Source: a virus (Duplodnaviria > Heunggongvirae > Uroviricota > Caudoviricetes). From it: a stretch of 16,615 nt of DNA. A program made the translations under genes and the position numbers. Positions within the stretch are counted from its first letter, which is position 1. Each line of letters begins with the position of its first letter. This document shows positions 1 through 16,615 of the stretch, piece after piece. The DNA is taken from the IMG/VR virus record IMGVR_UViG_2751185836_000001. One strand, given 5' to 3'. The notes beneath the pieces are model-generated. The model made no database searches. It was given only the letters and a program-made list of their open reading frames with translations, and was not told the origin of the DNA.

Positions 1-1
1 T

Positions 2-262
2 GAAACCCGAAAAGGATATTTATATAAGCATGAGATGTCACTGGAGCAGCATAAGGAACTGCTGCAGCTTTTGTCCGCACATCCGGGAAAAGTCCTGCTT
101 TCCGGCTATGATAATGAGCTTTACGACAGCCTGCTGCCTGAATGGCACAAAGTACAGAAGGCAACACAAGCGGAATGTGGACTCCGCCGCACGGAGACGC
201 TGTGGATGAACTATATCCCGCCGGCGCACCAGGTTTCGATGGAGGAATATGGCGTATGTTAG
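2..262 (+). CDS. DNA adenine methyltransferase (Dam/D12-class), C-terminal part, 5'-truncated by the window
   Basis: Frame is open from base 2: ETRKGYLYKHEMSLEQHKELLQLLSAHPGKVLLSGYDNELYDSLLPEW...RTETLWMNY, the typical C-terminus of phage Dam-like MTases. The DPPY motif lies outside the window. Confidence 0.72.
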   Translation, partial: ETRKGYLYKHEMSLEQHKELLQLLSAHPGKVLLSGYDNELYDSLLPEWHKVQKATQAECGLRRTETLWMNYIPPAHQVSMEEYGVC

Positions 263-1269
263 GAAAAGAATTGAGAGATTACCGCAAAGAACACGGTTAT
301 CTGCAAAAGGAAATCGCCGAAACGCTTGGCATATCCGCCAGCCTGTTGAGCCGGATAGAAAGGGGCAAGCGGGAGGTCACGGTGGAAGAGGAGAGAAAGA
401 TCCTGGAATTATTCCCGGAGCTTGCCAAAGAAAAACTCCCTGGAAAATACACGGTCTACACTGATGGCGGATGCGGCTTTAATCCGGGCGGTCCCGGCGG
501 GATCGGAGCCGTGATCCTTGACGTGGAGGGAAAAGTGATACAGGAAATATCGAAGGGGTTCCATGCCAGCACCAACAATCGGATGGAGCTCCTGGCAGCT
601 ATCGAGGCCCTCAAGACCATTCCCGCAGGGGCGGAAGTTAAAGTAAAGTCCGACTCCCAGTATCTGGTCCAGACTATGGAAGAAGGATGGAGCCGGAATA
701 AGAACCATGACTTGTGGAAGCAACTGGACGAGGCTCTCCGCGGCAAAAAGGTATCGTTTAAGTGGGTCCGTGGCCACAACGGGAACCAGTGGAACGAGAG
801 ATGTGACGAGCTCGCCACGGCGGGGATCAACAGCAGCGACAAAGAAGAAGACACCGGGTATATTCCCACGAGAAACGCCTCACAGGTAAAGCGAAAACCG
901 TCCACACCTCCTGGCGGGGCCATGGCTGTGTCCTTAGACGTTCCGGAGCTTATGCCGGTTCATCGGGAGGACATCCTTGTCCACGAGAAATGCCGGAAAG
1001 CAATCCGGCGTTTTCAGAAAAGTCGAAGGACCTTTGGAGATTATCTGGATGTAAAGACAGGAGGCCGGGATGGTTGGTCGCTCCTTGGCATAAAGCAGCT
1101 CACCGAGATCATGGGAAGCATGGCATACAGCATAGCGGCAGAATATCTCCATGAGGAAAAGGCCGTCGCCTCCTGTCTGCGTTGGTTCGGCCGTGGGATG
1201 CTGCTTAAGGACAGTATACGAAAGGCGCTCGTGGACATGGAGGTATCGTCTAATTGTTTAAAAAAGTAA
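256..1269 (+). CDS. rnhA: XRE-family HTH fused to ribonuclease HI plus an uncharacterised C-terminal domain
   Basis: GGAGG at 241-245, ATG at 256 overlapping the MTase stop. The N-terminus LRDYRKEHGYLQKEIAETLGISASLLSRIERG is an HTH_3 pattern. RNase HI motifs YTDGG, TNNRMEL, SDSQY, KWVRGH and NERCDELA are intact (D-E-D-H-D). Confidence 0.85.
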   Translation: MLGKELRDYRKEHGYLQKEIAETLGISASLLSRIERGKREVTVEEERKILELFPELAKEKLPGKYTVYTDGGCGFNPGGPGGIGAVILDVEGKVIQEISKGFHASTNNRMELLAAIEALKTIPAGAEVKVKSDSQYLVQTMEEGWSRNKNHDLWKQLDEALRGKKVSFKWVRGHNGNQWNERCDELATAGINSSDKEEDTGYIPTRNASQVKRKPSTPPGGAMAVSLDVPELMPVHREDILVHEKCRKAIRRFQKSRRTFGDYLDVKTGGRDGWSLLGIKQLTEIMGSMAYSIAAEYLHEEKAVASCLRWFGRGMLLKDSIRKALVDMEVSSNCLKK

Positions 1270-1287
1270 AAGAGGGGAGGCATACGG

Positions 1288-1686
1288 GTGCTCTGGGTCA
1301 AGAAAACAGGTAGAACGAAGAGTCCTGTGAGCATAATATCAGCAATCGTACTCTTCATATGCGTTATCAGCCTGCTCGCCGTCATTCGCTTTACTTTCCC
1401 TGAAAAATGGGATTATTTCTTCTGGCCACAAAAGGGAGAAGTGGTCCATCTGGAAGGAGATGTCCCTGCTGAGATACAGACTGCCGGAGATGTCTGTCAG
1501 GAATATGGCGTCCCCATAGAGCTCATGGAACAGGTAATATCTCATCCCGGTGGGTTCCGGCTGATCTGTAGTGATGATATGTTGGAAATCGTCCATCGAA
1601 ATGCTCCGGTCTCAAGCCTAGATGGGAAATACAAGCTAAATAGCGAAAAGGCTTGGACATATAATAAGAAGGCTCACTGCCGTTAA
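1288..1686 (+). CDS. Membrane-anchored hypothetical protein, possibly with a degenerate lytic-transglycosylase-like segment
   Basis: GTG start after GGGGAGG; hydrophobic stretch IISAIVLFICVISLLAVIRF; QEYGVPIELMEQVISHPGGF resembles SLT 'YGV..L..VI..ESGF' but lacks the catalytic Glu. Confidence 0.55.
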   Translation: MLWVKKTGRTKSPVSIISAIVLFICVISLLAVIRFTFPEKWDYFFWPQKGEVVHLEGDVPAEIQTAGDVCQEYGVPIELMEQVISHPGGFRLICSDDMLEIVHRNAPVSSLDGKYKLNSEKAWTYNKKAHCR

Positions 1687-1701
1687 CCACCCACTTTTGC
1701 A

Positions 1702-1730
1702 TTGGCAGAACGGCGAAAGTCTTTTATCAT
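1702..1730 (+). promoter_or_regulatory. Candidate sigmaA promoter
   Basis: TTGGCA (1702-1707), 17-bp spacer, TATCAT (1725-1730), upstream of the structured non-coding region. Confidence 0.3.
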
Positions 1731-1762
1731 AAGAGTAGCGGAACAAAATATCATATTATAGC

Positions 1763-1838
1763 GATGCGGTCAGGCGCGCCCGTTGAGGGACGTTTCCCCT
1801 CCTCTTATACGTCCCTTATAAGCCTGTCTTACCGCATC
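1763..1838 (+). ncRNA. Long irregular hairpin with a C-rich, anti-Shine-Dalgarno loop (candidate sRNA or leader)
   Basis: GATGCGGT/ACCGCATC (8 bp), CAGGC/GCCTG (5 bp), AGGGACGT/ACGTCCCT (8 bp); loop TTCCCCTCCTCTTAT contains CCTCCT at 1798-1803. Confidence 0.45.
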
Positions 1839-1864
1839 AAAAAAACATTTCGGCGAGTAAAGGT

Positions 1865-1928
1865 TTGCCTGGATGCCATCTGGTGGCATGGCACGTAGTG
1901 TCTCGGGGTTCGACTCCCTGCTAGGCAA
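1865..1928 (+). ncRNA. tRNA-like element (degenerate tRNA with truncated anticodon arm, no encoded CCA)
   Basis: Acceptor TGCCTGG (1866-1872)/CTAGGCA (1921-1927); canonical T-arm CGGGG-TTCGACT-CCCTG (1904-1920); D-like arm GCC-ATCTGGT-GGC; anticodon arm GGCAC-GTA-GTGTC has only a 3-nt loop. Confidence 0.55.
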
Positions 1929-1961
1929 GTAACATTCCGGCTAAGAAAGGGAGCGATATGT

Positions 1962-2672
1962 ATGAGAAATGTAAAAAGAATATTCTTACTGGCAATGGCG
2001 ATCTCTCTTCTTGCGGTTGGATGCAGTGACAGGACAGAAGAAAAGAGTGTAAGTCTTAAGGAAGAAAACGCAGACGCAAAGGACCTTTTAACTGTCGATG
2101 AGCTGATACGCATAACAGGGATTTCGGAAGCGGATTATGGTGATGTGGACCTGCGACAATTTATCGAGGACTTTGAGATAACAGAAGATAATGTAAATTC
2201 ACTAAATATCAAACTGCTGCTCGAAGAAAACAGCAATACGGAGACGGACGATGTGACCGATATATTTTCTGACACGGCGCAGGAGCGGACTGAGCATTTC
2301 ACGGATGACGTGACGGCGATCGCTTTTTATGAAAATATGAATACCACTACTGAGTGCGTATACTATGATCTGGTTTCGGAGGAAAGATACCGGGCATCTG
2401 ATTGTTTCCTGTTCTCGGACCTGGCCCAGGCGGAAGCGGGGCTCTATACCGGTGGAGAAATGCTTATAAATAAGATGGATGAACTTGGAGTATTTTCATG
2501 GGAAAGCAGCAGTTCTTCAGAAGTAATGGATGACGCGCAGAATATGGAACTGGCGGTAAAATATGATGATGGCACAGTATTTCATATATCAGCAACGGGT
2601 ATTTTATCGGAGATTTTGCCTGACACGTATACGGAGATAAGGAATTTCCTGTTGGGCAGTAATTATAATTAG
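1962..2672 (+). CDS. Acidic lipoprotein of unknown function
   Basis: RBS AAAGGGAG; basic N-terminus, hydrophobic core and lipobox LAVGC; D/E-rich body. Confidence 0.8.
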   Translation: MRNVKRIFLLAMAISLLAVGCSDRTEEKSVSLKEENADAKDLLTVDELIRITGISEADYGDVDLRQFIEDFEITEDNVNSLNIKLLLEENSNTETDDVTDIFSDTAQERTEHFTDDVTAIAFYENMNTTTECVYYDLVSEERYRASDCFLFSDLAQAEAGLYTGGEMLINKMDELGVFSWESSSSSEVMDDAQNMELAVKYDDGTVFHISATGILSEILPDTYTEIRNFLLGSNYN

Positions 2673-2682
2673 GAGGGAAAAT

Positions 2683-3156
2683 ATGCTATACAAACTTATC
2701 AATCCATCCGACCCATATGTGTTCGAAGCTAAGGATCACGAAACGGCGGCGCTCACCGTGCTGGCACTTGGAACCATGTACGGCGCGAAAGGAGAAGACG
2801 GGGAGCACGATGTTCCTGTCACTTTCATGATCGACCCGGAGGAATGGTTTAAGGAGACGTTTGGGAGGCCAATAGCAGTTGCACTTAATGAAAAGAAACA
2901 GGCTATAGCTGATGCGATGCTGTCGATGACATACGGAAATTTCCAGGACTACCAGGTGTACCAAAATACCGTAAAAACGATCGAGGATCCGGCAAAAAGA
3001 GAGCAATTTATCAGGGATTGGGCAAACCGGCGTTCGTCGATTACCGCCATCAGTGACAGGTGTCATCGTATAGGAGAAGAACTGTATAAACACAACGGAT
3101 GGAGAAGAGATTATTCAGAAATGGCAGATGGCTTGACAGCCGATGCGATCAATTAA
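2683..3156 (+). CDS. Hypothetical protein
   Basis: Strong RBS AGGAGGG, 157 aa ORF, followed by a terminator. Confidence 0.75.
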   Translation: MLYKLINPSDPYVFEAKDHETAALTVLALGTMYGAKGEDGEHDVPVTFMIDPEEWFKETFGRPIAVALNEKKQAIADAMLSMTYGNFQDYQVYQNTVKTIEDPAKREQFIRDWANRRSSITAISDRCHRIGEELYKHNGWRRDYSEMADGLTADAIN

Positions 3157-3172
3157 GGTACATTTGATAGGT

Positions 3173-3200
3173 AAAAAAGCGGAACCTGGTTCCGCTTTTT
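3173..3200 (+). terminator. Intrinsic terminator, copy 1 of the GCGGAACCTGGTTCCGC repeat
   Basis: A6-GCGGAACCTGGTTCCGC (3179-3195)-T5 just after a stop codon. Confidence 0.75.
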
Positions 3201-3205
3201 ATATT

Positions 3206-3286
3206 GCGGTCGGCTTGACGACCGGAGCGTGAGAGTTTCAACTACTCACGGAAGCCCACGCAGATGTTTGTGAGCATCAAGATTGT
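3206..3286 (+). ncRNA. Structured motif copy 1 (IS200/IS605 right-end/omegaRNA-like)
   Basis: Stem CGGTCG/CGACCG with loop GCTTGA; stem CGTGAG/CTCACG; GAAGCCCACG; loop CTTGA (3214-3218) complementary to TCAAG (3277-3281). Homologous to 8360-8442. Confidence 0.55.
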
Positions 3287-3406
3287 ACTACTCCTTTATA
3301 CGATGGCAAAAATCATATTTATTCATAACACATTTCCAGAAATATGCTTGCCTCCTCACTTCCATATTATTCTAACGAAGAAACACAGTAAAGGAGGGAA
3401 ATTGCC

Positions 3407-3706
3407 GTGGATACAATCGTTTCGAAGCATGGGACCAAGCGGATACGGCAGCGCTGCGGGATCCCGAAGAAGGCCACCAGCCGCCTTACGGAAAGAGCTT
3501 TCCAGGAGGGGAAGGACCGGACCTCTGTACATGGCAGGCTCCGGAGATGGATCGACAACACCGTGGATCTGGATGATGGGAAGTTTGTCCGTCTGTACAG
3601 AGGGAAGGTATATGTATTCGGAGAGAGGAACGTGCTCATCACAATCCTAAATGTCCCCGGAAACCTGCAGAAACAGCTTAATATACAAACAAAAGCAACG
3701 AATTAG
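3407..3706 (+). CDS. Small basic hypothetical protein, possibly BECR-fold (DUF4258/RelE-like) RNase
   Basis: GTG start with RBS AAAGGAGG; N-terminal SKHGTKRIRQR resembles 'T.HA..R..QR' and the C-terminus has VYVF...VLITIL. Confidence 0.65.
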   Translation: MDTIVSKHGTKRIRQRCGIPKKATSRLTERAFQEGKDRTSVHGRLRRWIDNTVDLDDGKFVRLYRGKVYVFGERNVLITILNVPGNLQKQLNIQTKATN

Positions 3707-3718
3707 GAGGTACAGCCA

Positions 3719-4240
3719 TTGGTCATACATCATTTATTACTCGTATTTCTTCCACATCTCATTTATGACGGTGATGACGAAGGCACAATCAAGGATAAAG
3801 TGGCATCTTATGCAGGAAGTGTATTGCGGCGCTTCCAGGGATCCGTATACAGCAGGGCCCTGCCATCCCCTTTTGATGACGGCGGAACCAATGTCCTGCT
3901 ATGTTCAGAAGATCCGGATCAGGCCATCCAGGAATTAGAAAAAATCCTTGCATTTCAAAAGTCTGAGGTTATGTATTGTCTGGATCGGATAGAAGAGAGT
4001 ACAGGTAAAGATTTCGGAAGTATTATCCGGAGACTGTATTCAGATAGCTTTGAAACTAGCTACGAATTCCCTATGGAGCATATCCGCTGCGTATCACAGT
4101 TCCTGGCCGGAGAGTACCAGATCAGTTCCAGGTTCTATAATACCTGGGAGAAGACCGCGCGGCTTTTACCCAAAGATATCGATGAAATAAAAAAGATGCC
4201 TGGCGATTGGGCGCTTGTCCAGTTTCTATTGGAAAAATAA
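3719..4240 (+). CDS. Hypothetical protein (acidic)
   Basis: TTG start 8 nt after GGAGG; 173 aa; 12 nt downstream of the previous gene. Confidence 0.7.
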   Translation: MVIHHLLLVFLPHLIYDGDDEGTIKDKVASYAGSVLRRFQGSVYSRALPSPFDDGGTNVLLCSEDPDQAIQELEKILAFQKSEVMYCLDRIEESTGKDFGSIIRRLYSDSFETSYEFPMEHIRCVSQFLAGEYQISSRFYNTWEKTARLLPKDIDEIKKMPGDWALVQFLLEK

Positions 4241-4368
4241 AGAAAAATAGGGCATTGCAGGAGTAAACGTAACAGTTTCTCAGAAATATATATGGGGCAA
4301 TAAAAAAATTAATGATAGTGTTCATGGCTGGAAGAAAAACATAATCAATACAGGAATAAGTCTGTGCT

Positions 4369-4410
4369 AAAAAGAGAGCCCCTTCCGGAATTCATGCTCC
4401 GGAGGGGGCT
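4369..4410 (-). terminator. Intrinsic terminator between convergent genes
   Basis: 13-bp stem AGCCCCTTCCGGA (4377-4389)/TCCGGAGGGGGCT (4398-4410) with one G-T pair; U-tract on the minus strand (A run at 4369-4373). Confidence 0.65.
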
Positions 4411-4413
4411 GTT

Positions 4414-5550
4414 CTATTCTCTAAATTCATAACCAAATGATTTCGTATCATAAAGCCGCATCTGTACAGGAGCGAGATAGGAGTGGTAGATGTGGCCGAA
4501 CTGAGGGATCTGAAGAACATCAGCGGCATGATGTAAGTTTAGCAGGAATTCTTCACGGCTGAATGTAGAACCTTTAGAAGTTCCATCTTCCACCATGATA
4601 CAGTTGGGGCTGTCTTCTTCACTAAGTTTTTCATCATGCCTGTAATAGTAAAAATACATCCCTAATTCGGAAGAAAGGATTTCGGCCACGGCACCACCAG
4701 TACCATCGCCATGTTTATCTGTCTCGAAATCCGCAAATACTTCATCAGCATCTTTTCCTTCATCTATGATCTGGAGAAGCATTTTGGAACGGGCTTTGTT
4801 CGTACAGAATGTGCCACGATATTCATTCAAAAAGTCAACAAATCCTGGAGGAGTCTCCGGGTAGTGAAACCCGTACCCGAAAGTTGTTGTAATCACCTGT
4901 TTTTCGTCATCATCCCCAAAGATAGCTTTTAGAAGTCGTTCCTCCATTCTTGTTTTTTCTACCTCTTTCTTACTTCGGATTGTCGTTCCAGGCTCACCAA
5001 AATCCAGGAAGATCAAGTTGCCGTTTTCTGTTCGAGAATAGTAGATGGTTCCCATCGTCGTACACAAATTCTCCCCATCTCCCCAACGATATTCGAAACT
5101 CATTTCCTTTTCTGCCCAACGGTGTCCGTCTTCAGAGCAGGGTTCTTCCTCTTGGAAATCGAATTTTCCGTTTTCTTCCATACACAGGATTTCCATAGCG
5201 TGTAGAGCATCCGCAACAGATTTCCAAGGCTGCGAATAATCTGCTGTAACAAGGTTACTTAGGCCTTCCATAATAGCCGCTTCACAGCGTTTTACACGGT
5301 CAGCAATGGGCTCGATTTCATAGCCGCAAGCTTCCAGAAGCATCCTTTCTGTGATCGTATTCATGTGACTGGCCATATTTCTTAAAATTGCGACAGAGGG
5401 TCGCGATATTTCTTTATTGTTGAGCAATCGGTTGAGATGTTCCTTTGATATGCTGGCCTCTTCTGCAAATGCTTTTTGAGTGCGTGTCCCGATACCACGT
5501 CTTAAGAGCTCTCGGAATTCCTTGTATTCGCCTTTAGTGTCTTTTGCCAT
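4414..5550 (-). CDS. XRE-family HTH protein with a large acidic C-terminal region
   Basis: AGGAGG 8 nt upstream of the ATG at 5550; FRELLRRGIGTRTQKAFAEEASISKEHLNRLLNNKEISRPS is an HTH_3-type pattern; the remaining ~300 aa are unrecognised. Confidence 0.78.
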   Translation of the reverse strand: MAKDTKGEYKEFRELLRRGIGTRTQKAFAEEASISKEHLNRLLNNKEISRPSVAILRNMASHMNTITERMLLEACGYEIEPIADRVKRCEAAIMEGLSNLVTADYSQPWKSVADALHAMEILCMEENGKFDFQEEEPCSEDGHRWAEKEMSFEYRWGDGENLCTTMGTIYYSRTENGNLIFLDFGEPGTTIRSKKEVEKTRMEERLLKAIFGDDDEKQVITTTFGYGFHYPETPPGFVDFLNEYRGTFCTNKARSKMLLQIIDEGKDADEVFADFETDKHGDGTGGAVAEILSSELGMYFYYYRHDEKLSEEDSPNCIMVEDGTSKGSTFSREEFLLNLHHAADVLQIPQFGHIYHSYLAPVQMRLYDTKSFGYEFRE

Positions 5551-5573
5551 GATCATATCCTCCTATAACTTAA

Positions 5574-6767
5574 CTATAAATAGATGCTCTGCTTTTTCAT
5601 TGCCATCTGGATAGTCTCAAAAATACCATTTAGGAGCTGTGGCTCAATTGGTTCTTCCAGGTTTACGTTTCCAATACCGGCAAGGATAGACTCTTCGGCA
5701 AAGTTCAGCATTGGACTGAGAAATTCTTCTGCATATATTGAAAAGTTTTTCTTGATCACTGCCTCTATAAAGGGATGACAAAGAGCCTTTATTTTTTCTT
5801 CGGCCAATTCTACCGGATCACTTTCTGGATCATAAGGTTCATCCGTGCTTTCGTCCCTCTCGCAGTCATCTGCATCATCGGTCACAAGGGGATACAGGAC
5901 ATTGACGGGATCTTCCAATGCTACGGCGTCAATGTATGTACCAACCGGAAGGACCGGTTTCACCTTGGTCGGACATGGGCAGGATACGATCTCGTATAAT
6001 TCCTGTAAGGACTGTGCCGGACACCCGAATGGCGTGATATAAGGGATACCACGTGCTCCATTGTTGATCAAGGTATCTGCGTATTCCTGCAGCATCCTGC
6101 TTTCATTCCTTATGATGACCTCCGGAGCTTTGAGTGCTTTTAACTTGGCCAAGCGGCCTATTCTCAGGATCAAGCGGTTATACAGGTATTCCATCGGGAT
6201 TGGGCTCCAGGCCGGTTTTTTGTTTTTACGTTCTACTTTCTGGTACCGCAGTGAAAGCGGGATGACCGGCAGGCAGTGCAGGATGATATGTTCGTACTCT
6301 GGAGCATGCTCTCTTTTTAAGAGAGCTTCGATTGCCTCCGCTCCGCACAGACAGATAGCACCGGGGTACTCTTGATGGAATATTTCAAAATCCTTTTCTT
6401 CTACAATCTGTTTGTATCTGGCCTCTGTCTCTCCCGGCTCAATAACGACGTGTGCGCCATAATATACAATTTTCTCGATTTCTTTTCTGGGGATGCCAAG
6501 GATGCGGGGCAGGATTGGCCTGCTTCCAAATAGATACTGGATGTTGACGATCGGGATCGGGAGGGAAATGTGTCCCATCAGGGTTTCCTCATCACTCATT
6601 TTCCCGAAGATTTTGGGATCAGTCATAGACCGTTCAACAGGATCTCCCTCCTCACAAGGGGAAGGGAATATGACCTCGCCATTCGAAAACTCCAGGGTCA
6701 TCCCGTCGGTGAGTTCCGTCATTTCTGCCGCCGTCGATACATTTGTATTCATCCATCTCTTATTCAT
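5574..6767 (-). CDS. rpoC: Stand-alone RNA polymerase beta' (RpoC) N-terminal/clamp-like protein, divergent and internally deleted, no catalytic domain
   Basis: Collinear RpoC motifs: FSNGEV..P, KIFG, MGHISLPIP, EKIVYYGAHVVIEPG, GAEAIEALLK, ILHCLPVIPLSLR, LYNRLILRIGRLAKLKALKAPEVIIRNESRMLQEYADTLINNGARG, AQSLQEL. GGAGG 8 nt before ATG 6767. No NADFDGD motif. Confidence 0.85.
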   Translation of the reverse strand: MNKRWMNTNVSTAAEMTELTDGMTLEFSNGEVIFPSPCEEGDPVERSMTDPKIFGKMSDEETLMGHISLPIPIVNIQYLFGSRPILPRILGIPRKEIEKIVYYGAHVVIEPGETEARYKQIVEEKDFEIFHQEYPGAICLCGAEAIEALLKREHAPEYEHIILHCLPVIPLSLRYQKVERKNKKPAWSPIPMEYLYNRLILRIGRLAKLKALKAPEVIIRNESRMLQEYADTLINNGARGIPYITPFGCPAQSLQELYEIVSCPCPTKVKPVLPVGTYIDAVALEDPVNVLYPLVTDDADDCERDESTDEPYDPESDPVELAEEKIKALCHPFIEAVIKKNFSIYAEEFLSPMLNFAEESILAGIGNVNLEEPIEPQLLNGIFETIQMAMKKQSIYL

Positions 6768-6812
6768 CTTTTGCGCCTCCGTAATTGATATGTTATTCAT
6801 CTGGTTGATTTT

Positions 6813-6841
6813 ATTGTAATATATCAACCGAATGATGTCAA
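6813..6841 (-). promoter_or_regulatory. Near-consensus sigmaA promoter for the rpoC-like/XRE operon
   Basis: Minus strand TTGACA (6841-6836), 17 bp, TACAAT (6818-6813). Confidence 0.75.
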
Positions 6842-6869
6842 TATAAAAATGATTTATATGTGGATTTGT

Positions 6870-6883
6870 ATTGATATATCAAT
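6870..6883. promoter_or_regulatory. Perfect 14-bp palindrome, candidate operator
   Basis: ATTGATATATCAAT; degenerate copies lie in the promoter spacer (~6817-6828) and near 6784-6797 and 6894-6903. Confidence 0.5.
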
Positions 6884-6911
6884 TTAGTGCGTTTTGTTAT
6901 CAACCCTATAT

Positions 6912-6937
6912 AAAAAAGACAGACCGTCCGGTCTGCC
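6912..6937 (-). terminator. Intrinsic terminator
   Basis: Minus strand GGCAGACC-GGAC-GGTCTGTC-TTTTTT, just after the stop at 6945. Confidence 0.75.
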
Positions 6938-6944
6938 CTAGTTA

Positions 6945-7178
6945 TTATTCTTCTACTTCCACATGGAGGTAATAGCCCCTGGGGGTGTGCTCAATCTTGC
7001 GGATGACACCCTTCCGGGACAGGATCCGCTCATTCGTGCGATAAATCCCGGACATGGCCACGGATGGGTCCACCAGATAGGTATACCGGCCAGTGCTGGG
7101 CCTCCTTTCACTGATCGTCACTTCCTGGCCCTCCTCAACCAGGCCTTCCCGTTCCATCTTAAATTTCTCTATCCTCAT
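6945..7178 (-). CDS. Small hypothetical protein
   Basis: AGGAGG upstream of ATG 7178 (MRIEKFKMERE...HVEVEE), 77 aa. Confidence 0.72.
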   Translation of the reverse strand: MRIEKFKMEREGLVEEGQEVTISERRPSTGRYTYLVDPSVAMSGIYRTNERILSRKGVIRKIEHTPRGYYLHVEVEE

Positions 7179-7191
7179 AGTGCGCCTCCTC

Positions 7192-7722
7192 TTATATGAT
7201 CTTATGCCTGATGACTGCCTTTTCCCACTTATCATCCGGAAGTTCCATAGCGAAGTCCTCCAGGAGCTTTTGCTTGGTGACCGTGTATTTCATCTGATCC
7301 TGCCTCTCCAGAAGAGTGCGAAGCTCTTTCCAGAAAGAAGGCCGTAGCGACAGGAAACGAACAGCCTGGATGATATTGGTATCAAGGTCCGTGAGCACAA
7401 CGGAAATGCCGGGCGTTTTGGGATGCTCCTTCGGTAGTTCCCCCTGCCGGAAGTGTACTGGGCACTCTGTCATAATGACCCCGCCAAAATCCAGGAGCAG
7501 CACCACGATACCCCGGTATTCATACAGGGCCACCTCGGCCGGCCGACCGGGAAGGAGAGCTGTGATCTCTTCAGGCTTCGGCCCACGCAAATACAGGTTG
7601 GCGATCAGCCCGTTATTTATGCAGTCACAGATGGTCGTTTCCCCCTTCGGCGGAACAAGCTGGTTCGCCCGTCCCCTGACAAAATCGATGTCTTCGTTAT
7701 CTTGCAGCAATTCTGCGCTCAT
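7192..7722 (-). CDS. Hypothetical protein
   Basis: 176 aa ORF with RBS GAGGGGG, in a co-directional minus-strand run. Confidence 0.72.
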   Translation of the reverse strand: MSAELLQDNEDIDFVRGRANQLVPPKGETTICDCINNGLIANLYLRGPKPEEITALLPGRPAEVALYEYRGIVVLLLDFGGVIMTECPVHFRQGELPKEHPKTPGISVVLTDLDTNIIQAVRFLSLRPSFWKELRTLLERQDQMKYTVTKQKLLEDFAMELPDDKWEKAVIRHKII

Positions 7723-7876
7723 CAGTTTCCCCCTCTTTTTTAATGATCTCCGTTATCTCCCGGACCGGCAGCAAATAGATCCGGGACAATTCCCTTTTCG
7801 TGCGGCCAGCCCTGAAATCTCTTACGATATCAGCAGAAGACCAGGCTTCTTTGCTTGGTTCGTTCATAAAGTCCAT
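7697..7876 (-). CDS. 59-aa putative small HTH protein (below the ORF-track cut-off)
   Basis: My translation: MDFMNEPSKEAWSSADIVRDFRAGRTKRELSRIYLLPVREITEIIKKEGETDERRIAAR*. RBS GAGGGGG; it overlaps both neighbours and fills the gap between them. IVRDFRAGRTKRELSRIY resembles a Mor-type HTH. Confidence 0.55.
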   Translation of the reverse strand: MDFMNEPSKEAWSSADIVRDFRAGRTKRELSRIYLLPVREITEIIKKEGETDERRIAAR

Positions 7877-8172
7877 TCGGTGTCCCCCTCATTATATTTT
7901 TTCTTCAATATCCAGTATCGATAAAACCAGTCGTTCTGTATAAATACGACCTCATTACCGTTATCCACGATATCTTCTTCCGGGTGGATCTGGTCATCTT
8001 TCACGGCCTGCCAGGATTGCGTCAGAAATTGGTAACGCTCATCTGCTTCCACTTCCTTAATATCCGTATACCCGCGGATGGGTGTGTGCCACCGCATAAG
8101 CCCCCGCCGGGCCGCGTCCATAATATCTTTCCTGTGAGCCGCATACGCCTCACAGATTTCTTTTTTTCTCAT
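7864..8172 (-). CDS. Hypothetical protein
   Basis: Start taken at MRKKEICEAY (GGAAGG upstream); first gene of the minus-strand run. Confidence 0.68.
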   Translation of the reverse strand: MRKKEICEAYAAHRKDIMDAARRGLMRWHTPIRGYTDIKEVEADERYQFLTQSWQAVKDDQIHPEEDIVDNGNEVVFIQNDWFYRYWILKKKYNEGDTEWTL

Positions 8173-8262
8173 ATAAAATCCCTTCCGTTTATAAGTGACA
8201 ACATCCATTATAGCGAACAATCGTTCTTTTTTCCACTGTATTCTCAAATTGTTTCCACAGCC

Positions 8263-8271
8263 TGTGGATAA
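8263..8271. promoter_or_regulatory. DnaA box
   Basis: TGTGGATAA (reverse complement TTATCCACA), facing the degenerate GTTTCCACA at 8251-8259, in the divergent intergenic region. Confidence 0.35.
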
Positions 8272-8359
8272 CTTTGAAAAAATAATTCATTTTTATATGA
8301 CGGTGGCTCGTCTGAGAAAAAGAGACTTGGCCCTCGTTTGCTACTGTGTTTATATAACA

Positions 8360-8442
8360 GCGGTTGGCTTGACAGCCGAAGCGTGAGGGATTTTCTACTC
8401 ACGAAAGCTTCTTTAATCAAAAAAGGGCATCAAGAAGATTGT
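8360..8442 (+). ncRNA. Structured motif copy 2 (IS200/IS605 right-end/omegaRNA-like)
   Basis: Stem CGGTTG/CAGCCG with loop GCTTGA; CGTGAG/CTCACG; AAGC-N18-GCATCAAGA; CTTGA (8368-8372) pairs with TCAAG (8430-8434). Confidence 0.55.
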
Positions 8443-8472
8443 GGCTATCATTATGTGAAAGGAGCGGTATTT

Positions 8473-8667
8473 ATGGAAAACAGATGCGTATGCTGCGGAA
8501 AGGTTATCCCAGAAGGAAGAATGGTATGCAAAATATGTGAGATTGAGGCAAATAACAGGCTCACATTGAAACAGAAAAAACATGCGTCAGGAAGTACGGA
8601 ACAGCCGGGTAAAAATAAAAGAAGGCTTTTCGTATGGAGAAGCAAAAAGGAGCGACTATTCAAATGA
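8473..8667 (+). CDS. Small zinc-ribbon protein (phage-type)
   Basis: RBS AAAGGAG; MENRCVCCGKVIPEGRMVCKICE carries two CxxC pairs. Confidence 0.6.
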   Translation: MENRCVCCGKVIPEGRMVCKICEIEANNRLTLKQKKHASGSTEQPGKNKRRLFVWRSKKERLFK

Positions 8668-9110
8668 GTTTTTGAACCAATATCACAGTCACCATAAGTC
8701 TGTCATCGCCCACAAGTTCTAAGTGGCGGCGAAAAAGGACGGGGAAATAGTAGGCGTTGCCATTGTAGGACGTCCGGTTGCCCGCGGCCTGGATAACGGC
8801 AGGACCCTAGAGGTGACCAGGCTCTGCACGGACAGGACAAGAAACGCCTGCAGCTTCCTGTACTCGAAATGCGCCTAAATCGCTAAAGATAAGGGGTATT
8901 CTAAGATTGTAACCTATATTCTGGAGAGTTATCCCGGGACAAGCCTGCTGGCCAGCGGGTGGACACTTGAGGAGGCGGGAGTTGGTGGAGGCAGTTGGGA
9001 TACCCCCAGCCGGAGAAGAGAGCTCATCGAAGGCCAGCTTTCTTCCTCCCCTCAGAAGGAAAAATTTCCGACAGGGAAGAAAAAAAAGATATGCAAAACT
9101 ACTGTCCGCA
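8663..9110 (+). pseudogene. XF1762-family (Mom-like GNAT) protein pseudogene
   Basis: NEFLNQYHSHHKSVIAHKF*VAAKKDGEIVGVAIVGRPVARGLDNGRTLEVTRLCTDRTRNACSFLYSKCA*IAKDKGYSKIVTYILESYPGTSLLASGW...GGGSWDTPSRRRE. In-frame TAA at 8720-8722 and 8876-8878; probable frameshift in the A-run near 9080; no clear start. Confidence 0.8.
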
Positions 9111-9188
9111 GGGAGCTTACCACAGAAAACTGCTGGCATCAGGAAATGTGTATAATTATATTATAGAAAACGAAGGAGAGGTATATTA

Positions 9189-10603
9189 ATGAGTAATACT
9201 GTCATCATCACAAGGAAATATATTCTTATTCCCGAAAAATGCAATCAAAAGATATGGAAGAAGAAGGTCAGGGATTTCCTGGCAAGCGAGATCCTCCGCA
9301 TTAATGAACTGATCTCACAAAAGGGTAATAAACAGGCCTGGAAGGAGAAGCTCAAGGCCAAAACAGAGCAGTATGAAGCTTATCTCCAGGAGTATGATGA
9401 AACAGACGTGTTCCCCGTGAAAGCTTATACGGATTACACATACAGCCTGATACGTACCGCGATGGAGGACGAGGCCAGGCGGAAGAACTACATCATGACC
9501 TGGATCTATTCCGAGATGATTGCGAATGGCGTGCAGTATATGGACTCTCTTCTCGACAAGTACAAATTCATCACTGAAACGATCAAGCCGGCTTACCGGG
9601 TGAAAGGCAGCAGCAAAGGCAGCCTTTTTGATGACGTGGAGATCAACAATATCCTTGGCGGCTATGGGAACGGATGGAACCAGGAGTTGACAGCAAAGGT
9701 TAAGGATCTGGTCAAAAACGGGTTGCTCGAAGGAAAAGTCTCCCTGGTAAACTATAAGATAGACTCCCCGTTTACCGTTCCGAAATCAACCATGCGGCTC
9801 ACGCATGACTATAGAACCTATGAGGAGTTATGTGAGCATATACATAAAAAGGACTGCAACTTATACCTGGATTACGGGTCAAAAGGCACACCAACAATAG
9901 CTAGGTTCCGGCTTGAACTGGGGACGGCCAAAAACAAAAAGATATTAAAGACGGAGCTACTCAGGCTGTACTCCGGTGAACACAAGTTATGCGGAAGCAA
10001 GATCGGTATAGAAGGAAACAAGATTGTCCTCTACATGCAATGGAGATCCCGAAAAAGGAAATCCAGTTGGACGAAAATGTCATCTGCGGTGTGGCGCTTG
10101 GTATGAACATCCCCGCGGTATGCGCACTCAATTCTTCCGATGAGAGGAGTATGATCGGATGCGCTGACGATTTTCTCCGTATCCGCGTGCAGATGCAGGA
10201 GCAGAGGAGACGCCTTCAGAGGGCTCTAAAGAGCACATCCGGCGGTCATGGACGCAAGAAAAAGCTGGCAGGCCTGGAACGGCTCAAGAAGCGGGAACAT
10301 AATTTCGTCAACACATACTGTCATTTCATCAGCAAGAGCGTGGTAGATTTTGCCGTAAAGAACAAGGCGAAATATATCTACCTCCAGGATCTGGAAGGCT
10401 ATGACACCAATAAGTTTGTCCTGCGAAATTGGAGCTACTATAAGCTCCAGGAGGATATCACTTACAAAGCGGAGCGCTACGGTATCATAGTACAGAAAGT
10501 AAAGGCTGCTCCTGTCAAAGAAGTAAAAGATCTGGATTATGAAGCTCTTATTAAAGTCGATTACGAAACTGCCAGAGGTATCGCCCTTACAAATGCAGCA
10601 TAA
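9189..10603 (+). pseudogene. Cas12f/TnpB-like protein, predicted nuclease-dead, split by one frameshift at ~10038 (~471 aa if joined)
   Basis: ORF 9189-10106 ends ...KIVLYM and continues in another frame as MEIPKKEIQLDENVICGVALG...GGHGRKKKL...HFISKSVVDFA...YIYLQDL...LRNWSYYKLQ..ITYKAE.YGI...VDYETARGIA. These are Cas12f-type WED/RuvC motifs. Confidence 0.85.
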
Positions 10604-10620
10604 CAGAAGTTTCTCATATC

Positions 10621-10652
10621 GCCCTGTCTACAGTCGTAGGCGGGGCATTTTT
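10621..10652 (+). terminator. Hairpin plus U-tract after the Cas12f-like gene
   Basis: GCCCTGTCTAC-AGTC-GTAGGCGGGGC (11 bp including G-T pairs), followed by ATTTTT. Confidence 0.65.
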
Positions 10653-10682
10653 CGTCTCACAAAATCGGCCGAAATCAGAAAT

Positions 10683-10691
10683 TGGTATACT
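10683..10691 (+). promoter_or_regulatory. Extended -10 promoter candidate
   Basis: TG-G-TATACT about 40 nt upstream of ATG 10732. Confidence 0.4.
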
Positions 10692-10731
10692 AGAGGTGTA
10701 GCAAGGAAGCGCAAAGAAGGAGGAACACGAC

Positions 10732-10989
10732 ATGGCAAAGAAAACAGGATGGTACCCAGTAGACAATAACAAAAAACCGTCTCCTCTGCAAGAGGGGGAT
10801 AGGGTTTGCGTATCTGGAGACACAGCGGAGTTGTGGCTACAGGGCTATAATGTCAGGGTCTCCACGCAGGCCACCGTTGTGGACACTCCTTCTCCCAGAG
10901 ACAAGAAGGTATTGGTCTGTTTGGATGAAATAGACGGGCATCATAATGTGTGGTGCATGGTCAGAAAAAGCAAGGTAACAAAATTATAG
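10732..10989 (+). CDS. Small hypothetical protein (SH3/KOW-like beta-barrel possible)
   Basis: RBS AAGGAGG; LQEGDRVCV...ATVVD...VLVCLD pattern. Confidence 0.7.
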   Translation: MAKKTGWYPVDNNKKPSPLQEGDRVCVSGDTAELWLQGYNVRVSTQATVVDTPSPRDKKVLVCLDEIDGHHNVWCMVRKSKVTKL

Positions 10990-11002
10990 CGGAGGGTGAG
11001 AT

Positions 11003-11371
11003 ATGACCATCAAAGATTTTAACCCGGGACAGAAAATTTATGTATTATATATGAAAAAAGGATATAACGCAGCGCCGGAGCTCTTCGAGAGAAAAGTGGT
11101 AAAGGTCGGCCGCAAATACATCACGGACGACAGGGGCTGCCGATTTTATGAGTCAGATATAATTTTGTCATCAGACAGGCGCACACATGTCTTCTTAGAA
11201 GACCGTGAGTTCGGTGAGAAGGGATTTCTGTTTGCGACCAAAGAGGAAGCGGACTCCTGGGTTGAACTGGACGAGCTGGAGAAATGGTTGGCAACGATCC
11301 GTTGCAATAACCATCCGTATACGGTCGAGCAGTTGCGAAGAGTGAAGGAAATCCTGGAACCGGATGTATAA
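11003..11371 (+). CDS. Hypothetical phage-type protein
   Basis: RBS GGAGGG; DFNPGQKIYV...VVKVGRKYIT is a pattern common in Firmicute phage small proteins. Confidence 0.72.
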   Translation: MTIKDFNPGQKIYVLYMKKGYNAAPELFERKVVKVGRKYITDDRGCRFYESDIILSSDRRTHVFLEDREFGEKGFLFATKEEADSWVELDELEKWLATIRCNNHPYTVEQLRRVKEILEPDV

Positions 11372-11390
11372 GAGAAAGGTGGAATGACTT

Positions 11391-11606
11391 ATGAGGGTAA
11401 TGCTCACTTGGCTGAAGAAGGACGGGACATGCCGAAGTTGGACCAATGCGTCCCCGGAAGAGCACGTCTGCATGTCAGCAACTACTTGGGAGGATGCACT
11501 ACAGAGGATCTGCGAGATCTGGCATACTACTCCCAAGGAAGCGGAGAAGAAAATATACAAAAGTATCTCAAAATTGGAAGTAAAAAGAAAGGAGAGCGCA
11601 AAATGA
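11391..11606 (+). CDS. Small hypothetical protein
   Basis: GAAAGGTGG about 8 nt upstream; its TGA overlaps the next ATG (ATGA at 11603-11606). Confidence 0.6.
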   Translation: MRVMLTWLKKDGTCRSWTNASPEEHVCMSATTWEDALQRICEIWHTTPKEAEKKIYKSISKLEVKRKESAK

Positions 11607-11944
11607 GTTTTGATGAATTTAATCTGTCCCAGGAATACAGCGAAGAGTTTGACCGGCTCCGGAAGAACCGGGTAGAGCAGAGTTTTTACAAGTACGGGCC
11701 GGCCAGGAAGAACTATAGGACCGGATATGTAAAGGCTATCCCATCCATGGAGAGATGTCTCGTTAAGTATAATGAGACTGGCAACAGGGAATACCTGGTG
11801 GATGCCGCCAACTACCTTATGTTTGAGTATATGTTCCCACAGCACCCGAAGGCCCATTTCCGGCAGACGCCGAGTGAGGAAAGCGCCGGCATTGTCGGGA
11901 TCAGCGTGGCTGAGATGGAGAAATATAAAGAAGAGAATTGCTGA
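11603..11944 (+). CDS. Phage-type helical protein, possibly all-alpha NTP-pyrophosphatase (dATP/dGTP diphosphohydrolase-like)
   Basis: RBS AAAGGAG; FDRLRKNRVEQSFYKYG..KN...MERCLVKY.ETGNREYLVDAANYLMFE. The function is a weak inference from the KYG..N and helical pattern. Confidence 0.6.
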   Translation: MSFDEFNLSQEYSEEFDRLRKNRVEQSFYKYGPARKNYRTGYVKAIPSMERCLVKYNETGNREYLVDAANYLMFEYMFPQHPKAHFRQTPSEESAGIVGISVAEMEKYKEENC

Positions 11945-11952
11945 CCATCCAG

Positions 11953-11981
11953 AAAAAGCGGAACCTGGTTCCGCCTTTTTT
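11953..11981 (+). terminator. Intrinsic terminator, copy 2 of the GCGGAACCTGGTTCCGC repeat
   Basis: A5-GCGGAACCTGGTTCCGC (11958-11974)-C-T6 after the stop at 11944. Confidence 0.75.
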
Positions 11982-12134
11982 GTTAATCTGAACTATTCCG
12001 GATATCCTCCGGGTAAAATCGTTCCAACGTACCATCTCCTTGCAAACATTATTTTAGATAATATGGTAATTTTTTTAATACCAGCTTTTCGCATATTTCT
12101 TTTGAAAAAAGCTTTCATAAGAGGAGGAATGAAC

Positions 12135-13028
12135 ATGAAACTTTATTTTGAAGACTTTTGCATTGAAGCCGTTAATTTGCGTGAAATCGCAAAAGCTATT
12201 TGTGAACGGATCACTGTCCCGGATGACATCCCGGAGGGGACACCAGACGAGATAGAGTATGTGCTGGAAGTCGCCGACCATATTTTAGGAAAAAACCGCA
12301 CCATCCTTTACAAAAACGGTGAGCAGCTCATGGAAATGACAAAGGCTGACCTCGGAGATTTGCTCTATTATAGCACCAACCATGGGTATGAGACCCCGGA
12401 TGTGCGTTTCTTTAACGAGTCGGAGGGCAATGAGACCGGAAATTCTTTTTGTCAGATCCTGCTCCTCTACATCGAGGTCCATTACTGGGATATGATGAAA
12501 GAGGGCATAGAAAAGAAAGGCTTCAGTGTAGACCTGGTGCCTGCTGCTGAAGGAGGAGATTTTACGGCTCTGGAAGAGAAAATCTTCACCTCTTCAAATA
12601 ACGCCGTCTACATCTGCTCCCCGCTACGAGGACAGACTCCAGAAGAGACCTATCAGAATATGCTGGCAGCCCGCAAGTATATGTTGGCAGCATACCGTTT
12701 GACAGGTGATCCGGCGGTAGCACCACACGCATACCTGCCTGTTGTTCTGGACGATATGGTTCCAGAAGAGCGGGAATATGGCCTGCTGGCAGGCAAAAAA
12801 CTCCTGTACCGCTGCAAAAAGCTTTTTGTGTGTGGCGACAGGATCTCGGAAGGCATGAAGGGTGAAATCCTGGAAGCGGCGCTTCTGGGTAAACCGATCG
12901 TGACTTTTGACAGGAACATGTTCTGCCGGGTCGCTAACTTGATCTGCGCCGACGACTCTCTTGGCTGTGGTGGCGGTGTGTGCCTGATGCGGGGCTATGA
13001 TGAGCTGGCCACGCCGGCAGCTAAATAG
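12135..13028 (+). CDS. Two-domain protein: unknown N-terminus plus DUF4406/nucleoside 2-deoxyribosyltransferase-like C-terminal domain
   Basis: GAGGAGG 7 nt before ATG 12135; VYICSPLRG...N...ARKY...APHAYLP..LDD..PEER..GL..G..LL..C..L.VCGDRISEGMKGEI..A...GKPI. Confidence 0.75.
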   Translation: MKLYFEDFCIEAVNLREIAKAICERITVPDDIPEGTPDEIEYVLEVADHILGKNRTILYKNGEQLMEMTKADLGDLLYYSTNHGYETPDVRFFNESEGNETGNSFCQILLLYIEVHYWDMMKEGIEKKGFSVDLVPAAEGGDFTALEEKIFTSSNNAVYICSPLRGQTPEETYQNMLAARKYMLAAYRLTGDPAVAPHAYLPVVLDDMVPEEREYGLLAGKKLLYRCKKLFVCGDRISEGMKGEILEAALLGKPIVTFDRNMFCRVANLICADDSLGCGGGVCLMRGYDELATPAAK

Positions 13029-13104
13029 TCTTTAAAGAAAGAGATAAAATCCTCCTATTTTTCATATTCTTAATGAAATTTTATGAAAAGAGGAGGATTT
13101 TATC

Positions 13105-13683
13105 ATGGCAAAATCATATGGAGGTTATGACATCGACGACAGTACCCTGCAGACGTTTGTGAACAGCCTTTGCTGCCACATAAAGATTTCTCGATCGCCT
13201 GGAGTCAAAACAGGGAGTACAAAAGAAATGTACTATGCTCTCTGGGAAGTAGAAAAAATCTTCCGGGAAATACGGAAAGATTTAGATGGGCCAGCATTAA
13301 TGAAAGGATGTATTCCCTTCATTGGCGAGCTTCTCTATTATTGCGAAAACAATGATGAGGTAGTACCCGATATCTGCTTTTCAGACCCAGAAGAGGCTCT
13401 TTGGTCATTTGAGCAGTTGGTCACTCTCTACATCAAAGACCATTACAACAAGGTAAGCTACCTTGTTAGACGGGTGGATGACGGATGGAGATATCCTGAT
13501 GAAGCAGAAAAACTGCTTCAGAATGAACAGGATGTCCTTGTGGAAAAACTGGATGGCACGGTCTCGCCAGCTAAATACAAGACAGCGAACGGTGTGGCAG
13601 GCTTTTTCATTAACGGAGAGAGTTGGTGCATCCGTAAGTGGACTGTCCTCAATGAAGAGAAAGAGTCAATATCTGACCTCTAG
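13105..13683 (+). CDS. Hypothetical protein
   Basis: RBS AGGAGG, 192 aa, followed by a terminator. Confidence 0.75.
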   Translation: MAKSYGGYDIDDSTLQTFVNSLCCHIKISRSPGVKTGSTKEMYYALWEVEKIFREIRKDLDGPALMKGCIPFIGELLYYCENNDEVVPDICFSDPEEALWSFEQLVTLYIKDHYNKVSYLVRRVDDGWRYPDEAEKLLQNEQDVLVEKLDGTVSPAKYKTANGVAGFFINGESWCIRKWTVLNEEKESISDL

Positions 13684-13690
13684 CTAGGAG

Positions 13691-13716
13691 AAGACGGCAA
13701 AATGCCGTCTTTTCTT
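13691..13716 (+). terminator. Intrinsic terminator
   Basis: AAGACGGCA-AAA-TGCCGTCTT followed by TTCTT. Confidence 0.7.
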
Positions 13717-13799
13717 ATTTACTACCATATTTAATAAGAAGAAAGCCGCTGATCTAAAAGATAGATTGGCGGCCAAAACTATCAGGAGGAAAAAGGATA

Positions 13800-14036
13800 A
13801 TGACAGGAAAAAGCAGTTACAAGAATATTTTTGCCACGAAATCAGAAATGGAATTGATGGAGCTGTATAAACAGTTCCTTGAATTCGAAGAGACCGGACG
13901 GCTCCCGGAAGGCACCGAGTTGGAGGACGTCTTTGGAAAATACAGAGAATGGTTCAAGCCAGATGCTGCTCACATTATGCAGTTTGATATCTTACGTGCC
14001 GCGGCGGCACAGTGGTACGAGTCAATGCTCGGGTAA
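13800..14036 (+). CDS. Small hypothetical protein
   Basis: RBS AGGAGG/AAAGG upstream; 78 aa helical sequence. Confidence 0.7.
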   Translation: MTGKSSYKNIFATKSEMELMELYKQFLEFEETGRLPEGTELEDVFGKYREWFKPDAAHIMQFDILRAAAAQWYESMLG

Positions 14037-14101
14037 GGAATATATCCAGAGTTGGCCATAATGCATCTGCTCATGTGAGAAAATGGTGATCATTCCCGCT
14101 T

Positions 14102-14110
14102 TGGTACAAT
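14102..14110 (+). promoter_or_regulatory. Extended -10 promoter candidate
   Basis: TG-G-TACAAT 30 nt upstream of ATG 14140. Confidence 0.4.
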
Positions 14111-14139
14111 GGATATACAAAGCAAAGGAGGAAGAGCAG

Positions 14140-14829
14140 ATGGCAGGAGATATAAGACAGATTTCAGTTTTCATAAACAACAAATCCGTGGTAGAGCTTA
14201 TGAACAAGCTTCACATCACCACACCTGGCAAAGGATGCCGCCTACACAATGAAGGCGACAGAAACTCCAACAACTCTTTGATCGGAATAAACCTTGTAGA
14301 CTACTCGGTAGACCCGTCTGTCTTTGTTTCGGATAATATCACTCCCAGTCAATTAAGGGAGCTGTACTATGAGGCGATCTTAAAAAGGGATGACTTTAAA
14401 TTCAACACATCTAAGATCTTCGGGGAACCCGACAAAGACGGATACTGCACGACCAGGATCATGCGCATCAACCGCCAGCGGAGCTATGTCCAGAATGGAA
14501 AGACTATAGAAAAAAACTACCCATGGACGATCACAGTCGAAAATGGTAAAGGTATTAAAGCAATCAACCAGTATACCGGCGGGTCTTCGATCAAAAAAGG
14601 AACGTATATACGAGAAAAAGCGGCATCAGCAGTCTTATCAGACGGTGACTTTTTTGCGCTCTTTGATAAAGCGGTCCGTTTTGTGGAGGCCTGGGAAGCT
14701 GCATATGCGCCCAAGTTTATTGCGGCTACTATAGACGCGATTGCAAAAGCTGATAAGGAATGGCAGAGCAGGGGGCAGGATGGTCCTGATACAGGGCAGT
14801 CCACAGAAAGTAACGGCTATTCAGAATAG
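14140..14829 (+). CDS. Conserved-looking hypothetical protein of Clostridial mobile elements
   Basis: AAGGAGG 8 nt before ATG 14140; SKIFGEPDKDGY...KNYPWTITVENG...GG..IKKGTY...SDGDFF motifs; function unknown. Confidence 0.72.
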   Translation: MAGDIRQISVFINNKSVVELMNKLHITTPGKGCRLHNEGDRNSNNSLIGINLVDYSVDPSVFVSDNITPSQLRELYYEAILKRDDFKFNTSKIFGEPDKDGYCTTRIMRINRQRSYVQNGKTIEKNYPWTITVENGKGIKAINQYTGGSSIKKGTYIREKAASAVLSDGDFFALFDKAVRFVEAWEAAYAPKFIAATIDAIAKADKEWQSRGQDGPDTGQSTESNGYSE

Positions 14830-14954
14830 TATTTAGAAGTTAACGGAGGAAATTCTTGGAGAGAATGATGTGGAGAATTACAAGTACACGCTCAATTTTA
14901 ATCCCAACATGTGGCTCCCTGTAGAGGTAGAGACGATTGATTAAGGAGGAGCAA

Positions 14955-15170
14955 ATGGAAGAGGCTCATAAGAATACCAAGAACAGGCCTTTAGGAGCAT
15001 ACTACTCACTGGAAAACTGGCTGTATAACCAGAAAGACAAGGATACGAAAACGAAATCATCGATGCTCTGGGGAGGCCTTTGGATACTGAAAGAAATGGG
15101 GATCATCACTTGGGATGAAATGAGGACGATGTATGGAGAGTTTATGAGTAAAGAGATGGGGCTGAGATAG
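14955..15170 (+). CDS. Small hypothetical protein
   Basis: AAGGAGGAG upstream of ATG 14955; 71 aa. Confidence 0.68.
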   Translation: MEEAHKNTKNRPLGAYYSLENWLYNQKDKDTKTKSSMLWGGLWILKEMGIITWDEMRTMYGEFMSKEMGLR

Positions 15171-15194
15171 AATTATATTTATCATTACTGAGAA

Positions 15195-15218
15195 GGCGGA
15201 ACCTGGTTCCGCCATTTT
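15195..15218 (+). terminator. Intrinsic terminator, copy 3 of the GCGGAACCTGGTTCCGC repeat
   Basis: GGCGGAACCTGGTTCCGCC (15195-15213) followed by ATTTT, after the stop at 15170. Confidence 0.65.
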
Positions 15219-15310
15219 GTATTTCTTGCGTTTAAGTGTACTACCATATTTATTTACCATGGAATAAAAGAAAAAGGAGATTATTATGCTGATCAGTAAA
15301 AATAGTAATA

Positions 15311-16615
15311 ATGAATATGGCTGATTTTGAAAATGATGAAATCTTGAAGTATGCGATTGAGCATGATATGATTGATATGTCATATATGCAACAGCAAATA
15401 GAAATGAATAAGCGTCAAGAGTTATTGGAAAAGCATCCTTATTCAATTTGGGAAGGAAAAGATGGGAATTGGTATACTCATTTGCCAGATGAAAAAAAAG
15501 GACGCATTTTACGAAAACGGAAAACACAAGATGCGATTGAAAAGGTTGTCTGTGACTATTGGAAAAATACGGAGGTGAAGAAAGAAAAAGAAGTATTTTC
15601 AGGTATGACTTTACTGGAATTATTTCCTAAATGGTTACGTTTTAAAGCAGCAAGGACAAATTCAACTTCTTATATAAAGAGAATTACGGCTGATTGGAGT
15701 AGATTTTATATAAATAATGAGATAATCAATAAAAGGATACAGTCGTTGAATAAGATTTATTTGGATACATGGGCGCATACTATGATAAAAGAATACTCAT
15801 TAACGAAAAAATCTTATTATAATATGTCCATAATCTTACGACAGTGCTTGGATTATGCTGTAGAATGTGGTGCGTTAGAAAAAAATGTATTCCGGGAAGT
15901 TGTGATAAATAAAAAGCTGTTTGTACGGAAAAAGAAACCAGATGCATCAACTCAGGTATACACTACATCCGAAACACCAAAAATCATTAATGAAATGATA
16001 AGACGGTATCGTAACAATCCACGAAACACAGCTCCATTGGCTGTAATTCTTTGTTTTGAAACCGGAGTAAGAATAGGTGAGTTGGTCTGCATCAAGATGT
16101 CGGATATACATGGAAATTACATTCGGGTTCAAAGGCAAGAAGTGAGAGATTTTGCATATGTATCGGAAACGCAAATGACGTTTAATGGCTTCCGTGTTGT
16201 TGAGTATACAAAGTCAAGTGATGAATACAGAGACGTTTATTTAACGGAAACAGCCAAATATATTATCAATTTCGTTCAACAAGTTAATGAACTATACGGA
16301 AATAAATATGATGATTATTTGTTTGTCTTTGGGGAAAAGAGAATAAATCATTATGGAATACAAACGCAAATATTGCGTGGATGTAAACATATTATGATCC
16401 CAACAAAGACAGCGCATAAAATCCGAAAAACATACATTTCTGCTTTGATTGATGCCGGAGTAAATATTGATGAAGTAAGGCGCGTTGCAGGGCATGCAGA
16501 TGAAAGAACAACTTATGAAAATTATTGCTTCAATAGAGAGACAGAAGAAGAAACAAACGAAAAGATAGAAAAAGCGCTTAATAATAAATTGGTAACCAAA
16601 AGTAACCAATTTTAG
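15311..16615 (+). CDS. int: Tyrosine recombinase / phage-type integrase
   Basis: ETGVRIGEL (R), EYTK (K), HKIRKTY (HxxR), AGHADERTTYENY (H...Y); N-terminal arm-binding-like region and SAM-like core-binding region; stop TAG at 16613-16615. Confidence 0.92.
   Translation: MNMADFENDEILKYAIEHDMIDMSYMQQQIEMNKRQELLEKHPYSIWEGKDGNWYTHLPDEKKGRILRKRKTQDAIEKVVCDYWKNTEVKKEKEVFSGMTLLELFPKWLRFKAARTNSTSYIKRITADWSRFYINNEIINKRIQSLNKIYLDTWAHTMIKEYSLTKKSYYNMSIILRQCLDYAVECGALEKNVFREVVINKKLFVRKKKPDASTQVYTTSETPKIINEMIRRYRNNPRNTAPLAVILCFETGVRIGELVCIKMSDIHGNYIRVQRQEVRDFAYVSETQMTFNGFRVVEYTKSSDEYRDVYLTETAKYIINFVQQVNELYGNKYDDYLFVFGEKRINHYGIQTQILRGCKHIMIPTKTAHKIRKTYISALIDAGVNIDEVRRVAGHADERTTYENYCFNRETEEETNEKIEKALNNKLVTKSNQF

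Follow-up and report, generated by a model that had tools for sequence, protein, structure and literature searches.

What are the two dispersed repeats of about 80 nt in this viral sequence, and which gene product, if any, do they serve? Throughout, the window is the whole 16,615-nt stretch of DNA that was analysed. We put the probability at roughly 75% that the repeats are genes for natural single-guide RNAs that load the nuclease-dead, phage-derived Cas12f-like protein encoded at 9189-10603, and that they are collapsed descendants of the mini-CRISPR arrays found next to the active enzyme in related gut phages.

Two scaffold copies in the window

Two direct-repeat copies were found where the sequence-only reading had placed them, both with hairpins P1 and P2 and a CTTGA/TCAAG complementarity between a loop and a distal segment. 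The features are as follows.

3205-3282, plus strand: scaffold copy 1 (covariance model R1, 95.9 bits)
3207-3212/3219-3224, plus strand: P1 of copy 1, CGGTCG/CGACCG, with loop GCTTGA at 3213-3218
3228-3233/3245-3250, plus strand: P2 of copy 1
about 3255-3274, plus strand: P3 of copy 1, a collapsed anti-repeat:repeat hairpin
3277-3281, plus strand: pseudoknot partner TCAAG of copy 1
8359-8435, plus strand: scaffold copy 2 (covariance model R1, 92.8 bits)
8361-8366/8373-8378, plus strand: P1 of copy 2, CGGTTG/CAGCCG, with loop GCTTGA at 8367-8372
8382-8387/8398-8403, plus strand: P2 of copy 2
8409-8427, plus strand: P3 region of copy 2
8430-8434, plus strand: pseudoknot partner TCAAG of copy 2
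3124-3147, plus strand: partial third copy of the P1 region, GCAGATGGCTTGACAGCCGATGCG, in the last codons of ORF 2683-3156 (covariance model, only 13.8 bits)

A 22-nt core, GGCTTGACNNCCGNAGCGTGAG, occurs twice in the window, compared with 0.01 occurrences expected by chance. As had been read from the sequence, the first stem carries a C-G to T-A and a T-A to T-G change between copies, and the GCTTGA loop is invariant and complementary to the distal TCAAG in both. The spacer of 18 nt, described as equal in length and diverged, holds for the two window copies, whose spacers are unrelated in sequence, but not for relatives, in which 9-55 nt occupy the same place. The partial third copy has lost the P1 hairpin and is probably a recombination scar; the tail of its ORF falls outside the protein family, because the phrog_10705 profile spans residues 1-135 of 157.

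When each copy was folded singly by minimum free energy, the z-scores were only modest (-1.8 to -2.0) and copy 2 came out mis-paired; the comparative structure was adopted instead. The Rfam search that the sequence-only reading had proposed returned no family at gathering score in the whole window. At E<10, matches around either copy were at chance level and included no riboswitch or ribozyme; the best, AgrB, fell below its cut-off and covered the terminator of copy 1 on the minus strand.

The same fold beside Cas12f-like genes of gut phages

Exact-pattern scans of IMG/VR and GTDB genomes gave chance matches only, and neither GenBank phages nor PLSDB plasmids matched the window by megablast; the first true relatives came from a metagenome scan. 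Phage loci retrieved through the zinc-ribbon ORF located between copy 2 and the effector gene lacked the motif, and those retrieved through ORF 3407-3706 provided few relatives. Covariance model R1 was built from the window's clade only and used to scan 540 kb from 80 phage loci, collected by effector protein alone, that encode catalytically intact homologues (~550 aa) of the 9189-10603 protein. At E<0.01 it produced 139 matches in 68 of these 80 large gut-phage loci, all on the strand of the effector, and in whole phage contigs the matches were concentrated at the effector locus. Control phage loci (L001-L007) scanned with the same model gave no match better than E 3. This model and phage search, also suggested by the sequence-only reading, bear out its view of the copies as conserved, structured, stand-alone scaffolds. 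Its further idea, a guide acting in trans for the dead Cas12f-like gene 750 bp downstream of copy 2, is supported by the presence of the fold next to homologues of that gene and invariably on their strand.

In relatives with a nuclease-active effector, each scaffold has a CRISPR-like repeat of 36 nt fused to it. The units begin past the effector's stop codon and run on into repeats that head mini-arrays in non-coding DNA, with 59 of 95 distinct units carrying one to four additional repeats (65-67-nt period, ~30-nt spacers). Each repeat ends 1 nt past the pseudoknot 5-mer, and the spacer then starts. There is no separate tracrRNA gene, the scaffold being contiguous with the first repeat or a repeat remnant; pairing of the scaffold in trans with later repeats is possible. 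Spacers from the L064 arrays had no match among GenBank phages. Dead-clade units, including both window copies, have no extra repeats and no CRISPR array.

Because in relatives the scaffolds begin beyond the effector's stop codon and are joined to CRISPR-like repeats, their ancestry is judged to be type V-F tracr/crRNA-like and not a transposon end. The sequence-only reading had instead likened the copies to IS200/IS605 right ends, that is, to orphan TnpB omegaRNAs, and the general layout of stem-loops, pseudoknot and 3' guide is indeed similar. However, no tnpB 3' end overlaps them, CRISPR-like repeats accompany the relatives, and copy 1 is 95% alike to its L023 orthologue through the putative guide and further, with no break in similarity that would mark a transposon boundary. 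Nor could the supposed TnpB C-terminus (AVGLT..*) be upheld: the effectors end in ...ALTKAA or ...KDDKVA, and the sole ORF with a motif-like end encodes the unrelated phrog_10705 protein. An unrelated riboswitch or ribozyme, the latter also raised earlier, is without support given the lack of an Rfam match. We regard an omegaRNA end or such an element as extremely improbable.

Covariation of stems and pseudoknot

Across units, the P1 loop complements the 3' end of its own repeat in 93 of 96 cases, with ten different loop 5-mers represented, compared with 14.7% for non-cognate loops. Four units within the single locus L064 carry TTTCG/CGAAA, CTTTG/CAAAG, TTTCG/CGAAA and TTTCA/TGAAA. For P1 and P2 together, counted on an alignment fitted to the covariance model, 98.3% of cells were paired, with 171 double changes, and slid controls reached at most 45%. 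The anti-repeat stem P3 averaged 8.1 bp compared to 5.2 in shuffles and shows a compensatory change between L037a (CCTATGT/ACATAGG) and L042a (CCGATGT/GCATCGG). In units L037b and L042b, the pseudoknot strand ATCAAG can instead pair with CTTGAT further downstream.

A nuclease-dead effector under selection

Downstream of copy 2 lie two genes.

8473-8667, plus strand: 64-aa zinc-ribbon ORF (CxxC..CxxC) separating copy 2 from the effector gene, with the same ORF position in L023 and L038-L041
9189-10603, plus strand: gene for a Cas12f-like protein that is nuclease-dead and truncated at its C-terminus, with a frameshift near 10037 in the window

A unit at the position of copy 2, upstream of both genes, is present in every relative with that region sequenced, an association that within the dead clade reflects syntenic relatives and not independent events. 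Alignment of the effector with 15 active homologues revealed GVALG in place of GVDLG in RuvC-I (D to A) and LQDL in place of IENL in RuvC-II (E to Q); the RuvC-III Asp is retained, so that two of the three RuvC residues are lost. The zinc-finger module CxxC..CxxxxC is deleted. Among PDB entries searched with phmmer, the best match of the dead protein was CnCas12f1 (8HR5, E 2.2e-45), with further matches to the Al3, Rh, As and Un1 Cas12f proteins; an active homologue matched CnCas12f1 at E 5e-63. The match to 9N9C (E 8e-27) was weaker than that to the nuclease-active CnCas12f1. These similarities suggest that the dead effector keeps the Cas12f fold. No match to it was found among GenBank phages by tblastn.

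The dead effector is under purifying selection, with a dN/dS of 0.06 for L037 vs L042, the remaining pairs being saturated at synonymous sites. An intact 471-aa ORF is found in relatives (L031, L023), contigs of DNA run X1 and RNA run X17 carry an extra A after 10037, and the frameshift of the window is absent from other carriers.

These observations bear on whether the copies are decaying, non-functional mini-CRISPR relics that remained after the effector lost its nuclease activity. Such decay would fit the lack of extra repeats in dead-clade units, the shortened P3, the P1 mismatches of some units (C.A in L032, A.G in L023b, U.C in L023a) and, in the window, the frameshifted effector together with a broken GNAT-like gene. 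Yet dead-clade relatives preserve P1, P2 and the pseudoknot through compensatory changes despite flanks diverged to about 69% identity, and both the selection on the effector and the carriers free of the frameshift argue against decay, which we consider very unlikely.

Putative guides and transcription context

If the copies are single-guide RNA genes, their guides can be placed by comparison with the arrays of relatives.

3283-3302, plus strand: putative guide of copy 1, beginning TTGTACTACTCC, at the repeat/spacer boundary of relatives, where conservation between units is at chance
8436-8455, plus strand: putative guide of copy 2, beginning AGATTGTGGCTATC, placed by the same boundary argument and running into the ribosome-binding site of ORF 8473-8667

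The guide starts named from sequence alone, near 3281 and 8434, lie no more than 2 nt from this boundary. Between-unit conservation stops 1-2 nt past the pseudoknot, the orthologous L037a and L042a agreeing at 10 of 12 positions before this point vs 4 of 20 after it, and orthologous units in relatives carry unrelated sequence at the position of copy 2's putative guide. Searches for guide targets in the window, related loci and GenBank phages returned self-matches or chance-level matches only. Within the window and related loci, no guide match of at least 11 nt was found besides a 12-nt AT-rich match at window position 16564, judged to be chance. The predicted targets would lie outside the window, whether elsewhere in the prophage, in the host or in a rival phage.

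Each copy is followed, 30-125 nt downstream, by an ORF on the same strand that has a good ribosome-binding site. No terminator was found between either scaffold and the next ORF, and no sigma-70-type promoter was detected upstream on the plus strand. The TTGAC of the P1 loop was considered as a sigma-70 promoter element and rejected, with no -10 box at the right spacing here and none in relatives. Pfam scans of neighbouring ORFs detected no sigma factor and no adjacent rpoE/sigmaE; the sole neighbour with a link to transcription encodes, on the opposite strand, a beta'-clamp-like protein (RNA_pol_Rpb1_1). The window also contains the broken GNAT-like gene. Metatranscriptome contig X18 (7969-8497) overlaps copy 2 and others stop or start near copy 1, these contigs being silent on transcription, strand and ends.

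Since no terminator precedes the next ORF and the putative guide of copy 2 abuts a ribosome-binding site, a cis role on mRNA is possible: the scaffolds could be 5' leaders through which the dead Cas12f-like protein or another factor binds mRNA and controls translation or stability of ORF 3407-3706 and of the zinc-ribbon and effector operon, an autoregulation that needs no DNA target. The closely spaced downstream ORFs, the place of copy 2 at the head of the effector's operon in all relatives covering that region, the negative DNA target search and the alternative ATCAAG/CTTGAT pairing all accord with this. Against it, in nuclease-active relatives the scaffold stands at the start of repeat-spacer arrays located in non-coding DNA, the sequence past the pseudoknot has been replaced between orthologous units in the manner of spacers, and unit 'a' of L037 and L042 precedes tRNA genes and not mRNA. 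On balance we think a leader function unlikely.

Proposed mechanism and implications

Under the preferred reading of the copies as single-guide RNA genes, each RNA would consist of a tracr-like 5' domain (P1, P2) and a short P3, the remnant of an anti-repeat:repeat duplex, closed by a 5-bp pseudoknot between CTTGA of the P1 loop and TCAAG, formerly the 3' end of a CRISPR repeat. The guide would begin one or two bases past the pseudoknot, at 3283 and 8436. The dead protein is predicted to bind these scaffolds, their 3' segments directing non-cutting binding of complementary DNA, and by analogy with TldR and CRISPR-associated dCas12f it may regulate transcription under RNA guidance, most likely as a repressor. 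More tentatively, the phage relatives might represent an undescribed type V-F-like layout, with several mini-arrays per locus each headed by its own short cis-fused tracr scaffold and with loop/repeat-end pairs perhaps acting as orthogonal 'pseudoknot codes'. The window's clade might then represent an independent exaptation, in which a prophage-borne regulator is guided by RNAs from two hard-wired genes for single-guide RNAs and perhaps reprograms host transcription jointly with the neighbouring beta'-clamp-like/XRE module.

On the preferred reading, the locus adds an apparently independent case of a phage-borne Cas12f immune nuclease turned nuclease-dead RNA-guided factor. Natural sequences here display the steps by which a tracr-headed mini-array collapsed into a gene for a single-guide RNA, the path proposed for dCas12f. 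The scaffold family is not in Rfam and is very short, with about 75 nt before the guide, and its ten natural loop/partner variants map change-tolerant positions in compact Cas12f guide RNAs. If targets are found in the chicken-gut host, it would offer a testable example of prophage control over host or rival-phage genes.

Comparison with known systems

Among the closest known systems are the guide RNAs of type V-F Cas12f, such as that of CnCas12f1, with a homologous effector, an anti-repeat:repeat stem and, in relatives, 36-nt repeats and ~30-nt spacers. A further shared feature is a pseudoknot that links the 3' end of the repeat to the tracr part directly ahead of the guide, as has been reported for Cas12 guide RNAs (10.1101/2025.01.20.633832). 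The tracr-like part here is cis-fused to the first repeat and measures only about 50 nt, compared with 129-200 nt for published guide RNAs of Cas12f (PMC13186708, PMC12255294). Relatives also differ in having several mini-arrays per locus, every one of them preceded by a scaffold and using a loop/repeat-end code of its own, and the window in having no array and a dead enzyme.

dCas12f proteins with a truncated C-terminus are guided by chimeric single guide RNAs, for which an origin in CRISPR arrays has been proposed (PMC13472631). Like dCas12f and dCas12f-sigmaE of that study, the present effector is Cas12f-derived, with RuvC mutations, a C-terminal truncation and guide genes dispersed nearby. 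Unlike dCas12f-sigmaE, it belongs to a Firmicutes-type phage or prophage of the chicken gut and not to Bacteroidetes; it resembles 9N9C less closely in sequence than it does CnCas12f1, and no C-terminally extended ECF sigma factor (rpoE) is encoded in its operon.

In TldR systems the guide RNA is located as in omegaRNAs, at the 3' end of tldR; here, by contrast, one guide gene precedes the effector operon and the other is some 6 kb distant, and their ancestry lies in CRISPR repeats. TldR repressors of temperate phages (PMC13418256, PMC13622181) nevertheless resemble the present system as phage- or prophage-borne, nuclease-dead TnpB-family proteins with a scaffold-plus-3'-guide RNA and a presumed role in transcription regulation.

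With TnpB omegaRNA the copies share a pseudoknotted scaffold directly 5' of the guide, in which the complementarity covaries. They differ in being stand-alone units, placed 6 kb and 750 bp ahead of the effector gene; in addition, and also unlike TranC, they neither overlap the effector ORF nor come with a transposon end or TnpA. As in TnpB omegaRNA/reRNA and TranC intermediates, scaffold and guide here share one RNA molecule. TranCs are reported to use both reRNA and crRNA (10.64898/2026.03.27.714800, citing the TranC study), and the phage relatives are similar in mixing a cis-fused first unit with free repeats.

Scaffold copies and their surroundings in the window

Both motifs proposed by the sequence-only reading were found where claimed, as direct copies on the + strand, and the window contains two occurrences of the 22-nt core pattern where 0.01 would be expected by chance. 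Each copy comprises a 6-bp hairpin, P1, with the loop GCTTGA (CGGTCG/CGACCG in copy 1, CGGTTG/CAGCCG in copy 2), an AGC junction and a second 6-bp hairpin, P2 (CGTGAG/CTCACG). These are followed 3' of P2 by GRAAGC, an 18-nt spacer unrelated in sequence between the copies and GCATCAAGA, within which TCAAG is complementary to the P1 loop. A search of Rfam returned no match. The literal origin from IS200/IS605 right ends put forward in the same reading is not supported, as neither copy overlaps a tnpB gene or adjoins a transposon boundary and the 5' parts, likened there to TnpB C-termini, give no TnpB-like C-terminal reading.

Scaffold copies and neighbouring elements
3205-3282, + strand: scaffold copy 1, direct copy with P1, P2 and distal pseudoknot strand
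8359-8435, + strand: scaffold copy 2, direct copy with P1, P2 and distal pseudoknot strand
3124-3147, + strand: partial third copy of the P1 region, in the last 11 codons of ORF 2683-3156 (phrog_10705 family)
3174-3205, 11953-11984 and 15191-15222: three occurrences of the same terminator-like hairpin (AAAAAGCGGAACCTGGTTCCGC plus a T-run)
Within 4414-6827, - strand: 417-aa protein with an RNA polymerase Rpb1 domain-1 match (beta'-clamp-like)
Within 4414-6827, - strand: 380-aa protein with a weak HTH
8700-9100: GC-rich sequence separating the zinc-ribbon ORF from the effector gene, with GNAT-like pieces (..VGVAIVGRPVARGLDNGRTLEVTRLC..) in more than one frame

The partial third copy is degenerate (88% identity to copy 2) and looks like a recombination scar fusing ORF 2683-3156 to a former scaffold. 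In a chicken-gut DNA run (X1), contigs end or are joined at the AAAAAGCGGAACCTGGTTCCGC hairpins (joint 3200->15186; loose ends 3173, 11953 and 15193), which suggests that recombination at this hairpin shuffles modules between strains. The 8700-9100 stretch is probably a broken inserted gene; the GC-rich GNAT-like sequence is missing from the matching position of the related locus L023. The 4414-6827 module, lying between the two scaffolds, is present in L023, L038, L040 and L041; L037 lacks it, and its linkage to the dead effector is therefore not strict.

A maintained, nuclease-dead effector

The window ORFs 9189-10106 and 9989-10603 (+) correspond to a single intact 471-aa gene in L031 (97% DNA identity) and L023. 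Contigs from X1 and from an RNA-library run (X17), likewise of chicken-gut origin, carry an extra A after 10037 that restores the frame, and the frameshift near 10037 in the window (9989-10106) reflects either strain variation or an assembly error. Among solved structures the effector is closest to CnCas12f1 (8HR5, E 2.2e-45), with other Cas12f proteins next. A homologue search returned 530 proteins, the best 120 of which are mostly 510-580 aa long, share ~50-57% identity, contain OrfB_IS605 and Cas12f TNB domains and are in many cases carried on contigs of 80-230 kb. Alignment of the 471-aa clade with 15 of these longer homologues revealed GVALG instead of GVDLG in RuvC-I, LQDL instead of IENL in RuvC-II and an in-frame deletion removing the CxxC...CxxxxC module, with the RuvC-III Asp kept. 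Coding comparisons indicate that the clade is under purifying selection, with dN/dS = 0.06 between L037 and L042 and, in other pairs, saturated synonymous sites and pN of 0.09-0.15. Together, the RuvC changes, the module deletion and this selection indicate that the effector is a maintained, nuclease-dead Cas12f derivative.

A second TnpB-like gene of 441 aa lies just downstream of the dead effector in L023 (8316-9641) and L038 (9893-11218), with weak OrfB_IS605 and TNB matches and a precomputed Pfam assignment to PF27142 Aq_aa04. The window holds no counterpart at the corresponding position.

Conservation and covariation of the scaffold fold

The whole window had no match among GenBank phages and PLSDB plasmids, and pattern scans for the motif in IMG/VR and GTDB genomes gave chance matches only. 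Syntenic contigs were recovered by a metagenome scan and further relatives via protein anchors, yielding ~10 distinct motif variants, two per element. Across these, P1 shows compensatory changes (T-A/T-G/C-G at one pair, C-G/T-A at the next) with few mismatches, P2 is largely invariant, and the CTTGA loop and distal TCAAG are unchanged throughout. The spacer forms a hairpin with covariation at the base of its stem (CCTATGT/ACATAGG vs CCGATGT/GCATCGG; CATG/CATG vs CGTG/TACG) and ranges from 9 to 55 nt; the equal spacer length noted from sequence therefore holds for the two window copies and is not a family feature. Were the window copies relics, such compensatory conservation in diverged relatives would not be expected, nor would selection on the effector protein, and this explanation is unlikely.

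A covariance model (R1), built from only six motif sequences, all of the window's clade, recovered the proposed fold in 68 of 80 IMG/VR loci that had been fetched by effector protein family alone. All 139 matches (E<0.01) shared the strand of the effector; 77 lay upstream of the effector-gene match and 52 downstream, and the best match in control phage loci, fetched via the unrelated zinc-ribbon ORF, reached only E 3. Within five whole phage contigs the matches cluster at the effector locus, with one distant orphan unit in three of them. In nuclease-active phages, solitary units are additionally found well away from the effector (L124 ~2004, L125 ~2025, L126 ~2044); that of L124 lies in or just before a tRNA gene cluster, and units L037a (6054) and L042a (202) precede tRNA-Gln/Glu/Trp.

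Ten loop 5-mers were present across all loci, and in 93 of 96 distinct units a sequence complementary to that unit's loop lay 5-110 nt 3' of P2, compared with 14.7% for the complement of the other nine loops, although many units are related and the meaningful count is ~9 independent switches of both pseudoknot partners. P1 and P2 were paired in 98.3% of cells of alignment A7, with 171 double changes and slid controls at <=45%, a figure biased in favour of the structure to which A7 was fitted. Pairing between the segment that follows P2 and the 3' arm of the repeat hairpin, immediately 5' of the pseudoknot, gives a longest stem averaging 8.1 bp vs 5.2 in shuffles, and a compensatory change in L042a preserves this anti-repeat pairing while breaking the internal hairpin of the repeat.

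In unit b of L037 (7762-7790) and L042 (1997-2025), the ATCAAG pseudoknot strand can also pair with CTTGAT 9 nt downstream, within the putative guide, a possible alternative hairpin. In L037, unit b is separated from the effector gene by a structured, GC-rich leader that contains a T-arm-like element, GGAGGGTTCGATCCCCTC (7860-7900), where ARAGORN called no tRNA.

A proposed path from repeat arrays to single guides

Among nuclease-active relatives, L064 (IMGVR_UViG_3300045988_130749) encodes a 551-aa protein followed by ~1.1 kb without an ORF >63 aa, in which four units lie (4157-5250), each ordered as P1, P2, a short CTATGT-like segment and a 36-nt repeat. All four continue into 1-4 extra near-identical repeats with a 65-67-nt period and ~30-nt unique spacers, as do 59 of 95 distinct units across all loci; dead-clade units, both window copies included, have none. 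Each L064 P1 loop (ATTTCG, ACTTTG, ATTTCG, ATTTCA) is complementary to the 3' end of its own unit's repeat (CGAAAC, CAAAGC, CGAAAC, TGAAAC, respectively). The resulting three kinds of pair, TTTCG/CGAAA (twice), CTTTG/CAAAG and TTTCA/TGAAA, may represent orthogonal tracr-repeat pairings serving one effector.

We propose that the motif represents a short scaffold of tracr/omegaRNA type (P1, P2 and anti-repeat) joined in cis to a CRISPR-like repeat, whose last bases, directly 5' of the spacer, take part in the pseudoknot. Within the dead clade, the repeat would have been reduced to a small remnant hairpin, P3, and just one 'spacer' of the array would survive. With the repeat so trimmed and one spacer left, each window copy is most likely a natural single-guide RNA gene, with putative guides starting at 3283 and 8436. 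Conservation between units ends exactly at this guide boundary (for example, 10/12 matches before and 4/20 after in the orthologous units L037a and L042a).

By analogy with TldR and dCas12f, the dead protein, once loaded with these RNAs, would act as a transcription regulator that binds complementary DNA; guide targets sought in the window, related loci and GenBank phages were not found. The scaffolds could instead act in cis on mRNA, as autoregulation. No terminator was found directly 3' of either copy, and the putative guide of copy 2 directly adjoins the ribosome-binding site for the zinc-ribbon ORF preceding the effector gene, so a cis role stays a live, if rather improbable, alternative to the single-guide reading.

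Comparison with known systems

Regulators that are nuclease-dead TnpB or Cas12f proteins and use single guide RNAs are already known, and the present lineage derives from gut-phage Cas12f relatives occurring in chicken-gut metagenomes. It may already have been named as a clade in published Cas12f/TranC trees. The ~75-nt scaffold is absent from Rfam, and a limited search of the Cas12f/TnpB literature found no description of it or of the multi-scaffold mini-array layout of the active relatives. TnpB omegaRNAs have a pseudoknot at the position seen here. Cas12 guide RNAs are reported to carry one at the corresponding position, with a conserved AAAC:UUUG pairing (10.1101/2025.01.20.633832). For Bacteroidetes dCas12f, as here for the window's clade, the collapse of an array into a chimeric single guide has been proposed, and C-terminal truncations also occur (PMC13472631).

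Follow-up and report, generated by a model that had tools for sequence, protein, structure and literature searches.

What a mobile element might do with a separate, shortened copy of the docking surface of RNA polymerase is the question raised by this locus, which lies within a 16,615-nucleotide stretch of viral DNA (IMGVR_UViG_2751185836_000001; the whole stretch analysed is referred to as the window). [quoted passage not shown] The window had been predicted to encode a stand-alone beta' clamp protein as an intact open reading frame of 397 aa with its own ribosome-binding site. The frame and the site were both found, on the minus rather than the plus strand: the coding sequence of the clamp protein (P0001) occupies 5574..6767, from an ATG at 6767 to a TAG at 5576-5574, and is preceded on the same strand by a GGAGG ribosome-binding site (6776..6780) 8 nt 5' of the ATG.

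The proposed homology to the N-terminal region of RpoC is borne out by a match to PF04997 (RNA_pol_Rpb1_1) at 56 bits against a Pfam cut-off of 39.7, the sole Pfam match of the protein, and by matches to beta' chains at E 1e-27. Among solved structures, beta' of C. difficile (7l7b_D, E 9e-28) and of C. thermocellum match best, and each of these matches is divided in two by a gap in the beta' chain. Against the rpoC equivalog model TIGR02386 of NCBIfam, P0001 scores 100.6 bits, below the cut-off of 963.5, and neither the PF00623 catalytic domain, nor the NADFDGD motif, nor any later beta' domain was found in P0001 by Pfam or in its translation. With E. coli rpoC aligned to P0001 as the reference for residue equivalences, residues 64-257 align to beta' 102-330, and homology to beta' can be followed in the sequence up to about residue 262-267 (E. 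coli 335-342), stopping ahead of NADFDGD, as had been anticipated. Both of the internal deletions described in the original prediction are present: the Cys4 zinc domain is replaced, with 8 residues between IFG (53-55) and MGHI (64-67) versus 38 in E. coli, and the helical insert corresponding to E. coli 197-233 is missing in frame. These deletions are family-wide, the Cys4 columns (E. coli C70, C72, C85 and C88) and the core of the insert (E. coli 202-231) each being gaps in 82/82 family members. Overall, the clamp protein corresponds to beta' 24-342 without the zinc domain and without E. coli 197-233, with the addition of a helical cap.

Structural modelling with AlphaFold2, from an alignment of 82 sequences, gave a model of P0001 with a mean pLDDT of 95 and a pTM of 0.92, for which Foldseek returned beta' chains at E 1e-15. 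VIA-align superposed about 245 residues at Z 24-26 and rmsd 2.5-2.8 Å, with model residues 18-267 placed on E. coli beta' 24-342, and several of its rows run on as far as model residue 392, which is paired with E. coli beta' 1329 or Thermus 1444. Because the superposition reaches that far, the last helix of the modelled protein is placed in the position of the beta' C-terminal clamp helix, and our reading of these ranges is that the protein probably forms a closed, self-sufficient clamp domain. The family-specific C-terminal part responsible for this (residues 268-397; 5577..5966, minus strand) had been described as a novel acidic tail of about 130 aa; judged by pLDDT, charge and superposition it is indeed net acidic (pI 4.1-4.6), but it is predicted to be mostly structured rather than loose. 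Only residues ~295-317 form a low-confidence, strongly acidic flexible linker in the model, and residues 318-393 are modelled as three long helices with pLDDT >95. An origin of the tail as a remnant of beta' 370-420 was considered and is unsupported (profile-profile probability 1.7%).

The clamp protein belongs to a coherent family. A word-indexed search yielded about 30 full-length relatives of 391-410 aa and 34-60% identity, all carrying PF04997 alone, and an exhaustive HMMER search across 1.84 billion cluster representatives yielded 63 proteins at E <1e-30. In the HMMER search, about 75 representatives of clusters at 50% identity, 370-450 aa in length, align end to end in a single stretch beginning at residue 1-5, and these rank ahead of true beta' chains, which appear near E 1e-27. 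In a maximum-likelihood tree of 82 family members, 45 real beta' N-termini and E. coli, one branch separates the family from real beta' with 100% SH-aLRT support. Features specific to the family include a conserved stretch of the first 17 residues, which falls outside the beta' superposition, and an invariant Asn75 at the position of His113 in beta'.

A one-off pseudogene would have been expected to lack full-length homologs with the same deletions, and about 75 clusters carry both of them. The dN/dS between P0001 and its 94%-identical copy P0220 (locus L100), calculated by the NG86 method for this one pair, is 0.18 overall, and for the same pair 0.085 across residues 1-63, 0.13 in the clamp helices and 0.20 in the tail. 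Together with the compact and confidently predicted fold, the shared deletions and the low dN/dS support the earlier view that the gene is under selection and not in decay, and the pseudogene reading is ruled out.

Indexed public assemblies contain the exact P0001 sequence in 212 blocks, a 3.5-Mb chromosome among them, and a close variant in Lachnoclostridium phocaeense is annotated solely as "hypothetical protein". The family alignment, scanned against 185,579 species genomes, listed 80 loci, all of them ordinary rpoC genes matching the clamp family over residues 64-257 only, and these were reused as the real-beta' comparison set. No clamp-family match was obtained in 164 genomes of one taxonomic family, which may not be that of the host, and the plasmid and phage collections contained no clamp-family member, the only hits being true rpoC in misfiled records.

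To describe which parts of beta' have been kept, each region was scored by the mean fraction of family members carrying the beta' consensus residue. Clamp helix 2 scored highest at 0.65, followed by clamp helix 1 (0.43), the PVxP..R segment (0.42), the core strands (about 0.3), the rudder (0.25) and the lid (0.07). The clamp helices (residues 191-240, equivalent to E. coli 264-313; 6048..6197, minus strand) are the most beta'-like part of the protein and are modelled by AlphaFold2 at residues 191-211 and 216-235. The segment at 6048-6194 had been aligned without gaps to E. coli 268-313; the absence of gaps was reproduced, but the segment comprises residues 192-240 and corresponds to E. coli 265-313. 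The individual residues named at that time were correctly placed, with R202, R220 and E222 equivalent to R275, R293 and E295, RMLQE kept, and Y229 at the position of A302.

Conservation within these helices extends to exposed residues, with R271 kept in 54/82 members, R275 in 56/82, R278 in 72/82, R/K281 in 64/82, E295 in 74/82, R297 in 67/82 and Q300 in 79/82. The conserved positions of helix 1 lie on one face (L268, R271, R275, R278, R/K281-L282 and L285), while N294, E295, R297, Q300, D304 and N309 are near-invariant in helix 2, and the clamp-helix segment has a pI of 9.7 versus 4.8 for the whole protein. Some of these conserved residues (Q300, D304, N309, G310 and the leucines) may be kept for folding only. 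In beta' itself, R275Q, E295K and A302D impair holoenzyme formation (PMC8321222), and P0001 keeps two of the three residues of this sigma-contact trio. The third, A302, is invariant in the real-beta' set and is Tyr in 32/82, Thr in 11/82 and Ala in 10/82 members of the clamp family, and R293 is variable across the family though kept in P0001. Docking of sigma-2-like domains involves acidic residues that contact a basic groove of the clamp helices (PMC12276001), and class I anti-sigma factors act by covering the clamp-helix-binding surface of sigma, regions 2.1/2.2 (PMC7406223).

The clamp gene does not stand alone. A second coding sequence of 378 aa lies directly downstream on the minus strand (4414..5550), with an AGGAGG ribosome-binding site at 5559..5564 on that strand, 9 nt past the clamp stop codon; the ATG at 5550, 8 nt after AGGAGG, is its most likely start, with an alternative ATG at 5556. 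The encoded partner consists of an XRE-type HTH followed by an NTF2-like middle domain and an alpha/beta domain. Its HTH_3 match is just under the Pfam cut-off (20.5 vs 23 bits), and it is by fold that the N-terminus can be assigned to the lambda-repressor-type HTH class: the closest match is the CapH N-terminal domain (Z 9.1, rmsd 1.8 Å over 64 residues, 30% identity), followed by DdrO and ImmR, all three at Z 7.5-9.1, and among many other XRE proteins it also resembles HigA-type antitoxins. Beyond the HTH and the NTF2-like domain, whole-model fold searches gave no match for the partner.

The pairing was followed across eight contexts, comprising the element in the window itself (six assemblies), a 94% variant, three relatives at 41-60% identity and three at ~29-34%. 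An XRE-HTH homolog of 375-410 aa lies directly downstream of the clamp gene in 8/8 contexts, with gaps of -4 to 74 nt, and the partner-family HMM matches 7/7 scored downstream proteins at E 1e-53 to 1e-167, the partner family being conserved from end to end. Among the longer proteins searched, none fuses clamp and partner, which is weak evidence.

The surrounding genes differ between contexts, and the pair moves as a unit between unrelated neighbourhoods. In the window the neighbours are a tyrosine integrase, a D12 methyltransferase, an HTH-RNase H fusion and TnpB relics; the 94% variant lies near a Y-family polymerase and a sortase; one relative at 41-60% identity is accompanied by a Mob_Pre relaxase, a DNA methylase and SIR2, and another by pilus-type genes; and one at ~29-34% is found with a TraG/VirB4-like ATPase. 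This setting fits the accessory regions of integrative, partly conjugative or mobilisable elements, and the clamp gene is the first gene of a conserved two-gene module in integrative mobile elements of gut Clostridia. No gene for another RNA polymerase subunit (Rpb1_2-5 or Rpb2) was found in the eight contexts within ~8-10 kb on either side, or less at contig ends, and there is accordingly no companion gene in this range of the kind that would mark the protein as one subunit of a split polymerase, the outcome that the original prediction had set against a decoy. Nor does a sigma or NusG gene accompany the pair in the contexts examined. An ECF-like sigma fusion near locus L001 was considered as a conserved partner and rejected, as it is without counterpart at the same place in locus L005.

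The two genes appear to be expressed as an autoregulated operon. An intrinsic terminator with a 10-pair stem and a T run (6916..6939, minus strand) insulates them from four small upstream genes, and a hairpin with a T run, common to the convergent gene, closes the operon (4377..4410, minus strand). Between the upstream terminator and the clamp gene lies a sigma-A-type promoter, TTGACA-17-TACAAT (6813..6841, minus strand), with 11 of 12 consensus matches, and equivalent promoters are present at the same distance to the start codon in L001, L005 and L100. Around this promoter is a candidate operator array of six TTGAT/ATCAA half-sites (6785..6903), a density of 6 in 119 bp as against 51 in the whole 16.6-kb window, and the array includes a 12-bp palindrome, TTGATATATCAA, at 6871-6882 that occurs once in the window. 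In L001 and L005 (49-60% protein identity) a TTGAT-N3-ATCAA palindrome is found at -116..-103, with additional half-sites over the -35 element, spacer and leader, and in L100, the locus of the 94% variant, the half-sites are kept while the DNA between them differs. From this layout the partner most likely represses the operon's own strong promoter through the predicted TTGAT/ATCAA operators, and we infer operator binding, and with it autorepression of the operon, from the arrangement of the sites. With the partner gene and the apparently autoregulated operon, the locus is to be seen as a module of two proteins and no longer as a free-standing decoy.

As neither protein contains an enzymatic domain, the module must work by binding. 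The favoured reading, to which a probability of roughly 40% is given, is that the clamp protein is a clamp mimic: tightly autorepressed, it would titrate sigma or NusG-type factors. With no repressor on the promoter, on entry into a new cell or on induction, a burst of the clamp copy would be made, exposing the basic groove of the clamp helices; the groove would capture a factor that normally docks on RNA polymerase, either sigma region 2 or the NGN domain of a NusG-family protein, and the captured factor would be titrated away from the real polymerase. The partner would then shut the operon down, and may also bind the clamp copy. This scheme presumes a binder for the clamp helices, the binding of partner to operator and the timing of expression.

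The sigma/NusG decoy idea put forward in the original prediction is plausible, given that the clamp helices are the most beta'-like part of the protein and that the family conserves their exposed Arg face and E295. A canonical docking mode for the housekeeping sigma is doubtful, since A302, at which substitution by Asp impairs sigma binding, varies across the family and R293 is not conserved, and the absence of a co-travelling sigma or NusG gene counts against the clamp-mimic model. A closely related formulation is held tentatively, as slightly less probable than the favoured reading: a soluble decoy derived from the host RNAP clamp, produced in a repressor-limited burst, might sequester a sigma or a NusG paralog, or might form with sigma a catalytically dead 'pseudo-holoenzyme' on promoters. 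If true, either version of this formulation would define a structurally new kind of anti-sigma or transcription-hijacking factor, one that originates from the very enzyme it targets. None of the models accounts for the first 17 residues, the invariant Asn75 or the two C-terminal domains of the partner.

An alternative explanation that shares the mechanism of the clamp-mimic model but differs in purpose is that the genes form an addiction or abortive-infection-type pair serving element maintenance or defence, in which the clamp copy would arrest growth as a transcription-poisoning 'toxin' and the XRE protein would be both antidote and autorepressor. The compact two-gene operon with its gaps of -4 to 74 nt, the strong promoter buried in palindromic putative operators, the likeness of the partner to HigA-type antitoxins among many XRE proteins and the joint movement of both genes between unrelated neighbourhoods are all consistent with such a pair. 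It is nevertheless considered comparatively unlikely, as both proteins are far larger than those of usual type II pairs, neither belongs to a Pfam toxin family, and PADLOC gave no match beyond a generic HTH; across NCBIfam and PADLOC there is no system or specific family for the clamp/partner pair.

The retention of the clamp surface while the nucleic-acid-contacting loops drifted could also be accounted for by a protective role, in which the clamp copy soaks up or detects proteins of phages or rival elements that attack the host clamp and the partner relays or limits the response. Phage factors that act at this site are known, gp79 and gp36 of phiEco32 binding on or beside the clamp (PMC12276001), and some neighbours of the pair are of defence or conflict type, namely SIR2, an RNase A-like toxin and DNA methylases. 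Such a decoy or sensor is distinctly unlikely, however, given that the pair encodes no effector domain, that there is no consistent defence-island context among the contexts examined and that the family is missing from PADLOC models.

A similarly small chance is given to a purely element-internal regulator, in which the clamp fold would be a scaffold that binds the XRE partner only, as co-repressor or anti-repressor, leaving host transcription factors untouched. The strict gene pairing and full-length conservation of both families speak for such an arrangement, as does the strong conservation of the N-terminal 17 residues outside the beta' superposition (dN/dS 0.085 for residues 1-63). This explanation leaves the kept exposed Arg and Glu residues of the sigma-binding face unaccounted for; moreover, the window contains a full palindromic operator nowhere but at the promoter of the operon itself, so that no regulon is evident, and the lack of a fused clamp-partner protein argues weakly in the same direction. 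Lastly, an assembly poison that binds beta in place of the beta' N-terminus, or a spare piece of an element-encoded split polymerase, is very improbable, since the source of the protein in the beta' region that builds the clamp jointly with beta, and the existence of natural beta' splits (the cyanobacterial gamma subunit being among the matches), are outweighed by the lack of a catalytic motif and of PF00623, the 100 bits against a 963-bit rpoC equivalog cut-off, the lack of any other polymerase subunit gene in the eight contexts, and a helical cap at the beta' C-terminal clamp-helix position that makes the domain look closed on itself.

Under the favoured clamp-mimic reading, a natural, soluble, well-folded clamp domain, selected in many mobile elements, would give mobile DNA a new means of reprogramming host transcription. 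Structural and biochemical studies of sigma and NusG docking in Firmicutes would gain a ready-made minimal clamp, and the clamp copy might serve as a tool for titrating sigma or NusG-type factors in cells. The exact protein is present in hundreds of public gut assemblies, where its annotation goes no further than hypothetical; a common function of the gut microbiome therefore lacks a name at present. Literature searches returned no paper describing a stand-alone beta' clamp protein, and the clamp copy is best described as a highly derived, non-catalytic, element-borne beta' clamp paralog with an obligate partner.

Compared with the N-terminal clamp of bacterial RpoC (~1-342), the clamp copy has the same fold (Z ~25 over 245 residues) and the same clamp-helix length, and keeps the equivalents of R275, R278, E295, R297 and Q300. 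It differs in being a separate gene on a mobile element, in having lost the zinc domain, the E. coli 197-233 hairpin and the catalytic domains, in its diverged lid and rudder and replaced A302, and in possessing its own helical cap and conserved 17-residue N-terminus. The cyanobacterial and plastid gamma subunit (RpoC1) is likewise a stand-alone beta' N-terminal region and is among the best sequence matches (8syi_D, E 5e-25), but gamma is ~620 aa, keeps the zinc domain and NADFDGD, and is an essential core subunit. The split non-canonical polymerases of jumbo phages and YonO of SPbeta are beta'-like proteins that keep the catalytic double-psi beta-barrel and make RNA. As with these, the clamp copy is a mobile-element-encoded homolog of a large polymerase subunit, whereas it is without the double-psi beta-barrel and without companion subunits nearby.

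In its control region the module resembles XRE-controlled operons such as those of C-protein restriction systems, HigBA and ImmR/CapH/DdrO, in that the XRE protein is encoded in the operon it appears to repress and palindromic putative operators lie over the promoter; it differs in that the partner, at 378 aa, has two extra domains and that no protease, nuclease or known toxin is encoded alongside. With anti-sigma factors, for example those with a class I domain, the clamp copy would share the proposed outcome, in which sigma 2.1/2.2 is occupied and does not join the core (PMC7406223). The fold and origin are unrelated, however, as the putative inhibitor here is a copy of the polymerase's own docking site, and if sigma capture is true the clamp copy would constitute a new class of anti-sigma factor.

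Four small genes (127, 59, 176 and 77-96 aa; window 6945-8247, minus strand) lie upstream of the clamp operon, i.e. the gene for the stand-alone RNA polymerase beta' clamp copy P0001 and its XRE-HTH partner gene, on the same strand and separated from it by a terminator. In the 94%-identical variant locus (L100) the same four genes precede the operon, there behind a Y-family polymerase gene, but they were not found in the more distant contexts of the operon and are therefore placed outside the conserved module. Of the four products, the 176-aa one alone had any match, a faint one to a function-unknown PHROG. At the more distant homologous locus L001, a gene for a 738-aa ECF-type sigma fusion (5165-7381, minus strand), with Sigma70_r2 and r4_2 at the N-terminus and a long C-terminal extension, lies 2.6 kb from the homologous clamp operon; it showed no conservation in the other contexts of the operon.

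Among the remaining genes of the window, a TnpB/Cas12f-like gene (9189-10603, plus strand) is broken up into a 305-aa and a 204-aa ORF that overlap, with weak Pfam matches to OrfB_IS605 and a TNB domain, and its place is occupied by a single 471-aa ORF in other assemblies of the same element (L091-L095). Between this TnpB relic and the tyrosine integrase gene are genes for a Phage_ProQ_C-like protein (11003-11371, plus strand; E 2e-9) and a DUF7768 protein (12132-13028, plus strand; E 1e-24). The integrase gene (PF00589; 15311-16615, plus strand) is incomplete, running past the window end, and G+C content drops sharply from approximately 0.45 to 0.34 from about position 14500 onward; this region probably represents one boundary of the element. 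Towards the other end of the window, an XRE-type HTH-RNase H fusion is encoded at 142-1269 on the plus strand (RNase H, PF00075, E 8e-32), in which the approximately 140 residues following the RNase H domain were without a match. In the source chromosome (L090), a D12-class adenine methyltransferase gene lies immediately 5' of this fusion, overlapping it by a few bases.

Within P0001 itself, residues 1-17 (window 6717-6767, minus strand) fall outside the superposition on beta', yet few parts of the 82-member family are as strongly conserved. Asn75 (window 6543-6545, minus strand) is invariant across the family (82/82), and the equivalent position is His in all real beta' of the comparison set (H113 in E. 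coli).

Follow-up and report, generated by a model that had tools for sequence, protein, structure and literature searches.

Nuclease-dead Cas12f proteins with predicted guide RNAs in prophage-like elements of gut Clostridia, probable RNA-guided DNA binders derived from a phage nuclease

The stretch of DNA analysed here (16,615 nucleotides from the Caudoviricetes record IMGVR_UViG_2751185836_000001; hereafter the window) carries a member of a clade of non-cutting Cas12f proteins, which is derived from phage Cas12f and rather probably acts as a guide-loaded DNA binder repressing a conserved target. By analogy, RNA-guided DNA binding combined with repression is the most likely function of this dead clade; nuclease-dead Cas12f and TnpB derivatives regulate transcription as RNA-guided DNA binders (PMC13472631; 10.1101/2023.11.30.569447), and Cas12m, as cited in PMC11656645, blocks transcription. 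The protein, probably a dimer of the Cas12f type, would load the guides of the clade, and the loaded protein would bind complementary DNA that has a short target-adjacent motif beside it, leaving this DNA uncut. Once bound, it would keep the conserved target from being transcribed, whether this belongs to the host or to a competing mobile element, in a CRISPRi-like manner and as has been shown for TldR, Cas12m and some dCas12f.

The gene has the following features:

9147..9156, plus strand: extended -10 promoter-like element, TGTGTATAAT, about 35 nt 5' of the start codon; a consensus match only
9173-9181, plus strand: ribosome-binding site, AAGGAGAGG, upstream of the dCas12f gene
9189..10603, plus strand: nuclease-dead Cas12f gene without zinc finger, 471 amino acids if read through
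10035..10042, plus strand: frameshift site, ATG-CA-ATG in the window against ATG-ACC-ATG in intact homologs
10094..10096, plus strand: RuvC-I position, GCG (Ala); GVALG against GVDLG (Asp) in intact relatives
10385..10387, plus strand: RuvC-II position, CAG (Gln); IYLQDL against INxENL (Glu) in intact relatives
10505..10555, plus strand: linker of about 17 residues, AAPVKEVKDLDYEALIK, in place of the CxxC...CxxC TNB zinc ribbon
10559..10561, plus strand: RuvC-III position, GAT (Asp kept); KVDYETA aligned with NADFNAARN
10621..10646, plus strand: intrinsic terminator hairpin and T run, 3' of the dCas12f gene

The D-E-D triad is incomplete, reading A-Q-D in the window and in every clade member. 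A preliminary description of this DNA had assigned Ala, Gln and Asp to the RuvC-I, RuvC-II and RuvC-III positions, and the translation and codon positions agree with it. It had also claimed that the CxxC...CxxC module is replaced in frame by a linker; alignment to intact relatives bears this out, their zinc-ribbon segment (QICSVCGNW...FECANENC) being missing from the window protein, and the Pfam TNB match ends after 24 of 60 profile positions. In active Cas12f, the zinc ribbon helps to handle nucleic acid, and its excision may alter binding properties. The motifs described as retained, GGHGRKKK and RNWSYY..Q..I.YKA, sit on nearly invariant columns of the family.

The missing base reported at about position 10038 was confirmed: relative to the intact locus L017 (95% identical), one base is absent between 10037 and 10038, and the alignment reads TACATG-CAATGGAG in the window opposite TATATGACCATGGAG in L017. 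This 1-nt deletion leaves a Thr codon one base short, at a site that is no homopolymer, and splits the gene into two ORFs (9189-10106 and 9989-10603); when 9189-10037, an X and 10040-10603 are read jointly, 471 amino acids are obtained with zero further stops. Programmed frameshifting was considered and rejected, given that the site is not slippery and that homologs 98-100% identical are in frame. The Cas12f gene copy in the window is recently broken and, unless a sequencing error accounts for the deletion, is probably inactive. The neighbouring gene at 8668-9100 is broken as well; since both genes are damaged, the element may be decaying in this genome. Elsewhere the expression signals are kept: the promoter-like element is found in L017, L070 and L071, and the terminator stem is maintained in L001 through compensatory changes.

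The same changes are found in intact proteins of 470-471 amino acids, some of them 98-100% and others 69-77% identical to the window protein. The clade (clade A; proteins P0003-P0006 and loci L001-L006, L016, L017 and L068-L072) was found to be monophyletic with 100% support and nested among catalytically intact members in the tree; GVALG, (L/M)QDL, VDY and the lack of a zinc finger are common to four clusters formed at 90% identity, which hold about 130 sequences. The ratio dN/dS was 0.12 for the window against L017 and 0.06 for L016 against L068, while synonymous sites were saturated in deeper pairs, with dN of about 0.16. The clade proteins are under strong purifying selection, and the ORF is intact in all other sampled members. 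The preliminary description had proposed a search for just such an intact clade, lacking both residues and the zinc ribbon and having dN/dS below 1, and had held that the catalytic loss predates the frameshift; the existence of this clade under purifying selection shows the loss to be the older event. A simple pseudogene, with all of its closest homologs catalytically intact and no dead clade, is not what was observed.

That phage Cas12f has decayed throughout the clade, leaving a protein without function and RNA motifs that are relics, is accordingly very improbable. The frameshifted window copy, the broken adjacent gene and the failure to find a guide target would fit such decay; against it stand the intact frames of the other members, dN/dS of 0.06-0.12 with saturated synonymous divergence, and compensatory changes in the guide-RNA structure. 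Plain decay is largely refuted for the clade and stays likely for the window copy if the deletion is real.

The carriers of the clade are prophage-like elements, mostly from human gut metagenomes, and the host family, judged from relatives, appears to be Lachnospiraceae. A scan of JGI metagenomes gave four more clade loci. Clade A was not found in representative genomes, and megablast of the whole window against the phage database gave no match.

With respect to ancestry, the protein matched the NCBIfam models guided_TnpB (2.8e-26) and Cas12f2 (1.6e-11). In a profile search against the PDB, the best match was CnCas12f1 (8hr5, 1.8e-89), next came Al3Cas12f and AsCas12f, the entries after 8hr5 including 9nzo, 8j12, 7wju and 7c7l; the dCas12f entry 9n9c was matched at 2.5e-36 and ISDra2 TnpB only distantly, at 4e-4. 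An AF2 model of an intact 98% homolog (pLDDT 86.4) was compared using Foldseek, which placed 8hr5_A first (4e-24), followed by AsCas12f and Un1Cas12f, with 9n9c among the best matches. Judged by sequence and by fold over the WED/REC/RuvC core, the parent family is phage-borne type V-F1 Cas12f, with CnCas12f1 as the closest solved relative. Nearly all of 50 IMG/VR loci of this family have both the D-E-D triad and the zinc finger, and their arrays, with a period of about 66, lie on both sides of the gene; a conserved tracrRNA-like scaffold precedes each of these mini-CRISPR arrays. The dead clade is derived from phage-borne, catalytically intact Cas12f nucleases. The protein had been labelled TldR/dCas12f-like, and only the second half of that label stands: the ancestor is a CRISPR-associated, phage-borne V-F1 Cas12f and not an IS-borne TnpB, and the protein is hence dCas12f-like and not a TldR.

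Inactivation has occurred repeatedly in this family. At least six separate inactivations were counted within it, and in two of those lineages the zinc ribbon was also excised. One lineage, clade B, combines replacement of catalytic residues with removal of the ribbon independently of the window's clade, and similar inactivating combinations occur in many clusters at 50% identity. Such a pattern of replacement and ribbon loss is typical of exapted binders. It also bears on whether the protein could still be a nuclease, cleaving DNA or RNA by means of the RuvC-III Asp that it has kept, with other residues standing in for the lost ones: that Asp is indeed conserved in the clade, but two of the three catalytic carboxylates are Ala and Gln in every member, the ribbon is gone, and clade B came to this combination on its own, so that continued cleavage is the least credible of the alternatives.

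Two guide RNA genes were found in the window, the first of which is directly followed by a small ORF:

3197..3300, plus strand: guide RNA gene 2; covariance-model match at 3197-3269, 28.2 bits, E 0.01
8351..8455, plus strand: guide RNA gene 1; covariance-model match at 8351-8422, 49.7 bits, E 1e-6
8473..8667, plus strand: small CxC..CxxC zinc-ribbon ORF, 64 amino acids, directly 3' of guide RNA gene 1

Both RNA genes lie upstream of the dCas12f gene on the same strand, and the covariance model has a match 5' of every clade A gene examined. Gene 1 is made up of hairpin 1 (loop GCTTGA), a GTGAGG/CTCAC hairpin, an anti-repeat and a remnant of the repeat with TCAAG at its end (8430-8434), and the guide of this gene begins at 8435 with AAGATTGTGGCTATCATTATG...; gene 2 has the same scaffold with compensatory changes in stem 1, TCAAG at 3277-3281 and a guide that begins at 3282 with ATTGTACTACTCCTTTAT..., the guide boundaries being set by repeat ends and conservation and not by RNA ends. 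Scaffold and guide of gene 1 are near-identical in L070 and L071, where one loop base differs and the following ORF has diverged, and guide 1 itself is unchanged across the three loci. Gene 2 is identical in L003, and guide 2 matches at 17 of 18 positions in L072, L004 and L005, with the sequence of L072 diverging beyond the guide; this conservation spans lineages whose proteins are 76% identical.

The structure of the scaffold is likewise maintained. In the scaffold alignment, 89.5% of cells were paired, versus 27-48% in slid controls, and compensatory changes were seen at 12 of the 15 pairs. Complementarity between the 5-mer of the loop and the end of the repeat holds in ten covarying variants, of which CTTGA/TCAAG is specific to the clade, relatives having TTTTG/CAAAA and other variants. 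The pseudoknot between tracr loop and repeat end thus appears to have co-evolved to CTTGA/TCAAG in the dead clade. The RNA of the clade is a reduced form, consisting of natural single-guide RNAs or single repeat-spacer units, and full repeats (one or two) are kept in some members (L016 at 6046, L068 at 194). No multi-repeat array was found in the window, where two scaffolds of the tracr type each run on into a repeat remnant and a guide; an Rfam scan of the window gave two chance matches only, below threshold. The motifs previously called omegaRNA-like are present, and the covariance model, pseudoknot and covariation indicate that they are cognate guide RNAs of the Cas12f family. The reported absence of tnpA, cas1/2 and a CRISPR array next to the gene agrees with the analysis, in which no Y1 transposase (tnpA), no cas1/2 and no multi-repeat array were found in the window. 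The earlier proposal that the protein was domesticated as an RNA-guided DNA binder gains support from an intact dead clade under purifying selection with cognate guide RNAs.

Phages use the parent family, with its mini-arrays, as a weapon, and the dead protein may be imagined as a decoy or protector in conflicts between phages, which absorbs the guide RNAs of a rival Cas12f or shields its own sites from rival cleavage and has no part in gene regulation. We regard this as unlikely, because the clade owns a co-evolved scaffold and repeat end (CTTGA/TCAAG, as opposed to TTTTG/CAAAA and others in relatives) and its guides are fixed and conserved, both of which speak against hijacking and in favour of a cognate RNA dedicated to the protein.

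Targets of the guides were sought at several levels. Guides 1 and 2 gave only self matches in the window at up to 3 mismatches; all clade A guides and the clade B spacers gave nothing convincing against all fetched related loci, and exact 20-24-mers from four guides of clade A and two spacers of clade B had 0 matches in IMG/VR. In 401 Lachnospiraceae genomes, the guide-2 18-mer gave 30 matches at up to 1 mismatch, and the reversed control about 17. Those matches that were exact fell on ribosome-binding sites of unrelated genes, a 312-aa ORF and a 391-aa ORF, which by eye resemble a glycoside hydrolase and a membrane protein, and these matches were rejected as generic look-alikes of ribosome-binding sites. 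The guide-1 20-mer had only matches with 2 mismatches in the same genomes; one guide-1 match (21/23) lies inside an AraC-family gene and is a weak lead only. No convincing protospacer for any guide was thus found in the window, the related loci, IMG/VR or the 401 Lachnospiraceae genomes, and repression is for this reason an analogy and not an observation. Conservation of the guides implies that their target is conserved too, whether it lies in the gut host or in competing phages.

The position of the dCas12f gene is fixed within the prophage-like element in the clade loci. A ProQ-C-like gene lies 3' of it in all of them, and the zinc-ribbon ORF lies between guide RNA and dCas12f gene in most members. 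A beta'-domain-1 fragment and an HTH gene are located 2.4 kb 5' of dCas12f in the window and also in L001, L003-L006 and L072. These neighbours could be partners if the guided dead Cas12f served to bring in a transcription factor, switching genes on or re-routing RNA polymerase, the candidates being the beta' clamp fragment, a host sigma factor, an XRE protein, the zinc-ribbon protein and the ProQ-C-like protein. The dCas12f-sigmaE system of Bacteroidota (PMC13472631), whose structure 9n9c is among the fold matches, provides a precedent for such recruitment. However, the beta'/HTH cassette is missing from two element types of the clade, from L002 and L016, whose surrounding genes remain, and from the flanks of all intact relatives examined, and no sigma-factor domain was detected in any plausible window ORF or among the called genes of the clade loci. 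The co-occurrence with the beta'-like gene suggested earlier is hence facultative and weak, and a role as recruiter or activator is doubtful. More doubtful still is a more specific version, in which prophages of Firmicutes encode a module for reprogramming transcription, with dead Cas12f and the fixed guides as its targeting arm. At sites set by the guides, the protein would recruit or position a partner (a minimised, sigma-binding beta' clamp, an XRE protein, a zinc-ribbon protein labelled as co-transcribed in that proposal, or a ProQ-C-like protein) to activate or re-route transcription and not only to block it.

The favoured reading, guided binding with repression, can be set beside several known systems. 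dCas12f-sigmaE of Bacteroidota is an RNA-guided transcription system (Hoffmann et al., Nature 2026, PMC13472631; PDB 9n9c). The two share the Cas12f fold (TM 0.60 normalised to the target; sequence match 2.5e-36), an inactive RuvC, loss of the C-terminal zinc-binding part, single chimeric guide RNAs (predicted for the window) with a 3' guide and no full CRISPR array, and lack of association with adaptation genes. They differ in origin, the clade of the window having arisen separately, with intact phage Cas12f of Clostridia and not the Bacteroidota group as its closest relatives; in the route of inactivation, by point substitutions and an internal deletion with RuvC-III kept instead of a C-terminal truncation; and in setting, since the window is prophage-like and has no rpoE neighbour (ECF-type, with a C-terminal extension).

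TldRs are TnpB-like nuclease-dead repressors (Wiegand et al., 10.1101/2023.11.30.569447), some of which are prophage-encoded repressors of fliC (PMC13418256). They too are RuvC-dead proteins of the TnpB/Cas12 superfamily, often prophage-encoded, with a fixed guide RNA nearby, and they bind DNA and repress transcription, as would the window's clade. Unlike that clade, TldRs go back to TnpB of IS200/IS605, and their omegaRNA-type guides overlap the 3' end of the gene; here, the ancestor is a CRISPR-associated Cas12f, the RNA is of the tracr/anti-repeat/repeat type and encoded upstream, and no association with a target gene such as fliC or oppF was found.

The phage V-F1 Cas12f1 proteins with mini-arrays (CnCas12f1, 8hr5; Al3Cas12f, 9nzo/9nzr) belong to the same family (1.8e-89), have the same two-hairpin scaffold RNA with a pseudoknot between loop and repeat end, and reside in the same kind of mobile element. 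They keep D-E-D, CxxC...CxxC and arrays of 2-5 repeats on both sides, whereas the ribbon and two catalytic residues have been lost in the window's clade, whose RNA is reduced to single guides. Cas12m (type V-M) and Cas12k (type V-K) resemble it in being mobile-element-encoded and in non-cleaving RNA-guided DNA binding, which is predicted for the window protein, but they are distant (E 0.001 or weaker) and larger, with different RNAs, and Cas12k acts together with genes for Tn7-like transposition, which are absent from the window.

Exaptation of a nuclease into a binder is a known trick, and the Cas12f that phages of gut Clostridia carry as a weapon has gone through it independently. Until now, the natural RNA-guided transcription factors that go back to dead TnpB or Cas12 nucleases were described from IS-borne TnpB (TldR) and from Cas12f of Bacteroidota (dCas12f-sigmaE). 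The present family holds both active nucleases with mini-arrays and inactivated lineages, and is thus a natural series from nuclease to binder. Its compact (about 470 amino acids), zinc-finger-less members with natural single-guide RNAs are candidate programmable binders, and identifying the target of a guide would reveal what the prophage gains from silencing it.

The gene at 9189-10603 is present on the plus strand of the window as two overlapping open reading frames (9189-10106 and 9989-10603), and the catalytic positions assigned to it in the preliminary description were all confirmed by the translations and the raw sequence:

10094-10096, plus strand: GCG, RuvC-I residue, Ala in GVALG
10385-10387, plus strand: CAG, RuvC-II residue, Gln in LQDL
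10559-10561, plus strand: GAT, RuvC-III residue, Asp in VDY

Alignment to the 95%-identical intact gene of a related locus, L017, located the missing base that had been placed at about 10038: the window reads TACATG-CAATGGAG where L017 reads TATATGACCATGGAG, a single base being absent between 10037 and 10038, and not in a homopolymer. With an X at the break, the gene encodes 471 residues without a further stop. The C-terminal frame matched the NCBIfam models guided_TnpB (2.8e-26) and Cas12f2 (1.6e-11), the match ending at residue 173, immediately ahead of the zinc-ribbon position, and only 24 of the 60 positions of the Pfam Cas12f1-like TNB model were matched. The frameshift is private to the window copy, because the metagenome contig L070 encodes the intact homolog P0003 exactly and its upstream DNA is one base different; only the window copy of the clade is broken, and the dCas12f of this genome is probably inactive. 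Compared with L017, the window gene is nearly identical over its first ~800 nt (dS 0.04) and ~91% identical over its last ~600 nt (dS 0.30), which suggests a recombination breakpoint within the gene, near the frameshift.

A homolog search with the N-terminal frame as query gave a full-length class of 470-471 amino acids, namely P0003 (98% identity to the query, 100 member sequences) and P0004-P0006 (69-72% to the query, 75-77% over the full length), and many longer relatives of 511-533 amino acids at 42-54% identity. GVALG, (L/M)QDL and VDYETA are common to all four short proteins, which are without the CxxC...CxxC segment; most long relatives have GVDLG, ENL/EDL, two Cys pairs and NADFNAARN. 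By the Nei-Gojobori method, dN/dS was 0.12 for the window and L017 (dS 0.14) and 0.06 for the related loci L016 and L068 (dS 0.86), and in more distant pairs synonymous sites were saturated, with dN of ~0.16; this makes the loss of catalysis old and shows that the protein has been maintained. An intact D->A/E->Q/zinc-less clade (clade A) with dN/dS below 1 hence exists, and the proposal that catalysis was lost before the frameshift holds, since the intact members share the loss and the frameshift occurs only in the window copy. This dead, zinc-finger-less Cas12f clade is under selection and descends from a phage CRISPR nuclease.

When a profile of the family was searched against solved structures, the first match was CnCas12f1 (8hr5, 1.8e-89), with further matches to Al3Cas12f (5e-73), AsCas12f (about 1e-52), Un1Cas12f (about 1e-37), the Bacteroidota dCas12f 9n9c (2.5e-36) and, at only 4e-4, ISDra2 TnpB. 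The AlphaFold2 model of P0003 (46-sequence alignment, pLDDT 86.4, pTM 0.70) had 8hr5_A, AsCas12f and 9n9c as its top fold matches. IMG/VR viral contigs of 12-213 kb carry 50 relatives, and relatives in genomes come from Clostridium sp. AF37-5, Anaerotignum, Lachnospiraceae and Pseudobutyrivibrio. Near nearly every intact relative's gene there are mini-CRISPR arrays with a period of ~66 nt and 2-5 repeats, downstream of the Cas12f gene and often upstream too. The parent family is a phage-borne type V-F1 system and not an IS element; of the earlier label "Cas12f/TnpB derivative", the first half is retained, and a TnpB/IS ancestry is contradicted by the ISDra2 score and the array-bearing phage relatives.

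In a maximum-likelihood tree, clade A is monophyletic (100% support) and nested among intact array-bearing members (97% support). The tree and the residue classification revealed five other lineages that separately lost catalytic residues:

Clade B: D->Y, zinc finger also deleted, two mini-arrays still downstream, contigs up to 308 kb
D->N group: zinc finger kept
D->H group: residue lost separately from clade A
RuvC-III-loss group: separate lineage
E->K group: C-terminally truncated

Clades A and B as a single clade were rejected by the AU test (p 0.0025, the group having been named after the tree was seen), and RuvC-I loss paired with zinc-ribbon excision therefore had at least two independent origins. 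A classification of 129 full-length proteins, each representing a 50%-identity cluster related to P0003, found D-E-D and a zinc finger in 102; the other 27 lack a catalytic residue, and at least 13 of these are without the zinc finger too. In L007, a 219-kb contig of clade B, the region 9440-10010 contains two units of tracr plus mini-array, totalling five repeats; their spacers had no match in IMG/VR.

Ahead of each array, the relatives carry a conserved module with four successive parts, which are hairpin 1 (CGGnnG-ATTTTG-CnnCCG), a second hairpin (AAnGTGAGG-loop-CACTCACyAAAA), an anti-repeat CTATGT complementary to ACATAG of the repeat, and the 36-nt repeat itself. A covariance model trained on 36 of these modules gave matches ahead of the dead gene in all clade A loci examined, and in the window it gave two scaffolds:

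8351-8422, plus strand: scaffold of guide RNA 1 (49.7 bits, E 1e-6)
8435 onward, plus strand: guide 1, AAGATTGTGGCTATCATTATG...
3197-3269, plus strand: scaffold of guide RNA 2 (28.2 bits, E 0.01)
3282 onward, plus strand: guide 2, ATTGTACTACTCCTTTAT...

The "omegaRNA-like motifs" noticed earlier correspond to these two RNAs, which are not of the omegaRNA type, being built of tracr, anti-repeat and repeat. Across 57 aligned modules, the two hairpins were paired in 89.5% of cells (27-48% in slid controls), 12 of 15 hairpin pairs had compensatory changes and the covariation score was 0.51 (<=0.09 in comparison). Five bases in the loop of hairpin 1 are a perfect complement of the repeat's last five, and the two 5-mers covary across ten variants, among them TTTTG/CAAAA, CTTTG/CAAAG, TTCGA/TCGAA and TTCAG/CTGAA; CTTGA/TCAAG is the form in eight clade A modules, the loop of the ninth (L072 858) being unreadable. 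This pseudoknot defines where the repeat ends and, with it, where the guide begins. These are cognate guide RNA genes that have co-evolved with the dead Cas12f clade.

In the window, scaffold and repeat remnant are joined by a short loop into a natural single guide, and one or two full repeats are kept in other clade A members (L016 at 6046, L068 at 194). Guide RNA 1 is the same in L070, scaffold and guide alike, and L071 has a single changed loop base, despite many substitutions in the ORF that follows. Guide 2 matches that of L072, whose protein is 76% identical, at 17 of 18 positions and the sequence is divergent beyond, which suggests an effective guide length of ~18 nt. Dispersed, stand-alone single guides, in which a short loop links tracr and repeat remnant, were also observed in an intact 437-aa Cas12f lineage (L051, L052 and L061; in L051 at 1353-1425, 2898-2970 and 7284-7356), and the collapse from array to single guide therefore occurred in nuclease-active members as well. 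The guide 2 region (3282-3309) is the reverse complement of a generic RBS and start region (ATAAAGGAGTAGTACAAT[G]) and is overlapped by a minus-strand promoter-like TTGCCA-16-TACAAT, both of which may be chance. In the L068/L016 lineage, tRNA-like candidate sequences (GGTTCGAGTCCC and GGTTCGATCCCC, at L068:1540-1640 and 2090-2140) lie on either side of guide RNA 1, ahead of the dCas12f gene.

The surroundings of the dead gene are as follows:

8473-8667: zinc-ribbon ORF, 64 aa, MENRCVCCGKVIPEGRMVCKICE..., between guide RNA 1 and the dead gene
8668-9100: broken ORF, GVAIVGRPVARGLDNGRTLEVTRLCTD..., between the zinc-ribbon ORF and the dead gene
9147-9156: extended -10-like element TGTGTATAAT, upstream of the dead gene (consensus match only)
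Ahead of the dead gene: RBS (consensus match only)
10621-10646: terminator after the dead gene (consensus match only)
11003-11371: Phage_ProQ_C_like protein, 122 aa, downstream (PF24203, 2.4e-9)

Most clade A loci have the zinc-ribbon ORF, and a separate zinc-ribbon gene thus precedes a Cas12f that lost its own zinc ribbon; in L001 it stands directly ahead of the dCas12f gene, operon-like. Its start in the window is ~20 nt past the inferred guide 1, and the guide region runs into its RBS. The broken ORF, which we take to resemble a GNAT/XF1762-type protein, has TAA in the window and L070 where L071 has TCA, and ~90 nt present at its start in L071 are missing from both; the L071 version had no match in Pfam. 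All clade A loci examined have the Phage_ProQ_C_like gene downstream of the dead gene, and its product is a possible RNA-related partner. The element also encodes a tyrosine integrase and a phage-type HTH-RNase H.

The preliminary description had also linked the dead gene to a beta' fragment, which belongs to a facultative insert:

5574-6827, minus strand: beta'-domain-1 fragment
4414-6827, minus strand: cassette of beta' fragment and XRE gene

The co-occurrence is partial: fragment and XRE partner accompany the dead Cas12f in the window, L001, L003-L006 and L072, and are missing in L002 and L016, in which the genes on either side adjoin each other, and the cassette was not found flanking any intact relative. 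The plausible ORFs of the window yielded no sigma-factor domain. The XRE gene of the window shares 97-99% identity with that of the L001 lineage, against only 57-58% for the beta' fragment, which points to recent recombination within the cassette.

Target searches with the guides gave no match in IMG/VR, in the related loci or in the window itself. The guide-2 18-mer, searched in 401 Lachnospiraceae genomes, matched ribosome-binding sites of unrelated genes, with a small excess over the reversed control, and guide 1 gave only 2-mismatch matches there; one of these (21/23) lies inside an AraC-family gene, the guide reading DCGYHYV in one frame, and is a weak lead rather than a finding. By analogy with TldR, Cas12m and dCas12f, the dead Cas12f would be directed by its guide to DNA and bind it without cutting, and this binding would block transcription of a conserved target.

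TldRs descend from IS-borne TnpB (10.1101/2023.11.30.569447), whereas clade A originates from a phage-borne type V-F1 Cas12f. Published descriptions of dead Cas12f cover Bacteroidota groups that are linked either to sigmaE or to arrays and that are presented as truncated at the C terminus (PMC13472631); clade A, in contrast, is carried by prophage-like elements, probably of Clostridia, and combines RuvC-I/II substitutions with zinc-ribbon excision. The literature searched, which does not span all journals, contained no account of a dead Cas12f lineage from prophages of Clostridia. The locus would add a Clostridia prophage lineage to the known kinds of dead Cas12f and TnpB.
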